DNA of 64,000 bases from a phage. Location: the sequence record PX393110.1; one strand, 5' to 3'. Below are positions 1 through 64,000 of this stretch, piece after piece. The translations under genes were made by a program, and so were the position numbers. Positions within the stretch are counted from its first letter, which is position 1; each line of letters starts with the position of its first letter. The notes under the pieces are model-generated. The model saw only the letters and a program-made list of their open reading frames with translations. It had not been told where the DNA came from and made no database searches.

Positions 1-81
1 ATTATCTGTACGGCATTCATAACCACCATTCTCTACAGCGGTATGCAGGATCTTGGTTCTGTCCATTAATTTAAAAGCCAT
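1..81 (-). CDS. hypothetical protein, 3' end beyond window edge
   Basis: Hand-translated. ATG at 81 (alternative ATG at 66) gives MAFKLMDRTKILHTAVENGGYECRTDN..., open to position 1. Co-oriented with neighbours. Confidence 0.3.
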   Translation of the reverse strand, partial: MAFKLMDRTKILHTAVENGGYECRTDN

Positions 82-232
82 CAGTGAACCTATAGATTCC
101 GATTTCAGATTTATCCTGGTCAGATAAGTGACCCTGACGGTACATAACCAATCCATCACGAGTCCGGATTATGTCATCTGGGCAGATAGGCTTTAGCCTA
201 CTCATGACCATCAATGCTCTTACCCATTCCAT
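71..232 (-). CDS. small hypothetical protein (53 aa)
   Basis: Below the ORF-track cutoff, hand-translated as MEWVRALMVMSRLKPICPDD...YRFTDGF. Its ATG overlaps the upstream stop as TAATG. Confidence 0.35.
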   Translation of the reverse strand: MEWVRALMVMSRLKPICPDDIIRTRDGLVMYRQGHLSDQDKSEIGIYRFTDGF

Positions 233-438
233 TAGCGGACCTTAGTTAAGTTGCCTCCGCTCACGTAAGGATGTTGCGAGCGGTAGACTGTTGAACTGAA
301 TTCCTGGGTAATAGACTTACACCCACTTCTATACCCAGGATCGTCAGGACTGCGAGGAGTATTCATGGCGGAGCCTTCCCGAATCATCTTCAGGAAGCGC
401 TCCTCCTGCTCCTTAGTTTCAAAGAGCTTATATCCCAT
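232..438 (-). CDS. hypothetical protein
   Basis: ORF track 232..504. The internal ATG at 438 (MGYKLFETKEQ...) has a GAGG RBS and follows the upstream stop at 446. Confidence 0.45.
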   Translation of the reverse strand: MGYKLFETKEQEERFLKMIREGSAMNTPRSPDDPGYRSGCKSITQEFSSTVYRSQHPYVSGGNLTKVR

Positions 439-445
439 AATTACC

Positions 446-742
446 TCAGAAGGAAATATGGACGTCGACAGGATGCTTCGTAGCAGGAGTAGACTGCTCC
501 ACATCTGACAGTTTAGAGAACAGATCCTGGAGAGGGATGATCTCGCCTTCGACGAAGAGGTTATCCACGCTCTTGATTACTTTCGCCTTATCTTTATCCA
601 GCACGATAAACGTCGTGGAGATAAAGTAGTCATGGTAGCGAGTATTCGGATGGAGATCGATATTAGTGATCTCCGTCAGATTCTTGGACTGAGCCGCACG
701 CAGCAGGGCTCGGTGCTTAGACTTAATGATTACGGAAGGCAT
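446..742 (-). CDS. hypothetical protein
   Basis: ORF track 446..754. The ATG at 742 is preceded by GGAG. Confidence 0.5.
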   Translation of the reverse strand: MPSVIIKSKHRALLRAAQSKNLTEITNIDLHPNTRYHDYFISTTFIVLDKDKAKVIKSVDNLFVEGEIIPLQDLFSKLSDVEQSTPATKHPVDVHISF

Positions 743-744
743 GG

Positions 745-1125
745 TTAGCTCCACATTAGATTTGTTGTTATCAGTGTATAGGTATGACTGATTGCAGCTA
801 AGGCAGTAAGCATCTTCGATAATTTGACCAGGAACTTAATTTGATCCACAGTCATATTCTCATGTTGCTCATCAAGAAGAGCTGAGGTCCTTAAGGACAG
901 ACCCAGCAGATCTATAGGTTGAGCAACTCGCTCCGCTAAGCTTCCGCATAGACCATCTTCGGTTTCCACCTGAATTAATTGGTCTACAATAGTGTTGTAG
1001 TGAATCGGGAGGAGGTCATCCTTGTTAATAGTGTCCCGTAACCCAACAAGACTCGTCGTTACGATCTTGACGTTATCTTCATCGACTACGTGACCACCAA
1101 CTACGGCTCTGAAGTATACAGACAT
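745..1125 (-). CDS. hypothetical protein
   Basis: ORF track. AAGGTG RBS. Tightly packed with neighbours. Confidence 0.55.
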   Translation of the reverse strand: MSVYFRAVVGGHVVDEDNVKIVTTSLVGLRDTINKDDLLPIHYNTIVDQLIQVETEDGLCGSLAERVAQPIDLLGLSLRTSALLDEQHENMTVDQIKFLVKLSKMLTALAAISHTYTLITTNLMWS

Positions 1126-1134
1126 AGCGGCACC

Positions 1135-1446
1135 TTACTTATTCAGGTCGAGGAAGAAACGAGCACGATGGCTCAGAGAGTATAAATTGCACGGACGACC
1201 ACCCTCTTCCGAGGCAGTGGTCGTTTTGATCAACCAGCCATCCTTCTCCAACTTATTACATACATAATAGATGGACGTACGAGGGATTTGACCCAGTGAT
1301 GCTTTGCTATCAGCAAAGACAGTTAACTCGTTGATCGTGGCTCCCGAAGCGGTTCCGGAGATATACCACAGAATCATCGAGGAAGAATTAGACAGACGAT
1401 ACAGACGAGATATAAGGAACAGTTTAGCGATATCGATGTTTTTCAT
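1135..1446 (-). CDS. winged-helix DNA-binding protein (MarR/ArsR-like)
   Basis: AGGAG RBS. Helix-turn-helix plus wing pattern SLGQIPRTSIYYVCNKLEKDGWLIK...GGRPCNLYSLS. Confidence 0.5.
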   Translation of the reverse strand: MKNIDIAKLFLISRLYRLSNSSSMILWYISGTASGATINELTVFADSKASLGQIPRTSIYYVCNKLEKDGWLIKTTTASEEGGRPCNLYSLSHRARFFLDLNK

Positions 1447-1477
1447 AATAACTCCTAACAGATTAGATTATACTATA

Positions 1478-1891
1478 TTAACGGAAAGATTCGTTCGCAG
1501 CTACGGTGCATAGGGATGGAAGGATCAGATCATTAGCGTCACTGAGATCTTCCTTAGTCGCACCAGTTTTCTCTACGGATAAAGTTGTAACTACTTCTAC
1601 CGGATCCAGATGAATCAGGGAGCGGATCACTGCTGGCTTACCATCAGACCCTATGCCATTAAACTGGACGATTGCTGACTTATGCCCATGATCCATAACA
1701 GGCAGGACCATCGCTTCTTTAGCAGAGTACAACACTTCAGCAAGACTGTACTCTGGGCACTCTTCAACATACGACTTAGCCAACAGTGCAGTAATGACAT
1801 CAGCTTCCATAGCAGAAGCTACACGAGGATCTTTACCAGCATGGGCTGTGACTGATGCCAGAATCAAAGAAGCAGCAATTAATTTCTTCAT
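1478..1891 (-). CDS. secreted/periplasmic hypothetical protein
   Basis: N-terminal signal peptide MKKLIAASLILASVTAHAG. Confidence 0.55.
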   Translation of the reverse strand: MKKLIAASLILASVTAHAGKDPRVASAMEADVITALLAKSYVEECPEYSLAEVLYSAKEAMVLPVMDHGHKSAIVQFNGIGSDGKPAVIRSLIHLDPVEVVTTLSVEKTGATKEDLSDANDLILPSLCTVAANESFR

Positions 1892-1903
1892 TTTATCACC
1901 AAG

Positions 1904-2122
1904 TTATGCAATACGAGTTACGGAAAGTTCGGTTTTAACGTCGCGTGTGTCAGCACGCATCGGTAGATACTCTATCTCCTGATAAGCAAGCTCCGGCTCC
2001 ATAAATTTGTACCACGTCTGGAATTGCTCTATCAGCTTACGAGCACTCGGAGCATTACCCTGGATGGTGAAGGAGTGGACACCATTGACCTGGACAGCAA
2101 GACGGTAGCGGAGCTTGTTCAT
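1904..2122 (-). CDS. hypothetical protein
   Basis: ORF track 1904..2182. The ATG at 2122 (MNKLRYRL...) has an AAGGGG RBS and follows the upstream stop at 2133. Confidence 0.45.
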   Translation of the reverse strand: MNKLRYRLAVQVNGVHSFTIQGNAPSARKLIEQFQTWYKFMEPELAYQEIEYLPMRADTRDVKTELSVTRIA

Positions 2123-2132
2123 GAGGATCCCC

Positions 2133-2507
2133 TTATTTTGCTTCTTTAGTGAAAGTCGGACGACGAACCGTGATTTCGCCACTCATATCAACCACGAACT
2201 GGGCAATACGGTGGCCATTCGAACCACCATCGTGGTGCTCGTAGCGGTAACCAACTTCGAACCATGCACCAGTCTTGTCATCCAGAGGGCCTCCGGAGAT
2301 ATGGATCCACATGGATTTGAACATCGGGATGTTCATCTGGCACATAACGTCCTCGGTAGAACCACTCACGTAAACCTGACCACGTACTTCGCGGACTTCT
2401 GGAGTAGCCACCAAATCGGACATATTGATCATTGATTCTACTTCTGCCAGCATGTTCTCGAAAGCAGTTTTAGCGTCGAACTTTTGAATGAATTCTTGGT
2501 TAGTCAT
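2133..2507 (-). CDS. hypothetical protein
   Basis: ORF track. The ATG at 2507 is preceded by the recurrent TAATTTGGAGCTAATT leader, just downstream of a terminator hairpin. Confidence 0.55.
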   Translation of the reverse strand: MTNQEFIQKFDAKTAFENMLAEVESMINMSDLVATPEVREVRGQVYVSGSTEDVMCQMNIPMFKSMWIHISGGPLDDKTGAWFEVGYRYEHHDGGSNGHRIAQFVVDMSGEITVRRPTFTKEAK

Positions 2508-2532
2508 AATTAGCTCCAAATTATAAAGGGGA

Positions 2533-2557
2533 AGAATTAGGAGGACCGAAGTCCTCC
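2533..2557 (-). terminator. intrinsic terminator (UUCG tetraloop)
   Basis: Minus strand GGAGGAC-UUCG-GUCCUCC followed by UAAUUCUUC, after the stop at 2567. Confidence 0.6.
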
Positions 2558-2566
2558 AGATTGGAA

Positions 2567-2851
2567 TCAGAACTGGACGTCTACTTCTTCGAAGATCGCT
2601 TCGAACAGACCATCCTCACACTTAGCCACCACTGCACCGGTACCTGGGTCCAGCATCTCGACTGTATCAGAACCATCGGAAGCGAAGTGACTTTCTTCAG
2701 GAAACACTTCTGGACCAGTGTAAGCTTTGAAACCGATGATCTTTTCACCAACCGCACTTACCCAGTTGGAATTGTAGTTTACTGAAACACCCATGTAGTC
2801 AGTTACCAGAGTGTCATTTGCCAGAGCAGCGAGCAGTTGAGCGATTTTCAT
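2567..2851 (-). CDS. small acidic hypothetical protein (class-2 cassette gene)
   Basis: ATG at 2851 (MKIAQLLAAL...), directly behind the conserved class-2 leader TAATTTGGGATAAAACT. Confidence 0.55.
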   Translation of the reverse strand: MKIAQLLAALANDTLVTDYMGVSVNYNSNWVSAVGEKIIGFKAYTGPEVFPEESHFASDGSDTVEMLDPGTGAVVAKCEDGLFEAIFEEVDVQF

Positions 2852-2975
2852 AGTTTTATCCCAAATTAGACGATTTGATGAACCGGGAAGCGCCTTGACG
2901 CCCCCGCCCACAAGAACGGGCTTTAGGACGGTTCAAAAATCGTTTATTTGAAAAATAAAACGTTTTATTTTTCGT
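2852..2975 (-). promoter_or_regulatory. class-2 conserved leader/promoter cassette a
   Basis: Minus strand: AT-rich palindrome GAAAAATAAAACGTTTTATTTTTC, then CGATTTTTG, then TAAAGCCCGTTCTTGTGGGCGGGGGCG (core 2899..2929), a small GC hairpin, TAATTTGGGATAAAACT and the ATG. Confidence 0.55.
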
Positions 2976-3315
2976 GTCGAACGATGGTATCAATACAGTC
3001 CATATCCATGATAACGAAGATTACAGACTCCCCATTATCTTCCACTACCTTAAGCACCTGCCATCCTTGCTCCATAAAGACTTCTCTCATAGCGGCAAGA
3101 TCTCGCACATGCTTAAGCTCGGTAACTGTAATCACTCTGGGACGAATGAACTTCTTCAGAGTTATCTCGTAAAGATAGGTCCCATGGCTATTGTAGAGAT
3201 TATCTACATTACAGGTATATAGGCCTAACTCCGGACCCCATCCCTGCGATAAGGTCTGGATGAGCTCATAACTAGGCCAATCCCATTTATGCTTACTACG
3301 ATGATACAGAATCAT
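2965..3315 (-). CDS. hypothetical protein
   Basis: ORF track. GGTGG RBS. Overlaps the upstream ORF end by 20 nt. Confidence 0.5.
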   Translation of the reverse strand: MILYHRSKHKWDWPSYELIQTLSQGWGPELGLYTCNVDNLYNSHGTYLYEITLKKFIRPRVITVTELKHVRDLAAMREVFMEQGWQVLKVVEDNGESVIFVIMDMDCIDTIVRHEK

Positions 3316-3601
3316 TAGCTACCACCTTATGATAAAATCTTCCGGTAGTGTGGATTACAGTAGCTATGTACTTAGCGTCCACTTCAGTGCCTAGCAGATT
3401 AGATACCGCCTTAATTACAGTTGCTGCTGGGTGTTTATGGTTAATTACCACATCCAGCATCTTACGATCAGCAGATGGGAAGAACTTCTTATTCCGACGA
3501 GCAATATTCTTAACCACCATGTTGGGATCATCGGATGTATAACCAGCTATTGCCATGGTGGTCAATAAGTCGAAGAATTCGATGGGCTTAGTAGACTTCA
3601 T
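3296..3601 (-). CDS. hypothetical protein
   Basis: ORF track. AAGGT RBS. About 55 nt downstream of a class-1 motif. Confidence 0.55.
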   Translation of the reverse strand: MKSTKPIEFFDLLTTMAIAGYTSDDPNMVVKNIARRNKKFFPSADRKMLDVVINHKHPAATVIKAVSNLLGTEVDAKYIATVIHTTGRFYHKVVANDSVSS

Positions 3602-3622
3602 ATCGTACCTTAACGAGTAAAT

Positions 3623-3666
3623 AAAAATAGGCTGTTAACCGAGGGCGTTCCCCAAGTTAACAGCCT
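3623..3666 (-). terminator. hairpin + U-run using the class-1 motif 3' block as its 5' arm
   Basis: AGGCTGTTAAC-N16-GTTAACAGCCT (11 bp) followed by ATTTTTATTT. Confidence 0.4.
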
Positions 3667-3687
3667 TTGGACCGTATTAAACGGCGG
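3657..3687 (-). promoter_or_regulatory. class-1 motif copy 0 (variant)
   Basis: Minus strand CCGCCGTTTAATACGGTCCAAAGGCTGTTAA, about 55 nt before ATG 3601. The upstream stop (3677) lies inside the motif. Confidence 0.5.
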
Positions 3688-4021
3688 CAGTCAGAAAGTT
3701 ACTGGAGATCAGGAAATCATCCAGAGCTACTTCTGTATTCTTAGGAGTATTGTCTAACTCCCACTCACCCACTCCCAGACGGATCTTAGCCACACCAGGA
3801 GCTATCTCTTCAATAGACAGCTTAGAGCCACCGATGATCTGGAGGCGAAGAGCATTTACAGCTACTGCATACCCAGAGAACGCAGTCTCTACCTGGTGAC
3901 GGAACTCCTGGTCTGAATTAACCTTAGCAGCGTAAGCAGCAGGTTCCATACCCAGTTGCTTAGCATACATCAGATGAAACATGTCCAGGTTAATCTTGTT
4001 ACCAGTAGTCTTCTTAGTCAT
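3677..4021 (-). CDS. hypothetical protein
   Basis: ORF track. GAGGAA RBS. Confidence 0.55.
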   Translation of the reverse strand: MTKKTTGNKINLDMFHLMYAKQLGMEPAAYAAKVNSDQEFRHQVETAFSGYAVAVNALRLQIIGGSKLSIEEIAPGVAKIRLGVGEWELDNTPKNTEVALDDFLISSNFLTAAV

Positions 4022-4520
4022 TTTCGATTTCCTCGGCAGTTACGCCAGTGATGTTTAAATACAGATCGGTCGGTAATTCTGGCAGGGTAGAGACATCCAG
4101 ATTCTCTACGTCCTTGGCCAGAGTTATGTGAGGAGAGTATTCCGCACTGATCTCAGACGGTACCTCCCCAGATGCACGGAGTCGATAGTTAAACGATTGT
4201 AGCAGATCGCTATCGAACGCCAGCACCAGGTAGTTAGCATTCTCACCGAAGATCTCATAGCGAGGATTCTTCAGATGAAGTTTGCTACCTACCAGATCAG
4301 CAATAGTTCCCTCATCCGGAGCACCAGTCCCCGGAGCATACATAAGGGTGCAGTGGTTATCGTGACCGGTATCGAAGTTAAGCTTATCATAATCAGCTAC
4401 TTCAGAGATAACCTGCTTAAGATTATCTATCCAGGCATCAGAGTCTGGACAGAATTTTACCGAGGAGTAACCCTCGTCCACGGACTGTACAAGTCCTAAC
4501 ACTACTTCAGCTTTATTCAT
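4014..4520 (-). CDS. 2H-phosphoesterase superfamily protein (LigT / cyclic-nucleotide phosphodiesterase-like)
   Basis: Two H-x-T/S-x motifs about 75 aa apart (NHCTLMY and PHITLAK), about 168 aa long. The ATG at 4520 lies 3 nt after the upstream stop. Confidence 0.55.
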   Translation of the reverse strand: MNKAEVVLGLVQSVDEGYSSVKFCPDSDAWIDNLKQVISEVADYDKLNFDTGHDNHCTLMYAPGTGAPDEGTIADLVGSKLHLKNPRYEIFGENANYLVLAFDSDLLQSFNYRLRASGEVPSEISAEYSPHITLAKDVENLDVSTLPELPTDLYLNITGVTAEEIEND

Positions 4521-4525
4521 TTTTA

Positions 4526-4825
4526 TCACCATGGCCATGGTAGTTTATTTTCGGGCTCCTGCCTATAGTAGGAGCATTTGATACCCAACGATTCCACAAT
4601 ACTTACAGGAATCTTATCAGTTACTTCAGAGTCTTGATAGATTGGTCCGAATACTGATACGTTTGGATCTTGCAACAGTTCAGATATTAATCCAGCCTCT
4701 TCATAAGTCTCGAAGAATGCTGCGGTGGTATCTGGATTACAGCCGAGACCGGTCCATGAGGTGTAAAACTCGTTTACTCCACAGAGAGCACCGTGCTCCT
4801 TATGCACCACTAAAAATCCCAGCAT
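4526..4825 (-). CDS. hypothetical protein
   Basis: ORF track. The start overlaps the RNase H gene end, so the exact start is uncertain. Confidence 0.45.
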   Translation of the reverse strand: MLGFLVVHKEHGALCGVNEFYTSWTGLGCNPDTTAAFFETYEEAGLISELLQDPNVSVFGPIYQDSEVTDKIPVSIVESLGIKCSYYRQEPENKLPWPW

Positions 4826-5330
4826 CTGTGTATCCTTTAAGTTTATTTCTATACTTAACCATTTCCTGCTTAGCTATCTCATCACAGAGATTATTTACTT
4901 TGTAGCGAGGATTATTGAACTTCTGATGACCTTTGACATGCTTAACCTTAATGGACTTAGGGTTAAGATCGCGAAGCATTTCCATATGCTTATCTATGAA
5001 TTCCTTTAATGCCCATTCGCAATCGCATTGGACGACTACCCTAACACCATCGAATGCTGTCTTAGTCATGGCAAACCATAGGGTCTTCATGATCCCTTCT
5101 AGCTCTGCCCAGTTATTATCTACAGCAGTAAATCCTCCGCGAGTTATATGAGCTCGCTGCTCACCAGGAAGACGAATCCATCCTCCGAAACCAGCAGCCT
5201 TACTCTTATGACAGTACGATGCATCTGAGAAGATTGTTATATAGCCCGCAGGGTCCAGACCGCGTTCGGGAGTACCCTCGAAGTGGATAACTCTACCAAC
5301 ATCTTTCTCACCGATAGCATGTTTCTTCAT
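4800..5330 (-). CDS. RNase H (type 1)
   Basis: The DEDD pattern aligns with E. coli RNase HI: FSDAS (FTDGS), AELEGI (MELMAA), QCDCEW (STDSQY), VKGH...NNLCDEIAK (VKGH..NERCDELAR). Confidence 0.75.
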   Translation of the reverse strand: MKKHAIGEKDVGRVIHFEGTPERGLDPAGYITIFSDASYCHKSKAAGFGGWIRLPGEQRAHITRGGFTAVDNNWAELEGIMKTLWFAMTKTAFDGVRVVVQCDCEWALKEFIDKHMEMLRDLNPKSIKVKHVKGHQKFNNPRYKVNNLCDEIAKQEMVKYRNKLKGYTDAGIFSGA

Positions 5331-6898
5331 TACATATCCACCGTAGTTGCCTGGAACAGACCTACCACCATTTCGTGGGACGGCTTCACGACCGGACTAT
5401 CGAAGTCAATAGAGCTGTTGATGTTCTGGTTAACCATCATCAGGCTACGTACTTCCCAGCAAGCACGATCAGTCAGTACACGGTGAATTGCTGCGGTATC
5501 ACCATCCACGTCCATGTTCTGACCACCCATCGCCATCGGAGGAACCTGAATCTCCTTACCCATGTGAGGTCTGACCTTAAATCCCCATACTGAGTAACGG
5601 TGTAGGGATGGCGCACGGTTCATGAATACCGTAGCATTTTCACACAGTCTCCAGCATACTTCCAGAGCTACTCTGGACTTATTCTTGTACATACGCTGTA
5701 CTTTATTGCTGATGTCGTACATGTTGTACCCTTCGTTAGTCGGGCCACCATATAAGTTCTCCAGCTCACCCAGGATGTCTGGCTGAAGTAATTCGTACAT
5801 CATCTTGAACGGTACACCAAGAGTATCCAGAGGAAGATGCGGAGCCGAAGTAACTACAGAACGACCAGAGTAATCAACACGCTTACCTAACAGGTTACCA
5901 CGAATGCGACCACCCTTGCCTTTAAGGTTATTGATCATCGGCTTAATCAAATTACCGCGATAGTCCTTAGTACCTTCCAGGATTAGTCCGTTAACCATCT
6001 TCTGCATTACAATAGATTCACGAGGAATCAGAGATAACAATGCTTCGCTGGCTTCAGCAGTATCACGAATACTTCTGATACGGATTGCATGGCGCAGGAT
6101 TCGCAGGTAGAGTAAGTTAGTCGGATGATACGACATTACCCCATTACTGATACCGACATCACGGTAGCTCGGAGGATTCACCAGTACTGTAGTGTTATAG
6201 AAGTCGCTGAACTCCGTATAACCACTATTGACTACTGTAGGATCTTCACACTCTTCGATATAGGCTTTCATATCGGCGTGGTTAGCTACCAATGCCTGGA
6301 TAAGACTCAGGAGACCTAATTCCGATGACTCATGCTCGGACATACGACGGATCTTAATCATTACTACTGCGAGGCGCTTCGTGCTATCCTGAACTGGGAT
6401 AGTATTAGAGTAGAACATCGCATACTTCTCACGATCTTCATATTCCGGAAGAGCTGCATTAGACTCACGAACCCGCTCCCGATCATCACCAACCATCTTA
6501 GCTGCCAAACCAGCTTCCTGAACTACGAAGCGGTATCTACCGATAAGGAACTGACCGAACTCTCTCTCTGGAAACCCGAATAACGCAGCCATACGTTTGA
6601 TAGCTAATGGATTCACATAAGGAACGATCGTCTCGATGTGACCCATACGGCGGCGACGGGATTCACGATGCATCGCTACCATACCGCATACATTACACGG
6701 AGGAGCTCCCATAACCAGCTGGTTACCACACTCACACTTACCAGTTACCAGAGGTCCGAATATTCGCTGGCAGAATAGCCCACCAGTGAATGGCTTAGGA
6801 TCATGGAACTTAAGATTATACATGCCCATGTTGGTTACTTCACCACTGGACTCGGCACGGATTACAGCATCAGTTGCAATAGATAACTTTAATTTCAT
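5330..6898 (-). CDS. multisubunit RNA polymerase beta-prime, N-terminal half
   Basis: GLFCQRIFGPLVTGKCECGN (Zn ribbon), RRRRMGHIE, NRAPSLHRYSVWGF, and the catalytic loop NMDVDGD (NADFDGD with all three Asp kept). All are collinear with the N-terminal half of bacterial RpoC. Confidence 0.85.
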   Translation of the reverse strand: MKLKLSIATDAVIRAESSGEVTNMGMYNLKFHDPKPFTGGLFCQRIFGPLVTGKCECGNQLVMGAPPCNVCGMVAMHRESRRRRMGHIETIVPYVNPLAIKRMAALFGFPEREFGQFLIGRYRFVVQEAGLAAKMVGDDRERVRESNAALPEYEDREKYAMFYSNTIPVQDSTKRLAVVMIKIRRMSEHESSELGLLSLIQALVANHADMKAYIEECEDPTVVNSGYTEFSDFYNTTVLVNPPSYRDVGISNGVMSYHPTNLLYLRILRHAIRIRSIRDTAEASEALLSLIPRESIVMQKMVNGLILEGTKDYRGNLIKPMINNLKGKGGRIRGNLLGKRVDYSGRSVVTSAPHLPLDTLGVPFKMMYELLQPDILGELENLYGGPTNEGYNMYDISNKVQRMYKNKSRVALEVCWRLCENATVFMNRAPSLHRYSVWGFKVRPHMGKEIQVPPMAMGGQNMDVDGDTAAIHRVLTDRACWEVRSLMMVNQNINSSIDFDSPVVKPSHEMVVGLFQATTVDM

Positions 6899-6913
6899 TT
6901 TAATTTCTCCTAA

Positions 6914-7633
6914 TCAAGGCTTAGCGACGACAGTATAGGCTTCACGAACGATTTCACGAGCTACTTTAGCCGCATGCTGAGTACCACAATACTGATGCAT
7001 GTATTTGAACTGCACAGGTTGCTGCTGGCGAAGATGATTGATATAGCGACGAAGAGTAGGATGGGTGACACTCTGGTCAGCACCACTCACTACCATCATA
7101 AACGCAAACATCTTCAAACTAGCTTCGCGTTTAGCAGGATATTTCTGCATGATGTAATCGATTACACCGTTCACCAGGAGCTTCAGATCACGAGAACGCG
7201 CTATGGGTGATTTCTGGTCTGGGCTAATGGAAGCAGGATCGATTAATTCCACACGACTTTCGCCATCATCGTCCGTTACGAGAGTAGACTCGTTAAAGGA
7301 CATTATGTGACGACGATCCATCGTTTCTTTATCTTCGTGACGAGTATCACCAGTTTTAGCCATATAACCAGTTGGGTTAACTACCCGAAGATACTCATGC
7401 GACACGATAGAGTCGGCAACGTATGGATTATTATTAACACGAGCAATGTTACGGTCTAGCGAACGTAAATCTCCTGAATCTAATGCGCTATCATAGAAGG
7501 ATAAGTCGATGTACTCGTCCCCAGTGTTAGCAATGTTGAATGTTTCATGGAACTTATAGTTAGCGGTCATTGGTCTATCCCAATTAGAGAATTCAAAGAG
7601 CGACCGCGAGGCCGCTCGGTTACCTGCTATCAA
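6914..7633 (-). CDS. hypothetical protein between the two beta-prime halves
   Basis: ORF track. A TTG start overlaps the upstream TGA (alternative ATG at 7570). No motif recognised. Confidence 0.45.
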   Translation of the reverse strand: MIAGNRAASRSLFEFSNWDRPMTANYKFHETFNIANTGDEYIDLSFYDSALDSGDLRSLDRNIARVNNNPYVADSIVSHEYLRVVNPTGYMAKTGDTRHEDKETMDRRHIMSFNESTLVTDDDGESRVELIDPASISPDQKSPIARSRDLKLLVNGVIDYIMQKYPAKREASLKMFAFMMVVSGADQSVTHPTLRRYINHLRQQQPVQFKYMHQYCGTQHAAKVAREIVREAYTVVAKP

Positions 7634-7968
7634 AGCGCGAAGTAATACCAGTCACCATAAACGCGAATCAGCACTTCCTGACTTTCTGCATCCACATTAG
7701 TGAAGTAGAAGCTACCAAATCCGAACTCCAGAGACTCACCAGTCTGCATGAGATCTGCCATTTCATCCATGAACTTATCGAAGTCCGGATCACGGTCCTG
7801 AACTACAGCGACTTCCACCTCCTTGGTGTACAATTCAGAACGACCAATATGAGGAGCAACCTGGCGGAACTCCATTACAGCACCACGAGCCAGATTTTCC
7901 TCAGCAGCATCCCGAACAGAGGCAGTATCGATTGTAGCGAAAGACTTAATTGCATTTAAACGTGACAT
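7630..7968 (-). CDS. small acidic hypothetical protein (class-2 cassette gene)
   Basis: ATG directly behind the class-2 leader TAATTTGGAGCTAATACT. Confidence 0.55.
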   Translation of the reverse strand: MSRLNAIKSFATIDTASVRDAAEENLARGAVMEFRQVAPHIGRSELYTKEVEVAVVQDRDPDFDKFMDEMADLMQTGESLEFGFGSFYFTNVDAESQEVLIRVYGDWYYFAL

Positions 7969-8075
7969 AGTATTAGCTCCAAATTAGATTATCCAGTGAA
8001 GCGCTACCGCGCCCCACCCAAAAGAACGGGCTTTATGAGCTCCCAAAAATCGGTTATTTGAAAAATAAATTTCAA
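7969..8075 (-). promoter_or_regulatory. class-2 cassette b
   Basis: Core 8008..8040 TAAAGCCCGTTCTTTTGGGTGGGGCGCG, then hairpin GCGC-GGTA-GCGC, TAATTTGGAGCTAATACT and the ATG. AT-rich inverted repeat upstream. Confidence 0.55.
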
Positions 8076-8768
8076 TTATTTTTGGTTAGGAGGCATCTTG
8101 CGAGAACGACGATAGTTGATCATCGTACATGCACAGTTACGCTTATCCTGAGTCTCATAGATAATTGCGCTGGATAATTCCACATTAGACAATAGCAGAG
8201 TCATTACCCGACCTTGGGAAGACAGATCCTGGATGCGCTGCTTATTGATGCACTCTCTTACGGTTTCCTTAGAGTACAGCTTACGATCTCTACGTCCGCA
8301 AGTAATCACGTCTTCTATGGGGACCACCATATCCCCTAGTTCCTTGATTATGAAACGATCATCTGTTATGATAGTAGGGAACGACTTCAATAGTTCTTCC
8401 ACAATCCGTAGAATACCATTGCCCATTCCGTAATACCGCCGATTACTAATATCGTCAATAAGATTATGTCGATATTTTTCATTAATGTAGGTCTTGTGAG
8501 TAGCCAGCAGATAGTACAGTTGCATACCACCGAACCCTTCACATGCCAGATTTCTCCGGAGTACCGCCTTACTTCCTGCGATAGTGAAGTTTCTGATAGG
8601 ATACCAATCAGTAGTCCAAAAGTCGTCTATGTCGTCTATATGCGACTCTATTCCATTATACCAGACTGGTTGTAGGGCATCTGTACCTATGAATTTACGA
8701 CCCTCGTAGCATATACTGTCCCCTACCGTATGGATCAGCAGGGGATTATAGATCTTGCCCACATCCAT
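8076..8768 (-). CDS. hypothetical protein
   Basis: ORF track. Visibly AT-richer than its neighbours. No catalytic motif recognised. Confidence 0.45.
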   Translation of the reverse strand: MDVGKIYNPLLIHTVGDSICYEGRKFIGTDALQPVWYNGIESHIDDIDDFWTTDWYPIRNFTIAGSKAVLRRNLACEGFGGMQLYYLLATHKTYINEKYRHNLIDDISNRRYYGMGNGILRIVEELLKSFPTIITDDRFIIKELGDMVVPIEDVITCGRRDRKLYSKETVRECINKQRIQDLSSQGRVMTLLLSNVELSSAIIYETQDKRNCACTMINYRRSRKMPPNQK

Positions 8769-8776
8769 CTCCCAAG

Positions 8777-10291
8777 TTATTTGTTATTCAGATTTAACCC
8801 AGCAATGATCATCTCGGAACGGGTTCCGAAGCTAACATCACCATTAAGCACTGCCGAGGTAAGACGCTGCTTAACGTTACCGTGGCCAATAGACTTCAAC
8901 CAGCTAGGGTGCTTCGTAGGGATAGCATCAGCTTTAATCGCCAGTACCTCACCCTTATCACCCATGCTGCGAACACCGATTCGTCCGTTATTCATCTTAA
9001 CCAGATCAGTACAACCACGAGCAATGATCTCATGGTGAATCGATGCGATACCGATACCGATGTCGTCGAAGATGTGCTTAAGCTGGATTGATGCTAGCTC
9101 TGCACCCTTAATAGCCGACCCAGCTTCGTGAGCAAGATCCGTGATGCACTTATACTTAGACTCGGATACCTGAGCTACCGCAGTACCTCTACCACCTACC
9201 GTCTTCAGGATGTCAGCCAAGGTATTACTTACCGAAGTACCGAATTCCTTAAGAGTAGTCGAGCCAGATGTATGCTTACCACGAAGACCAGCCTGGGTAG
9301 ATGGTTCGGAGATATGCTGCGCCGACGCCGTTCCAATACCGAAGTTAATCGGGAAGAAGTTAGCTGGTTTAGCCGGATCCATACCGCAGCAATGCTGACA
9401 TACCCCACCCTTAGTCGATTCACAGGTAATCGGGCTAAGGACTTTAACGTTACCCTCTTCATCAGCTAACTGATCAACATTCTCCTTAGTGATCAGTACT
9501 CGATCATTAGTGAATCGATACAGTGCCGATTTCTTAGGTAGGGTAATCACTTCCTTAGTTCCGCAATCTTCTTCCACAATAGACAGCTCACGAGAGCAGT
9601 TAACCAGCTGACGAGCGAACCAGCCAGTCGCAGGTACCAGGAAGAAGTTACCAGCCAGACCCTTACGAGCAGGTCCGCAGGTGTTGAAGTAGTTGATAGG
9701 AGACAACCCGGAGCTTAAGTTCTCCATAATCGGCATCGGCATGATCTTACCAGTCATACCTACCAGAAGACCCTTAGCTACTACCATCGAGCGAACCTGG
9801 GGAGGAGATACACGAGCGCCAGATACACCCATCGCATACAGAGGATTATGACGGTCTACCTCTTTGAACCAGCGATCAGTACATTCGTTGATCACCTTAT
9901 CAGCAGCCACCAGACGATCCTCGTACTTCATCTTACCGAGTTCCTGGGTCATTGATGGGAAGTCGATACCGAAGTCAAACTTAGTGTCGTCATAGCACAA
10001 GCTAAGTCCAGACATAGTTGCTTTATGGAACCCGAACTGCTGCAACTTATGGAGTCTACGCCCAGCTACTTCCGGAGTGTAGTTATTATTGATGTGAGAG
10101 ACGATCTTCGCAGATTCCTTCTTATCGATTTCTTTTTCTGGAAGATAGCCACTGATTTCCCAAATAAACAGTCGACCGATAGTAGTTTCTTTAGGACCAT
10201 CAGAGAAGTAAAAACGCACCGGAGTGGTGTAGGTTGCTTCTTTCATATCAATAAGACGGTGTAATTCATTCAAGGACTTTGATACGATCAT
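8777..10291 (-). CDS. multisubunit RNA polymerase beta-prime, C-terminal half
   Basis: TTIGRLFIWEI, GLSLCYDD, SGARVSPPQVRSMV, bridge-helix-like CGPARKGLAGNF..TGWFARQLVN, EEDCGT, GVCQHCCG, trigger-loop-like AQHISEPSTQ, and C-terminal EMIIAGLN. All are collinear with the C-terminal half of RpoC. Confidence 0.85.
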   Translation of the reverse strand: MIVSKSLNELHRLIDMKEATYTTPVRFYFSDGPKETTIGRLFIWEISGYLPEKEIDKKESAKIVSHINNNYTPEVAGRRLHKLQQFGFHKATMSGLSLCYDDTKFDFGIDFPSMTQELGKMKYEDRLVAADKVINECTDRWFKEVDRHNPLYAMGVSGARVSPPQVRSMVVAKGLLVGMTGKIMPMPIMENLSSGLSPINYFNTCGPARKGLAGNFFLVPATGWFARQLVNCSRELSIVEEDCGTKEVITLPKKSALYRFTNDRVLITKENVDQLADEEGNVKVLSPITCESTKGGVCQHCCGMDPAKPANFFPINFGIGTASAQHISEPSTQAGLRGKHTSGSTTLKEFGTSVSNTLADILKTVGGRGTAVAQVSESKYKCITDLAHEAGSAIKGAELASIQLKHIFDDIGIGIASIHHEIIARGCTDLVKMNNGRIGVRSMGDKGEVLAIKADAIPTKHPSWLKSIGHGNVKQRLTSAVLNGDVSFGTRSEMIIAGLNLNNK

Positions 10292-10310
10292 TACTTAATT
10301 CTCCAAATTA

Positions 10311-10625
10311 TTATGCAGCTACGGATAAGTTTTCAAGGTAACTAACCACTCGGTCGGAATGGCGGAAGATCTTCGGATCCTGAGGTAAGTCAGTCGCGAA
10401 GTTGTGGAAGATCTTGTAGTAGATCTCCCGACGCTGCTCGTCGTTCTTATGAGGAACTCGAACAGTTATGGAAATAGTCTGATCTCCCTTATCCACCAGG
10501 ATGTACGGGAAACCTGTAGAGGAAGCAAATACCCCACGGTAGTTAACACGGTCGAACAGATTACTGAGCATCTGATACGATTTACGCTGGCGGAAAGTAG
10601 CCTTAGACGGATCAAAGTACTGCAT
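10311..10625 (-). CDS. hypothetical protein
   Basis: ORF track 10311..10751. The ATG at 10625 (MQYFDPSK...) has a GAGGAG RBS. Confidence 0.45.
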   Translation of the reverse strand: MQYFDPSKATFRQRKSYQMLSNLFDRVNYRGVFASSTGFPYILVDKGDQTISITVRVPHKNDEQRREIYYKIFHNFATDLPQDPKIFRHSDRVVSYLENLSVAA

Positions 10626-10956
10626 TGATAATCTCCTCAGCCTGATGATCAACCAGGAATACTCCACACTGACCATCATAACCAATACGTTGTGCATTAA
10701 AGCCATACACAGTAATAACTTCAGATATGCCGTCGATAGGATCAGTTTCACCAGTACGAATCACTGGGTAGCGACCAGACAGGATATACTGCTCAATCAC
10801 CATGGCCCAGTGATCGTTATGAGACGACCCAGCCACAATCTTATCAGGCTCGGTGAGGATCAGGTCAGCGAACTTACGCAGAGCGGCCTCCTCGAAGCCA
10901 TCAACATCTGCCAAGGTCACCAGACCATGTTCCTTCTTGAACTCGTCACTAATCAT
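10612..10956 (-). CDS. hypothetical protein
   Basis: ORF track. GGAGG RBS. ATGA overlap with the upstream stop. Confidence 0.5.
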   Translation of the reverse strand: MISDEFKKEHGLVTLADVDGFEEAALRKFADLILTEPDKIVAGSSHNDHWAMVIEQYILSGRYPVIRTGETDPIDGISEVITVYGFNAQRIGYDGQCGVFLVDHQAEEIINAVL

Positions 10957-11420
10957 AAAGCCTCCAGAACTAAGTGGACGTTATTCCCTACGCTGTCATT
11001 TACAACGATATGGGATTTAAACTTATACATTTCGTTGATCACATCGGTCATGTGAATCACCGGAATATACACTCGGTCAGAACCAACTACTGCAACTTCA
11101 TTAAGCCAGTCGTAGTCGATTTCATGGGTCTTCAGAAGATTTATGAGATCACGGTACATGAAGCTTACAGACTTGATTCCGCCACTCATACGAGCAGCCC
11201 AGTCTGTAGCAGGGACGGATTCGATTTCCTTCCTACCTTTCATCTTACGGCGAAAGATGGCGGACTGAACGTTCCATAACTCTGAGAATTCTTGATCGGG
11301 GATTTCTCGACCATGCTTGGTCCGGGAGACCAGTCGAGCTTGAGGATCGGCATTAGGACGGAACTGCTCAGCAATAGAAGGAGCAGCTTGTTGGAAGGCA
11401 GCGAAAAGGGATGTAGACAT
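10953..11420 (-). CDS. hypothetical protein
   Basis: ORF track 10953..11465. The ATG at 11420 (MSTSLFAAF...) has a GGAG RBS, behind a degenerate class-2 core. Confidence 0.5.
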   Translation of the reverse strand: MSTSLFAAFQQAAPSIAEQFRPNADPQARLVSRTKHGREIPDQEFSELWNVQSAIFRRKMKGRKEIESVPATDWAARMSGGIKSVSFMYRDLINLLKTHEIDYDWLNEVAVVGSDRVYIPVIHMTDVINEMYKFKSHIVVNDSVGNNVHLVLEAL

Positions 11421-11465
11421 GACTTTCTCCAGTCTTTCAAGGTCGCAGGCAACGCGACGGATCAT

Positions 11466-11523
11466 TCGGCGGGGAACGCCCCGCGCCCAAGTTAACGGGC
11501 TGCAGAGCGCTCCAGACTTCGTT
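11466..11523 (-). promoter_or_regulatory. class-2 cassette c (degenerate)
   Basis: Core 11477..11508 AGCCCGTTAACTTGGGCGCGGGGCG, then hairpin GCGGGG-CGTT-CCCCGC. AAAAATAAAACGA upstream. Confidence 0.4.
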
Positions 11524-11817
11524 TTATTTTTGGTTTTGAGCTTGCTGGAACATCTTGGTGATTTCCAGCATCAGGTCACGGTAGTCAGAAGTCTGAACTC
11601 CTTCCAAACCGTAGTCGGCAATGATTGACTTGAAGTAGTTCATACCGTCCTGGAGGTTATTGAACTCCAGAGGATCTTCAGCCATCGCCAGGTAGACTTC
11701 GGACATAACCACTGGACGGCCATCTTTCTCATCAACGAAAGCAACCAGAACAGCCAGCTCATCTTTGTCAGCAACTGTAGGATTGGAAGAGAAACCGAAG
11801 TTTTTAGCAGTAAACAT
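11524..11817 (-). CDS. small acidic hypothetical protein (class-2 cassette gene)
   Basis: ATG at 11817 (MFTAKNFG...), behind the leader TAATTTGGAGCTAATT. Confidence 0.55.
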   Translation of the reverse strand: MFTAKNFGFSSNPTVADKDELAVLVAFVDEKDGRPVVMSEVYLAMAEDPLEFNNLQDGMNYFKSIIADYGLEGVQTSDYRDLMLEITKMFQQAQNQK

Positions 11818-11941
11818 AATTAGCTCCAAATTATAACGAACCGTGAAGCGGCCAACCCGCCCCACCCAAAAGAACGGGCTTTAGGACCTCTCAGAGTTCG
11901 TTTTATTTTTCAAAAACATTTCAATAATGAAAAATATTTTT
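11818..11941 (-). promoter_or_regulatory. class-2 cassette d
   Basis: Core 11857..11887 TAAAGCCCGTTCTTTTGGGTGGGGCGG, then hairpin GCGG-GTTGG-CCGC and TAATTTGGAGCTAATT. 12-bp AT inverted repeat ATTTTTCAAAAA/TTTTTGAAAAAT upstream. Confidence 0.55.
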
Positions 11942-11965
11942 GAAAAATAGGCCATCCTTGGCCTA
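11942..11965 (-). terminator. intrinsic terminator
   Basis: UAGGCCA-AGGA-UGGCCUA followed by UUUUUC, 6 nt after the stop at 11971. Confidence 0.6.
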
Positions 11966-11970
11966 ATGAA

Positions 11971-13422
11971 TCAGCGAGCTTTGCTGATTGCCTGGGTAAT
12001 ACGTTGGGACTGTTTACGCCAGGATTGCTGCAGACGAGGATTAAGCTTCATGATTACAGACATAATCATGGCCAGTACTCCACGCTTAGCCTTAGGACTA
12101 CCAGACTTAGCATCCTTCAGGTATTTACGAGCCACAGTTTTAATATCCTGGGATGGCCAGGTCTTAACGACTGGTGACTTAACCTGCTTAGCCAGCGCTA
12201 CGAAGATGACCAGAGTGCTGATAAGGTCGGAGGTACGTACAGAACCTTTACCGCCCATCAGTACTTCGATAACCTTGTTAACGCGACGGAGCACTTCCGA
12301 CGGAGCCGCTTCGTCTACTCCCTCAGGCATAGCCGTACTCTCAGCAGCAGATAGCTTCCAGGAGTTAGCAGTAGCCATATCGGTAGTGTAGCATGCGGAC
12401 AGATCATCGTCGGATGCTTCGGACAGATTCATGAACTCGTTCTTAGTCGGGTTCCAAACCATGTCCTTGTACTTAATGTACCAGCGACCACCATCGTCTT
12501 TGATCATATCAGGGACTTCTCCCTTAGACAGATCTTCGTTGACAGATCGTCCCATCAACCAGCGGTAAACAGGTTTCAGATCCCAGCGACCGTCAGGAGT
12601 AACCTTCACATCCTGGCCAGTCAGATCCTTAATTACCTGAGTTACGTTATCGCCAGTCTGGTTGATCTTATGGTTAGTCACCAGCTGCGCTACGGACTTC
12701 TTATTACCCTGATCGTCGGTACGTTCTGCACCACGTAAGATCATGGTGGAGTTAATCTGGTCCATAGTGAATCCAGCATCGATAAGACGCTTGATCTGAG
12801 CCATGACCTGATCATACTCCTTCGGTAGATCGTCCACAAACTCGTTGAGCTGCAGACCAGCACCACTCGTCATGCTACCACGACCTGCCGCATCACCAGT
12901 AATCAATCGGGCAATTACCACTAGCTTAGAGCTGGAAGATAGTTTAGGATGGTTGATAAACTTATCTAAAAAATCGTTTATCGTAGTGATCTCTTCAGGG
13001 TTATTATTTCTGTTGCTGGCAGCCAACTCTGTGAACATACCCATAGCAGAACCATCCGGAGTCTCATAAGCATCCATCATGTTCAGCTGGGTAGAGCCAC
13101 CTTCGCCATCTTCCGCAAAGAATGCATCAGCAGAGAACGTACCAGAACGAACTTCTTTCTGTACGAACTCTCGTAGCAAATTCTTAGCCATCTGCTGGGG
13201 CATCATCATAAGATAAGAATAGTAGTCACGCAGGTTAGCATCACTGGTATTCTGCATCTTGCGGAACATAGTATACCATTGACTGCTCTTACCATTCTTC
13301 TCGATGTCAGCGACAGCGTGATCAATCATACGCTGGTCGATGAAACGCTCTACCGAGGCTAGATCCTCGTCCACTATTTGTTCACTCATCAACAGAGTGA
13401 GTAAATTTTGGGCCTTAGTCAT
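11971..13422 (-). CDS. hypothetical protein (483 aa)
   Basis: ORF track. The ATG at 13422 has a GGAG RBS. A terminator hairpin follows the stop. No motif recognised. Confidence 0.6.
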   Translation of the reverse strand: MTKAQNLLTLLMSEQIVDEDLASVERFIDQRMIDHAVADIEKNGKSSQWYTMFRKMQNTSDANLRDYYSYLMMMPQQMAKNLLREFVQKEVRSGTFSADAFFAEDGEGGSTQLNMMDAYETPDGSAMGMFTELAASNRNNNPEEITTINDFLDKFINHPKLSSSSKLVVIARLITGDAAGRGSMTSGAGLQLNEFVDDLPKEYDQVMAQIKRLIDAGFTMDQINSTMILRGAERTDDQGNKKSVAQLVTNHKINQTGDNVTQVIKDLTGQDVKVTPDGRWDLKPVYRWLMGRSVNEDLSKGEVPDMIKDDGGRWYIKYKDMVWNPTKNEFMNLSEASDDDLSACYTTDMATANSWKLSAAESTAMPEGVDEAAPSEVLRRVNKVIEVLMGGKGSVRTSDLISTLVIFVALAKQVKSPVVKTWPSQDIKTVARKYLKDAKSGSPKAKRGVLAMIMSVIMKLNPRLQQSWRKQSQRITQAISKAR

Positions 13423-13458
13423 TATTTTCTCCAATATGTCGACATAAAAGGATGATGA

Positions 13459-14184
13459 TCAGTCATCCTGGGTAGAAGCTCCTTCCTTAAGTTTAGCTTC
13501 TAATTTCTCCCGTATTAACGGAAGGAATTCTATTCTCCTAACTTCTGTATGGCCACTCTGGATAATATGCTTGACTAGGTCGTAGTCGACTCTAGGAGTA
13601 GATACTTTAATATCATACTCTAAGTCAGTGGCATCTAATTTATTCATCTTAAAGAATTCGGGAATAACATTACGTATCCTGGAGTGTGGATCGTTAGTCA
13701 CTCCTATTTTCACGAACGAGTCGTCCACTACCCAAATATAAAAATAGCACTCTTCATTAAGAGAGGCTAGAGCTATCTGCCTATCACAGCTAGCTCGTTT
13801 CTCTGGATCAGAGTAAGTTTTACGTATAGATTCTGCATTCTTTAATCTAAAATTTGGATCCTTCTGATTCTCTACAAATATTTTCCTAACGACATCTCTA
13901 TGTTTAGGATAATTATTACTGCATGTGGTGCTGCAGAAGTTAGAGTGACCTTGAACTAATCCACGGAAAGTAGACTCTCCTCCACAGTTTAGACATACGC
14001 CATACCCAGGATCAGTTATAATATCCTTAGGTATGTCTAGCGCAGTTTTATTGTGGCACTTCCGGAGATGGACACCAAATGATCTCTTATAATTATAAGA
14101 GGTATCTGGATCGTCGCAATACGGACAAATCCATCTTTGCGTGGTAAAGTTGTAATACTTACTCAGAAACTCTTCATGTGTCAT
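13459..14184 (-). CDS. Zn-finger + T5orf172/GIY-YIG-like domain protein (possible homing-endonuclease-type gene)
   Basis: N-terminal Cys/His clusters (CPYC...HLRKCH, CLNCGG...CSTTC). The C-terminal YFYIWVVDDSFVKIGVTNDPHSRIRN resembles the T5orf172 core. Markedly AT-rich. Sits next to the DNA polymerase gene. Confidence 0.45.
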   Translation of the reverse strand: MTHEEFLSKYYNFTTQRWICPYCDDPDTSYNYKRSFGVHLRKCHNKTALDIPKDIITDPGYGVCLNCGGESTFRGLVQGHSNFCSTTCSNNYPKHRDVVRKIFVENQKDPNFRLKNAESIRKTYSDPEKRASCDRQIALASLNEECYFYIWVVDDSFVKIGVTNDPHSRIRNVIPEFFKMNKLDATDLEYDIKVSTPRVDYDLVKHIIQSGHTEVRRIEFLPLIREKLEAKLKEGASTQDD

Positions 14185-14200
14185 AATATTCTCCGCTTAG

Positions 14201-14234
14201 AATAAAATGGGCTAGATGGTGAAGCGGCACCATC
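14201..14234 (-). terminator. promoter-proximal hairpin + U-rich tract
   Basis: GATGGTG-CCGCTT-CACCATC, then TAGCCCATTTTATT. It lies between class-1 copy 1 and ATG 14184. Confidence 0.35.
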
Positions 14235-14263
14235 AGGGGAGCTACCCTTTTCGCCCAAACACT

Positions 14264-14294
14264 TTAACAGCCTTTCGAGTCATCAAAAGAGCGG
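14264..14294 (-). promoter_or_regulatory. class-1 motif copy 1
   Basis: CCGCTCTTTTGATGACTCGAAAGGCTGTTAA, 79 nt before ATG 14184 and 2 nt after the upstream stop. Confidence 0.6.
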
Positions 14295-14296
14295 TT

Positions 14297-14566
14297 TTAT
14301 CGAATTAGCCCATACTTCCATGCCATTACATGCGCAGGTTCGTTATGAGCGAAGAATGCGGTACCCTTCTTGGTAGTAAGCACCAAACACGGCTTATTTC
14401 CCATCATATCAGCCATGCTAGCTACCACAGTCTTCTCAGACCCAGGCTTAGCCGGATCAATGCCCATAGCTATTTTATGAGCAGTTGTCTTACCAGGACG
14501 TCTCGGATTAGATACCAAGACTTTAGGGGAGGTCTTTCGGCCACCCTTACGCTGCTTTCTCGCCAT
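14297..14566 (-). CDS. small basic hypothetical protein
   Basis: ORF track. Lys/Arg-rich N-terminus. Overlaps the polymerase stop by 20 nt. Confidence 0.45.
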   Translation of the reverse strand: MARKQRKGGRKTSPKVLVSNPRRPGKTTAHKIAMGIDPAKPGSEKTVVASMADMMGNKPCLVLTTKKGTAFFAHNEPAHVMAWKYGLIR

Positions 14567-17500
14567 GTTTAGGCTCCAGAGTTATTTTAGCCTTAAGCTC
14601 GATATACTTACATCCCCAGCCTGTACCGTCGGAACGAATACCGGATTTGGAGTTGAAGCTGTTAGCTATAGAGTTTAACTTCTCCTTCTCCTTAAGGATC
14701 TCTACGTATGGAGTCCACTGGCTATACTGATCGAGAGCTTCCAGTAGTTTCTCCAATGCAGACTCACGACCCTCAACGATCAGCCATCCGGAACCATCTT
14801 CGTTAACTCCATAGTCATCCAGACCCATCAAGGAACCGCCCCGAGCACCGAATTCGATATCAGTGCGCATAGGCATATCCCAGAGTTCACGAATAGCCCC
14901 CTCCATATTCTCACGAGTCTTCTGGAACACCTTGAACATCTCGTTGATTCCGGATGTGGTATCCAAGGAGTCGTGGACCATGATGTGAGTCTCGGCCTCC
15001 ATATTGGACTGCTTAAAGTCCTCATCCAGGAAGTACATACCTGCGCCAGCAACCATCGACGAAGTATTCTGGATAGGATAGTTCACCGAAGTAGAGTTAA
15101 CGTTGGTACCTTCCAGGTTGATACGGTTACCGAAGTAACCATAAGCATACCCAGTCTCGAAGCCATTTTTCTTGGTAGCATCAATCCATGCCTTAAGACC
15201 GGTAAACTTACCGAATACCGTGTCCATCAGATTCTGAGCACGCTCCATATCACCACCAGTAGCAACCATCGCTACCGATTCAAGGCTAGACTGGTATACT
15301 AATGCGAAGTTAATCGCCTTACCACCCTTACGCTCAACATCAGTTACTTCAGGTTCAGACTTCTGGTATGCAATCGAGCTAACGAATCGGTGCATGTCGC
15401 CACCAGATAAGAATACGTTCTTCATATCCGAGTCATCGGCGAACACGCTAACCATCACCAGCTCAGCCTGGCTAAAGTCCTGGTGGTACCACAGGCCACC
15501 CTCCGGCTTAGATACCCAGATGTTACGCAGAGTACTGTCGCCAGGAACGTTATGAATACCTGCCTGCCAACGAGATGTAATCGCAGCCAACGAGTTAAAG
15601 TCCGGAGTCATGATGTAGCAATCTTCACCATCCTGCAACTTCGGATTATCCCAGTCGTACTTACGAACTCGCAGCGGAGGTAAACCATCACGTAGTTTAG
15701 CTGCCCATACCGTCTGGCGTCCTACCTTACCATCAATGTATGTAGCAATCTGTTTGTAGTGACGCTTATACATCTTCAGGTCAACCATCATACGGAACGA
15801 TGTATTCCAGGTAGACTCGTCATCCGGATTAACTCCCAACATCAACTGGTGAATAGCCAATTGGGCATCGAGAACATCCGCTTTAAACTTATTCGTGAAT
15901 CGCTCTTCATAAGCTTCCAGACCGTCCTGGACGCACATGGCAATTAACTCCCGAACATGCTTAGACTCAGCAGTATCCCCGAATTGGATGATCCTGGTTA
16001 AGATCTCATCTACCGGAAACTCCCGGAAGAATTCCCTCTCCAGCTTCTCCGAATCCTTAGGCACGAACCCCTTAGAGATCGCCAGCAGGGTTTTATCCCA
16101 GTAGTCATGCACCTTAAGCTGGTCCATTACAGACCATAGCATGGTACACATCTCTACTTCATCAGTAAGATAGGCTTTCCAGAACTTCTCCTTATTAGCC
16201 TTATCGTTACTGTTAGGGTTGAAGAATCCTGACAGATCAGCAATCTTCCCAGCCAGAGTAGTAACCATCTTACGGCGCTCTTGTCCACCAGGAGTGTACC
16301 ATACGTTCTCGTACGGCAACTCTCGATAGATAAAGTCGCGAGCTGTAAGCATCTGGTCAGGAGGTAACTTAAGGTTAGGGATTAGGCTAACCAAGTGCTC
16401 CGACATTTTGCTCATGCAATAGTCGTACTCTTTAGTCGCCTCTTCGTCATCCCAACGAATACCGTTAGCTTCGAAGATAGATGCCAGGTATGGATGTAAC
16501 ATATATACGTTATACCCATCCTTATACTTATCGTAAAACATCTCGTGGATGAACACACCGTACGCGGAGTCATAGCAGCAGTACTCCCCAAGAATCTCAC
16601 GAGGAATCGCACCCCACTCATATGGGTAGAACGATGCCAAGTAAATAATCTCGGATTCTTCGAGCTCCTCCGATAGTTCGGCTATCTTATCCAGCATAAA
16701 CTGGTTGAAGTTAACAGGAATACGATTCTTAGCCGCCTTAGTCGGAGCCGCTTCCACGAGTTTCTCGTACTCAGCTTTAAGAGCTAGGTGATGCTCAATA
16801 TTGAACTCGCCAGACTGAATCTCTGCAATCTGCTCAGGAGTACAACGCTTCTTCATATCCTTGAAGATAGCTGCCCAACGATCCTTCCATTCGTGTACCG
16901 ACCCTTCCCAGAAGTCTGCATGTAAATAACGACGAGCAGCATCTTTCAACGAGCTCCGTTCGCCATGCATAGTCAGAGTTACAATCGCATCGATAAACTT
17001 GCAGAATACGTCTAACCAATGCCACGTAGTCTTAATCTCGTACGGACAGTTAAACGCCACGATCTGCTCCTGGAACTTAACCAGGAAGTCACGCAAGAAT
17101 CCTAGCTGTTCCGGAGTCTCTTTACCGGTAACATTGTACCATACGGACTTGGCATCCTTATCACCAATCTTCTTAGCGATACTGAATCCAGTGATCCGGA
17201 AGTCTACCGAGAATAAATCAGCTGCGTTAGACTCATAGTCGAGGCCGAGATAGCCTTTGTACCCAGACCACATAATGTCGTTAAGGAACTCCTGGAGGCC
17301 GTTCCAGTCGACGAATTCCCACTCTACATTATATTCGGATTCTTTCTGGCCGAATACCAGAAACTTAAAACGATCAATCCACGAATCAAGTATACCAGGA
17401 TCAGAATCCAGATTACGTTCAACCTGGGCATGGTGCATGACTACAGCTAGCTTAAAGTTATACTCCGGTATGTTACCCAGAGGGAACTTCAGTAGCTTAT

Positions 17501-17834
17501 CCAGAGTCTTCTTATGCGTATAGCCTGGGGATATAGTCGCAGCTAATTGGCGACCCAAAGTCATTACATGCTTAACGCCATGCTTTTCACACAGCTCGTA
17601 AAAGTTGAGACCATCCTTATCACGGATTTCGTCTATGTTAGACAGCTCTTCGAAAGTACCATCTCTGTTGATCTCTATCAGACCAACTTTGTTATGTACC
17701 CCAGCTGTAATTAGCGCTACATCAAGAGTTTGGCCAGCATTCGATGCAGCAAACGGAGGAGCATCATTATTCTCGCGCTCGTCCCCGATAATGACATAGT
17801 CTACTTCGCCAACTAAATTGTGATTCAGAAACAT
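14547..17834 (-). CDS. family-A DNA polymerase with N-terminal UDG-like domain
   Basis: Pol motif A DFSQAELVMVS, motif B RKGGKAINFALVYQSS, motif C MVHDSLD. Exo-like GLDYES. The N-terminal IIGDERENNDAPPFAASNAGQTLDVAL resembles family-4 UDG (GEGPG..G.PFVG.AGQLL). ATG at 17834. Confidence 0.85.
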   Translation of the reverse strand: MFLNHNLVGEVDYVIIGDERENNDAPPFAASNAGQTLDVALITAGVHNKVGLIEINRDGTFEELSNIDEIRDKDGLNFYELCEKHGVKHVMTLGRQLAATISPGYTHKKTLDKLLKFPLGNIPEYNFKLAVVMHHAQVERNLDSDPGILDSWIDRFKFLVFGQKESEYNVEWEFVDWNGLQEFLNDIMWSGYKGYLGLDYESNAADLFSVDFRITGFSIAKKIGDKDAKSVWYNVTGKETPEQLGFLRDFLVKFQEQIVAFNCPYEIKTTWHWLDVFCKFIDAIVTLTMHGERSSLKDAARRYLHADFWEGSVHEWKDRWAAIFKDMKKRCTPEQIAEIQSGEFNIEHHLALKAEYEKLVEAAPTKAAKNRIPVNFNQFMLDKIAELSEELEESEIIYLASFYPYEWGAIPREILGEYCCYDSAYGVFIHEMFYDKYKDGYNVYMLHPYLASIFEANGIRWDDEEATKEYDYCMSKMSEHLVSLIPNLKLPPDQMLTARDFIYRELPYENVWYTPGGQERRKMVTTLAGKIADLSGFFNPNSNDKANKEKFWKAYLTDEVEMCTMLWSVMDQLKVHDYWDKTLLAISKGFVPKDSEKLEREFFREFPVDEILTRIIQFGDTAESKHVRELIAMCVQDGLEAYEERFTNKFKADVLDAQLAIHQLMLGVNPDDESTWNTSFRMMVDLKMYKRHYKQIATYIDGKVGRQTVWAAKLRDGLPPLRVRKYDWDNPKLQDGEDCYIMTPDFNSLAAITSRWQAGIHNVPGDSTLRNIWVSKPEGGLWYHQDFSQAELVMVSVFADDSDMKNVFLSGGDMHRFVSSIAYQKSEPEVTDVERKGGKAINFALVYQSSLESVAMVATGGDMERAQNLMDTVFGKFTGLKAWIDATKKNGFETGYAYGYFGNRINLEGTNVNSTSVNYPIQNTSSMVAGAGMYFLDEDFKQSNMEAETHIMVHDSLDTTSGINEMFKVFQKTRENMEGAIRELWDMPMRTDIEFGARGGSLMGLDDYGVNEDGSGWLIVEGRESALEKLLEALDQYSQWTPYVEILKEKEKLNSIANSFNSKSGIRSDGTGWGCKYIELKAKITLEPKHGEKAA

Positions 17835-17844
17835 GTTTAACTCC

Positions 17845-17898
17845 AAAAATAAACCTCCGCCAATTTAACAGCCTTTTAGGCCGCTAAAAAGGCGGAGG
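17845..17898 (-). terminator. hairpin enclosing class-1 copy 2, followed by U-run
   Basis: CCTCCGCC...GGCGGAGG followed by TTTATTTTT, just before the polymerase RBS. Confidence 0.35.
17865..17895 (-). promoter_or_regulatory. class-1 motif copy 2
   Basis: CCGCCTTTTTAGCGGCCTAAAAGGCTGTTAA, 30 nt before the polymerase ATG 17834. Flanked by the 8-bp inverted repeat CCTCCGCC/GGCGGAGG. Confidence 0.6.
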
Positions 17899-17903
17899 TA
17901 TCT

Positions 17904-19541
17904 TTAGATGAGGGTCTGTAGGAACCACTCGGGCACTTGTCCCTTAAGGTTATCCAGCAGTCTCTGGAAGGATGGGTCCATCATGTAGGTTACTGCGAAA
18001 TCGTCATGGCTACGTACAGCACGACCACTACCCTGGATGATGGCTATCATAGGCTGGATATTATACCACTCCGGATCACGCACTTTCTTGCGCTCTACCC
18101 AGAGATCACCCAGGTTAGGATAGGAGATCTTGAAGAATACCTGGAATCTGGCAAGATCGCCATGTAAGTCCACGCCCTCCAGAATAGACGGAGACACGAT
18201 AATGCGACCAGGAGTCATCAGCTTAGTGATGTCTCGCACTTCCCTAGAGGTGGGAATGTACATACGGTCGGCATACTTACTTAACTTCTTGATCTCCTCA
18301 GCATTAGCATACGATGCAGAGTGAACCAGTCCGCAAGCAGTGTCATCTCCCAGTCCCTCCAGGAAGTTATCCAGAGCTTCTACATATTCCGGGAACACAT
18401 CCGCCTTAGTCTTGAAGTTCATGCTAGGAAGAGAACGTTCCACAATAAACGGACGATTCTCCAGAGGCCATGCATAATCAGTAGTGATTACTTCCGTATC
18501 ATCCATGCTCAGTTTCAGATCATAGATAAGATTAAACGGAGTAGCAGTCATCAGCAGACGATACTCTGGATGCATAATCAAGCTAGCTGAAGAGTCCAGT
18601 ACTTCCAGTGGCTTGAACTTAAACATCAGATCTCGCTCACCAGTATCTTCGTACAGTACCCACTGATCTGGATCCGTAGCGATGATTGTATTAATCCCGG
18701 ACACGGTCTCTGAAGCCAGGCTAGCTCGAGATTCCAGAGGTCCCAGTTTACTCGCGATCAGCGACTCTACCTGAGCCTTGTTACCGATAGCATCGAACTT
18801 CTCGATAGCCTTCTCCAGATCACGAATCTGAGCGTATAGAACAGATTTAGCCTGGGTAAGATATGGTAGCAGGTCGAAGATGTAGTTGATCTTGAAGTGC
18901 TTAGTCCTCTGAATCTCAGCAACCGGAATGTAATCCCCCATGTCGAATTCTGGAGTTAGGTCCATAAGACGACTGATGTTGATAGTAACTTCGGAGCGAT
19001 CAATAAGAGATCCTGGCAGAGTATGGGCTTCGTCCGCCACCAGCAGTCCTTCTGCAGTGTACTTACCATCCGCAGTAAAGAAGAATGCATAGTTAAGGTT
19101 CTTAAGTGGTGAATCTTTCCACGCATTACGAGCTGCCGCATACTCACAGCACCCGTCCGTCTTACGATAGCGACAGGTAGGGTGATGTTTCTTCTTCGGA
19201 GGAATGGGCAGAGTCAGGTCTGTGTGGCAGCTATAGTTCGTAGCACCCATCAACTGCTTCATATCCTTAAAGTCGCGAAGATACTGCTGCTGGAGAGCAA
19301 TCGTCTTGGTAATGAATAGAGAATCGGTCTCGAACAGCTGATTAATTACTTCGGCTACGATTCGAGAGATCCACGATTTACCAGCACCGGTAGGAGCATT
19401 CAGCAGCACCGTCTTCTTATTCTTATTAATGAACGCATCCAGAATCTTGATGATAGTTTCGCGCTGATTAGCTCGATAGCTAAAGTCCGGGAACGTCTCC
19501 TCCACTACGCTATCGAGGATTCCTTCGACATCATATTGCAT
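17904..19541 (-). CDS. SF2 helicase, DinG/XPD(Rad3)-like
   Basis: Walker A NAPTGAGKS and DEAH box LVADEAHTL. An intervening Cys cluster (YSCH...PTCRYRKTDGCCEY) is typical of Fe-S helicases. Confidence 0.7.
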   Translation of the reverse strand: MQYDVEGILDSVVEETFPDFSYRANQRETIIKILDAFINKNKKTVLLNAPTGAGKSWISRIVAEVINQLFETDSLFITKTIALQQQYLRDFKDMKQLMGATNYSCHTDLTLPIPPKKKHHPTCRYRKTDGCCEYAAARNAWKDSPLKNLNYAFFFTADGKYTAEGLLVADEAHTLPGSLIDRSEVTINISRLMDLTPEFDMGDYIPVAEIQRTKHFKINYIFDLLPYLTQAKSVLYAQIRDLEKAIEKFDAIGNKAQVESLIASKLGPLESRASLASETVSGINTIIATDPDQWVLYEDTGERDLMFKFKPLEVLDSSASLIMHPEYRLLMTATPFNLIYDLKLSMDDTEVITTDYAWPLENRPFIVERSLPSMNFKTKADVFPEYVEALDNFLEGLGDDTACGLVHSASYANAEEIKKLSKYADRMYIPTSREVRDITKLMTPGRIIVSPSILEGVDLHGDLARFQVFFKISYPNLGDLWVERKKVRDPEWYNIQPMIAIIQGSGRAVRSHDDFAVTYMMDPSFQRLLDNLKGQVPEWFLQTLI

Positions 19542-20497
19542 ATTAAGTTCTCTCTTCTGTCTAATACGGACTGGATGAACTCATCAGTACCATTCTGCAG
19601 TTTCCGTATTAGTAATTCCTCAGGATCCTCACCATCGCTGTAGACTACTCGCAGTTGACGAATACTCTTCACCTTCTGTCTTACGCTATTGCGCAGTTCA
19701 AAAGATAAATCCGTACTGTCAAGAAATATCTGACCTTCTTCCGGGAAGAACTGACTCATCATCCTGGCCTGGGTATCGGTGAGGAAAGATCCCTGGACAG
19801 CTAATGGGTTATCGTAGCCTAACAGCAACATTGCGAAAGCATCAAACATACCCTCGCATAAGCTGAACTTAGTCATACCTCCGTATAGACTAGTCTTCAG
19901 AGCACGATTCGGACTATAGATATACTTATCCCCAGGAGGAATATGGTATTTCCTTTTACCTATCGGCTCGTACAGACGCATCGTATAAGATATGATCTTA
20001 CCCTTAAAATACATCGGAGCTGCCACACCTACTCCCTTAAGTTCGCGGATCTGGAAATAATCTTCCATACCCTGTAGGAGCGGGTTGCGGTTAGCCAAAT
20101 ACTCTTTACAGAAATCAGAAGGAGGATCAAACATCCTCTCATACTGAATCTCTGGCACCGAAGATAAACTCCGGACTACCTGCTTATCAGAATGAGCTAT
20201 CCACCCACGGATAGTTAGCTCTAATTCTAACTCTTCCTTACTCTTATTCGAGAAAGGTATGAACTTACAATGGCAACGATGGCATATTCCAGTCTGCTTA
20301 TTGTAGTTCCAGTAAAATGTCCACTTAGAGTTCGGTTCCCCCATAAGTTCACAGGTGGGACACAGTCGGAGCTCCTCCCCCTTATGTTCGTTAGCTATCT
20401 GGACATTACCAGGATACTTATCTGCTTCGAACATGTAAACTCTGGGAGTAACCCTAACCAAGTATTCATTTATACGAGTTAGAGACTCAATTTCCAT
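19505..20497 (-). CDS. DNA primase (Zn ribbon + TOPRIM)
   Basis: CPTCELMG...CHRCHCKF zinc ribbon. TOPRIM-like SLCEGMFDAF and FLDSTD. Confidence 0.65.
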   Translation of the reverse strand: MEIESLTRINEYLVRVTPRVYMFEADKYPGNVQIANEHKGEELRLCPTCELMGEPNSKWTFYWNYNKQTGICHRCHCKFIPFSNKSKEELELELTIRGWIAHSDKQVVRSLSSVPEIQYERMFDPPSDFCKEYLANRNPLLQGMEDYFQIRELKGVGVAAPMYFKGKIISYTMRLYEPIGKRKYHIPPGDKYIYSPNRALKTSLYGGMTKFSLCEGMFDAFAMLLLGYDNPLAVQGSFLTDTQARMMSQFFPEEGQIFLDSTDLSFELRNSVRQKVKSIRQLRVVYSDGEDPEELLIRKLQNGTDEFIQSVLDRRENLICNMMSKESSIA

Positions 20498-20807
20498 AGA
20501 CTAAACTCTGACCCGCATGGATGCGTACTGCATGGTTCTTGTTAGAGTTAGTCAGACGAATCCACTTACCTTCGTCTGTAGAGAATACCTGAGCAGTTAA
20601 GCCCAGGTAAGATACAGAAAGATTAGAGATAGAGTCGACAGTTACCGTACTATCTACCGGAAACTCTACCGATGAGCCAGCTCCAACAATGTAGCCACTC
20701 TTACGCAGCTTCATTGGAGCAATACGACTACTGTGCTGATCGTCAGCACCAATTGTCCGAGCGAACGAGCTCTCAACGTAAACAGTTTCAGGAATATTAA
20801 TCTGCAT
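20487..20807 (-). CDS. small beta-barrel protein, possibly dUTPase-fold
   Basis: ATG at 20807. FSTDEGKWIRLTNSNKNHAVRIHAGQSLV loosely parallels dUTPase motifs 3-4 (GVIDSDYRGE..l.N.....i..GdRIAQL). Weak call. Confidence 0.3.
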   Translation of the reverse strand: MQINIPETVYVESSFARTIGADDQHSSRIAPMKLRKSGYIVGAGSSVEFPVDSTVTVDSISNLSVSYLGLTAQVFSTDEGKWIRLTNSNKNHAVRIHAGQSLVYGN

Positions 20808-21396
20808 TGCCAATAGTCTCTTTAACCAGGTGCTCTATTGAACTACCATGTGCCATATGGAGAAGAGACTGGAGAGTACCCATCCATACATCATCACTCA
20901 CTTCGTCTTTGTACTTATTGAAGCAGGTACTGAAGATGTTGCGGCAGTTCTCCAGCTCGCTTTCGCCAAAGAAGATGTTACCCATGCTGAACTCAGTCAT
21001 GATCTCACGAGATACCGCAATAGCATCTGCAACTTTACAGATGAACTTAGCTTCGGCAGATGCAGGAGTGCGGAAAGTAGGAAGTACCTCTTCCCAGATT
21101 TCCTGCTCAACTTTATTCAGAGTCTCTTTTAACTCTGGGAAGCGAGCCTTAGCAGTGTAGGGGACATCACCTGTAAAGATCTCTGGAATGTCGTGAACCA
21201 ACGAGTACTGATTTACTTCCAGACCCTGCTCAGCAGTTAAAAATCCATCCATCACCAGTTTCTGAACAATCAGAGTAGAGTAGTAAGTAACTTCGAAGCT
21301 ATGCTCCGAGATAGTAGAGCGATGAGACAGTACTTGCTTACCTGCGAAACGATTCACGTTATTGGTACACACTGGTACCTTAAAAAGATCTTTCAT
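20797..21396 (-). CDS. HD-domain 5'-deoxynucleotidase (YfbR-like)
   Basis: TISEHSFEV ... LVHDIPEIFTGDVP match YfbR (ENVSEHSLQV ... LYHDASEVLTGDLP). Confidence 0.7.
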   Translation of the reverse strand: MKDLFKVPVCTNNVNRFAGKQVLSHRSTISEHSFEVTYYSTLIVQKLVMDGFLTAEQGLEVNQYSLVHDIPEIFTGDVPYTAKARFPELKETLNKVEQEIWEEVLPTFRTPASAEAKFICKVADAIAVSREIMTEFSMGNIFFGESELENCRNIFSTCFNKYKDEVSDDVWMGTLQSLLHMAHGSSIEHLVKETIGNAD

Positions 21397-21415
21397 GTAA
21401 TTTCTCCTAAGTTAC

Positions 21416-21448
21416 AAAAATAAAGGTATGGAAGTTGCCTCCCACACC
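21416..21448 (-). terminator. promoter-proximal hairpin + U-run
   Basis: GGTGTGG...CCATACC followed by TTTATTTTT. The stem is 7 bp with one G-U pair that is valid only in minus-strand RNA. Confidence 0.4.
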
Positions 21449-21479
21449 TTAACAGCCTTTCGAGCCCTAAAAAGAGCGG
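21449..21479 (-). promoter_or_regulatory. class-1 motif copy 3
   Basis: CCGCTCTTTTTAGGGCTCGAAAGGCTGTTAA. It abuts the upstream stop (21480) and lies 52 nt before ATG 21396. Confidence 0.6.
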
Positions 21480-22553
21480 TTATTCCAGAATAAACGGAGA
21501 CTTATCCCCGAGGCGGTTCGCGACCCATTTCACGAATGGTGAATTAACCAGATGCTCGCACTGGATAGACATGTGAGCTCCAGTAGTCTTACATAGATAA
21601 TGAGCGCCTGCTAACCACATCATCACATCCAGAGTTGATCCTGGTTGGAACTCTCGACCAACATCTTCCATTACGTATTCTAGAATACTGTGATCGCTAT
21701 TATAACGAGAAGCAGCATCTTCAAGAGTAGCGATGTAATGCTGGAAGTAGGTACGGATCTTATACCAGGAATTAAGTGATCCGAGATCAATCGTAGTTAC
21801 CGGAGCTTCATTAATGTCGTCAACATAAGCTCGGATATTACTTACCTGCTTCTTGATGTTCGACACTTCCGGATACCAGTGGAGATCATCCGTCATCACC
21901 ACATAGTTGCCCATATCTACTTTGAGCATAGTTGCGATGATTTCCTGGATGATCGTGAACTCCACCAGATTAACGTTAGTCAATCCCCAGATTAGATCAT
22001 TACTACGGTTGAATACCGTGCAGTCCAGACCACCATTACGGTACTTAAACGATAGAGCAATGTTGCAGATCATATCTGCGGTATTGATGCTGCCAATGCT
22101 GTTTACCAGACCTACATCAGAATCACGGCTGGGATCGTGAATAGTAGCCACGCACTTACGGTTACCCAGGTCAGAACGGAGGCGGTCTGTTACAGTCTGG
22201 AGTTGATCGTAGTTATACAGACGCTCACCGTAAGCACCACGCCAGGTAACCATATCATCGCTAAACATCTTAGCGCGAGGAACCATAATCGACATCCAGT
22301 TATCGATTGCATAGCCACCAGACAGTACCCACAATACTTCCCCCATAATTCCGAGGATATTGTCTTTACGTTCTGGATGAGCCATCCAACGATTAATCGG
22401 ATTACTTAACTCAACTACAGCATGACCGATGGATACTACCGCCGAAGAGTTAACAGAAGTTCTGGACTTCTGCAACTCACCAGCCTTATCCATAGTATTG
22501 ATGCTGTTAACCAGGATTTCAGTATTACTGTTACCGCGAATTACCGAGATCAT
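21480..22553 (-). CDS. thymidylate-synthase-family pyrimidine dNMP hydroxymethylase/methylase homologue
   Basis: GEVLWVLSGG (ELLWFLQGD), YGERL, DQLQTVTDRLRSD..NRK (DQI..V...L..DP.SRR), catalytic-Cys segment DMICNIALSF, and NRSNDLIWGL (ThyA QRSCDVFLGL; T4 gp42 MRSNDVVFGF), DDLHWY. Extra C-terminal extension of about 100 aa. Confidence 0.7.
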   Translation of the reverse strand: MISVIRGNSNTEILVNSINTMDKAGELQKSRTSVNSSAVVSIGHAVVELSNPINRWMAHPERKDNILGIMGEVLWVLSGGYAIDNWMSIMVPRAKMFSDDMVTWRGAYGERLYNYDQLQTVTDRLRSDLGNRKCVATIHDPSRDSDVGLVNSIGSINTADMICNIALSFKYRNGGLDCTVFNRSNDLIWGLTNVNLVEFTIIQEIIATMLKVDMGNYVVMTDDLHWYPEVSNIKKQVSNIRAYVDDINEAPVTTIDLGSLNSWYKIRTYFQHYIATLEDAASRYNSDHSILEYVMEDVGREFQPGSTLDVMMWLAGAHYLCKTTGAHMSIQCEHLVNSPFVKWVANRLGDKSPFILE

Positions 22554-23272
22554 TTAGAGTCCTTACGCACTGAATCAATAGACTTAACTGCAGAGGACAG
22601 TAACTCCAGACGGGCCTCCTGAGGGATCATACCAGATGGCTCGTTCAGGATCATAATACCTTTACCAGTATTAGTAAAACGAGCTGTGATTGATCCAGGA
22701 TACACCGGATGATTCAGAGTTACAGAATTACACAACGCAGCACCGAATCGCTCCTCGTAGGCACGCATAGTTACCTTAAGGAGAGTAGAACTGACTGCTA
22801 CAGAGTATTCAGGATCAACAACACGGAAGTTATTGTCCTCAATACTCTTATCCTTCGTATTGAAGAACAGAGTCATGTTATAATAATCAATAGACTCGTT
22901 ACTGAGACGTAATGCCTCATCACGAGCTTCCTGGCTGGCAAACATACTGTTATGCAGCAGGAAGTAAACGTACGAATCGAATACCGCACGATCACTGACG
23001 ATCAACTCGCCACGATTGTAGGCATCCTTGAACATCTGAGTTCGCTGACGAATAAGACGCAGCTGGAACTCTACCGCTTCCATAGGATCTTCTACAGCTA
23101 AGCGCAGAATATCCATATGGGATGTTACTCCCAGAGGAAGATGGTCACGAGTCTGTACTGCACGGAAGGTACATTCGGTTGATTCTTCCCAACCTTTAGC
23201 CAGGGTAGATTTACCGGTACCCTGCGCACCAGACATAATTACACTGTAGCCTGGGATACTATAGTCTCTCAT
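22550..23272 (-). CDS. P-loop nucleotide (dNMP/deoxynucleoside-type) kinase
   Basis: P-loop SGAQGTGKST and DRAVFDSYVY (dNK/TMPK-like). ATG at 23272 with GGAGAG RBS. ATGA overlap with the next gene. Confidence 0.6.
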   Translation of the reverse strand: MRDYSIPGYSVIMSGAQGTGKSTLAKGWEESTECTFRAVQTRDHLPLGVTSHMDILRLAVEDPMEAVEFQLRLIRQRTQMFKDAYNRGELIVSDRAVFDSYVYFLLHNSMFASQEARDEALRLSNESIDYYNMTLFFNTKDKSIEDNNFRVVDPEYSVAVSSTLLKVTMRAYEERFGAALCNSVTLNHPVYPGSITARFTNTGKGIMILNEPSGMIPQEARLELLSSAVKSIDSVRKDSK

Positions 23273-23304
23273 TATTCTCTCCAATTAAGAATCTTTCCCA
23301 CATT

Positions 23305-23335
23305 TTAACAGCCTTTCAAGACCCTAAAAGAGCGG
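23305..23335 (-). promoter_or_regulatory. class-1 motif copy 4
   Basis: CCGCTCTTTTAGGGTCTTGAAAGGCTGTTAA, 32 nt before ATG 23272. Confidence 0.6.
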
Positions 23336-23361
23336 ACTAAAAAGGCTGGTGTAAATGTGAA

Positions 23362-24333
23362 CTAGCTAAACTTATACCAGCGAGGTCTCATACGGATCTC
23401 GTGATTCAGTTTATGTAGTTTCGAGAATTCGCAGAATGAGTTGGTGAACATCTGGCGAGTATAGAATCGCTCATCCTCTGGCATGAAGTGGAACCATTTC
23501 TCCGGTTCCCATGAATACCCGAAATGTGCACATATCTCTTTGATGTTCTGATACCACCATTCCACGAATACCTGATAACCACAGGGAGGATTCTGGTCAT
23601 TAATCATGTACCATACCCCATCCTGAGTCCCAGGTCCACATACGATAGCGTCATTATCTGTATACGCAGTCTCTTTAGAGTAGGACATAGTTGCCCAGCA
23701 TTGATATGCCATGAACGGACCTAATCCAGATACCTGTAACAGATGCTCGATAGCCTCGGTAGCGAACGGAGACTTCCATGCCCATAAGATAGGATCACTG
23801 TAGGTCTTCACCAGATAGGCTCTGGCAGCTACACTGTACTTAATATCCTCTGGACATACTTCATTAGCCATCTTAACTGCTGTGCTAAGGAAGTAGGCAT
23901 TTGATTGCTGTGGAGCGGTGAACGGAGGACCATCCTCATAACGACGTAGCTCTTCGCGACCCATGTTATGTATGTCGTCATAGCTCATCTCATAAAGAGG
24001 AAGGACTCTGCGGAAGCGATCCATATATGAATCACCACGGTTTATCATCTGGAAGAGTACTACATTAAGTGCTTTACTCTCCCAGCTTAAAGAATCGTTC
24101 TCCAGAATGTTCTTAATAGCCCACACTGTTTCACGATCGTGCTTACGGAACACGTTAGTGAATTTGAACTTACTAATCCACTTATGTTCCGTCCACGGAG
24201 GAGGCAGCTTAAGCACCTCCTTCTTATAATAAACCTCTGTACGTTCACGGTTATACTCCACATACTCCCGTAACTCCTCAGGATTTATCATCCCAAGGAG
24301 TCCTTCGTAATGCAGACCTAACGGTGTTGACAT
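23362..24333 (-). CDS. hypothetical protein inside the modification island
   Basis: ORF track. TAATG coupling to the upstream glycosyltransferase. Trp/Tyr-rich. A DNA base-modification enzyme (for example pyrophosphorylase-type) is suspected from context only. Confidence 0.35.
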   Translation of the reverse strand: MSTPLGLHYEGLLGMINPEELREYVEYNRERTEVYYKKEVLKLPPPWTEHKWISKFKFTNVFRKHDRETVWAIKNILENDSLSWESKALNVVLFQMINRGDSYMDRFRRVLPLYEMSYDDIHNMGREELRRYEDGPPFTAPQQSNAYFLSTAVKMANEVCPEDIKYSVAARAYLVKTYSDPILWAWKSPFATEAIEHLLQVSGLGPFMAYQCWATMSYSKETAYTDNDAIVCGPGTQDGVWYMINDQNPPCGYQVFVEWWYQNIKEICAHFGYSWEPEKWFHFMPEDERFYTRQMFTNSFCEFSKLHKLNHEIRMRPRWYKFS

Positions 24334-25412
24334 TAAAGAATACCTTCTTTGGTAAAGTAGTCGATTACTTCATCCTGAAGTTCTTGTGCGTAATCCTTGC
24401 GCAGATACAGATTCTCATACTGATGTTTCAGCAGAGCATCACGATCTTTCAGTTTCTCTGCAATCTCCGCATTACTGGAGACGATCAGAGGAGCCAGCAG
24501 CTCTTCGGGGACGCCGCTCCGGATTATTGTTCCGGCAGCATCTTTATCCACCAACATCAGAGTACCAGAGCTCAGGTATTCATAATAACGGTTAGGTGGG
24601 CTGGTATAGAACGAGTTACTAGAGTTCCAGTCTTCAATAAGCAGTACCGCTGCGTATTTAGCCACTTCATCCAGCATCTCTGACAGCTTAAACTTAGGCA
24701 GCCAGTTAATAGGAGCAGCAGGCCCCAGCCACTTACGTTCTTTAGGATCCAGCTCTTCCCAGTTTTCCTGCTCGTAGCCGTCAAATCCAGCAAGACCACC
24801 AGTATGTTTAGCGATAGACATCTGAGCTTTGTAGCTAGGCACCGACATAAACAGTTCCAGACCATCCTGCTGGGAGAAGTACTGAGTGAACTTATGGAAG
24901 CGACCTTCACGAGCAGCACCGTAATACAGCAGGCTATTGTCTGGTTTATCAGATGAGCCGTAGCGAGGCTTACGACCAGGAACGTAGGTAAGACGGTTCC
25001 AGTTAATGTGGTGATAGTTCTCTTCGCTAGGGGAGTACTGATTACCCCAGGAAGTACGCTCGAATGCTGCTACTACTTTAAATGTCGTAGCTGCTGTGAT
25101 GTGTCGCCACTGCGGACCCTGGATACGCATACGTGATGAATAATCTTGACCAATCCAGTAAAACTTAGCTCCGAGGTCCGCCTGGTCTACCCAGAATTTA
25201 TACATCTCATCGCGGAACTTACAGAAGGTAGGAACACCATTGACGGCGATGATCACGTCATATTTGGTGCCATCTTCCATAGCCTTAACAAACTTAGGAG
25301 TATCATCCAGCAAGTCCGCCTGAAGTCCGTAGGCTAACCAGGATGCCAGAGTGTTACTGGCGATGATGGATTTATCGCTGCATGGCGAAAAGTTAGTTAC
25401 TGCAATTTTCAT
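24333..25412 (-). CDS. GT-B glycosyltransferase resembling T4 DNA beta-glucosyltransferase
   Basis: From memory of T4 BGT: MKIAVTNF (MKIAIINM), YDVIIAVN (YDRLIVVN), LLYYGAAREGRF (VIYGGSFRSGQR), AAVLLIEDWNSSNSFYTSPPNRYYEYLSSGTLMLVDKD (AALIIGDKNYNDNFITLRVWETMASDAVMLIDEE). Same length class (359 vs about 351 aa). Confidence 0.6.
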   Translation of the reverse strand: MKIAVTNFSPCSDKSIIASNTLASWLAYGLQADLLDDTPKFVKAMEDGTKYDVIIAVNGVPTFCKFRDEMYKFWVDQADLGAKFYWIGQDYSSRMRIQGPQWRHITAATTFKVVAAFERTSWGNQYSPSEENYHHINWNRLTYVPGRKPRYGSSDKPDNSLLYYGAAREGRFHKFTQYFSQQDGLELFMSVPSYKAQMSIAKHTGGLAGFDGYEQENWEELDPKERKWLGPAAPINWLPKFKLSEMLDEVAKYAAVLLIEDWNSSNSFYTSPPNRYYEYLSSGTLMLVDKDAAGTIIRSGVPEELLAPLIVSSNAEIAEKLKDRDALLKHQYENLYLRKDYAQELQDEVIDYFTKEGIL

Positions 25413-25440
25413 ATTTAATTTCTCCGTAGGCTGTCACAAT

Positions 25441-25470
25441 GTAACAGCCTTTTAGCTCATCAAAGAAGCG
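25441..25470 (-). promoter_or_regulatory. class-1 motif copy 5 (variant)
   Basis: CGCTTCTTTGATGAGCTAAAAGGCTGTTAC, 28 nt before ATG 25412. The upstream stop lies inside the motif. Its 3' block forms the hairpin AGGCTGT/ACAGCCT. Confidence 0.5.
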
Positions 25471-26494
25471 AATTAGCTGATGCCCAACTCAGCCACTTAT
25501 CATTGAGATCAGTTAAGTAGGAATAGTCTTTGTTTAATCCGAATACCGTACGGTTAGTTCCATCGAACTTCATTACCCCAGCACCAGGAGCTCGGATAAT
25601 TGCATCTTCGGTAGCCGTACAATACTCTTTCAAGTATTCCTGGATGTTGGGACGAATACGACGGAACGAGCTATCTGCAGAGTCATAGTGGAACATATCT
25701 GCACAATGCCACTGTACGTAGGACTTATCTGGACGGCTAAGCAGCTCATTACGAGTTACCATATCTTTCGGAGAGTAGCCTAGCTTAGCTACGGTGACTT
25801 CGTGAATACCACCGCCATTAGAAGAGGTGTCCATTAACCAGTTCTCATCCCAGTAGAACGAGCTACCAGTACCGGTTACCTGGCCCACTTTCCATCCCAT
25901 CGCCATACCTTTAAACAACAGGTAGCAATCCTCACCTACAGTGAGTTGCTGGAAGGTCTTATCGAACAGCCAGAACATCTTCTCGCTAGTCTTGACCATA
26001 ATACCCAGGTCAGTAGCCGGAGCAGTGTTATTATGGGACTGACGATCGCAGAGTTCAACAATCTTGTAGTTACGGTTCTTGAAGCTACGGACGAACGCCA
26101 TCTCAAACTCAGATCCCTCGAAGTCGATAATGGACCGATCCAGATGGAAGATATCGTCGGCGAACCAGACATCATCATCCACGAAGTAGCAGATGTCTGG
26201 GCACCAGTCCTGCTTCTCCATTACAATCCATGCTTTATCCAGAGCATGGGCACGGATTTCTCCGATTACCGGATTTTCGTACTTAGGGCTATGACAGAAA
26301 TTAAATTGCTCATCCCCACCAAACTGCTCTTCCAGAATTGCCTTATCTTCTTCGGAGGCATCCTGAATAAAGTAGAAGAAGCGATACTCAATAGAGTCGT
26401 CAGTCTTTTTAGCATCTTTGAACGACTGAATCTGACGGAGTACCGACTTCAGACGATGATAGGTTGGGATGATAAAAGCTACTTTGGTGGTCAT
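25460..26494 (-). CDS. GT-A (GT2-like) glycosyltransferase
   Basis: N-terminal VAFIIPTYHRLKSV and the DXD-type motif FVDDDVWF. Confidence 0.65.
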   Translation of the reverse strand: MTTKVAFIIPTYHRLKSVLRQIQSFKDAKKTDDSIEYRFFYFIQDASEEDKAILEEQFGGDEQFNFCHSPKYENPVIGEIRAHALDKAWIVMEKQDWCPDICYFVDDDVWFADDIFHLDRSIIDFEGSEFEMAFVRSFKNRNYKIVELCDRQSHNNTAPATDLGIMVKTSEKMFWLFDKTFQQLTVGEDCYLLFKGMAMGWKVGQVTGTGSSFYWDENWLMDTSSNGGGIHEVTVAKLGYSPKDMVTRNELLSRPDKSYVQWHCADMFHYDSADSSFRRIRPNIQEYLKEYCTATEDAIIRAPGAGVMKFDGTNRTVFGLNKDYSYLTDLNDKWLSWASANSLL

Positions 26495-26500
26495 AATTAT

Positions 26501-27112
26501 TTATCCAATTTGACGAACTAAGCGAAACCCTTCGGCGTACGGCCACTGGGCGGAATATCCACGTAAGGTGGCTAGGGCTAAGATACTCTGGGTATCTCGG
26601 TCTGACTTAATCTGGGAGTCGAATCGTCCCATAGCCTGGCACTTACACTCAATATCGTCCTTATTCAGACGCTCGAAGTAATTAGGTTCCATCTGACCGA
26701 ACTGGGTCAGGGACTCGGCATACTCATATTCCAGGATAAGCCAGTTATACGCTCGGAGAGCTACACGAGCAGCATGATTAACTAGTTGATGGTCCTGGTG
26801 TAGGCTACTGAACGGAATATAGACTACATCCGGCCTGATTTTAGCAACATAGTCCGCAATATCCTTAGCCAATTGCGGAATATCCTTCTGAGTCATACCA
26901 TCGCCTGTGGAGGCATCGTTACGCTCCAGGCAATGTACTTCTTTGATATTCGGATAGACACCGAATGCTGCTTCGGCTTCGCCACGACGGGTCTCGTCCG
27001 GAGCAGTTACTTCGAGGATGAAGAATTGGTCATCGCGGAATTTGCTCATAATACCTCCGCAACCCAGAATCTCATCATCGTGATGTGGGCTGATAATCAG
27101 TCGTGACTTCAT
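26501..27112 (-). CDS. PIG-L/LmbE-family N-acetyl-sugar deacetylase
   Basis: IISPHHDDEILGCGG (family motif PHPDDE..G.GG) and the downstream SLHQDHQ metal-binding motif. Confidence 0.75.
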   Translation of the reverse strand: MKSRLIISPHHDDEILGCGGIMSKFRDDQFFILEVTAPDETRRGEAEAAFGVYPNIKEVHCLERNDASTGDGMTQKDIPQLAKDIADYVAKIRPDVVYIPFSSLHQDHQLVNHAARVALRAYNWLILEYEYAESLTQFGQMEPNYFERLNKDDIECKCQAMGRFDSQIKSDRDTQSILALATLRGYSAQWPYAEGFRLVRQIG

Positions 27113-27129
27113 TATTAATCCTCGCTACA

Positions 27130-27163
27130 CAAAAATGGGGTTAGGCCGTAGAGACCTAACCCC
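27130..27163 (-). terminator. promoter-proximal hairpin + U-run
   Basis: GGGGTTAGG-N9-CCTAACCCC followed by ATTTTTG. It lies between class-1 copy 6 and ATG 27112. Confidence 0.45.
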
Positions 27164-27179
27164 GTACGCCTCTGACACC

Positions 27180-27210
27180 TTAACAGCCTTTTAGGTCATC
27201 AAACAGGCGG
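27180..27210 (-). promoter_or_regulatory. class-1 motif copy 6
   Basis: CCGCCTGTTTGATGACCTAAAAGGCTGTTAA, 67 nt before ATG 27112. The BCCT stop lies inside the motif. Confidence 0.55.
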
Positions 27211-28581
27211 AGTTTCCTTAGCCAAGAATACTTTAGGTACAAAGATCTTGAGGAACCCGAATAGAATACACAATACCCCAATCAGTACCGGAACAGCCGA
27301 TACAGCTACCAGAGTCTTCGTTACAGTTACTACGTCGCCACCTGCCCAGTTAAGTGCAGCAGCAACTACACCCATGCTTACAATCCAGAATACACGAGTT
27401 CTAGGAGCGGTCATGGACTCTACCGTAATACCTGCTGAGTCATGACCTGTAATAAAGAACAGGATCACAGACACGAGGGTAATTACCGAGAATATCCATC
27501 CGCCTGGGAAATTAGCCAGAAGCTGGAAGATATCCTGAGCACCATGTTGTAGACCAGCTACACCGAATACGGTAAACCAGACGTTACTGATGATGGTAGG
27601 GAACAGTACACATCCGAGGATCAGTTCGCGAATAGTACGGCCGTAAGAGATACGTGCCACAAACGCTCCGACGAATAATGCCCAACCTACCCAGGCTGCA
27701 TAGTAAGCATAAGGCCAGCTAGCCAGCCATTGCTTCTCTTCAGCAGTACTGCCGATGTTTACTGACATAGGAATAATCTGGAGCAGATAGCTACCAGAAT
27801 AGGTGATGGTCTTCCAGAGGTATTCGAAGAATGTACCACTTACAGCAACGAATGCCATAATAGATAGAGCTACGATTACATTATATCTGGATAACCACTT
27901 AACCCCACGATCGACACCAGTTACGGCACTAAGTACAGTACCCAGAGTCAGGAGCGCGATAATGGTGTAAGGACCAACATCCACTCCCAGGAACTCTTTA
28001 AATCCGGAACTGATCGGGCCTACTGCGTAGACGAACGACAGGGTTAAGCCTATGATGGTAGAGAAGAGTAAGCTTATCGTATTAAGGTTATTCAGAGCTC
28101 GGGACTTGAATAACTGATTAAGCGGACGGTCTTCACCACGTACATGCAGTAAGTACCCGAATGCCACCCCTACGACTGCATAAACTGCCCATGCGTTAAG
28201 TCCCCAGTCAAAGAAGGTAGTTACCATATTCTGACGTTCGGACATACCCTCCTGCTGATGGTACATAGGTTCGAGTACACCATAATAAATCATGGATACA
28301 CCCATACCGGTACTAAACATCATGGAGTAATAGGTAAAGCGATTATATTTCGGAGCACCTTTACCCAGCTTAATGTTACCATGCTTGCTGAATACAAAGA
28401 ATGCCAGGAACGCTAGGAAGATCAGCGAAGACCAGGTAAATATGAATCCATACTGAGATATGAATACAGACTTACTCCAGTCCATTACAGCACCAAACTG
28501 GGTGGGAGCTAACATAATGGCGAGTATGATACCCACCGTTACTAGCACCGTCCCCCAGGTAACTACCTTTGAATCTGACAT
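27199..28581 (-). CDS. BCCT-family (betaine/carnitine/choline-type) transporter
   Basis: Polytopic membrane protein. SWPYAYYAAWVGWALFVGAFVARISYGRTIRELILGCVLFP aligns with the BCCT signature region (BetP [41 protein letters not shown]). Confidence 0.8.
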   Translation of the reverse strand: MSDSKVVTWGTVLVTVGIILAIMLAPTQFGAVMDWSKSVFISQYGFIFTWSSLIFLAFLAFFVFSKHGNIKLGKGAPKYNRFTYYSMMFSTGMGVSMIYYGVLEPMYHQQEGMSERQNMVTTFFDWGLNAWAVYAVVGVAFGYLLHVRGEDRPLNQLFKSRALNNLNTISLLFSTIIGLTLSFVYAVGPISSGFKEFLGVDVGPYTIIALLTLGTVLSAVTGVDRGVKWLSRYNVIVALSIMAFVAVSGTFFEYLWKTITYSGSYLLQIIPMSVNIGSTAEEKQWLASWPYAYYAAWVGWALFVGAFVARISYGRTIRELILGCVLFPTIISNVWFTVFGVAGLQHGAQDIFQLLANFPGGWIFSVITLVSVILFFITGHDSAGITVESMTAPRTRVFWIVSMGVVAAALNWAGGDVVTVTKTLVAVSAVPVLIGVLCILFGFLKIFVPKVFLAKETPPV

Positions 28582-28584
28582 TGA

Positions 28585-29493
28585 TTATTCCTCAATTACG
28601 CCCTTAGCGATTAACTGGCGACGGACGTATGCGTAGCCAGCAGGTGAAGTAGCGAGGACGATGTCCGCACTACGGAAGTTGGTTTCGATATAGAAGCACT
28701 CCTGAAGATCCCGCGTACAGAAGAGCTCAGTGCTCATCATACCCTCGCGTACGTTACATGCGTCTGCAACGAATTGCGCAACATCTTCGAAGTGGTCTAC
28801 CGAATGACTATAGCCGAATCCACGGGCATCAGTAGATATAACGTAGTTATGGCAGTACGGAGTGAAGTCAGTATCTTCGTAGGATTTACCCTGGATAGTG
28901 AAAATATCTGCATAATCCTTGAACCCGCTCGGGCTAACCAGAAGATCCCAGGCAACTACCATACCGTCGATAACATCTGCTTGAAGTACCAGAGAAGTAG
29001 TATATTCGTCCGGCGCCTTATCACAGACCAAAATTGGGGAGTCCCCCAGAAGGTCCGACATAGTGCCTGCACCCTTGCCCCCGTGAACACGATCACGGCG
29101 TACAAACGCCTCCTGAGGCTTCTGGTACAGTCTAAACGACGGTACAATCAGCGAATCAGGCATAGTTCCCAGATTAGCTTCGGAGCGAAGGCAGGATAAT
29201 TGGTCAGCTTTAGACCACGTACTTTCGATAGCGTGCAGATCGTTACCGATTTTGGTATAGATGTAGCTTTCCGGATTGCGGTACTTACCCTGATTCAGCT
29301 CTTCGATAACCGAGTCGAAATAAGGAAGTCGTACTGATCCCTCACGAGGAGCAGTTAACGCTACTGAACCATGCTTGGTATGATCCTGATCAACTACCAT
29401 AACCTGGTCCAGACTTACACCCATCTTAAGAATCTGGGATAGTGTAGCTGCTGTGTGGTTAGTGCAGCCAATCATCAAATCTAACTTCTTCAT
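28585..29493 (-). CDS. ATP-grasp-like ligase
   Basis: Gly-rich loop RVHGGKGAGT and the C-terminal CFYIETNFRSAD (E-x-N-x-R Mg-ATP motif of ATP-grasp enzymes). Moderate support. Confidence 0.45.
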   Translation of the reverse strand: MKKLDLMIGCTNHTAATLSQILKMGVSLDQVMVVDQDHTKHGSVALTAPREGSVRLPYFDSVIEELNQGKYRNPESYIYTKIGNDLHAIESTWSKADQLSCLRSEANLGTMPDSLIVPSFRLYQKPQEAFVRRDRVHGGKGAGTMSDLLGDSPILVCDKAPDEYTTSLVLQADVIDGMVVAWDLLVSPSGFKDYADIFTIQGKSYEDTDFTPYCHNYVISTDARGFGYSHSVDHFEDVAQFVADACNVREGMMSTELFCTRDLQECFYIETNFRSADIVLATSPAGYAYVRRQLIAKGVIEE

Positions 29494-29520
29494 TTTAATT
29501 CCTCAGTTAACTTGTACAAC

Positions 29521-29550
29521 CTAACAGCCTTTCGAACCCTAAAAAGAGCG
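29521..29550 (-). promoter_or_regulatory. class-1 motif copy 7 (variant)
   Basis: CGCTCTTTTTAGGGTTCGAAAGGCTGTTAG, 27 nt before ATG 29493. Confidence 0.5.
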
Positions 29551-29564
29551 AAATAATAGATATC

Positions 29565-29586
29565 TAGCCACCTCGTAAGATGGCTA
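29565..29586 (-). terminator. hairpin after methyltransferase gene
   Basis: TAGCCA-N10-TGGCTA followed by an AU-rich tract, upstream of class-1 copy 7. Confidence 0.3.
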
Positions 29587-29594
29587 TGTATATA

Positions 29595-30335
29595 TTACTT
29601 TAATTCGGAGAGATCTGCTATCTTCACCTTAGCTGTTACATCCCAGATTCCTTCACCAAATCCGGTATCTTCCAGCAGCTTAGGCACTTCACGTTTCTGT
29701 ACCTTAGACTGCTCGTACTTAAGCAGAGGAATATTACCGGTCTTATCCGATTGATCCCACAGATAAGTAGCAGCACCAATGTTATCGAACAGTGCGAGAT
29801 CTGGATTAAACTGGGTAAGGAGTCGGCAGTCCCAGTGAGATTTATGTTCCTCGAAAGGATTAGTCTCCGTACCACGCTGACGATACTCGTAGTTAGGAGT
29901 ACCGATCACGATTTTAGCCTTAGACTGGAATAGCTTAGACAACACCATAAGCCCATCTTCGCTATCCAGATGCTCCAACACATCTAGCCAGATAATAGTG
30001 CCGAATTTATCCAGCTCTTCAATAGGAAGATCTTTCAGCAGTTCAACGATATTGCAGATGTAGATATCGCTATATACATTTACACTGCCTTTGATGTAGT
30101 CTTCGCAGATGTCCAGACCTGTGATCTGACCTTCGAATCCTGCGTTACGGAGAGCTAGACCGATCTCTCCACGACCTAATCCCATATCCAGGATTGGCCC
30201 GGAGATAATTTCGTTACGGAGCATCCATTGGAGAAAGTGCTTCTGGACTAAGTAGGAGGTACCTCCGTTGCCCAGTGAAGCCTTCGTGACCTTAGTACCA
30301 GGAACGAAGTTACACTCGATATGTTTACCAAACAT
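29595..30335 (-). CDS. class I SAM-dependent methyltransferase
   Basis: Motif I ILDMGLGRGEIGLAL, acidic motif II GLDI, and IIWLDVLEHL. Confidence 0.7.
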   Translation of the reverse strand: MFGKHIECNFVPGTKVTKASLGNGGTSYLVQKHFLQWMLRNEIISGPILDMGLGRGEIGLALRNAGFEGQITGLDICEDYIKGSVNVYSDIYICNIVELLKDLPIEELDKFGTIIWLDVLEHLDSEDGLMVLSKLFQSKAKIVIGTPNYEYRQRGTETNPFEEHKSHWDCRLLTQFNPDLALFDNIGAATYLWDQSDKTGNIPLLKYEQSKVQKREVPKLLEDTGFGEGIWDVTAKVKIADLSELK

Positions 30336-30361
30336 GTTCTGTCCTCATTAGTTTCGACACC

Positions 30362-30392
30362 TTAACAGCCTTTGGAGCCGTAAAAGAAGCGG
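30362..30392 (-). promoter_or_regulatory. class-1 motif copy 8
   Basis: CCGCTTCTTTTACGGCTCCAAAGGCTGTTAA, 26 nt before ATG 30335 and 12 nt downstream of a canonical UUCG terminator. Confidence 0.65.
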
Positions 30393-30404
30393 TATTGTAC
30401 ATAT

Positions 30405-30434
30405 CCAAAAATTAGGGTGACCGAAGTCACCCTA
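30405..30434 (-). terminator. intrinsic terminator (UUCG tetraloop)
   Basis: UAGGGUGAC-UUCG-GUCACCCUA followed by AUUUUUGG, 6 nt after the topoisomerase stop. Confidence 0.7.
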
Positions 30435-30439
30435 GTTAG

Positions 30440-31687
30440 TTACAGTTTACCGATCATCTTCTGAATCATCTCATCAGAAGTCTGATTCTCTACCTTAGCA
30501 CGACGCTCTTGCAGATTAGCAATGCGGTCGTCGTGATCTTTCTTACGCAACATGCTAATGCTACGGCTAAGGCAGGAATTCAACACTTCCTGGGTAATAC
30601 CGAGAGCTTTGATGATCTGAGCATCAGACTTATCCTGCATAACCAGCTCGCCCACTTTAGGAAGAATCTGGTAAATCTCGATGTCTCGGTCAATCTTCTT
30701 AAGCGACTCAGTCTTATGGACGGAGAATGCCTGATTGTAGAGAGCCATCGTGACTGCAATCCAGTCGCGAATACCCATCGTCACCAATTGGCCATTATAA
30801 GCTACCTGGATACGATGCGAGCGGTTCATGTAAGCAATATTCATGCATGCTTCGTGAACCTCGTCCATATCGATGGTTCTGATACGTGGAGCCTTCATTA
30901 CTCGGATATAGATCTTATCCTTGGACATGTTCTTGACCAGGATCTTACCTTCGGACAGCCACTTATTCAGGAAGCCGATGCGAGGAGTAATCACCTCACC
31001 AGACCCGATGATGTCGATGGTATCGGTATTGACACGAGTCACCTTAAGGCTAAGACCGAGGCGACCTACACCAGTTTCCCACAGCTGCTTAAGGTCAGAC
31101 TTAGCAGGCACGATATCGTAACCGTACTGAGCCTTAAGCAGATTGTAGTCATCATGCTCATAAGCATCCAGCAGTGACTCATAGGTGAACGCTGGAATAC
31201 GAGACTGAATCCCCGTAGCCCATGAGAAGGTACCGTACATCAGAGCATACGGAATCGGCACCGGAAGGTACGCATATTCCATCTTCTCTTCACCTTCCAC
31301 CTGCGGAACATAGTCCGCTAAGCCGAAGTAGTACTCTGCACGATCTTCGTTCAGGCCAACCTTCGTGTAACGAGGAGCCGCACCAGGTACTTCTTCCAAC
31401 AGTTTCACACCGAAGGAACCCTGACCATCAATAGCTCCGATACGAGCCAGACGAGAGATAGTTCCATCGATAGACTGGTCGCCGAATGGGTGGAGCGACT
31501 GAGTCTCGGAGATAGCACTCAGAGTCCCAACCAGCTTCCCGCGAGCAATGCTATTCAGCGCCATGTAGATACGACGCTGAGCAGGAATCAGGCCATCGAT
31601 ACCAGGAACTACACGATGAAGAGCACAGTACACACTGTAGTCAGTGTAGTTCTTGGTGATGAATTCAGAAATCTTTACCTGTTCCAT
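30440..31687 (-). CDS. type II DNA topoisomerase, GyrA/T4 gp52-like cleavage subunit
   Basis: DGLIPAQRRIYMAL and the catalytic-Tyr segment GAAPRYTKVGL (GyrA AAMRYTE). Confidence 0.8.
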   Translation of the reverse strand: MEQVKISEFITKNYTDYSVYCALHRVVPGIDGLIPAQRRIYMALNSIARGKLVGTLSAISETQSLHPFGDQSIDGTISRLARIGAIDGQGSFGVKLLEEVPGAAPRYTKVGLNEDRAEYYFGLADYVPQVEGEEKMEYAYLPVPIPYALMYGTFSWATGIQSRIPAFTYESLLDAYEHDDYNLLKAQYGYDIVPAKSDLKQLWETGVGRLGLSLKVTRVNTDTIDIIGSGEVITPRIGFLNKWLSEGKILVKNMSKDKIYIRVMKAPRIRTIDMDEVHEACMNIAYMNRSHRIQVAYNGQLVTMGIRDWIAVTMALYNQAFSVHKTESLKKIDRDIEIYQILPKVGELVMQDKSDAQIIKALGITQEVLNSCLSRSISMLRKKDHDDRIANLQERRAKVENQTSDEMIQKMIGKL

Positions 31688-31689
31688 AA

Positions 31690-33675
31690 TTACTCCTTAA
31701 ACAGACCGTAGTCTTCTAACAGTTGGCGACGAGCACGAGATGAGTACAACAATTTACGAGCGGCATCGAGATGCTCTTCGTTATCATCGTAGGTGACCTG
31801 GATAAGACGGCGAGTCTTCGCATTCACGATGAACTGCTCAGTCTCTTCCTCTGTGTAGGAACCGAGACCCTTACGACGTTCGACATAGGACTTATCGAAG
31901 TCGATCTTATCCTTCTCATCGGCGTAGTAGAACTCGGTCTTCTTACCGTTCTTGACCACATAGAACGGAGCTTCGAGTTTATACAGACGACCATCCTTAA
32001 CCAGCTCAGGAGCATGGATGAGGAAGATTGAACTGATGAGATTACTGATGTGCTGACCATCCACATCCAGGTCAGTCATAATGATGACCTTACCGTAGCG
32101 TGCTTTATCCAGGTCGAACATAGAACCCATGCCGCAGCCGATAGTGTTAATGATCGCCAGCAGTTCTGGGTTATTCACGAACTCCATAATATCCATGGAA
32201 GCCGAGTTACGCATCTTACCACGGAGCGGAAGCACCGACTGATACTCGTTACGCAGTTTGATGATGTTACCCGAAGCAGACGGACCCTCTGTGATGAACA
32301 GTTCACGAAGATCCCAGCGGTCAGACGGAGATTCGTAGATCTTCGCCATGTCTCCGTCCATAGCGGCCTTACGATGATCGTCACCCATCACCAGCTTGGA
32401 TTTAATGAAGTCCATGTTGGAGAGTTTATTCAGGCTGGCTTTGTAAGCCAGGATCTTGGCAATCAGAGCATCGAAGAACTGCTTATTCTGCTCATAAACC
32501 AGGCTGAAGTAGAATGTGAGCTGACTAAGGCATTCTTTCTCATAGAAGAAGTACTCGCCATAATAGTCGTAATCATTGATCTGCTCATCATCCAGCATCA
32601 GCTGATTCTTGGCATAGATTTCCCAGTCGCTCCAGGACATACCGAGACCAGTCAGCTTCTCCTTAGTCTGGGAGGAGAATGCAGTACGGTAGCTGGAGAA
32701 GACGTTAGTGAACACGATCAGACCCAGCTTAGCATCACCAACAGTGATGGCCGAGTTGATTTTATTCAGCATGCCGCCGAGCGCTCTCGTGACCAATTTC
32801 TCATGCAGACCACCATGCGGGTTATTGATCAAGTTGATCATGTCCACGTGGGAGTAAGACATATTCTTATCAGAATAGCCCAGCTCTCCGGAGAATGTCA
32901 GACGATCGTTGAACGAGAACTCATACTTAACAGTAGAGTCCAGGAACAGCTTCTCATTTTCGGCAACATCCGCACGGAAGTCCCAGGTAGCCAGAGCTTC
33001 ACCATTTACGGTGATAGTGGCATCTCGACCAATCAGGGAGATCTTCAGAGGAACCGTGTCCACATCAGACCAGATGCTGCGGTACAGAGTAGCATCAGGA
33101 ACCAGGAAGACTGCTGTAGAGAAGTCAGTAGCCTTTAAGGTCTCCAGCACTTCATCCGGAATACCGTCATCGTGAAGATCGTTCAGATCATTGATTACGG
33201 CATCAATCTGCATGATACCACGACGGAAGCCAAGCACGTAGAACTGACCAGGCTCCATAGGGATGTGTGCCTTATCACCCTGCATAACACGGCGAATCAC
33301 GATAAAGCGCTCAGACACTGCGTTAACAGCAGAGCTACCTACACCGTGAGTACCGGAAGTGATTTCGCGGTTATCACCCAGCTTGGAACCTGCGTGAAGA
33401 TCTGTTACAGTAGAGAACAGGATTGACTTAGTCGGATCTTCCGGATCAGCGTAGATAGGAATGCCGCGACCGTTGTCGGTAACCAATTTATAGGATTCAC
33501 GGTTAATGATCTGCACCAGGTTGGCATGACCATTAAGCAGCTCATCCTCCGCGTTATTGATTATTTCCTGGAGAGGATGAGTGTAGTTAATCGGGTCGCC
33601 CAGATACATCGACACGTTCTGACGAACGTTATCAGGGTAACGCAATCTTGTGATTTCAATAGCATGTTCTGACAT
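31690..33675 (-). CDS. type II DNA topoisomerase, GyrB/T4 gp39-like ATPase-TOPRIM subunit
   Basis: EIINNAEDE, DNGRGIP, GTHGVGSSAVNA, TOPRIM ELFITEGPSASG, IMTDLDVDGQHI. ATG at 33675 with GGAG RBS. Confidence 0.85.
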   Translation of the reverse strand: MSEHAIEITRLRYPDNVRQNVSMYLGDPINYTHPLQEIINNAEDELLNGHANLVQIINRESYKLVTDNGRGIPIYADPEDPTKSILFSTVTDLHAGSKLGDNREITSGTHGVGSSAVNAVSERFIVIRRVMQGDKAHIPMEPGQFYVLGFRRGIMQIDAVINDLNDLHDDGIPDEVLETLKATDFSTAVFLVPDATLYRSIWSDVDTVPLKISLIGRDATITVNGEALATWDFRADVAENEKLFLDSTVKYEFSFNDRLTFSGELGYSDKNMSYSHVDMINLINNPHGGLHEKLVTRALGGMLNKINSAITVGDAKLGLIVFTNVFSSYRTAFSSQTKEKLTGLGMSWSDWEIYAKNQLMLDDEQINDYDYYGEYFFYEKECLSQLTFYFSLVYEQNKQFFDALIAKILAYKASLNKLSNMDFIKSKLVMGDDHRKAAMDGDMAKIYESPSDRWDLRELFITEGPSASGNIIKLRNEYQSVLPLRGKMRNSASMDIMEFVNNPELLAIINTIGCGMGSMFDLDKARYGKVIIMTDLDVDGQHISNLISSIFLIHAPELVKDGRLYKLEAPFYVVKNGKKTEFYYADEKDKIDFDKSYVERRKGLGSYTEEETEQFIVNAKTRRLIQVTYDDNEEHLDAARKLLYSSRARRQLLEDYGLFKE

Positions 33676-33711
33676 AGTTTCTCCGGTCAGGTTTAAATAA
33701 GCTCGCACAGT

Positions 33712-33742
33712 TTAACAGCCTTTGGAGGGCTCAAAGGAGCGG
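33712..33742 (-). promoter_or_regulatory. class-1 motif copy 9
   Basis: CCGCTCCTTTGAGCCCTCCAAAGGCTGTTAA, 36 nt before ATG 33675. The upstream stop lies inside the motif. Confidence 0.6.
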
Positions 33743-33994
33743 TTCTGGAAGAGCGTACCAACCAGACAGCTCAAAGAACTCATCCAGAGTTCCATTAAAG
33801 AAGGAGTCCAACTCCTTAGCCATTTCCCTGGCGAAGCGACCAGATTCGGTCGACATAACCACACGAGCTTCCTTCATGGGCTCCTTAACCACTTCGTACT
33901 GATCCTGGTTAGGGTAATATACAATGGCGCATTTCAGGTTTACCGACATAACCACCACCGTATTGAATTTAGTGACTTCGAGAAGCTTAACCAT
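33731..33994 (-). CDS. hypothetical protein
   Basis: ORF track. TAATG overlap with the upstream gene. Its stop lies inside a class-1 motif. Confidence 0.5.
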   Translation of the reverse strand: MVKLLEVTKFNTVVVMSVNLKCAIVYYPNQDQYEVVKEPMKEARVVMSTESGRFAREMAKELDSFFNGTLDEFFELSGWYALPEPLL

Positions 33995-34236
33995 TATGCA
34001 GCTTCCCCTGTGACTTTCAGGAACTCGGCCACTTCTTCTGCATCAAATTTGCAGGAAAACTTAGCGCATTCCATAACCGCTTCGAACAGGGTATTGAAGC
34101 TGGAGTCATAACCACCGATTTGGCTAGAGAAGTGAACATTGAACTTTGTATCGAGGCCTGGGGTGTGCTGAATTTCAGCAGAGTTAGCGATTGCAACCAG
34201 AACAGCACCACCACGTGAACTTTTGATTATAGCCAT
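33994..34236 (-). CDS. small hypothetical protein (class-2 cassette gene)
   Basis: ATG directly behind the class-2 leader TAATTTGGGATAAAATC. Confidence 0.55.
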   Translation of the reverse strand: MAIIKSSRGGAVLVAIANSAEIQHTPGLDTKFNVHFSSQIGGYDSSFNTLFEAVMECAKFSCKFDAEEVAEFLKVTGEAA

Positions 34237-34354
34237 GATTTTATCCCAAATTAGAAGAGCCGCAGCGGGAACGCCCCGCCACCCAAAAGAACGGGCTTAA
34301 AGACGGCTCATAAATCGTTTTATTTTTCATTATTTGAAAAATAAAATAATCTAC
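34237..34354 (-). promoter_or_regulatory. class-2 cassette e
   Basis: Core 34272..34304 TTAAGCCCGTTCTTTTGGGTGGCGGGGCG, then hairpin GCGGG-GCGTT-CCCGC and TAATTTGGGATAAAATC. AT inverted repeat TTTTATTTTTCA/TGAAAAATAAAA upstream. Confidence 0.55.
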
Positions 34355-34380
34355 ACAAAAATGGGGTCCGAAGACCCCAT
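34355..34380 (-). terminator. intrinsic terminator (UUCG tetraloop)
   Basis: AUGGGGUC-UUCG-GACCCCAU followed by UUUUGUG, 5 nt after the SbcCD-like stop. Confidence 0.7.
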
Positions 34381-34384
34381 CTAA

Positions 34385-37150
34385 CTACTCTTCCATAAAC
34401 GTAGTTACGTTATTGGAAAGGTAGGCACCGATTTTAGTATTATATCTCTGGAACGTAGGTACATGAGTAACCAGGATGATGTGATTAACCGGAATGTCCT
34501 GGAGAGCATCGATAGCTATGTCCAGAGTATTCACATCCAGATTCTTCAACGACTCATCCAGAATCAGGCATCCAGCACCTTTACTAAGGCTAATCAGCTT
34601 ACCGATGAACAGTACGTCCACCAGGTTCTGCTGACCACCAGAGAGATCAGAATACGGAATCAGGAACTCACCGACTTTGTATTGAACATCAAAGTCAATC
34701 TTGATATTTCCATTAGCCTGTTCACGAACGGTAGAGATGACCATATCACCACCAGTCATCATCGCAGCCACTTCCTTAAAGATAGAAGCAGTTACGTCAC
34801 CGCTATTAGTGAACAGATTCTGATACTCCACCAGCTTCTGATACTTAGGCTGAAGAGTAGCCAGCTCAGAGTTAGCCTTATCCAGCTTCGTCTGAGCATC
34901 GTCCATACGAGACTTAAGACTACGAAGAGTAGCCATAGCTCCGATAGTGGAGTTAATCTCGATAAGCTCTTGTTCCAGCTTAGCGACTTCCTCTTCCAGA
35001 ACTTGCACGGAGGAATAGGACTTAGTCTTATTCTTAAGCACTTCCACATCGCTATTGACGGTATGAATCTTCTGGCGAAGAGTGGCCACATCGTTTAGCA
35101 GACCGGACTTACGACGGAGTTCGACTAATTCGTTATTCTTAAGAGCCAGCTTCTGTCGGATTTCATCAGACTTAGGAGCCTTACTTATCTCAGCTTCCAC
35201 AGCATCCAACTTAGACACAGATACAGATCCCTGTGTCTCGAGCTCATCCATCTTACTTCTGATAGAGCTCTGTACCTGCTTAATGTCCTCTTCCTTAAGA
35301 GACTGTTTACAGGTAGGACAGGTAGTGGGAATATTCCGCATTTCTGTCTCTAACTTAGTCAACTCCTGTTCCAGACGAGTCAACTCCTTAGTTAGAGATT
35401 CGCTCTGGTTATGGAGCGAACGAATATTCCCTTCTACTTCCGACACTTCGGCATCTAGCAGAGTAATTTCGCCACGGACATTAGCGAGTGCGGAGTTAAC
35501 CTCTTCTTCGCTAAAGTCTATATTGAACGCAGCCAGCGAGTCTTCCAACATCTGAAGACTCTGTAGCTTACTATCCAAATTACCCAGCTCCCGGATCTTC
35601 TGACGAATATCATCAATCTGAGGAAGGATTCGGGATTTAGCCTCTTCCAGATCACTTACGTCCTTGAGTCTGGAGAAATCGTGATCCTCCATCGTCTTAA
35701 GGACTTCTTCCTGAGCAGTAACCTGAGTCTGGAGATTACCGATCTCTACCTTACAGTTCTTAGCCGAGGCCTTTGCGACAGCTTCGTACTGGTTAATTAC
35801 GGTAAGACCAAGCATCTTCGTTATCAGGTTGATACGCTCGTTGAATCCGAACTGGCTAAGGAACGGAGGACTGTTCTGGGAGCGGTACAGAAGATCGAAG
35901 TGTTCGAGGAATGGCAGCATCTCCCAGAGCTTAGCTTCACGCTCACGAATACTTCCGCCATCCATCTCATCGCCATCAATCCAGACTCGGAACGTCTGAC
36001 CACCAGCCCAATGGCGACTGATCAGGAATTCACGACCACCATACTCCAGCATCACTTCTACCAGAAGATGGTCCTGACCGAGTCTCACCACGTTACGAGG
36101 ACTGTCGCTACCAGTTAAGCAGTAGTTCAGAGCTCGTAACAGCGAGGATTTACCATTACCGGTTTCGCCGTAGAGATAAGTCAGACCTTTCTTAAAGTCC
36201 AGCTCCAACTTATCGATGCTACGGAAGTTCTCTACCTTAATGCTATTTAAGGTAAAGTTGAGGTCGAATACCGACTCGGAACGATCAACGTGGGTAGACA
36301 TCTCATCATGGATATCTTTAAGACCTTTAGCCCGAACGACTTTATCGATAACTTCTTCGACATCAATAGACTTAACCGAGATGCGTGAAGCATCCATCAT
36401 CTGAGCTCGTTCACGAACTACCAGATGTGGGTAATTGTCCAATCCGACAGGAACCTCATCTTCCCAGTACATCTTTAAGTACTTAAAGGAATCAGACTCT
36501 ACCGGAACCCGCTGCCAGGAAAGATCTTTGAGATCCAGCAGTACCAGACTGCCTTCCTGACTATCACCCATCCCATGAGGAATAGGCACGTTCACCGAGT
36601 GAGTATGACCGATGCTGATAGGACGGTGGATGTCACCCGCAAATCCCAGATCGTACTTAGTATCGTCGAACTCCTGACCGAACATCGAGGACAGGGTAAT
36701 ATGGCCGATTAGGACATCTACTTTATCCTGGATGAAGCTAAAGTCCTGAGTCGGACGCCAGTCGCTGAAGGCGACCTTACGGCCACCTAAGTTCAGGATC
36801 TTACCATCGACATACTCCGCCTTACCAGCCAGGATCGGCACCAGCGAGTTCTGATAGTGATCAGCATCTACCGATTTGGAGTTAATGTCGTGGTTACCCA
36901 GAATGTAGTAAATCTCGGAGAACTGCTCACCGAGGATGTCCATAAACTGGGAAGTAGCATGTGCAATCTTAGGCTCGTGCTGAGCCTTATGCACCAAGTC
37001 GCCAGCGATAGATAGGCAAGTAACTTTATGTTCCTTACCCATCTCCACCATACGATGAGCCAATCTGATAAACTGCTTTAGCCGAAACCCTTCCGAGTTA
37101 TGTTGCTGAAACTCATGAATATGAATATCAGCAGCAATTAACATTTTCAT
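34385..37150 (-). CDS. fused Mre11/SbcD-like nuclease + Rad50/SbcC-like ATPase
   Basis: N-terminal phosphoesterase motifs AADIHIHE, AGDLVH, GNHD, IGHITL, GDIH, GHTHS. Then Walker A GETGNGKSSLL, long coiled coil with a CPTC zinc hook, signature LSGGQQ, and Walker B LILDES. Confidence 0.85.
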   Translation of the reverse strand: MKMLIAADIHIHEFQQHNSEGFRLKQFIRLAHRMVEMGKEHKVTCLSIAGDLVHKAQHEPKIAHATSQFMDILGEQFSEIYYILGNHDINSKSVDADHYQNSLVPILAGKAEYVDGKILNLGGRKVAFSDWRPTQDFSFIQDKVDVLIGHITLSSMFGQEFDDTKYDLGFAGDIHRPISIGHTHSVNVPIPHGMGDSQEGSLVLLDLKDLSWQRVPVESDSFKYLKMYWEDEVPVGLDNYPHLVVRERAQMMDASRISVKSIDVEEVIDKVVRAKGLKDIHDEMSTHVDRSESVFDLNFTLNSIKVENFRSIDKLELDFKKGLTYLYGETGNGKSSLLRALNYCLTGSDSPRNVVRLGQDHLLVEVMLEYGGREFLISRHWAGGQTFRVWIDGDEMDGGSIREREAKLWEMLPFLEHFDLLYRSQNSPPFLSQFGFNERINLITKMLGLTVINQYEAVAKASAKNCKVEIGNLQTQVTAQEEVLKTMEDHDFSRLKDVSDLEEAKSRILPQIDDIRQKIRELGNLDSKLQSLQMLEDSLAAFNIDFSEEEVNSALANVRGEITLLDAEVSEVEGNIRSLHNQSESLTKELTRLEQELTKLETEMRNIPTTCPTCKQSLKEEDIKQVQSSIRSKMDELETQGSVSVSKLDAVEAEISKAPKSDEIRQKLALKNNELVELRRKSGLLNDVATLRQKIHTVNSDVEVLKNKTKSYSSVQVLEEEVAKLEQELIEINSTIGAMATLRSLKSRMDDAQTKLDKANSELATLQPKYQKLVEYQNLFTNSGDVTASIFKEVAAMMTGGDMVISTVREQANGNIKIDFDVQYKVGEFLIPYSDLSGGQQNLVDVLFIGKLISLSKGAGCLILDESLKNLDVNTLDIAIDALQDIPVNHIILVTHVPTFQRYNTKIGAYLSNNVTTFMEE

Positions 37151-38004
37151 GCCGACTCCAGTATCTTAGCCGTAACGCATCTGTTGTACTTACCCAGTAC
37201 ACCATGGAAATACGGAGGAAATCTGTGACCTGGACAGAACTCTTCCAGAGTCGGTAAGATACGCTGTTGCATCTGTACCTTAGACTCCTGCTCCTTAATG
37301 ATGTTGTGGACTTCGGTATCAGTCAGAATCCTGTCGAGTCGCATTAGCTCCATATTGGAACGAACACGGAACTCTACCGATTGGCTTAGCGAACCATCTT
37401 TGTAAGCGTTAATCGCTTCCTTAACAGTCTTCAAGCCAGTAGCCACTCCTGGAATGTTGTCGGAGCCGTCCCCGACGATGGCTTTGTAGATGAGGTAATC
37501 CTTATGATCATCCAGATCGTAGGTCTTCATCAACCAGGGAAGATCTACTAAACCATCATCCGGATTCAGGACACAAGTATTCTCATTAATGGATAAGTAC
37601 CAGTCTCGGTCTCGTGAGTGTAACATGACCGGACGACCAGAATGAGCATAGTAGTAGCCTAAATCATCGGCTTCCACACCAGACACCTGGATACATTTAA
37701 TACCCAGCGACGGGAAGATCTGCTCGTGAAGAACATTCATAGCAGCCCACAATGCTTCGAAACTCTCGTCGTACTCACGATTGGCCTTATACTCTGGATT
37801 CTTATCCTTAGGTCTGTATCGCCACTTACCCCGATCGTACAGCATGATTAGTTCGGAGCTATATCCGTCTTCCTTAATCAACTTCGCTACACTACCGATA
37901 GTAGAGGCGACTGTAGGACCTAAATCCTGAGACTTACCGGCTGCGAACCAGTTACGAAGCGTCAACCACTGACAATCGACTGGTATTAACGGTATATCAT
38001 TCAT
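37147..38004 (-). CDS. 5'-3' exonuclease / flap endonuclease (T4 RNase H / FEN family)
   Basis: GVEADDLGYYYA and the H3TH motif VGDGSDNIPGV. Confidence 0.8.
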   Translation of the reverse strand: MNDIPLIPVDCQWLTLRNWFAAGKSQDLGPTVASTIGSVAKLIKEDGYSSELIMLYDRGKWRYRPKDKNPEYKANREYDESFEALWAAMNVLHEQIFPSLGIKCIQVSGVEADDLGYYYAHSGRPVMLHSRDRDWYLSINENTCVLNPDDGLVDLPWLMKTYDLDDHKDYLIYKAIVGDGSDNIPGVATGLKTVKEAINAYKDGSLSQSVEFRVRSNMELMRLDRILTDTEVHNIIKEQESKVQMQQRILPTLEEFCPGHRFPPYFHGVLGKYNRCVTAKILESA

Positions 38005-38020
38005 AGTCTACCTAGAGCGT

Positions 38021-38049
38021 CAAAAATAAAGGGACCGAAGTCCCTTTAT
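38021..38049 (-). terminator. intrinsic terminator (UUCG tetraloop)
   Basis: AUAAAGGGAC-UUCG-GUCCCUUUAU followed by UUUUUG, after the SSB-like gene. Confidence 0.7.
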
Positions 38050-38060
38050 TAGTTAATTAA

Positions 38061-39095
38061 TTATTTACGGAATTTGGCGAAGCGAGAGGCAGCACCACCT
38101 TCTTCTTTGTCTTCGTCAGACTTATCGTCGCCGGCATCTTCAGTTTTATCTTCAGATTTGGCGTCAGATTTGTCGTCAGCAGCGTCTTCTTTAGACTCGC
38201 CTTTATCTTCAGACTTATCTTCGGCAGAGCTCGCGTCGGACTTAACATCAGACTTAGCGTCAGATTTGTCGTCGGCTTTCTGATCACCGGACTCTTCCTT
38301 AGATTCTTCGGCCTTAGCCTCTTCTTCAGCTTTAAGCTCTTCGAAGCCATCTTCGCCAACCAGCGGCAGACCTTTAGCCTTACGCTGGGAACGAATTTCG
38401 TCCAGATCTTTACGGACACGCTTGACCAGACCTACGTATTTGTCTTTGTCGAAGCCTTCACGGATGTACGCCTGAGCCAGCGGCTGGTAGGTCTGATCTG
38501 CAACTACCGGATCAGCTTTGCTGAACAGCGGAGTGAAGGTTACAGAACCCTGATTACCACGTACTACGGTAATCTTAACCGGAGAGCCTTTGATGTCTTT
38601 ATCCAGCATACCTTCCAGAACTTCCGGAGAGTCTTCCGCCAGCGCCGTAATGAAGTCGGTCAGTGCGTTAGCCACCTTACCGTTACCGATCACCGCATAC
38701 AGAGTATTCGGCTTCCAGTTATCAGACGGAGTGTCGGTTTTCTGCAGGAAGAAGTAGAACAGGATGTTGTACTTCAGACCGTATTTCCAGTGATTGTATT
38801 CGTTCAGCTCGTCGAGCATGTCATCCAGCTCGGCATAGTTGAAGTTTTCCGGCAGATCTTCACAGTCGGACGGAGTCTGAATACCATAGCTGAAGTAACC
38901 GTGAGTACGGACTTCACGATACAGGTTACCGACGGGGTCAGTTATGATACGACCCTGATGGCTACCTTCCGGAAGGAAAGTCGCGTTAGGGAAGTTACCG
39001 GTACCACCGGATTTCTCTTTACGCTCTTTCATTTTACCTGCGAGGGCTTTGATACCAGCTACGTCTAACTTCTTAACTTGAACTTGTTCAGTCAT
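38061..39095 (-). CDS. probable single-stranded DNA-binding protein with acidic low-complexity tail
   Basis: Strongly optimised codons. Sits in the replication/recombination block. The C-terminal ~90 aa is D/E/K/S-rich (KSDAKSDVKSD...), like the acidic tails of phage SSBs. No sequence identity established. Confidence 0.5.
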   Translation of the reverse strand: MTEQVQVKKLDVAGIKALAGKMKERKEKSGGTGNFPNATFLPEGSHQGRIITDPVGNLYREVRTHGYFSYGIQTPSDCEDLPENFNYAELDDMLDELNEYNHWKYGLKYNILFYFFLQKTDTPSDNWKPNTLYAVIGNGKVANALTDFITALAEDSPEVLEGMLDKDIKGSPVKITVVRGNQGSVTFTPLFSKADPVVADQTYQPLAQAYIREGFDKDKYVGLVKRVRKDLDEIRSQRKAKGLPLVGEDGFEELKAEEEAKAEESKEESGDQKADDKSDAKSDVKSDASSAEDKSEDKGESKEDAADDKSDAKSEDKTEDAGDDKSDEDKEEGGAASRFAKFRK

Positions 39096-39156
39096 CTTTG
39101 TGATCTCTATTTAAACAATGTTTTAACAATCTTAATCAGAGTTGCCCTCTGACACC

Positions 39157-39187
39157 TTAACAGCCTTTCGACCCTCCAAAAGAGCGG
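39157..39187 (-). promoter_or_regulatory. class-1 motif copy 10
   Basis: CCGCTCTTTTGGAGGGTCGAAAGGCTGTTAA, 61 nt before the SSB-like ATG 39095. Confidence 0.6.
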
Positions 39188-39191
39188 CGGA

Positions 39192-40232
39192 CTACACCTT
39201 ACGCAGTCGGTCTATCATTTTAGCCCGATGCTGCTCTTCTGTATTGATGATCGAGTACATACGAACCAATACTGACGGATCATTATCTACTCGGTTGGCT
39301 AACTTATCCAGAGCACCTAAGTAGATACTGGTCTCTTCCTTGATTACCTTACGAACTGAGTCAGCAAAGGTAAATCCAATACTGTCTGGGTTGAACGTAA
39401 TACCGTCCAGCATCACAGCCAGCATCACATTGTCCTGGAAGATGTCCGATTTAATAGAATCCAGTACACTATTCTTGCGGACTGTTTCCAATATCGAGAC
39501 GACCTTAGACACCTTCGGGAACCCTTTCCGGCCATTCAGTAGTTCCAGGAAGGTAAAGAATTTGCCTATGTCTTTGATAGATGTAAGCAGCAGGAATAGT
39601 TCAGGATGGTGCTCTGCCAGAATCGACAGGAACATCATCTTCTCTGTATTCGTCTTAGGAATCAGATCCTGTATCGCTTTAATATCTACGTCGGTCACGA
39701 TTGCTCCCATATGTTCGAGTATACGAGTCACGATGATCCTGTCTGTCAGATCAAGATGCTCGACCATAACCACTCCCCAGTCTAAATATAGCTGGATGAT
39801 AGGTTTGAATCGGTTAGGGAGGAACTGATTCCAAAGATTAACATAGCGATGGACAGCCACTTCCTGTCTAACGCTGTAACTATTGCCTAACTCCAGAGCC
39901 TTGTAAAAATCTGAGTTCTCGGCTAATTCGGGTTCTAGCATGTCGATCGATACTTGCTTTACTTCTTTCTTAATTATCGACTCGAGATGATCCCGTGTAA
40001 CTTCTTCTGTGGTAGTGAGCAGCATGTAGGTTAAGCTGGTCACTGCAGAAGATAATGCCTCTTCGGTCTGTCCTCTGAATTTATAATAGGTACACACCCG
40101 TCGGACTATGGCTAGTGATAAGGTGAATAGGGTACGAGAATCCCTCTTCACAGAATTGATCTCCCTATTCACCAATTCAACTAGCTTTTCGACGGTAGCG
40201 TTCTCGAGGATCTCTACCATCTCTTTTATCAT
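39192..40232 (-). CDS. hypothetical protein (346 aa)
   Basis: ORF track. ATGA overlap upstream. AT-rich. No motif recognised. Confidence 0.55.
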   Translation of the reverse strand: MIKEMVEILENATVEKLVELVNREINSVKRDSRTLFTLSLAIVRRVCTYYKFRGQTEEALSSAVTSLTYMLLTTTEEVTRDHLESIIKKEVKQVSIDMLEPELAENSDFYKALELGNSYSVRQEVAVHRYVNLWNQFLPNRFKPIIQLYLDWGVVMVEHLDLTDRIIVTRILEHMGAIVTDVDIKAIQDLIPKTNTEKMMFLSILAEHHPELFLLLTSIKDIGKFFTFLELLNGRKGFPKVSKVVSILETVRKNSVLDSIKSDIFQDNVMLAVMLDGITFNPDSIGFTFADSVRKVIKEETSIYLGALDKLANRVDNDPSVLVRMYSIINTEEQHRAKMIDRLRKV

Positions 40233-40456
40233 TTAAATATCTTCCTCAGACCAGCATCCGGATCACCCTCATCCACGAAATCCTGCTTAATGCTAACTGC
40301 ATCGTTGATAGATATTTTGAACTCCTCGTCGGAAACACGAGTAATAGTTCCGTATTTACTCTCTATGGAGTTGCCTGGACTTATGGAACTCAGCACCATA
40401 AATACCATGGCTTCGTTGGGTAGGGTACCTACGATATCGGACAGCTTTACACTCAT
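40229..40456 (-). CDS. hypothetical protein
   Basis: ORF track. GGGGT RBS. Confidence 0.5.
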   Translation of the reverse strand: MSVKLSDIVGTLPNEAMVFMVLSSISPGNSIESKYGTITRVSDEEFKISINDAVSIKQDFVDEGDPDAGLRKIFK

Positions 40457-40459
40457 ACA

Positions 40460-40909
40460 TTACCCCATACTTGATAAAGAGATAGACTTTTCGTCTAGTT
40501 CGCATACCTCCGTGATTAAAATCAGGTATTCGTAATTATCTTTATCATTGATTAGTTTATCCATATTCAAGGTGATCGTGAATCGATCATCTATGCTAAT
40601 AGCTTCCTTGACCGCATCTTCCACTGCTTTAATCAGGTTAGATACATCGCGAGTCCAGAATGATTGGCTGAACGAGAATATCATGCGGATATTCAACATC
40701 ACGGACTTACCTTTATATGGCAGAAATGCTTCTCTAGCTCCCTGCATATCTAAGGAGGATTTCACCCACTCCTTAAAGTCCTTGATGCTAGGGTCGAGAT
40801 AGACCCACGATCTTCCTCCACGAGCCCTCCCGACTTTATACATTTCGTTCACGGAGGGGAAATTCCCTCCGTATTGCAGAATGTAGTTATGAGTTCCTAA
40901 TACTTCCAT
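40460..40909 (-). CDS. RusA-like Holliday-junction resolvase
   Basis: RDVSNLIKAVEDAVKEAISIDDRF matches the RusA D-x-D-N-x-x-K...D...DD pattern. Size fits (149 aa). Confidence 0.5.
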   Translation of the reverse strand: MEVLGTHNYILQYGGNFPSVNEMYKVGRARGGRSWVYLDPSIKDFKEWVKSSLDMQGAREAFLPYKGKSVMLNIRMIFSFSQSFWTRDVSNLIKAVEDAVKEAISIDDRFTITLNMDKLINDKDNYEYLILITEVCELDEKSISLSSMG

Positions 40910-42168
40910 TAGTTCCTCCGACCACCTCTGCCACCATAAGTCTGTAGGCGAGAATACACATCACGAGTAATCTGTTCGATTTCACCATGAGCTCTCATGA
41001 TCCAAGGTGAGCTAATTCCGTCCTTACCACGACGGCACTTAGCCACTTTAAGAATACCGCAGTGCTTCTCACTACGAGGACTCAGACCGACCGTAACCAT
41101 CATATCTACGTTCTGCTGCTTACGAGCAGATTCACCAGCAGAATCGATATTCAGTTCTTCCTCTCCCCAGTATTGAATCTTAGGCTGAGAGGCAACGAAC
41201 ACCAGGCGAGCAGGTTCGTAGATAGGTTTAGCTATGGAAGTCAGGATGTCATAGATATGACCACCATCGTCATACATACTTCCTGTTTCCGGACGCTTAA
41301 GGTTGGAGTCATAGTCCACTACCAGACAGTCGTAGCGCTTCTTACCTCGACAACTATCCAGGTATTCTTCCAGATCTTCAGCACCGAGACTACGAGAAGG
41401 CACTGTAATCAGGTCGATATAGTTCAGGATCTCACGAACGTCGTCGGTAAGGTGTTTATTCAGTTCGGCGACAACCTTAGCATAAGGAGTACCGGTGATC
41501 ACCGCCGTAGCACGAGATAAGAAGTCGTAGCGAGTTAAGTCGCCAAGAGCTACCCATAAAGTGCGACGACCCTGTGTAGCGAATCCGAGGACTTCCTGTA
41601 GCATGATAGCAGATTTACCACCACCAGGACGACCTACGAACTGAATTACCTGACCAGGAATATAGCCATTAAATACCGAGGCTTCAGTAACCACATCCAG
41701 AGTAGACTGGAATACGCCATCTAAGCCACCGATGTCATGTTCCATTACAGTATCTACATCCAGACCACCCAGAGTATGTACCGGAATAGTCGAAGTCAGA
41801 CTACGTGGAATATCACGAATCAGATCAATCAACATACCGGTATCTTCGGAGTTAGCTTTCATGATCTCTGTCAGTTTACGCTCCTGATAGAATCGGAAGA
41901 AGTTATTCACAATCTTCTCAATTTCTTTAGGATCGTTAACCAGACGGAAATTCTCGGCCAACTCAACAAAGTTAGATATGTCCTCTGCAGGACATACCTC
42001 ACCAAGTATCGAGTGAATTACAGCTGGGGTGGCATCCTGTAACTTAATACCGGACTCCACGAGGGTTCTTGCAATCTCAGTAGACCAGGGAAGATCATTA
42101 ATCGTGAGTCCCATAGACTCTTTGATCTTAGGGTTAAACAAACTTGCTACGTGTGTGATCTCTGACAT
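40909..42168 (-). CDS. DnaB-family (RecA-fold) replicative helicase
   Basis: Walker A FVGRPGGGKSAIMLQ and Walker B CLVVDYDS. TAATG coupling to the next gene. Confidence 0.65.
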   Translation of the reverse strand: MSEITHVASLFNPKIKESMGLTINDLPWSTEIARTLVESGIKLQDATPAVIHSILGEVCPAEDISNFVELAENFRLVNDPKEIEKIVNNFFRFYQERKLTEIMKANSEDTGMLIDLIRDIPRSLTSTIPVHTLGGLDVDTVMEHDIGGLDGVFQSTLDVVTEASVFNGYIPGQVIQFVGRPGGGKSAIMLQEVLGFATQGRRTLWVALGDLTRYDFLSRATAVITGTPYAKVVAELNKHLTDDVREILNYIDLITVPSRSLGAEDLEEYLDSCRGKKRYDCLVVDYDSNLKRPETGSMYDDGGHIYDILTSIAKPIYEPARLVFVASQPKIQYWGEEELNIDSAGESARKQQNVDMMVTVGLSPRSEKHCGILKVAKCRRGKDGISSPWIMRAHGEIEQITRDVYSRLQTYGGRGGRRN

Positions 42169-42177
42169 TTCTATGTC

Positions 42178-43818
42178 CTATTTGCGAAATGATACCTTAG
42201 TGTGACTGATTACTTTCAGTCTACTTTTAATAGTTTCCATCTTGGACTTCATCTGCTTATTCAGCATATAATTATGCTTATCGAAGAAGAGTCCTACCTT
42301 AACCGCATCACCACGAGCCGAACGACCGATAGTCTGGATTACGCTCTTGTATGACTTGCCAGTTAAGGGTATAATAGAATCTAAGTTAGGGATGTCGATC
42401 CCTTCGGTACCAACGGAAGTAGTGATCAGCACTTTGAATGCTAAATCCTCAGCCAGTTCCTTGAGCTCGTCAAGTCCTAACCCTTCCGCTTCGCCTACAG
42501 GTGTCCAAACTACCGAACTCGAGAAGAATACAGTATCGATACCGATAGCATTCAGATTTCTAGCCATCTGAACACCATCTTCGACCTGAACCATCGGGAT
42601 ATAGGTTATACCTTTACCACCGAATACTTCATTATAAGTTCGTTTAATAGCCTCAGCAGTCATCATGCTACCCATATGCAGGTACAAACTACCTAACATA
42701 TACTCGGGTCGCTCTTTCTGATACTTGGCAATAACAGATCTGTCTTCTGACATCTCAACTAATATTTCGGTTAACTCTACCGGAACAGGTAGGTCATGCT
42801 CGATAATAGATGGTCCACAGTATGCTAATACCGCCATCCCCTTACTCGAAGCACCAAACTTAAATCCCTCGACGAGTAAACTGACGCCCTCCAGAGAATC
42901 CCCAGTGGCCGTAGTTCCCCAGATATACTCGGGATCGATAAGTTCTGTAAGTCTCTGCCAACCAGATGCAGAGAAGTGGTGAGCCTCGTCGGCTATAATA
43001 CAGTTAACCTGATTAAAGAACTCGGAGTACTCACCTTTCTTGTACTTATTGGTTCTCTGGAGTCCCGCCGGATTAATAACGTTAATCGGACTATTTACAT
43101 CCAGATCCCACGGAATAGTTACCCCGTACTTAGCAGCACGTAGAATAATCTCTTCCTTAACTCGGTTAGCGAAAGTATAGATCAACACTTTCTCTGTCAG
43201 ACCCGCTTCCAGTACAGACTCAGCAGTACCGATCAGCAGTTCTGTTTTACCAGCACCCGTATATAACCCGATGATCCCGAACTTAGAGTGACAGATAGCA
43301 TCTGCCGCACTCATCTGAATCTTACCCTTTTCAGGCTTAGGGTGATTTTCGAATACATCCAGCCATTTACGACTGAACTCGAATGCTGGCTCTTCCAGAC
43401 TATTATCGAACTGGGTAGGATCATCAGACGTAGCTATCGCAGTAGCACCAGGAATTACCTGAGCTCCTGAGTTGATCAGCTGATATAACATCTGACCTAC
43501 ACCGAGCTGGCAATTAACTTCACCAGCAAATAGACTCGTATATTTAATCTCTTTACGAGTCGGGAACATCCGTTTCATTCTCCAGTTATATTCCATCACA
43601 TCTTCGATGGCTGTGGAGAACATATGAATCTGTTTCAGTGCTTCCTGATCGTCAGCTGTGATCTTGCACAACATCCGAGACTCACGAGTAAAGTGTATAG
43701 TATACTCTTTACCAGCCGACTCGTTCTGAATCTTGGCTAATTCCATACGAATGGCTTTAGACACATCCGGATTTACCTTAGCCTTCTTCCCTACAAGATC
43801 CTCTAGCTTTACAGACAT
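42178..43818 (-). CDS. SF2 DNA helicase (UvsW/RecG-like)
   Basis: Motif I GLYTGAGKTEL, motif II IIADEAHHF, motif VI QTIGRSARG. Confidence 0.7.
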   Translation of the reverse strand: MSVKLEDLVGKKAKVNPDVSKAIRMELAKIQNESAGKEYTIHFTRESRMLCKITADDQEALKQIHMFSTAIEDVMEYNWRMKRMFPTRKEIKYTSLFAGEVNCQLGVGQMLYQLINSGAQVIPGATAIATSDDPTQFDNSLEEPAFEFSRKWLDVFENHPKPEKGKIQMSAADAICHSKFGIIGLYTGAGKTELLIGTAESVLEAGLTEKVLIYTFANRVKEEIILRAAKYGVTIPWDLDVNSPINVINPAGLQRTNKYKKGEYSEFFNQVNCIIADEAHHFSASGWQRLTELIDPEYIWGTTATGDSLEGVSLLVEGFKFGASSKGMAVLAYCGPSIIEHDLPVPVELTEILVEMSEDRSVIAKYQKERPEYMLGSLYLHMGSMMTAEAIKRTYNEVFGGKGITYIPMVQVEDGVQMARNLNAIGIDTVFFSSSVVWTPVGEAEGLGLDELKELAEDLAFKVLITTSVGTEGIDIPNLDSIIPLTGKSYKSVIQTIGRSARGDAVKVGLFFDKHNYMLNKQMKSKMETIKSRLKVISHTKVSFRK

Positions 43819-43820
43819 AA

Positions 43821-44339
43821 TTACTCCTCTTTACTCTGGTAAAGTAACTGGACATCTGCCGCATTCTCGACATATTCCTGAGCTATACGAATAGCCCTAA
43901 CGACCATAGCCTTCTCTCCCCAGCTTAAGAACTCAGGAGTAGCGGCCATCTTAACGATCAACTCACGAGACAGATCTTCGATACACTTAATCTTGTTCGA
44001 GACCTTAGGAAACGCGAGTCTGTTATTGATGGTGATACGATCAGCAGGAATCTGGGTGAAGGTCTCGCCGAACAGTCTATCGAAATCTCCGATGTCGAGT
44101 TCAGTGAAGTAACCCTTACCTTCTTCCGTATCAAATATCCCATGAACTACTACGTTCTGTCGGATAGACACATTTAGTAAGTACTTAGAGTTCAGTAAGA
44201 TAACGTAGATACTCGAATAGCTTCGGAGATCACGTTTCCATGCTGATAACGACTCAGTAGGTGAGCCTTTGTATTCTACTCCCGAATTAAGAAGCATCTT
44301 AGCAAATGGGTCTAGGCTGTTAATTACTACAGTACTCAT
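43821..44339 (-). CDS. hypothetical protein
   Basis: ORF track 43821..44360. The ATG at 44339 has an AAGGAG RBS, 24 nt after a class-1 motif. Confidence 0.5.
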   Translation of the reverse strand: MSTVVINSLDPFAKMLLNSGVEYKGSPTESLSAWKRDLRSYSSIYVILLNSKYLLNVSIRQNVVVHGIFDTEEGKGYFTELDIGDFDRLFGETFTQIPADRITINNRLAFPKVSNKIKCIEDLSRELIVKMAATPEFLSWGEKAMVVRAIRIAQEYVENAADVQLLYQSKEE

Positions 44340-44363
44340 TGTATTCTCCTTGGGTGCCACAGT

Positions 44364-44394
44364 TTAACAGCCTTTCGACGCTAATTAAAGGTGG
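44364..44394 (-). promoter_or_regulatory. class-1 motif copy 11 (variant)
   Basis: CCACCTTTAATTAGCGTCGAAAGGCTGTTAA, 24 nt before ATG 44339. The upstream stop lies inside the motif. Confidence 0.5.
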
Positions 44395-44696
44395 TCTTTA
44401 ACAGTTCCCAGAATATTATCTCTGGTATGGATTACGCCACTACGATTGGCTTCAATACGTGTGGTAGCTACTATTTCAAATACTTCTAATTGGATAGTAG
44501 GATGAATCATGCAAGTACGGATCAACATAGACAGAGCATCTTCGTAGCTCTGATAACCAGTCGCGTTCTTGTGATTATCCTGCCAAAGTCTATCTGTCGC
44601 CTGAGCTCGCTCCGAGATGTAAGAGATCTTACCATCTTTCATCTGACCAACACAATACTTAGCTTCAGAACTATCTGAAATATGTAACGTTTCCAT
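44385..44696 (-). CDS. hypothetical protein
   Basis: ORF track. AGGAG RBS. Its stop lies inside a class-1 motif. Confidence 0.5.
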   Translation of the reverse strand: METLHISDSSEAKYCVGQMKDGKISYISERAQATDRLWQDNHKNATGYQSYEDALSMLIRTCMIHPTIQLEVFEIVATTRIEANRSGVIHTRDNILGTVKDHL

Positions 44697-44739
44697 AATT
44701 TCTCCTAATGGGGAGTTTTACCTCCCCTGAGTAAACATA

Positions 44740-44988
44740 TTAGAATGGGCGGTGACGAGATTCCGTTACCTGAAGACCTTCGAAGATCTTACCAACGAAG
44801 TCAAAGCTTACACCATCTTCTACCGATGTAATCTTGACACTATTGGTATCATCGATCTTCTGACCAGTCGCCAGGAGGCCGTTGGGGAGGACTACGCCTA
44901 CGAATTCACGAGTATCAGGTGGTCTACGGAAGTGTTTCTTCCCAGCAGGTTTCTTGTGTCTCGAGAACGGATTATTATTATAAGGCAT
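44740..44988 (-). CDS. hypothetical protein
   Basis: ORF track. GAGGAG RBS. Confidence 0.5.
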   Translation of the reverse strand: MPYNNNPFSRHKKPAGKKHFRRPPDTREFVGVVLPNGLLATGQKIDDTNSVKITSVEDGVSFDFVGKIFEGLQVTESRHRPF

Positions 44989-45349
44989 TGTCTAGCTCCT
45001 CTTTTATAGTATGATCTTTGTACATTCTTAAACTATACGGGTTCTCTATCTCTTCGAATTGAAGACCATCGAATCCATGTATCATGTTAGCGAATCGCAT
45101 ATTATACATGGTAATCCTGATCTGCCAAATCATAGAATTAGAGGCTTTACGGAATACTTTACACGGCTCACTAACTACAGCACCCTGGATCTTCTTTAGC
45201 TCGTTAACGATGTTCGACACATCTTCAAGTTCGCAATATGACTGAAAGATCCGTGATGGACATCGTCTTATTTGACTAACGTCTGAACCATACATAATTT
45301 TTACACAACGAGTAGATTGAACACAGAAGGACGTTGGATACGCCTCCAC
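44978..45349 (-). CDS. hypothetical protein (start uncertain)
   Basis: ORF track. A GTG start lies 4 nt after a class-1 motif. The alternative ATG at 45295 lacks a clear RBS. Confidence 0.35.
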   Translation of the reverse strand: MEAYPTSFCVQSTRCVKIMYGSDVSQIRRCPSRIFQSYCELEDVSNIVNELKKIQGAVVSEPCKVFRKASNSMIWQIRITMYNMRFANMIHGFDGLQFEEIENPYSLRMYKDHTIKEELDNAL

Positions 45350-45353
45350 CGCT

Positions 45354-45384
45354 TTAACAGCCTTTTAGGTCATTAAAACGGCGG
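45354..45384 (-). promoter_or_regulatory. class-1 motif copy 12
   Basis: CCGCCGTTTTAATGACCTAAAAGGCTGTTAA, 8 nt after the GT32 stop. Confidence 0.55.
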
Positions 45385-45392
45385 AGTTCAGA

Positions 45393-46184
45393 TCAATACC
45401 GTGGGTCGGTATCCTGATAATCGCGAATCAAGTCATAGACGAGCACATCCAGACGAGTAGCATCTTCACGCTTCATGCGGGTAGGTCTGTACATATGAAT
45501 ACATACACAGTGCTTAGACCATACCTTAGCAGTCTGACGTTCCGTAAGTTCTTTACGGTCGACGATGTACTTCTCGAATGCGTGATAAGAGATAGGCTTT
45601 GATACTTCGATATATTGGCACATATCGAGGAATTGCGGGTAGTCGTCAGTCAGGTAACGACTGAATACATCCTGGTAATAGGAGTAGTTAGGGAACTTAC
45701 CACCATTTTCCAGAGATAAAGCATGAGTCTCTATCTCCTTCAGCATCAGAGACATGAATGCCTGATTATTGCTGGGGGAGGTCCACATGTTGATTTCGCA
45801 GTAGTCTAACCGAGGGGAATAAACGCGTACCTGAGTCTCGTGAGGAGTGTAGGTTTCGTGAGGGCTTCGGATAAAGAGTGTATCAGCATCAACATAGGAG
45901 TAACCACGAAGATCCATCATTACCTGAATCTTGAGTCGCAGGTAATCACATACAGAGGCCATCTTAGCCTTAGTCTTCAGGATATTATACGCTTTCTCCA
46001 TGATAGGATCTCTGGCGAATAAATCCTGGATCATAATGCATCGGCACCCTTCGATAATGTTTTCAGTATTATCGATCACCAGCACATGGTCCTTAGGTCC
46101 ATATTTCTGTAAGGATTTAATGCATTCCCGAACATGGATAGGCATCTTTGGTCCTACCCAAAGCTGGAAATAATTCTGACTCAT
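45393..46184 (-). CDS. GT32-like (DXD, Gly_transf_sug-type) glycosyltransferase
   Basis: QLWVGPKMP..., MASVCDYLRLKIQVMMDLRGYSYVDADTLF (family pattern SD..R...L...GG.Y.D.D). GAGGT RBS. Confidence 0.55.
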   Translation of the reverse strand: MSQNYFQLWVGPKMPIHVRECIKSLQKYGPKDHVLVIDNTENIIEGCRCIMIQDLFARDPIMEKAYNILKTKAKMASVCDYLRLKIQVMMDLRGYSYVDADTLFIRSPHETYTPHETQVRVYSPRLDYCEINMWTSPSNNQAFMSLMLKEIETHALSLENGGKFPNYSYYQDVFSRYLTDDYPQFLDMCQYIEVSKPISYHAFEKYIVDRKELTERQTAKVWSKHCVCIHMYRPTRMKREDATRLDVLVYDLIRDYQDTDPRY

Positions 46185-46818
46185 AGTTACCTCTATGTTA
46201 TTTATTTTAAACTGGATAGGGACCTAATAGAGTAAATTAGTAAATAAATACTTATTAGTTACCTCTTACCTATGCTAAGGGAAGCGTACTCGAGGAGTAC
46301 AGAGGCTTAGCGAAAGAGCGGAGTAACACCTTTATCCCAATTAGTCAAAGTAGAGAGCGAAGGAGTCGCGCCCGCTTGAGGCGGCGCGACCTCCGCTTCA
46401 CCAATCCTACCGGATGAGCGCCTGCGACCACCCGAGCCTACCCCTGCATCACTCTCTAAAGCCACTTCGGGCTTTACCTCGTTCTGCTACGCGATACGCA
46501 GGCGATAGCTACACTAAGTCCCCTGGAGATGGCTAGTAAGCATCCGCTACCAGTCATATCCAACCTAACATTGGCGAAGCCAGGGACTAGGCACTCCGCG
46601 CCAATAAGCTACATTAGGATTTATGTCCGTATTCGAAGATAGGCCGATCGGTGAGACTATGCATTCATCTCTGCTCAACCAGGAAGCGCCGATTAGGGTA
46701 AATACCCAAACTACCTTCTTAATGTCACTCCTCCCAGACCGCTTCGGGACTTAGCTTAAGTCATATCCGAATAATCTGGCATCTACGACGGACCGTAGTG
46801 TATGGAGCGTACTGCAAT
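46185..46818 (-). other. 634-nt ORF-free, highly structured leader / candidate large ncRNA
   Basis: No ORF of 60 aa or more on either strand. A class-1 motif sits at its 5' end. Contains many GC-rich helices (details in findings). Confidence 0.35.
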
Positions 46819-46848
46819 TTAACAGCCTTTCGATTCATCAAAAGAGCG
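46819..46848 (-). promoter_or_regulatory. class-1 motif copy 13
   Basis: CGCTCTTTTGATGAATCGAAAGGCTGTTAA. It points into about 630 nt of ORF-free sequence before ATG 46184. Confidence 0.55.
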
Positions 46849-46982
46849 TAATTAGGGACCCGATTATTCCACTTAGCTGCCATCCGTTCGGGTCAACACA
46901 GATCGTTCCAGGTCTTAGGCATCATACCAGACCGTTTCAGTACACTCGGATTATTAGTTCCCGGTGACCATTTAAAGATGGT

Positions 46983-47055
46983 GGCCCATACTGGTTTCGA
47001 ACCAGTGACCAATCGATTATGAGTCGACTGCTCTCACCACTGAGCTAATGGGCCG
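46983..47055 (-). tRNA. tRNA with CAU anticodon (Met elongator or Ile2/lysidine type)
   Basis: Hand-folded cloverleaf: acceptor GGCCCAT/ATGGGCC, D arm GCTC..GAGC, anticodon arm GTCGA-CTCATAA-TCGAT, T arm ACTGG-TTCGAAA-CCAGT, discriminator A. CCA is not encoded. Confidence 0.85.
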
Positions 47056-47199
47056 AACTGGTCGGGACCGTGGCCCACACTAGAGGATTTGCCAAACTCC
47101 CCATTATCATGGCCTAAGCCATCCAGACAGCCGTGACTACCCTGCTCCGGTACATGTGATAATGGGGACGTATCCAAAAATGTGGAGATCCCGTTAAGG
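47056..47199 (-). other. 144-nt structured inter-tRNA spacer
   Basis: 11-bp stem CCCCATTATCA (47100-10) / TGATAATGGGG (47158-68) enclosing the hairpin ATGGC-CTAA-GCCAT. No T-loop, so it is not a tRNA. Confidence 0.4.
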
Positions 47200-47276
47200 T
47201 GGTACTCCCTACAGGATTCGAACCTGTGACCAATAGCTTAGAAGGCTACTGCTCTATCCAGCTGAGCTAAGGGAGC
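47200..47276 (-). tRNA. tRNA-Arg (UCU)
   Basis: Hand-folded cloverleaf: acceptor GCTCCCT/AGGGAGT, D arm GCTC..GAGC, anticodon arm GTAGC-CTTCTAA-GCTAT, T arm ACAGG-TTCGAAT-CCTGT, encoded CCA. Confidence 0.85.
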
Positions 47277-47457
47277 TTATTAATTCTTCTACCTGCTTAA
47301 CAGATTTATTCATGCCTGTTCCGTGACACTCCCCGCAGACCCAAGTCCGACAGAAGATATCACCAGGCTCAGCATCGTCACACTCTCCTAAACCTCCACA
47401 TTCTGGACATTTAGCTTCATTAACAATACTTCTTAGCTTATGAAAAGTAGTTTCCAT
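47254..47457 (-). CDS. DnaJ-type zinc-finger mini-protein
   Basis: Two CxxCxGxG repeats (CPECGGLG, CGECHGTG) plus CRTWVC. GGAGG RBS. The last 23 nt overlap the 5' part of tRNA-Arg. Confidence 0.55.
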   Translation of the reverse strand: METTFHKLRSIVNEAKCPECGGLGECDDAEPGDIFCRTWVCGECHGTGMNKSVKQVEELISSLSSAG

Positions 47458-47473
47458 AAATCCTCCATTTTAG

Positions 47474-47541
47474 GATGACCTCTTAGCTTACCATCGCGAA
47501 AAGCTACATGGAGTGTAGTTAACGTGAACTAAGAGGTCATC
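47474..47541 (-). repeat. 13-bp perfect inverted repeat between two small genes
   Basis: GATGACCTCTTAG (47474-86) / CTAAGAGGTCATC (47529-41), with the inner hairpin CTACA-TGGAG-TGTAG. It ends 5 nt before the GGAGG RBS of ORF 47254..47457. Confidence 0.5.
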
Positions 47542-47547
47542 ATAAAA

Positions 47548-47649
47548 TCAGCTATTGAAAGCTAATATAATACTGTCCCAACCATCTACATAAATTGCGT
47601 TGGCTACATATAATACGAAGAATATAGCAACGACTATTGGATTAATCAT
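47548..47649 (-). CDS. 33-aa single-pass membrane peptide
   Basis: Internal ATG of ORF 47548..47757 with an AGGAG RBS: MINPIVVAIFFVLYVANAIYVDGWDSIILAFNS (hydrophobic helix). Confidence 0.4.
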   Translation of the reverse strand: MINPIVVAIFFVLYVANAIYVDGWDSIILAFNS

Positions 47650-47989
47650 CGTACTCTCCTGAGAAATATTATCCTGCTTACTGTTACAGGGACGCCGTTC
47701 GTCGCGCCAGATTACCAATCGGCGATTAAGCCGATCTCGCCAACCGCGTAACGCCATTGGCTGGTATCACATAGGCTTGTAGCCCTCAGTCAACCTGTCC
47801 TGAGGAGGTAGGAAGAGCCATACGCCAAATCCGGGATTGATAGTCCCATATAGCTTCCTACTTTGCCATTCTCGTATGGCCTCGGATACGACTGTCTCTG
47901 GGTAAGGAGTCCCGACAGCTGATACGGTTTAGTTTATTTTTAATTTGAGTCCCACTCATACCTTACAGACTCAAGCACTGCAGACCACC
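47650..47989 (-). other. ORF-free structured region upstream of the membrane-peptide gene
   Basis: Long-range 8-bp stem GCCATACG/CGTATGGC (47817-24 / 47873-80). Hairpins ATCGGC/GCCGAT, CCTCAG/CTGAGG and CTGTC/GACAG. Confidence 0.3.
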
Positions 47990-48019
47990 GAAAAACCGAC
48001 TGGTACGCTAGCAGTCGGT
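47990..48019 (-). terminator. intrinsic terminator about 30 nt downstream of class-1 copy 14
   Basis: ACCGACUG-CUAGCGUAC-CAGUCGGU followed by UUUUCGG. Confidence 0.55.
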
Positions 48020-48046
48020 CCCACGGATCCCATGAACAACTTATGA
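47990..48046 (-). ncRNA. candidate ~55-nt small RNA (class-1 motif to terminator)
   Basis: Bounded by class-1 copy 14 and the terminator at 47990..48019. The only ORF inside is 20 codons with no RBS. Confidence 0.25.
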
Positions 48047-48050
48047 CAAT

Positions 48051-48080
48051 TTAACAGCCTTTCGAGTCATCAAAAGAGTG
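48051..48080 (-). promoter_or_regulatory. class-1 motif copy 14
   Basis: CACTCTTTTGATGACTCGAAAGGCTGTTAA, followed about 30 nt later by a hairpin plus U-run. Confidence 0.55.
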
Positions 48081-48232
48081 TTAAGTTGCCCGCTCCCTAT
48101 CACCGAGCACTGTGATGATGGGAAATAGGGAGCGAAACGATTCCTAAGTTTTATCTTCTTCTCTAAGTGATTAACCGTTACATACGATATACCTTCTTAG
48201 TTAGATAAGCCGGAATTGGCACTTCGAACACT

Positions 48233-48263
48233 TTAACAGCCTTTCGACCGTACAAAAGAGCGG
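48233..48263 (-). promoter_or_regulatory. class-1 motif copy 15
   Basis: CCGCTCTTTTGTACGGTCGAAAGGCTGTTAA. In tandem with copy 16, 58 nt apart. Confidence 0.55.
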
Positions 48264-48268
48264 CGTAA

Positions 48269-48811
48269 TTAGACGCTCGCCTCAGACACTTTAACAGCCT
48301 TTGGAACTGTAAAAAGAGCGGGTTTATACCATTCGGGAGTGCGGTAGAAAGTAATGGTACGACCCTCTTTCTCCCAGATATAGTATTTATCGTTCAGGTA
48401 GTTACGATACTTCTCGTAAACTGTTTCGCCAGGAGCACCTGCCACACACGCATAAGGTGTCATGTCAGTCTCCGGACCGACCTTCAAGTTCTTAGGCAGT
48501 TTGCTGAGTCGCGACAGAATAATATCTGTGGCATGCATACGACCGGTACGTTCATAGAACAGGATACACAGATAGTTAGCCAGCTCTTTAACGAAGTTGT
48601 AGTTACCGGAAGATTCACGGACCCAGCGTGCTGATGGGTGATTTACGTGAGTCTGTTTGTAAATACCCTCGATAGCTTGATCGCCATCCAGAACATGATG
48701 AGCTGTGGACAACAGCTGAGCACATTCGATAATCATTTTATTCTGGTGCATTGGCATACAATGGTCCATAGCACATTCTAACGCATCTTCGTGAGTACGG
48801 AAAATATTCAC
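48269..48811 (-). CDS. hypothetical protein, possibly pyrimidine-dimer DNA glycosylase (DenV/Pyr_excise)-like
   Basis: GTG start with AGGAG RBS. The pattern K..IEC.QLL...H.......YK.TH.NHPS.RW and C-terminal PEWYK loosely recall the DenV-related family. The last 12 codons are a class-1 motif. Confidence 0.35.
   Translation of the reverse strand: MNIFRTHEDALECAMDHCMPMHQNKMIIECAQLLSTAHHVLDGDQAIEGIYKQTHVNHPSARWVRESSGNYNFVKELANYLCILFYERTGRMHATDIILSRLSKLPKNLKVGPETDMTPYACVAGAPGETVYEKYRNYLNDKYYIWEKEGRTITFYRTPEWYKPALFTVPKAVKVSEASV
48291..48321 (-). promoter_or_regulatory. class-1 motif copy 16
   Basis: CCGCTCTTTTTACAGTTCCAAAGGCTGTTAA. It lies inside the last codons of ORF 48269..48811. Confidence 0.5.
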
Positions 48812-48897
48812 TATAATTACTCCTAACGTGGTTTGCTTACTTTAAGTCTCTCGTAAAAGATTTAGAGTAAGCATCGGAGGTAACCACCTCCGACACT

Positions 48898-48928
48898 TTA
48901 ACAGCCTTTCGACGGTACAAAAGAGCGG
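48898..48928 (-). promoter_or_regulatory. class-1 motif copy 17
   Basis: CCGCTCTTTTGTACCGTCGAAAGGCTGTTAA, 86 nt before GTG 48811. Immediately followed by the hairpin TCGGAGG/CCTCCGA. Confidence 0.6.
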
Positions 48929-48930
48929 TT

Positions 48931-49086
48931 TTAAATCTTACATGCGTCCCCGCAGTCGTCGTCACCAGGCTGGCTGATAACTTCGTCTACGTTAACCATG
49001 CGATCTTCGACACGCTTAGATGCTTCGTCGAGTTCTTCCTGAGAAGGAATATTATTGAAGTCCAACTCTTCAGCAGATTTGCTCAT
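48931..49086 (-). CDS. small acidic hypothetical protein (51 aa)
   Basis: Internal ATG of ORF 48931..49299 with GAGGAA RBS (MSKSAEELDF...). It follows the upstream stop at 49094. Confidence 0.4.
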   Translation of the reverse strand: MSKSAEELDFNNIPSQEELDEASKRVEDRMVNVDEVISQPGDDDCGDACKI

Positions 49087-49093
49087 AGTTTCC

Positions 49094-49414
49094 TCATAAG
49101 AACATTTTGACAAGATGTTTAGTACCGTTGATAGCAGCTTTCTTAGCAGCCGACTTAACATGAGCTTTAACTTTCTTATGTAAAGTCTTGGACTTAGCCT
49201 TATTTTTAAGGAGTCGTCCGGCAGCTTTAGCCCTACGCTTGATTCTGTTAGCTGATTCGGAAATAGCAATACCTTCCTCATCAGTAACATCATCAACATT
49301 AGACGAAGCTATCATCAGTAACTGATCATCGGTTAAACCAGCTGCTATGGTTTTGACGAATATTCCTTCATCGACATCACCAACAGCATTAAGGAGATCC
49401 TGTGATTTTGACAT
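49094..49414 (-). CDS. hypothetical protein with Lys-rich C-terminus
   Basis: ORF track 49094..49429, ATG at 49414. Confidence 0.45.
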   Translation of the reverse strand: MSKSQDLLNAVGDVDEGIFVKTIAAGLTDDQLLMIASSNVDDVTDEEGIAISESANRIKRRAKAAGRLLKNKAKSKTLHKKVKAHVKSAAKKAAINGTKHLVKMFL

Positions 49415-49883
49415 AATCTTCCCATACATTAATTACTTCCTTACCCAGAGATTTAGCATGGGTTACACAGTTACCTGTACCACCCTTGCTGCCATCCCAT
49501 AAGGCTAATCCCTTCTGACTACGGTTAACCATGTAACGGTTACGCACCATCATCTTGAAAGAATCATACCCAGGCTCGGAAACTATAATTGTGCGACGAC
49601 TTCTCCTGCAGAGCTCAGTCCATTTTTCTACATCTGCAGATCGCCACATCTTGGGCTGGTCAATCATAGGGACTGCTGCGAAATATGGTATTCCGAGGTT
49701 AGCACATGCTTGAGCACATGCCATGTCCCATCCTAAAGCCATACCCACGAACCAGCAGTCGACCTTATTTTCTTCGGTCAACCTCTGGATATGATGTTCG
49801 GCAAACTGGGTAAGCTGATCATGGCTAAAGATATCCCAGCCACCCAGTTTATCTGGCCTATGACCAGTGACGAACATAAACAT
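49389..49883 (-). CDS. SLOG-superfamily protein (YpsA/DUF1273-like)
   Basis: FVTGHRPDKLGG..., VDCWFVGMALGWDMACAQA..., GLALWDGSKGGTGN parallel B. subtilis YpsA (VTGYKPFELG, WILISGQLGVELWAAEA, LLLLYDPEKEGSP). Confidence 0.5.
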   Translation of the reverse strand: MFMFVTGHRPDKLGGWDIFSHDQLTQFAEHHIQRLTEENKVDCWFVGMALGWDMACAQACANLGIPYFAAVPMIDQPKMWRSADVEKWTELCRRSRRTIIVSEPGYDSFKMMVRNRYMVNRSQKGLALWDGSKGGTGNCVTHAKSLGKEVINVWEDYVKITGSP

Positions 49884-50224
49884 TACTTCTTCTCTATCTT
49901 GGCCTGCTTAGCCTTAACTAAAGCCAATGCGTTAGCCAGTTTAGCAGAAGTATCCTGCGGACCATCTTCTTCGAGCTGTTTCTTCAGGGACTCCATACGA
50001 TCGGTAGTCCCTTTAGTATCCATCTCGATTAATTCGTTGATGGTCGACCCGCCGACGTTAGGTAACTTGCCGAGTTGCGACAAATCCTTAACTTCGGGGA
50101 TCTTAACGTGAAGTTGAATAGACTGGGATGCTCTCGCGAATGACCCAGCACGACGATTGTCTCCTACCTTATTATATAGGGAAGATAGGTTACCCAGGAA
50201 CGTAATGATATCAGCAGTTTTCAT
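49883..50224 (-). CDS. helix-hairpin-helix protein resembling the Pol X 8-kDa (dRP-lyase) domain
   Basis: ATG at 50224 with GGAGG RBS. IITFLGNLSSLY...RRAGSFARASQSI...LGKLPNVGGSTINELIE..TKGT parallels the Pol beta N-terminus (ITDMLTELANFE...NAYRKAASVI...[20 protein letters not shown]). Confidence 0.45.
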   Translation of the reverse strand: MKTADIITFLGNLSSLYNKVGDNRRAGSFARASQSIQLHVKIPEVKDLSQLGKLPNVGGSTINELIEMDTKGTTDRMESLKKQLEEDGPQDTSAKLANALALVKAKQAKIEKK

Positions 50225-50243
50225 ATTTGATTCCTCCAACGGT

Positions 50244-50274
50244 TTAACAGCCTTTGGACCTTACAAAAGAGCGG
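50244..50274 (-). promoter_or_regulatory. class-1 motif copy 18 (first leftward unit at the divergent junction)
   Basis: CCGCTCTTTTGTAAGGTCCAAAGGCTGTTAA, only 19 nt before ATG 50224. No co-oriented gene lies upstream of it, so a promoter is required here. Confidence 0.7.
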
Positions 50275-50329
50275 TTTTTATTCAAAAAGAGTGTTAAAAT
50301 TAGGTTTTTGAGCTTTACAGGACGCCCCT

Positions 50330-50366
50330 GCGCTCTAAAGATAGGCCTCAAAAGGGTGTTTTTGTG
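50330..50366 (+). promoter_or_regulatory. possible rightward, diverged class-1-like element
   Basis: Plus strand GCGCTCT-N14-AAAGGGTGTTTTTGTG, about 55 nt before ATG 50421. Spacing is 2 nt longer than class 1. Confidence 0.2.
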
Positions 50367-50420
50367 AAGGTTGTCCGAGCCCCGTCCGGGACGTCTTCAA
50401 CTATAAACAGGAGAAATACA

Positions 50421-50894
50421 ATGGGCGAGTTAGCTAAGCAAAACTTAAGTACTATTCAAAAGGGTCTTTCCTTAGTTAATTCGGAGGGTTCTGAATCCGT
50501 TAACGTCAAAGCCCTACAAGGTAAAGAGATAGGCTTACAGATTCTCCAGCTAGGTCTGGCTGAGTCTGAGGCTAACCGAGTAGCCAAGCTTAACGGGATT
50601 ATCGAGATCCTCGAAAAGAAAATCTTTGATCCTGAGCGTCTGGACAGACTCACCGAGAAGGAGCAGATCGAGAGATATCAACTGGCATTAGCTAGTGCAT
50701 CTCAGTCGGCAGCATTCGTTAAATCGACCATTGGTTCGATTAACTGGACAGCTATCGAAGTATCTCTGCTGAGTCTGGCTTCCGCCATAGAGACTGCCAA
50801 TGAAGGTCAGTCTCCTAAGGATCGTAAAGATATGTCTACTATCGCCAATAACTTGATTAAGCAATTGGCGGAAGGCATTGGTCCTAAGGGGTAA
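50421..50894 (+). CDS. hypothetical protein (positional candidate for small terminase subunit)
   Basis: ATG at 50421 with AGGAG RBS. It is the first gene of the rightward module, immediately upstream of the large terminase. Confidence 0.35.
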   Translation: MGELAKQNLSTIQKGLSLVNSEGSESVNVKALQGKEIGLQILQLGLAESEANRVAKLNGIIEILEKKIFDPERLDRLTEKEQIERYQLALASASQSAAFVKSTIGSINWTAIEVSLLSLASAIETANEGQSPKDRKDMSTIANNLIKQLAEGIGPKG

Positions 50895-50897
50895 ACC

Positions 50898-52724
50898 ATG
50901 ACTGATGCATTAGATGAGTTTATTGAAGCATGTGGCTCTAGACTCGAAGCTATGCATCAGTTAGCGTTGATGAGTGGCTACGAGGAGCGGGTTCCGACGA
51001 TCCAGGATTTCATAATGGATCCGTACTACCTGGGTAAGTCTCTGGTAGATGCTGACGGTGTCTGCTCGGTCTATCCTATATGGATGGATGCTCTAGCTAA
51101 GATTTACCCTACTCCTTACACTTCACCAGCTGTAGAGATTTATCTAACTGGTGGTATCGGTCTGGGTAAGTCAACTGCTGCTAAGATTATCACTCTCTAC
51201 GACCTGTGCAAATTGCTATGTCTTAGAGATCCTCGCGCTCATTTTAAACTTCTGCCATCCACAGTAATTCGTTGGATGTTGATGAACGCCACTAAAGGTC
51301 TATCCTACGATGTACTCTACGCAGAGATCATCGAGTGGATAGAGAACAGTCCATTCTTCAAAGGTAAGATGACTGGTGGTAAGAATCCTCGTACTTTGTT
51401 CATTAAGAATGTGGACTTAGGATTCGGTTCTCGTGGTCAGGATGCTCTGGGGCAGGCTACCGTAGGTGCTATCTTCTCAGAGATAAACGACATGACCGTA
51501 GTTCATGGTCAGGCAGAAGATAACTTCGACACCATCTATACTCGTATGAACTCTCGTTTCGGGGGTAAAGGGGTAGAGATGATTGGCCACTTGATTCTAG
51601 ACTCTTCGAATAAGGGAAACCGTTCCTTTATCGATGTTCGTCTAGAGGATAAAGCCAAGAAAGGAATTAACGACTATCTGTTATTCAGATATGCCCACTG
51701 GGAAGCTAAATGGCACCTCGGAGGGTATTCTGGGGAAATGTTCTACGTCTATGCTGGTGACCAGTATCGAGATCCGTTTATCTTTGATGAGAATACTCTC
51801 AAGATTAAAGACGGTCTGGAGCCATCTCGTATTATCTCTGTACCTGTTGAACATAGACAGGAATTCGAGACTAACATTGTTAAGTCTCTCAGGGATCTTG
51901 CTGGTGTGTCTACATTCGGTACATGGTCGTTCATCTCGTCCTACGAGGTGCTTAACCGAGCAGCTGACCACATTAACCCTACTGAATCTAACGTGGTAGT
52001 TCTGGACTTCTTCGATAAGGAGCAGACTCTTCACCAGACTATAGATGTCCCCAGACTTGCCTTCCTTAATAAGAAGGATCGGTTCATCCATATTGACTTG
52101 GGTCTTAAGAACGACTCAACTGGTATAGCCTGTTCTTATCTCGATGGTTATGTAGACCAAGAGACCTATGATCCTCTGACCAGTACTCGCATGGTTACTC
52201 GTGAACCTAAGATTGTTACTGAGTGGGCATTAGAAATTACCTGCCAGCCTGGTCAGGAAGTCCCTATCTACAAGATTAAGAACTTCTTAATAGAAGCATC
52301 TCAGCAAGGTTACCCAATTAAAATGGTAACCACAGATGGATACCAATCCACGAACTTACGTCAGGATTTAACTCTGGCTGGGTTCGAGACTGCTCTGCTA
52401 TCTGTAGACCGGACTAAAGACCCGTATAACTACTTAAGAAACTCGATTCTCGAAGGTCGCAGCACTATTCCTGCTGTACCTAAACTGATCAAGGAGCTTA
52501 AAGAGTTGGAGGAAGGAGAAGGTAAGTTCGACCACCCTCCGTCGGGGAGTAAAGATATCGCGGATGCTGTCTGCGGATCTCAGTGGTCAGTTAAAGAGAA
52601 TATCCATAAGATAGGGTCTACTGCCACGGTTGAAGATCTTCAAGTTGCACTCCACGAACTTAATAAGTCTAGGGATGCGAAGGAGATGTTTCGGAACATT
52701 ATTAAGCAACGAGTGGGTGGCTAA
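50898..52724 (+). CDS. terminase large subunit
   Basis: Walker A LTGGIGLGKSTAAK, Walker B-like HLILDSS, and RNase-H-fold nuclease Asp motifs IHIDLGLKNDSTGIA, VTTDGYQS, SKDIADAV. Position is just before the portal. Confidence 0.8.
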   Translation: MTDALDEFIEACGSRLEAMHQLALMSGYEERVPTIQDFIMDPYYLGKSLVDADGVCSVYPIWMDALAKIYPTPYTSPAVEIYLTGGIGLGKSTAAKIITLYDLCKLLCLRDPRAHFKLLPSTVIRWMLMNATKGLSYDVLYAEIIEWIENSPFFKGKMTGGKNPRTLFIKNVDLGFGSRGQDALGQATVGAIFSEINDMTVVHGQAEDNFDTIYTRMNSRFGGKGVEMIGHLILDSSNKGNRSFIDVRLEDKAKKGINDYLLFRYAHWEAKWHLGGYSGEMFYVYAGDQYRDPFIFDENTLKIKDGLEPSRIISVPVEHRQEFETNIVKSLRDLAGVSTFGTWSFISSYEVLNRAADHINPTESNVVVLDFFDKEQTLHQTIDVPRLAFLNKKDRFIHIDLGLKNDSTGIACSYLDGYVDQETYDPLTSTRMVTREPKIVTEWALEITCQPGQEVPIYKIKNFLIEASQQGYPIKMVTTDGYQSTNLRQDLTLAGFETALLSVDRTKDPYNYLRNSILEGRSTIPAVPKLIKELKELEEGEGKFDHPPSGSKDIADAVCGSQWSVKENIHKIGSTATVEDLQVALHELNKSRDAKEMFRNIIKQRVGG

Positions 52725-54302
52725 ATGGCAGAAAACGAAGTGGTCTCTAAGCAAGACTTAGATGACAAACCTGGTTCTCGCCAGGAGGTCTTAGCAAAGT
52801 TGCTAGACGATACCATCACTATGAAGCATAGCGATGGATTGTTGGGCACGGTACAGGCTTACCTTACCGATCGCCTTACCAATATGGTAACCACTCGTGA
52901 AAAGTATTTCAACGAGCTGGCGAGATTTCGCTATAACTATATCACAGCTGGTATCTATGATATCATCTGTAATGACGTGCTCACCAATACGGATGATGGT
53001 GGATTCGTCATAGAAATTGAAGGTGATGAAGAACTGACTCGGGAGGCAAATGAGCTAATTAAAGCTCTAGCTATCCCAGACTTCCTCACTTCCATTTTGC
53101 CGGAGTTACTGCATTATGGATCATACCCCTTAAGACCGTCACTGGAAGATGGCGAGGGATTGATTGGGTTGGTGGATGATTTTGATCCTCGTGATGTTAT
53201 CGCAGTAACTGATTCATCCGGCCTTCCTATTTTCTTCTTCGTAAACTATACGACGAAGGATGCTGGGTATATAGACTATGAGTCTCGTCAGAAAATGGAG
53301 TATCTAGGCCCTCAAGAGGTATCTTACCTCTCTCTGGATCAGAACTTCATTAAGCTGCCGATTCCCGATAAAGTCACTGCCCAGATGAAGCGTAAAATCA
53401 CGGAAGAGCTGGGTGAAGATGAACCCATGGTTAAGCTCATGGGTAAGTCGATTAAAATTCGTTCGTCCTTATCATTCTTATGGGGATCTCTGGATAAGCT
53501 CAAGAATATCTTGATGCTGGATAAGGTTAACGTCTATAAGACGCTGGCTAACCTCCTAAGTCCGTCTGTAATCGGTGTTCCTCTTCCGAACAATAACGAC
53601 ATTAAGCAGATGAAGTCTATAGTCAACGACTATGACCAAATCATTAACAGTACTAACCTGTTTGCTGCTGATATGAGTAACCTCCAGTTTAATCTGCAGG
53701 ATATCGTATCAGTTAAAGTCGTTCCTATCTCTGGAGATCGGTCTGTACCTCAGATCCTGGATACTGGTAAGTCGGATAACACTATCGATCCGGAGAAGAT
53801 CAGATCCGAGTTAGAGGTTCTGTTACAGTCCTATGGTATTCCTCTGGAATTATTCCTTGGAAGCCTTTCCTCTAAGGATAACCTAAGGACGAATATTCGT
53901 TACGCTAAGAAGATCAAGCGCATCGGTAAGAGTCTGTGTAAATGGCTGCAGTATCTGCTGCTGTTACACTTCGGCTTTAAATACGAAAATCTGGATCTAG
54001 AGTTATCTGAAATTAAGGTAACCCTGAAGTCCTCGATTAACGTAGATGCTCTTGAGAATATGGAGACTCAAGATCTTCTTATCACAAGTATTAATGGTAT
54101 GACTGGAATGCTGGATTCTCTGAAGAACGAGATCGAGAACTCCAATTATACTATTGATAACGATGCTCTGCTTAAGGTAGTCGCGGATACTCTCGCAGAT
54201 ATAGGCTCTCCGTTCCATGGAGTAATTAAGCTTAAGTCTGAGGTACCAGTAACCCAGCAGACTCCTCCTGCTCCCCCAGAAGATGGTGAAGAGAATGAAT
54301 AA
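52725..54302 (+). CDS. portal protein
   Basis: 525 aa, immediately after the terminase with abutting start/stop. Acidic C-terminus. Call based on synteny and size. Confidence 0.6.
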   Translation: MAENEVVSKQDLDDKPGSRQEVLAKLLDDTITMKHSDGLLGTVQAYLTDRLTNMVTTREKYFNELARFRYNYITAGIYDIICNDVLTNTDDGGFVIEIEGDEELTREANELIKALAIPDFLTSILPELLHYGSYPLRPSLEDGEGLIGLVDDFDPRDVIAVTDSSGLPIFFFVNYTTKDAGYIDYESRQKMEYLGPQEVSYLSLDQNFIKLPIPDKVTAQMKRKITEELGEDEPMVKLMGKSIKIRSSLSFLWGSLDKLKNILMLDKVNVYKTLANLLSPSVIGVPLPNNNDIKQMKSIVNDYDQIINSTNLFAADMSNLQFNLQDIVSVKVVPISGDRSVPQILDTGKSDNTIDPEKIRSELEVLLQSYGIPLELFLGSLSSKDNLRTNIRYAKKIKRIGKSLCKWLQYLLLLHFGFKYENLDLELSEIKVTLKSSINVDALENMETQDLLITSINGMTGMLDSLKNEIENSNYTIDNDALLKVVADTLADIGSPFHGVIKLKSEVPVTQQTPPAPPEDGEENE

Positions 54303-54549
54303 ATCTGAGCTGCTTATGCAAGCTGTTGATGAGTCTGCTGCTACTACGTACACGCTGACTCGCCTTGCAAAAGATAACAGCGATACCGTAAATGGTGTGC
54401 TGGATAACTTCCTCCGTGACGTGCAGATCCACGATGCTGGCGCTACTGCATCTATCGATGACAATGGCGATCTCATAGTAACTACTCGCCTCGGCGATGG
54501 TCTGACTTATATCATGGAAAAGTACGGCTTCGGCTACACTAAGTCGTAA
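54295..54549 (+). CDS. hypothetical head-module protein
   Basis: The ATG at 54295 overlaps the portal stop. Confidence 0.45.
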   Translation: MNKSELLMQAVDESAATTYTLTRLAKDNSDTVNGVLDNFLRDVQIHDAGATASIDDNGDLIVTTRLGDGLTYIMEKYGFGYTKS

Positions 54550-54561
54550 TAAGGAACCGCT

Positions 54562-55998
54562 ATGGAAGTAGTAGACTCGGTCAATGCTGTTGACTTAGTT
54601 GAGGTATCCGAGGCAGTCCAATTCGACGTAGTTGAAAATGCATCCGAAGTTGATGGAAAATACGTCCTAGCTAAAGCCGTAGGTCCTGCGTTCTTTCCTG
54701 GTCAAACCTCTGGTAATAAAGTTTATTACCCAGAGGCGCTCTGGGAAAAAGTGCTGGCTGATGGGGACGTTAATTCCCGGCTGCAAAACCGTACCATGTT
54801 TGGTACGATTGGTCACGACATTGAAGATATCAATGACGAGGTCATCCGTCGAGGCGAACTGTCTCATATCGTAACTAAACTTTTTGTAGATGATGCTGGT
54901 GTAGGTCGAGCTGAGTATCTGGTAGTCAATACCCCGACTGGTCAGATTCTCAACACGCTACTCCGAGCAGGCTCTAAGCTGCGGGTGTCTACAAAGGCTA
55001 AGGGAGCGCTATCCCATCCAGATGAGAATGGGGTCAAAACTCTCAGAAGCTACTATCTTAAAAGGATAGACTTCGTACTTACCCCCGGATTCGAGCAGGC
55101 ACTGCCCGAAGTAGCAGAGTCTCTGAACAAAATCCGTAACCAACTACCAGATCCCGTCGAGGAGAGTAAAATGGAACAGAACGAATTCATTGAGCACCTT
55201 AAGACTGAGAATGCTCAGCTGAAGGCTCAGGTTGATGAATCTAAACAGGCCAATACGGTCCTGAAAACTCAGCTGGAAGAAGCGAAGACCCAACTGGCTA
55301 CCGCTACCACCCAGCTGGCCGAAGTTAGCGAGTCCCTGGCTAAATACCAGACTCTGGGCACCTTCGAGCAGGTAGATGAGGCATTGACTAAAGGTGCTGA
55401 AACTATCACTTCTCTGAAAGAATCTCTGAACGAGACTATTGAAGAGTCTGCTCACGACATCCACGATCTGGAAGTCGTAGAAGAAGCTCTGGAGAAATAT
55501 AAAGAGCTGGGTACTCCAGAAGAGATCTCTGAAGCTATCGCCACCCTGAATGGACTGATCGAAGAGAAAGAGACCCAGGTCTGCGAATCTCTGGCCAAGA
55601 AATTCAAACGTAGCCCTAACATGATTAAAACCATGCAGACTGCGTTGGGTGGTCTGGATAAAGTCGAAGAAGCTCTGTTAGCCGAAGCTGCTGAACTGGG
55701 CATCAAAATCGACGAATCCGACGATGGCGAAGATAAAGGCGACGGTAAAGACGATAAGGGTGATGACAAATCCGACAAGAAAGATGGTGGGGATGACAAA
55801 GGCGACGACGCTGATGAATCCAAGAAAACTCCATCTAAAGTCGAAGAGTCTCTGAATCGCGTAAATCGCCTGGGTTCTCTGATGTCTACCAGACAGATCC
55901 GTACCAATCTGATTAATACTCAGAAAGTAGACGAGTCTGCCGGTAAAACTGCCGACGCACCTCAATCTCGTGCCGGTAAACTGATGTCTCGTCGATAA
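54562..55998 (+). CDS. prohead protease / scaffold-like fusion protein
   Basis: The N-terminal domain has His/Ser candidates (GTIGHDIED, LRVSTKAKG). This is followed by a long coiled coil (QLKAQVDESKQ...) and a D/K/G-rich acidic segment. It lies between portal and capsid. Confidence 0.45.
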   Translation: MEVVDSVNAVDLVEVSEAVQFDVVENASEVDGKYVLAKAVGPAFFPGQTSGNKVYYPEALWEKVLADGDVNSRLQNRTMFGTIGHDIEDINDEVIRRGELSHIVTKLFVDDAGVGRAEYLVVNTPTGQILNTLLRAGSKLRVSTKAKGALSHPDENGVKTLRSYYLKRIDFVLTPGFEQALPEVAESLNKIRNQLPDPVEESKMEQNEFIEHLKTENAQLKAQVDESKQANTVLKTQLEEAKTQLATATTQLAEVSESLAKYQTLGTFEQVDEALTKGAETITSLKESLNETIEESAHDIHDLEVVEEALEKYKELGTPEEISEAIATLNGLIEEKETQVCESLAKKFKRSPNMIKTMQTALGGLDKVEEALLAEAAELGIKIDESDDGEDKGDGKDDKGDDKSDKKDGGDDKGDDADESKKTPSKVEESLNRVNRLGSLMSTRQIRTNLINTQKVDESAGKTADAPQSRAGKLMSRR

Positions 55999-56053
55999 CA
56001 GACTCAGTATCCGTAAGTGTAATTTGACTTTCCATGATTAAGGACTAATTTTC

Positions 56054-57481
56054 ATGACTAAGCAGAATATCGTGCTGTCTAACGTCGACGAGGCTTCCGC
56101 AGATGTAATGGCTAACGCCTACTTCGACAAATACAGCGAACAAATGGATGCATACGCATCTAACTCCATCCTGGCTCGCGTTAACGAAAGCCTGTCTCCG
56201 TTCGAAATGATCGCTGTAGGTCAGACTCTGGACCAGTACCAAGGTTACCAGAAGTATGTCAACGAATCCATGAGCGGCCTGGCATCTATGGGTGCTATTC
56301 CGGCAATCGCTCTGGATGTTATCACCGCATCTGTCGGTAACTCTATCCTGCCTCTGGTCTGCTCTATCCAGCCGATCCCTGAAGAGCATGGTATTGTTTA
56401 CTATCGCCAGATTAAAGCATCCCAGACCTCCGGCGGTTACACTGCAGGCGACGTGATCCGTGATCCGCTGTCTCGTGATAATCCTGGTGAAGGTACCCTG
56501 GGTGCCCAGCGTCGTCAGCAGGTAATTGGTACCGGTAACGGCAGCGAAACTAACTTCGCCGCTACTCTGGAACTGTATCCGGTTCGTCCGAACATGGTCT
56601 TCGTCAACATCCCTGGTGTTGGTAACGGTCAGGACGACGGTAACGGTAAGATCCTGGGCTTCGGCTTCGATGGTACCATCAACTACAAAACTGGCGCGAT
56701 CACTATCGCAGCTAAAGCAGCTGTTCCTAACACTGCTCAGGTTGCTGTTCGCTTCGACGTTGATGTTGATCTGCTGGATAACCTGGATAAAATCCAGGCT
56801 GGCCTGATCTCCAAAGATATCCGTGCGGAAATCTGGACCCTGGCTGCTGATATCGGTACCTTCGCTAACTTCGCCTTCCAGAACCGCTTCGGTCGTTCTG
56901 CAGAAGATGAAGTCGCATCCGATCTGTCCAACGAAATCACTAACGTTCTGAACGTTCGTGCTATCAAACAGATCGCTGCGATGGCTATCGGCGAAACTAT
57001 CTGGGATCAGACTCCTCCTGCTGGTGTTTCCTATGCGGAACACAAACTGACTCTGGTTGATACCTTCGCTCGTGCTGAATCCGTGTTGCACAACAACGCT
57101 GGTGTAGGCTCGGTGAACCGTATCATCTGCGGTCGCTCTGCTGCTGCGGTATTCCGTGGTATGCCTGAGTTCACCCCAGCAGGTCAGTCTGTCGGTACTT
57201 CCGTATCTCTGTATGGCTTCTACGACGGCGTGCCGGTAATTCGTGCAACTGGTGTTATCGAAGATAACGCTGCTTATCTGATCTGCAACCCGGACGGTTA
57301 TTTCAACTGCCCGCTGGCATACTCTCCGTTCATGCCGCTGATCGTTACCGATACCATCCAGAACCCGAACAACCCGTTCCGCGGTACTAAAGCTGCTGGC
57401 GTTTGGGCTGGTATGACCCAGCTGAACCCGAACCTGGTAACCAAACTGACCTTCAAACTGGCTAACTTCTCTGGTAGCTAA
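56054..57481 (+). CDS. major capsid protein
   Basis: 475 aa with the most optimised codon usage in the window. It follows the scaffold/protease and is followed by a strong intrinsic terminator. Confidence 0.7.
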   Translation: MTKQNIVLSNVDEASADVMANAYFDKYSEQMDAYASNSILARVNESLSPFEMIAVGQTLDQYQGYQKYVNESMSGLASMGAIPAIALDVITASVGNSILPLVCSIQPIPEEHGIVYYRQIKASQTSGGYTAGDVIRDPLSRDNPGEGTLGAQRRQQVIGTGNGSETNFAATLELYPVRPNMVFVNIPGVGNGQDDGNGKILGFGFDGTINYKTGAITIAAKAAVPNTAQVAVRFDVDVDLLDNLDKIQAGLISKDIRAEIWTLAADIGTFANFAFQNRFGRSAEDEVASDLSNEITNVLNVRAIKQIAAMAIGETIWDQTPPAGVSYAEHKLTLVDTFARAESVLHNNAGVGSVNRIICGRSAAAVFRGMPEFTPAGQSVGTSVSLYGFYDGVPVIRATGVIEDNAAYLICNPDGYFNCPLAYSPFMPLIVTDTIQNPNNPFRGTKAAGVWAGMTQLNPNLVTKLTFKLANFSGS

Positions 57482-57507
57482 GATTTGATGCGTTAAGTTG
57501 GCATTAG

Positions 57508-57537
57508 CTACGGCCTCTTATTGAGGCCGTAGTTTTT
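57508..57537 (+). terminator. intrinsic terminator after the major capsid gene
   Basis: CUACGGCCUC-UUAUU-GAGGCCGUAG followed by UUUUU. Confidence 0.75.
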
Positions 57538-57553
57538 CTTGTTTTAATTTACT

Positions 57554-57583
57554 TTGACATATCTCGATTAGTCAAACTAAATT
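57554..57583 (+). promoter_or_regulatory. sigma70-like promoter candidate
   Basis: TTGACA-N18-TAAATT, located between the capsid terminator and ATG 57631. The TTTGAC/GTCAAA inverted repeat overlaps it. Confidence 0.3.
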
Positions 57584-57630
57584 TAGTCAGGACGACACAC
57601 TAGCACTAACCACCAACCAAAGAGGTAGAT

Positions 57631-58341
57631 ATGTATAAGGTAACTAATAAGTCCGAGTACACTGTTCAAGCTAACCTGTCCGCAGACGGTCCGGTAAGCA
57701 TCGCTCCTAAAGAGAGTCTGACCATTCGTAACCCGTCTCGCGATTTCGTTAAAGAGATCGGTCGCGTATCTAACCTGCTTTCCTATACGGAAGTAAGTGG
57801 TGATGCGTCTGGCGATCAGACCGATAAAGACGAAGTGGTCGCAGCTGAGCCTGAACATCCGAACTCTCTGGACAAAGAGCCAGGTACTGTTATCCAGGGT
57901 ACTGCTCTGACCAAAGAAGAAATTAACACTGCTGCTGAGCGCTCTGATCATAAGATCAATGACAAAGTGCCCGATACTGCGGTAGTTGGCGCTAACCAGG
58001 ATGCTGCTGCACCTAAAACTGGTGGCGAGTCTAACGTCGCTCCTAAAGAAGTGACCGACGCAGAATTAAATAACGCTGGCGCTGCTGCTGGTGGTGAAGA
58101 TCAGGGTGCTGGTAATGCGGAAGATGCTTCTGCAGATAAATCCGACTCTGGCATCCGTCAGTTTACCGGTGAAGAACCCACCAAATCTGAAGAAGATGGC
58201 GAAGGTGAGCAGTACACTCGCGAAGAGCTGGAATCTACTCACTGGGCCACCGTTAAGAGCATCGCGGAATCTAACGGTATTGATTACACCAACAAAGGTG
58301 AAGCGATCACCGCTATTCTGGATGCTAAAGTAACCAAGTAA
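57631..58341 (+). CDS. head-module protein with low-complexity linker and C-terminal SAP/Rho-N-like motif
   Basis: AGAGGT RBS. Ala/Gly/Asp/Glu-rich middle. C-terminal WATVKSIAESNGIDYTNKGEAITAIL. Confidence 0.4.
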   Translation: MYKVTNKSEYTVQANLSADGPVSIAPKESLTIRNPSRDFVKEIGRVSNLLSYTEVSGDASGDQTDKDEVVAAEPEHPNSLDKEPGTVIQGTALTKEEINTAAERSDHKINDKVPDTAVVGANQDAAAPKTGGESNVAPKEVTDAELNNAGAAAGGEDQGAGNAEDASADKSDSGIRQFTGEEPTKSEEDGEGEQYTREELESTHWATVKSIAESNGIDYTNKGEAITAILDAKVTK

Positions 58342-58374
58342 TAGCTAAAATTCAACGAGCCTACGGAGCATAGT

Positions 58375-58911
58375 ATGGATATTCGCAGTTTAGTTCTCCA
58401 GGGAACAGATACTCTCAGGAAGAATCAATATCCTACTGGTAAAGTAGGCTCGTTCGATTTTAACTATGTTATGAGAAATAAACAGCTCATCGTTAAATCT
58501 CAGGCACGCCCTTCCAGTGGTGAATCGTATTCGGCATATCAGTCCCAGATTGTATTCTCTGGAGTAGGTTATTCTGATGTTCCGTCTCCTGATTTCCCTC
58601 TGACGTACAATTCTCCTAACGGGAAGATTTATCTTCAGAAGCCTACCACTCGGAATACTGTCCAGATCAGATGTTCTTGTAAGGACGATTATTTCATGTG
58701 GCAGTACCCTAATAAGTCTAAGGGTGCTCTCCTGGGTAGATTTAAGCCGTATGTACGTAAAACAACGGATCGTCCTCCTAGAAACCCAGGCAACGTACCA
58801 GGAATGTGTAAACATGCTCTGGCTCTCGTGAAGAATCTGTTTTCTATGGGAGTTCTCCAGCCTGATTCTCAGGTACAAGAGTACTTATCAAGACCAACTA
58901 GGAGTATATAA
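58375..58911 (+). CDS. SWIM zinc-finger protein
   Basis: CxC...CxH pattern: IRCSCKDDYF ... GMCKHALALV. Confidence 0.5.
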   Translation: MDIRSLVLQGTDTLRKNQYPTGKVGSFDFNYVMRNKQLIVKSQARPSSGESYSAYQSQIVFSGVGYSDVPSPDFPLTYNSPNGKIYLQKPTTRNTVQIRCSCKDDYFMWQYPNKSKGALLGRFKPYVRKTTDRPPRNPGNVPGMCKHALALVKNLFSMGVLQPDSQVQEYLSRPTRSI

Positions 58912-59198
58912 TGGTAACTGCAGCAGAAGTTCTTTCGTCTGTTGACGAAGCCACTTATACGATCAAGCGCATCAAACAGATTCGTGACGGTCGTCTGGTG
59001 ATTCGTCAGAAGCGTCAGTACGCTGGTCCGGCACCTAAGCCAGGATTTAAGCGTAATCCTCAGACTGGCAACATCGAGAAGATGACAGCTACTGAGCACC
59101 GTAAGCGTTCTAAAGCTGTCCGTAAGGTACAGCGTAAGGCCACGGTTAAGCTGAAACGCGCTAAATCAATTCGTCGCAGAGAGGCTATGGGGTTATGA
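58911..59198 (+). CDS. small basic hypothetical protein
   Basis: TAATG overlap upstream. Arg/Lys-rich. Confidence 0.45.
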   Translation: MVTAAEVLSSVDEATYTIKRIKQIRDGRLVIRQKRQYAGPAPKPGFKRNPQTGNIEKMTATEHRKRSKAVRKVQRKATVKLKRAKSIRRREAMGL

Positions 59199-59824
59199 GT
59201 CTGAGCTATGATGAACTCGTTGAATCGTTCCTGTTAGAATCAGGGCAATTTATTCTGGATAGTCTGGATGATACTGCTCTTACGCAGGACCGAGTGGAGC
59301 TTATCATAGCTAAAGAGCTGGCCACCTACTCCAGATATAAACCTAATCTGGTTACTGGAGCTTTGAATCTCTGGAATAACCGAAGATTTACTGGTAAGGA
59401 TGAGCACGGTAATCCTGAGCCCATCCCTATCGTAATTCACCGACTATTCGTTAATGGTGGTTTTACTCGCTTGATCACCAACAATAGATTCGGTACCATC
59501 TCCCAGAACTACTGGCGCTTCGATAACGGGGTGTTCAATATGTATATGGAAGATGGGCAGTACTTGTGTGAGTATGCAGTAGCGCACGCCTATAATAAAG
59601 AAACTAAGTTAATCGACTCCTTAGACTTAACAGCAACTACGTTCATGAGCATGGTTCATGGTAAGATGATGCAAGTCTTAGGCAGGTCCCGACGAGCCTT
59701 CCAGATTAGTGATAGTCCTATACTGATGGATGGTGATGCACTAATAGCGGACGGCCAACAGATGTATGATCAGGCTATGGAAGATCTTAAAACCCAGAGC
59801 GATTACATGTTGGCTTCTATGTAA
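59195..59824 (+). CDS. head-tail joining region protein (function inferred from position only)
   Basis: ATGA overlap upstream. Lies between the head and tail modules. Confidence 0.4.
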   Translation: MSLSYDELVESFLLESGQFILDSLDDTALTQDRVELIIAKELATYSRYKPNLVTGALNLWNNRRFTGKDEHGNPEPIPIVIHRLFVNGGFTRLITNNRFGTISQNYWRFDNGVFNMYMEDGQYLCEYAVAHAYNKETKLIDSLDLTATTFMSMVHGKMMQVLGRSRRAFQISDSPILMDGDALIADGQQMYDQAMEDLKTQSDYMLASM

Positions 59825-59833
59825 GAGGCTTTT

Positions 59834-60397
59834 ATGGAGAAGAGAACTCACCAGGATAGACTGGAGGAGGCTTCCCGCAAGTTCGCATTAGTTCAAATAC
59901 CGTTAGCAGTGAAAACTGCTGGTATATATTGTCGGTTGTACCGTAAAGTCAACGACCTACGTGATGAGGTCTACGGCAATTACGGCGGAGTCGACGAACT
60001 AATCCCCATTACAGCGAACTCGGTGTATTCTGGCATGGATAATGCCGTTGCATCGGCATCAGGTTCGTCGCTGGACTTATCCAGCTTGGGTACTTTAGAG
60101 GACGGTGCGCTAGCTCAGAACGAAATAGACGTCTCTTCTGGCTACGAAGTAGAAGACGAGTTCCGAGTACTGCTTACCGCATCTCAATGGCGAATAGTAG
60201 CGGGCTATGAGGGAGGCTTCCTCGAGGATAGCGGATATGCTTTTGCTCTTACCTCAAAGGACTTAAAGACAGGTGATGTCGTAGAGTTCGATAGGAAAGA
60301 CGGAGCTCTCGCGAGATTCCGAGTAATTAAGCCGGTATCTCTTGGTCGTAAGGTGGATATCGTAACCAGATTTCAATTATCGAACATAGGGGATTGA
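59834..60397 (+). CDS. head-tail joining region protein (position only)
   Basis: ORF track, co-oriented, tightly packed. Confidence 0.4.
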   Translation: MEKRTHQDRLEEASRKFALVQIPLAVKTAGIYCRLYRKVNDLRDEVYGNYGGVDELIPITANSVYSGMDNAVASASGSSLDLSSLGTLEDGALAQNEIDVSSGYEVEDEFRVLLTASQWRIVAGYEGGFLEDSGYAFALTSKDLKTGDVVEFDRKDGALARFRVIKPVSLGRKVDIVTRFQLSNIGD

Positions 60398-60398
60398 T

Positions 60399-61064
60399 AT
60401 GTCTAGCTTGTCAATTACCCCAGCTGATGTAGTGGCTGCTCTTAATAAGTGGATAGCTTTAAACTATAAAACTGTTAGGAGTATTGTGTTCGATCCTATG
60501 GCTGGTTACGAGACTTCCATAGAGAATGTAAGGTCCACGAGTGTCCAGCTGAATAAATATCGTGAACCTAAATCCACGATGCCTATTCTGTCGTGGAACC
60601 GGACGCCCTTCCGCAGAGGAGATATGGGTAAGACCATAACTCAGAAGATGAAAGGTGCCGATGGCAAATGGTACAACGTAACTGTAGCCATGATGAAGAT
60701 GGACTACAGATTCGTATTCTTCGCCACGAATATGAAAGATGTTGAGCAGTTTGAGGTTGACTGGTTAACGCAGCGTGGGTTAAACGGGATTACGAATGCT
60801 ACAGTGAACATGGGGCAGTCGCTAGGTGAATTTACCTTCGCCTTAAACTGGGGCATGTCTCTGGAAGATATAACCTTTAATCTGGAGACTAATTACTACA
60901 AAGCCTTAACTGGCTCTGCGGAGATTAGTGGACCGGTTATATCAGCCACGGAACTGGGTGAGGATGACCTCAATAACCTTATCGAGGTGGTTGAGTTCCA
61001 ACTCCAGTCCTGTAATGGCGGAGTACTTCCGGATAAGTTTACAATTACAGATCTCGGAGATTAA
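60399..61064 (+). CDS. head-tail joining / tail-terminator region protein (position only)
   Basis: ORF track, co-oriented, tightly packed. Confidence 0.4.
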   Translation: MSSLSITPADVVAALNKWIALNYKTVRSIVFDPMAGYETSIENVRSTSVQLNKYREPKSTMPILSWNRTPFRRGDMGKTITQKMKGADGKWYNVTVAMMKMDYRFVFFATNMKDVEQFEVDWLTQRGLNGITNATVNMGQSLGEFTFALNWGMSLEDITFNLETNYYKALTGSAEISGPVISATELGEDDLNNLIEVVEFQLQSCNGGVLPDKFTITDLGD

Positions 61065-61065
61065 G

Positions 61066-61257
61066 ATGTCTGAACAAAATAAAACCGACGCCCCAGTTAG
61101 CGAAAAGGTTCGCCTGTTCTCTATTGTGGATCATGACGTCGAGATCACCATTAAAGGTGGTCAAACTATCCTCGTTCCTCCGAAGGGCATCCTGAAAGAT
61201 GTTCCTAAAGAGTGGCTGGAAGATGTCAAACTTCCCGCTGGCGTTAAGATGAAATAA
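61066..61257 (+). CDS. small hypothetical protein (63 aa)
   Basis: Internal ATG of ORF 60928..61257 (MSEQNKTDAP...), one nt after the upstream stop. Confidence 0.4.
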   Translation: MSEQNKTDAPVSEKVRLFSIVDHDVEITIKGGQTILVPPKGILKDVPKEWLEDVKLPAGVKMK

Positions 61258-61267
61258 GGAGATTTAA

Positions 61268-63067
61268 ATGTCTGCACCACGCGTAAGCTATGCGGAGCGC
61301 GATCTGAGTGCGTACGTTCCTGCTACTGAGACTATTTATGCGGCTATCGTAGTTGATGCTGTTAAAGGTCCGGTAGAGAAACCGATCGTGCCTGGCAATG
61401 CTCCCAACTTCCTGAAAATCTTTACGCCAAATGAGCAAATCGACATCGGTATGTCTACTGCGCACTTCTCTGCGCTGACCGTGTTGGAGAAATACTCCAG
61501 CGTGGTAGTAGTCCGTGCTGCCTCTGCTGATGCTCGCTATTCCGGCGCTCTGGTAAATAACGACGGTACCGTCGTTACCGCCAGTGATATTAAAGATCCG
61601 TCTGCAGTGGATATGGACGATGAGTCCTTCCTGATTGCCGCAGCTAACCAGGGTCTTTGGGGTGATGAACTCCGCTTCCAGGTACTCGGCTATAAAGCTA
61701 CTGAGACTGTCTCTGTAACTGGCGGTATTCTTAAGTCTACCCAGAAATGGGGTGCTGGTTATCCGGTTAAGTTGGCTGGGTCTAACCTGCCTGCTGAAGT
61801 AAATGATTATACCACTTACTTCGCAGTTCCGGCTACCGGTGGTATTAAACTGGCTACCAGCCGAGCTAATGCTACTGCATCTACTCCGGTCACACTGACC
61901 GTGTCCGATGCCACTGGCGTTATCGTATCTCCGGCTGTGGAGTACACCAAGACTCCTAATACCTTCAATCTGCGGGTATTTAAAGCAGACGATCTGGTTA
62001 ATCCGGTGCTGGATGTAATCGGTTCTAAGATCAATGGTCTTAAGGATCCGGACAATAAGTCTCTGTACATCGAAGATGTTACTGCCGACAATATCTATGC
62101 TCAGGTGTTTAACAACCCTCTGAATACTGATCCGGTAGCCGACATCGTTATCCCAGCAGCATTGGGTGGTGGTTCTAACGGATCTCCGGTTACCGATGGC
62201 GACTGTATTCGTGCTCTGAACAAGCTCAACAACCCTCGTGAATTCGCCATTAAAGTGATCATGAACGGTGGCCGTACTTCTCAGGCTTACGGTTCGGCAA
62301 TCATCGCTCTGGCAGAGTCCCGTGCTGACTGCGTCGGTATTACCTCGGTTCCTCTGACTGCACAGGGTGGCGTATCTCCTGCTCAGTCTATGGTTAACTA
62401 TCGTAAGCACGACACTAACTGGGATACCAGTTATGCTGCCATGTATGCGCCTCACGTTAAGATCTACGATCGTTACAACGACCGTAATCTGTGGGTATCT
62501 CCGGACGGTGTTGCGACGAAGGCTATCTTCGATACTGCGTCTAACTTCGAGATCTGGTACCCAGTTGGTGGTAACAAGCGCGGTGTGGTTAACGTGCTGG
62601 ATACGTACGTACACCTGCTCGATTCTGACCAGGATCTTCTGTATGATGCGGGTATTAACCCTATCGTATTCGAAGAAGGCGAAGGTATCAAGATCTGGGG
62701 TCAGAAGACTCTTCAGTATGCCAGCTCCATGCTGGATCGTCTGAACGTCCGACTCCTGCTGGTTACCATCGGTCCGGCTATCCGTAAACTGTTGGCGAAC
62801 TTCCTGTTCGAATTCAACGATGCGGATACTCGTGCACTGGCTAAAGGTATGGTCGATACCTATATGGATTCGATCATGGCTCGTCGTGGTGTTACTAAGT
62901 ACGTCACTATCTGTGATGATACCAACAACACTGCAAGCGATGTGGATAACCATATCCTGAGAGTAAGCCTGCTGGTTTGCCCGAATAATTCGACCGAATA
63001 CATCCCTCTGACTATTGGTATTACCAATAACAGTGTGGACTTCGATCTGGCCGCGGAAGCACTGTAA
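61268..63067 (+). CDS. tail sheath protein
   Basis: 599 aa. The C-terminal region fits the sheath family pattern (YAAMYAPHVKIYD..., VSPDG, GINPIVFEEGEGIKIWGQKTL, LNVRLL, FEFNDADTR, ICDDTNNT). Followed by a tube-sized gene. Confidence 0.85.
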   Translation: MSAPRVSYAERDLSAYVPATETIYAAIVVDAVKGPVEKPIVPGNAPNFLKIFTPNEQIDIGMSTAHFSALTVLEKYSSVVVVRAASADARYSGALVNNDGTVVTASDIKDPSAVDMDDESFLIAAANQGLWGDELRFQVLGYKATETVSVTGGILKSTQKWGAGYPVKLAGSNLPAEVNDYTTYFAVPATGGIKLATSRANATASTPVTLTVSDATGVIVSPAVEYTKTPNTFNLRVFKADDLVNPVLDVIGSKINGLKDPDNKSLYIEDVTADNIYAQVFNNPLNTDPVADIVIPAALGGGSNGSPVTDGDCIRALNKLNNPREFAIKVIMNGGRTSQAYGSAIIALAESRADCVGITSVPLTAQGGVSPAQSMVNYRKHDTNWDTSYAAMYAPHVKIYDRYNDRNLWVSPDGVATKAIFDTASNFEIWYPVGGNKRGVVNVLDTYVHLLDSDQDLLYDAGINPIVFEEGEGIKIWGQKTLQYASSMLDRLNVRLLLVTIGPAIRKLLANFLFEFNDADTRALAKGMVDTYMDSIMARRGVTKYVTICDDTNNTASDVDNHILRVSLLVCPNNSTEYIPLTIGITNNSVDFDLAAEAL

Positions 63068-63077
63068 GGAGATCAGG

Positions 63078-63602
63078 ATGCCGCCTATTACTTTGGATCA
63101 AGTCCGCAATCTGGGAGACTTCGCCACGATCGTCGACTGGGAATTACAGTTCATCACTGTACCTTCCGGCCTGAATAATCTGTCGGATGCAGTCTTCCTG
63201 CGTTGCGAATCTTCGGATATTCCGAAAAAGACTGGTACTTCCACATCTATCCAGATTCGTGGTCTGGTACCGGTTAAACAGCCTGGGATTTACGCTCCTC
63301 CGCAGACTCTTACACTCACCTGTAACGAAACTGTGGATAACGCAATCGCTCAGCAGATTGCTAACTGGCGTGAAATGTGCTATCAGACTGGTACTGGCGT
63401 TGCTGGTCGTACTCAGGATGTTAAGGCGAAACTGCGTCTTAAACGTCTGAATCGTCAGAAAGTCGGTATCTGGTATTATGATCTCGAAGGTGTATTCCTG
63501 GAAGATTATGATGCTGGTGGCCAGCTGGGCTCTACTTCGGCTGACGTACTGAAACCAGTCCTGACGTTGTCCTACGACGACTTCAAGGAAGGAGCTCTTT
63601 AA
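63078..63602 (+). CDS. tail tube protein
   Basis: ATG at 63078 with AAGGAG RBS. 174 aa, directly after the sheath. Confidence 0.65.
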   Translation: MPPITLDQVRNLGDFATIVDWELQFITVPSGLNNLSDAVFLRCESSDIPKKTGTSTSIQIRGLVPVKQPGIYAPPQTLTLTCNETVDNAIAQQIANWREMCYQTGTGVAGRTQDVKAKLRLKRLNRQKVGIWYYDLEGVFLEDYDAGGQLGSTSADVLKPVLTLSYDDFKEGAL

Positions 63603-63616
63603 TAGAGAGGTAGACC

Positions 63617-64000
63617 GTGTTTTTGAATAATGTTCAACAAGTACGGTCTATCGAATGGGGACAAATGCACTTATGGGATGTAAGATTCCCTGATGCTCCG
63701 TCCCCATTCTCCGACTGGTTTCCTGCTACGGATTATCAGTTGAACTCAGTAACTGGGCTAGCTATGTCTCAGCAGTTTTACATGCGAGATTTTAAGTTCC
63801 CCCAGAGTAAAGGATCTCCGGATTTAACTTTCCAGGTATTGGACGATGAGAAGATGACACTCCACGAGTGGTATCATCATTGGTTCGACGAAATATACCA
63901 GGAGTCTTCCGGAGTACTTACTTTAGCTGAGTGCGTTAGACCAGTTATAGTAGCTACCCTAAATCGTCAGAGACAGAGAGTGTTGTTAGAGACATTCTAT
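63617..64000 (+). CDS. tail-module protein, 3' end beyond window edge
   Basis: Hand-translated. GTG at 63617 sits 6 nt after AGAGAGG and gives MFLNNVQQVRSIEWGQMHLWDVRFPDAPSPFSDWFP..., open to 64000. Not in the ORF track because no stop falls within the window. Confidence 0.5.
   Translation, partial: MFLNNVQQVRSIEWGQMHLWDVRFPDAPSPFSDWFPATDYQLNSVTGLAMSQQFYMRDFKFPQSKGSPDLTFQVLDDEKMTLHEWYHHWFDEIYQESSGVLTLAECVRPVIVATLNRQRQRVLLETFY

Follow-up and report, generated by a model that had tools for sequence, protein, structure and literature searches.

A conserved, folded non-coding RNA is most probably transcribed from three phage promoters just upstream of the tRNA genes in a rare group of E. coli phages

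Introduction

What is the function of a stretch of phage DNA that contains several promoter-like motifs but no gene? The question is raised by a gene-free block of about 620 nucleotides (47650 - 48268) in the 64,000-nucleotide stretch of phage DNA that was analyzed here (PX393110.1, referred to below as the window). The window represents a third lineage within the rare E. coli phage group IME392/EP_H11. Phages of this group have a multisubunit RNA polymerase of their own, and its split β'-like subunits are encoded by the phage. All features listed in a preliminary description of the block were found in the sequence at their assigned positions, but their interpretation has changed in part. The most likely explanation is that three phage promoters drive a conserved folded non-coding RNA located just upstream of the tRNA genes.

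Genomic setting of the block

Replication genes lie on one side of the block and packaging genes on the other. The block is flanked directly by two open reading frames on the minus strand, one of 180 amino acids (48269 - 48811) and one for a 33-residue hydrophobic peptide (47548 - 47649), which adjoins the block as previously described. The peptide gene is an optional neighbor and lies outside the conserved module: it is present in the window, in L009 and in phages of the IME392 type, and is absent from EP_H11, L012, L019 and L020. The tRNA genes sit just downstream of the block. In the window, the order of elements on the 3' side of the module is the peptide gene, small open reading frames, tRNA-Arg, a 142-nt module and tRNA-Met. 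The island around the block is highly mosaic.

The position between replication and packaging genes, the tandem promoters without an open reading frame behind them and a conserved A-rich run (47944 - 47922) are features that might be expected of a DNA-level replication origin that is primed by transcription, as in T7 or T4, and in which the hairpins and the A-rich run would aid unwinding or priming. Such an origin is nevertheless very improbable. The A-rich run is just 21 nt long, and the GC content of the block (47%) is no lower than that of the window as a whole (46%). No inflection of the GC skew was found at the block. Its repeats are limited to the promoter copies and two short two-copy matches, which do not constitute an iteron array. 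Furthermore, the substitutions are G.U-compatible on one strand, which points to pairing in RNA.

Promoter-like motifs

The class-1 motif occurs 16 times in the window, compared to 0.31 copies expected, and always in a single orientation, which is that of the minus-strand genes. It reads CTTTAACAGCCTTTSGA on the plus strand and TCSAAAGGCTGTTAAAG on the minus strand. The full form, about 35 nt in length, is CCGCTCTTTT-N8-9-AAAGGCTGTTAAAGTG, and the core comprises 17 nt. The three copies assigned to the block, P14, P15 and P16, are minus-strand matches with zero or one mismatch to the core. P16 (48285 - 48322, core 48289 - 48305) and P15 (48227 - 48264, core 48231 - 48247) are the upstream and downstream members of a tandem pair, and the spacing of 58 nt reported for them is exact. 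P14 (48045 - 48082, core 48049 - 48065) follows 182 nt further on and belongs to the TTAAATTG subtype, which it has in common with P13 at 46817. P16 itself is situated just beyond the end of the block at 48268, and overlaps the last codons of the 180-residue open reading frame.

The core of P15 is invariant in all nine sequences that cover it, and the core of P14 is also invariant. P16 is seen in the window, L009, IME392, L008, L012 and L020. It is lost only in EP_H11, where a 58-nt deletion between two repeats has reduced the tandem pair to one copy. Motif copies that have an open reading frame behind them are followed by its start codon at a distance of about 17 - 80 nt. P13, P14, P15 and P16 are instead followed by non-coding sequence, and no conserved open reading frame lies behind P14, P15 or P16. 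The arrangement of promoter-like elements ahead of non-coding sequence, noted previously for the window, is thus conserved in the relatives, apart from the loss of P16 in EP_H11.

The motifs are predicted to be active promoters, and the polymerase that would use them may be the phage's own. A related core, AAAGCTGTTTAAAGT, clusters in the tRNA-Arg/tRNA-Met island of the distant Acinetobacter phage Ab1-TPeters. It differs from the core of the E. coli phages by 1 nt, an extra T between TG and TAAAGT. The motif was also considered as a sigma-70 extended -10 element (TGnTAAAGT). In view of the missing -35 match and the additional T of the Ab1-TPeters core, this reading was neither adopted nor rejected.

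A scan of the window found no further copy of the motif in the interval from the block to tRNA-Arg/tRNA-Met, where a single weak terminator-like site was flagged. This leaves P14, P15 and P16 as the obvious promoters for the tRNAs. This agrees with the earlier proposal that the block feeds the tRNA cluster, as does the clustering of the Ab1-TPeters motif in an island with the same two tRNAs.

This arrangement brings up the possibility that the block has no independent existence as an RNA and acts in cis, as the leader of the tRNA operon. It would then serve as a processing platform, as a source of stabilizing 5'/3' hairpins or as an element of the rrn, nut or put kind, which would protect the polymerase from termination along a lengthy untranslated RNA. 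The block invariably heads the island, immediately after the promoters, and tandem promoters followed by a structured leader are reminiscent of rrn operons. Transcripts that start at the promoters further upstream would include, at P15 and P14, the upstream half of the motif, CGCUCUUUU, a string similar to boxA (rrn UGCUCUUUA, lambda CGCUCUUA; PMC2724277). However, CGCUCUUUU is contained in 10 of the 16 motif copies of the genome and is not specific to the leader, and the Ab1-TPeters motif lacks the boxA-like string. The cargo downstream of the block differs in every lineage, so that nothing specific would be regulated. The size of 370 nt, a three-way junction, swappable arms and a sharp 3' boundary all exceed the needs of known antitermination or leader elements. 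On balance, a purely cis-acting leader appears rather unlikely.

Conservation and covariation

Ten copies of the block were recovered, from the window and nine relatives. They all belong to one clade and represent about three to four independent lineages. The block is present in all ten genomes, while its neighbors come and go. Its overall identity to the relatives is 81 - 86%, no clear excess over the best neutral reference available locally (four-fold sites, of which a fraction of 0.51 - 0.84 is identical in different genes). Selection is therefore argued from the pattern of substitutions and from compensation, and not from the level of conservation.

The pattern is distinctive. Variable positions account for 92 of the 377 alignment columns and are strongly clustered. 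With the helices in register, 94.6% of the cells are paired, compared to 29 - 44% when the partners are slid, and the covariation score was matched by 2 of 500 shuffles. Double changes occur in only three in-register pairs, and most helices are invariant and hence uninformative. Compensatory changes were found, over the three to four lineages, in helices H0, H1 and H5, in both arms (A and B) of H8, and in a small hairpin of the leader. The conservation and covariation in relatives that had been put forward as a check are therefore both found. Among the varying pair columns read on the minus strand, G.U occurs in seven and A.C in one, so the minus strand is favored as the RNA strand. The folding energy of the 396-nt body is unremarkable (z = -1.3 for the minus strand and -2.2 for the plus strand).

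The same alignment bears on two other explanations. The block could in principle encode one or more small proteins, since it contains a 33-residue open reading frame on each strand (47858 - 47959 on the minus strand and 47945 - 48046 on the plus strand) and a 69-residue upstream extension of the peptide gene, and a 122-nt replacement module of L009 contains a frame of 35 codons. This is scarcely credible. Numerous indels of 1 nt among the ten homologs hit every reading frame, and both the minus-strand 33-residue frame and the 69-residue extension are frameshifted in relatives. The frame in which an invariant run of 44 nt would be read changes between the window and IME392. The substitutions lack 3-nt periodicity and instead pair up across helices. 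The block is thus non-coding, as it had been taken to be.

Alternatively, the block might have no function of its own and consist of decayed gene or tRNA remnants and of hairpins spread by recombination, in which case its conservation would reflect recent shared ancestry. The hyper-mosaic island is in keeping with such an origin, the overall identity is near that of the four-fold sites of the 263-residue gene, and an 8-bp stem described below exemplifies a stem formed by chance. But invariant and variable columns are clustered in a highly non-random manner, pairing survives both G.U intermediates and the complete rewriting of stems, and the block is retained in 10 of 10 genomes in which the neighbors vary. 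Neither a tRNA-like nor any other Rfam signal is present in a search extended to E = 10 (best match within 47600 - 48340, E = 3.2). There is very little chance that this explanation is correct.

The leader and hairpins H0 and H1

The predicted leader RNA from P15 and P16 (48135 - 48226, minus strand) is about 90% conserved. It holds a small hairpin, GCC (48220 - 18) paired with GGC (48211 - 09), the middle pair of which changes from C-G to A-U in EP_H11. The leader also carries a conserved start-stop element, AAGAAGG-N8-AUG-UAA. The 183-nt segment comprising the leader, H0 and P14 has a folding z of -3.4.

H0 (48091 - 48134, minus strand) is a hairpin of 10 - 12 bp with an invariant loop of 24 nt. 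It is positioned directly upstream of P14 and has no U-tract. The perfect 10-bp stem reported between motifs 15 and 14 (48091 - 100 with 48125 - 34) forms part of H0, and a stem of this kind was obtained in 1.8% of the dinucleotide shuffles of the block. The closing pair of H0 changes from C-G to A-U in EP_H11, L012 and L020, and a U.G pair is found in L008.

H1 (47991 - 48018, minus strand), a hairpin of 7 - 10 bp, is found about 25 nt downstream of P14. The hairpin proper spans 48018 - 47996 and is followed in the window by a U5 tract (47995 - 91). It was missed by the terminator scanner because of its 9-nt loop. The stem is conserved with compensation: two pairs have G.U intermediates, and in another pair C-G is exchanged for U-A. 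The window, L009 and the EP_H11 type have the U-tract, whereas the IME392 type has CUUCAU in its place. Thus, the terminator reported after motif 14 exists as a hairpin with U5 in the window, but its U-tract is not a general property of the group. H1 and U5 could stop P14 transcripts of the window lineage after about 50 nt. They could also serve as an attenuator, which is what a cis-acting leader of the tRNA operon might contain.

The structured module

The first half of the module is dominated by its most conserved stretch (47922 - 47990, minus strand), consisting of GGUGGUCUGCAGUGC, the hairpin H2 (47974 - 47945) and the A-rich AAAUUAAAAAUAAACUAAACC. The least variable window of 66 alignment columns is located here, with three variable columns (permutation p = 0.0006), and so are two invariant runs of 20 and 21 columns (85 - 104 and 118 - 138). 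H3 (47918 - 47892) and H4 (47891 - 47872) follow on the same strand. The outer stem of H3 is 100% paired, its inner stem shifts register between lineages, and its loop, ACUCCUUA, resembles the anti-Shine-Dalgarno sequence. H4 is 90% paired.

H5 (47808 - 47861, minus strand) is an extended hairpin capped by the invariant GGGACUAUCAAUCCC, with 47861 - 54 and 47815 - 08 as its outer stem. Both of its stem segments are wholly different in sequence between the window and L009 (8 + 5 bp) on the one hand and all other members (5 + 6 bp) on the other, and yet the pairing is kept. H6 (47805 - 47784) and H7 (47783 - 47775), also on the minus strand, are invariant hairpins and are uninformative for covariation because they never vary. 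H8 (47713 - 47766, minus strand) is a three-way junction with the closing stem UACCA/UGGUA. Arm A (47761 - 47739) differs at many positions between lineages and is paired in each. Arm B (47735 - 47718, with 47735 - 30 paired to 47723 - 18) changes from AUCGGC/GCCGAU to AUUGGC/GCCAAU via U.G intermediates. L009 retains the closing stem, but has the 122-nt module in place of both arms. In H5 and arm A, whole hairpins may have been replaced by recombination, in which case the swaps would not represent stepwise compensation.

The module ends with the hairpins H9 (47708 - 47691) and H10 (47690 - 47673), which make up an invariant 3' end (47673 - 47712, minus strand). None of 5000 permutations reached the length of its 44-nt invariant run. 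H10 was flagged as terminator-like, but its tail differs between lineages. The sequences on the 3' side of 47673 are unrelated between lineages and include the peptide gene, tRNA-Gly and other modules.

The 8-bp long-range stem that had been emphasized previously (47817 - 24 with 47873 - 80) does exist in the window. However, it is not conserved among the relatives and competes with the covarying helices, and it was rejected as a functional helix. Perfect 8-bp stems are in excess in the block (6 compared to 0.49 expected, p ~0.002) when overlapping 8-mer matches are counted, three of the six being parts of the 10-bp stem of H0. The long-range 5'-3' pairings of the global RNAalifold consensus (for example, GGAUCCGU with ACGG-C-GUCC) were not adopted, all of these pairs being invariant and hence no evidence for or against the pairing.

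Searches beyond the clade

At their gathering thresholds, the covariance models of Rfam 15, which include those for RNase P, 6S RNA and riboswitches, matched only the two tRNAs outside the block, and the ROOL and GOLLD models gave no match to the block even at E = 10. The Rfam and ARAGORN results led to the rejection of tRNA-like, tmRNA and ribozyme readings. No homolog of the block was found outside the clade in phage GenBank entries (near and distant search modes), in IMG/VR (searched by TerL and a 30-mer) or in JGI metagenomes (two invariant strings), and none was found in E. coli genomes. The single match in GTDB genomes, L011, was discarded as a chance 22-mer in a GC-rich coding region. 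Distant homologs of the 180-residue protein in IMG/VR (L003 - L007) are in unrelated contexts and were left out. Alignments of the block, the leader and block 1 gave no nhmmer match in Ab1-TPeters. The block probably represents a new family within a known type of RNA, and these searches found no member outside one clade.

A model for the locus

The block is probably composed of a 145-nt leader and a structured non-coding RNA of about 370 nt that heads the tRNA/ncRNA island, and the RNA is probably stable and acts in trans. The promoters P16 and P15, in tandem, and P14 would be of the early/middle type and would fire on the minus strand. Transcripts from P15 and P16 would begin with the 145-nt leader, which ends in the conserved hairpin H0. 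From P14 onwards, the polymerase would transcribe the sharply bounded module (~48045 to 47673) with its approximately ten hairpins, including H5 and the three-way junction H8. Read-through would then take the polymerase into the variable cargo, that is, the peptide gene, the small open reading frames, tRNA-Arg, the 142-nt module and tRNA-Met. The module is presumed to be cut out of the precursor in the same way as the tRNAs, with transcript ends that are likewise predicted. It may then accumulate as a stable structured RNA with a trans-acting role, such as that of a protein-binding scaffold or a decoy, in analogy to the large RNAs found beside the tRNA islands of other phages. The small regulatory RNAs that had been suggested for this locus give way to a single multi-hairpin module with a leader, and a 'regulatory' role of the block is a conjecture.

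A more far-reaching version can be put forward tentatively. The block and a neighboring region (46190 - 46815) may represent two undescribed large structured RNAs, counterparts of ROOL and GOLLD, and the TTAAATTG subtype shared by P13 and P14 may mark an ncRNA regulon. If so, these RNAs could, for example, form RNA-only assemblies, or act as decoys or scaffolds that protect or deliver phage tRNAs or counter host defence. The lineage in which the two RNAs would reside encodes a multisubunit RNA polymerase, and its DNA is probably hypermodified.

Whatever its role, the locus sits in a culturable E. coli phage with easy genetics and has defined promoters and module boundaries. The natural stem-swap variants suggest disrupt-and-restore designs. 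The locus is also a compact test bed for this class of phage promoters: three copies are found within 280 nt, a natural deletion variant is available, and the Acinetobacter core differs by 1 nt.

Comparison with known systems

The primary origin of phage T7 consists of the tandem promoters phi1.1A and phi1.1B and an AT-rich region. The block is similar in having tandem phage promoters that would fire into a non-coding region. It is different in that it has no extended AT-rich region, iterons or skew change, and its substitutions fit RNA pairing.

RNAs C and D of phage T4 (species 1 and 2) are stable RNAs other than tRNAs, which are co-transcribed with the phage tRNAs and released by processing. 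They are about 120 - 140 nt long, and their genes are the distal ones of the T4 tRNA gene cluster. The module, compared with them by description only, is about 370 nt long and occupies the promoter-proximal end.

The heads of rrn operons (P1/P2 and boxA) share with the block tandem promoters, a long untranslated tRNA-bearing transcript, which is predicted for the block, and a boxA-like string, CGCUCUUUU in the block (PMC2724277). Unlike in rrn operons and lambda nut, the boxA-like string of the block belongs to a promoter motif and recurs genome-wide, and the polymerase may be the phage's own.

The Staphylococcus Kayvirus phage K has abundant lncRNAs next to its tRNA genes, the expression of which has been measured (PMC9241854). 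The likeness to the block is in the tRNA-adjacent position. There is no sequence relationship, and the block is known from sequence alone.

ROOL and GOLLD are heavily structured phage and prophage RNAs of hundreds of nucleotides, 'often near tRNA islands' (bioRxiv 10.1101/2024.12.08.627333). The block is also phage-encoded, structured and situated beside tRNA genes. It is smaller (about 370 nt compared to about 580 - 800 nt or more), consists mostly of simple hairpins and one three-way junction with no demonstrated pseudoknots, and is known only from one small clade of E. coli phages. Large structured RNAs encoded beside phage tRNA islands, such as ROOL, GOLLD, the phage K lncRNAs and T4 RNAs C and D, form a recurring class, to which the block would add an example.

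Promoter-like motifs

Judged by sequence comparison, the ORF-poor block at about 47650-48268 is a real, conserved and structured non-coding locus that lies behind real promoter-like elements. Every element listed in its preliminary description was found. The motif, CTTTAACAGCCTTTSGA on the plus strand, occurs in 16 copies compared to 0.31 expected, all in a single orientation and all inside the minus-strand gene block. Its minus-strand consensus is CCGCTCTTTT-N8-9-(T)CSAAAGGCTGTTAAAGTG. The motif resembles a promoter because, where a copy precedes an ORF, the start codon lies about 17-80 nt downstream. The block contains the three copies that had been reported, all on the minus strand. P16 (48289-305) lies past the end of the feature as first delimited, within the last codons of a 180-aa ORF; P15 (48231-47) forms the expected tandem pair with it at a spacing of 58 nt; P14 (48049-65) is the third. 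P14 and the next copy, P13 (46817), precede two large non-coding blocks, and the 32-nt form of the motif that they share is nearly identical in the two and ends in TTAAATTG. There are no further copies between P14 and the tRNA-Met gene, and P14-P16 are therefore likely to be the tRNA promoters.

The upstream half of the motif is CGCUCUUUU in 10 of the 16 copies (e.g. at 48255-48264 and 48073-48082). It nearly matches boxA of the rrn operons (UGCUCUUUA) and the lambda nut sites (CGCUCUUA), a likeness that may be a coincidence, and together with the downstream CGAAAGG it makes up a partial inverted repeat. Four independent Logan contigs (L015, L016, L018 and L019, one of them 113 kb long) have their position 1 exactly at the P15 motif, at about 48256-48262 in the window. 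The stop probably reflects a break in assembly at the repeated promoter and not a genome end.

Phage group and coding potential

The window represents a small group of E. coli myoviruses; its sole GenBank relatives are vB_EcoM_IME392 (MH719082) and EP_H11 (OP688485). The TerL proteins are 99% identical to that of the window, and the block DNA is 85-88% identical. A 2025 paper assigned IME392 and EP_H11 to the 'RP13-like' phages, relatives of YerA41 and SP-15, which carry hypermodified thymidine (PMC12686479). Genes occupy the minus strand from 1 to about 50260, including those for a family-A DNA polymerase, topoisomerase II subunits, an SbcCD-like protein and helicases, and the plus-strand packaging and structural genes begin at 50364. 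A β'-like RNA polymerase is split into two minus-strand ORFs, 5330-6898 and 8777-10291, containing Rpb1/β' domains 1-2 and 3-5. The same kind of split multisubunit polymerase is found in phiKZ/AR9-type phages; the genome in the present case is about 112-116 kb. The early gene block also encodes a full-length BCCT betaine/carnitine/choline transporter (27199-28581, minus strand; PF02028, E = 4e-92), an unusual cargo for a phage.

No homologs of the block were found in IMG/VR, JGI metagenomes, GTDB genomes or E. coli genomes. Relatives were recovered by searching with the flanking proteins, listing the cluster members and fetching the encoding contigs, which yielded further contigs of the clade from Logan and ENA. 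Ten distinct copies, representing about three to four lineages, are now available: those of the window, IME392 (L001), EP_H11 (L002) and the related sequences L008, L009, L012, L015 (identical to L016), L018, L019 and L020. They were aligned from P14 to the 3' end (A3) and from P16 to P14 (A4). About ten single-base indels are distributed along the block. A 33-aa ORF at 47858-47959 (minus strand) carries frameshifts in IME392 and L008. In IME392 a 1-nt insertion moves the 69-aa upstream extension of the downstream peptide ORF into another frame, and EP_H11 is without the start codon of this ORF. As far as the alignments can tell, the block is not coding, and small proteins are among the less likely explanations for it.

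Conservation and module boundary

The part following the promoters is 81-86% identical to that of the relatives. The local neutral yardstick is uneven, with four-fold degenerate sites showing just 51% identity in the neighboring 180-aa gene and 80-84% in a 263-aa gene, so that the overall identity is no proof of selection. Selection on the block is indicated by the pattern of variation instead. The variable columns (92 of 377) are strongly clustered. The final 44 nt of the module are invariant, a run reached in none of 5000 permutations, and one 66-column window has just 3 variable columns (p = 0.0006), while other 30-column windows have 16 (p = 0.03). Junk sequence is thus a less likely reading of the locus.

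The conserved module ends abruptly at ...CCUGUAACAGUAAGCAGG (47673), and the sequence directly 3' of this point is unrelated between lineages. In the window, L009 and the IME392 type it is followed by the 33-aa peptide gene (47548-47649, minus strand), in EP_H11 and L020 by a short spacer (in EP_H11 then a hairpin and tRNA-Gly), in L019 by a hairpin and a 210-aa ORF, and in L012 directly by a 142-nt module that lies between two tRNAs in the window. The block is the constant element, the downstream neighbors being optional.

RNA structure

Helix names refer to the minus strand. The perfect 10-bp stem described earlier (48091-100/48125-34; H0) is real and is seen by chance in 1.8% of shuffles. 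Its closing C-G pair is A-U in EP_H11, L012 and L020, one pair is U.G in L008, and its 24-nt loop is invariant. The middle pair of a GCC/GGC hairpin in the leader is A-U in EP_H11. Between P15 and H0 (48176-48196, minus strand) the leader carries an SD-like AAGAAGG, followed after 8 nt by an AUG-UAA start-stop mini-ORF, in 9 of 9 sequences.

The terminator proposed after P14 corresponds to a hairpin (48018-47996; H1) followed by U5. Its stem is conserved, with C-G replaced by U-A at one pair and G.U passage at two, but the U-tract becomes CUUCAU in the IME392 lineage. H1 is more likely to be a 5' structural or stabilizing hairpin, or a lineage-specific attenuator. The 8-bp long-range stem (47817-24/47873-80; GCCAUACG/CGUAUGGC) exists in the window, but has no counterpart in other lineages and competes with H4 and H5.

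Both stem segments of H5 differ fully in sequence between lineages, and pairing holds in each version: GUAGGAAG..AUAUG/CGUAU..CUUCCUAC in the window and L009, and AGAUC.UACUCU/AGAGUA..GAUCU in all other copies. Both enclose the invariant cap GGGACUAUCAAUCCC. H8 (47713-47766) is a three-way junction in every lineage, with the closing stem UACC(A)/(U)GGUA. Arm B forms the series AUCGGC/GCCGAU, AUUGGC/GCCGAU (U.G) and AUUGGC/GCCAAU. For arm A, one group has GCCAAU..GUUGGC and L012 has GCUCAUUGCG..CGCGAUGAGC, with a C-G pair in place of the A.G mismatch of EP_H11. In L009 the closing stem is kept and both arms are replaced by an unrelated 122-nt insert. The substitution (L009 1207-1328 for window 47716-47763) occurs in an otherwise near-identical (98%) relative, and the insert holds a 35-codon ORF whose start, AUGAUGGCGCUUACC, is similar to AUGGCGUUACGC in the corresponding position of the window. 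H2, H6, H7, H9 and H10 do not vary and are uninformative on covariation either way.

For the helices aligned in register by MAFFT, which leaves out the strongest cases, H5 and arm A, pairing is retained in 94.6% of cells compared to 29-44% with slid partners, double changes occur in 3 pairs, and the covariation score was reached in 2 of 500 shuffles. Seven of the varying pair columns contain G.U and one contains A.C. This excess fits an RNA from the minus strand, which the promoters face; an origin acting at the DNA level is less likely. The leader with H0 has a good folding z-score (-3.4), whereas that of the 396-nt body is weak (-1.3). An Rfam search of the block at E values up to 10 gave no match, only the two tRNAs outside it being found.

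The tRNA island

The block heads an almost wholly non-coding island of about 2.1 kb (48330-46190). The order is P16, P15, the leader and H0, P14 and the 370-nt module, the peptide ORF, a 12-bp hairpin, a 67-aa CxxCxGxG ORF, tRNA-Arg, the conserved 142-nt module, tRNA-Met, P13 and a GC-rich block. Rfam identifies tRNA-Arg-UCU at 47200-47276 and tRNA-Met-CAU at 46979-47054. The 12-bp-stem hairpin (AUGACCUCUUAG...CUAAGAGGUCAU; 47474-47538, minus strand), between the peptide and 67-aa ORFs, lacks a U-tract and reaches 97% identity in EP_H11 and 90% in L019 despite different flanking genes. The 67-aa ORF (47254-47457, minus strand) has two DnaJ-type CxxCxGxG zinc-finger repeats (a weak match to PF00684, E = 0.0017), overlaps the 5' end of tRNA-Arg with its final 23 nt and, among the sequences examined, is found in the window and L009 only. 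The 142-nt non-coding module (47056-47197, minus strand) is present in six relatives at 85-92% identity. It acts as a unit that can move: L012 has it directly after the block, with neither the peptide gene nor tRNA-Arg intervening.

A second, larger non-coding block of about 560-620 nt (46190-46815, minus strand) lies downstream of tRNA-Met and P13. Identity across 10 relatives is 93-98%, the first 370 nt being nearly invariant, and GC reaches 58%; the block has variable hairpin inserts and dense predicted structure. It has no Rfam match and looks like another large structured RNA.

The TerL of Acinetobacter phage Ab1-TPeters (L021) is 59% identical, and no island lies beside its terminase genes. 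Elsewhere, an ORF-poor region of about 3.3 kb (L021 16800-20250), annotated solely with tiny ORFs on both strands, contains long hairpins and unannotated tRNA-Arg(UCU) and tRNA-Met(CAU) genes, the same pair as in the window and in the same order. This phage has about six good copies of AAAGCTGTTTAAAGT, a core related to that of the motif, and four fall in this region; the upstream half of its motif differs from that in the window and carries a separate inverted repeat (ACUCAAAAUUGAGU). The region is probably the counterpart of the island at another genome position. The parallel implies that the promoter-dense tRNA/ncRNA island architecture predates the E. coli clade. The block has no detectable sequence similarity to Ab1-TPeters, and its particular RNA is not detectably older than that clade.

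Proposed function and comparable RNAs

In the best-supported reading, the three promoters would drive strong transcription of an untranslated operon. The first 145 nt of its RNA would be a leader ending in H0, and the next ~370 nt an autonomous structured module, which, by analogy with the processing of tRNA operons, would be released and act in trans. The chief alternative is a leader that acts purely in cis, in processing, stability or antitermination. Release and trans action are suggested by the sharp boundaries of the module, its size, the junction with exchangeable peripheral arms and the independence from downstream sequence. Of the earlier interpretation, non-coding RNA feeding the tRNAs is retained, but small regulatory RNAs are unsupported by the evidence.

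The closest known kind is the large phage RNAs found next to tRNA islands, such as ROOL and GOLLD (bioRxiv 10.1101/2024.12.08.627333) and the lncRNAs of phage K (PMC9241854). Membership of the block in ROOL or GOLLD is ruled out, as the Rfam models gave no match. RNAs C and D of T4 belong to the same kind. The block would constitute a new family among the tRNA-island phage RNAs, represented so far by one rare clade.
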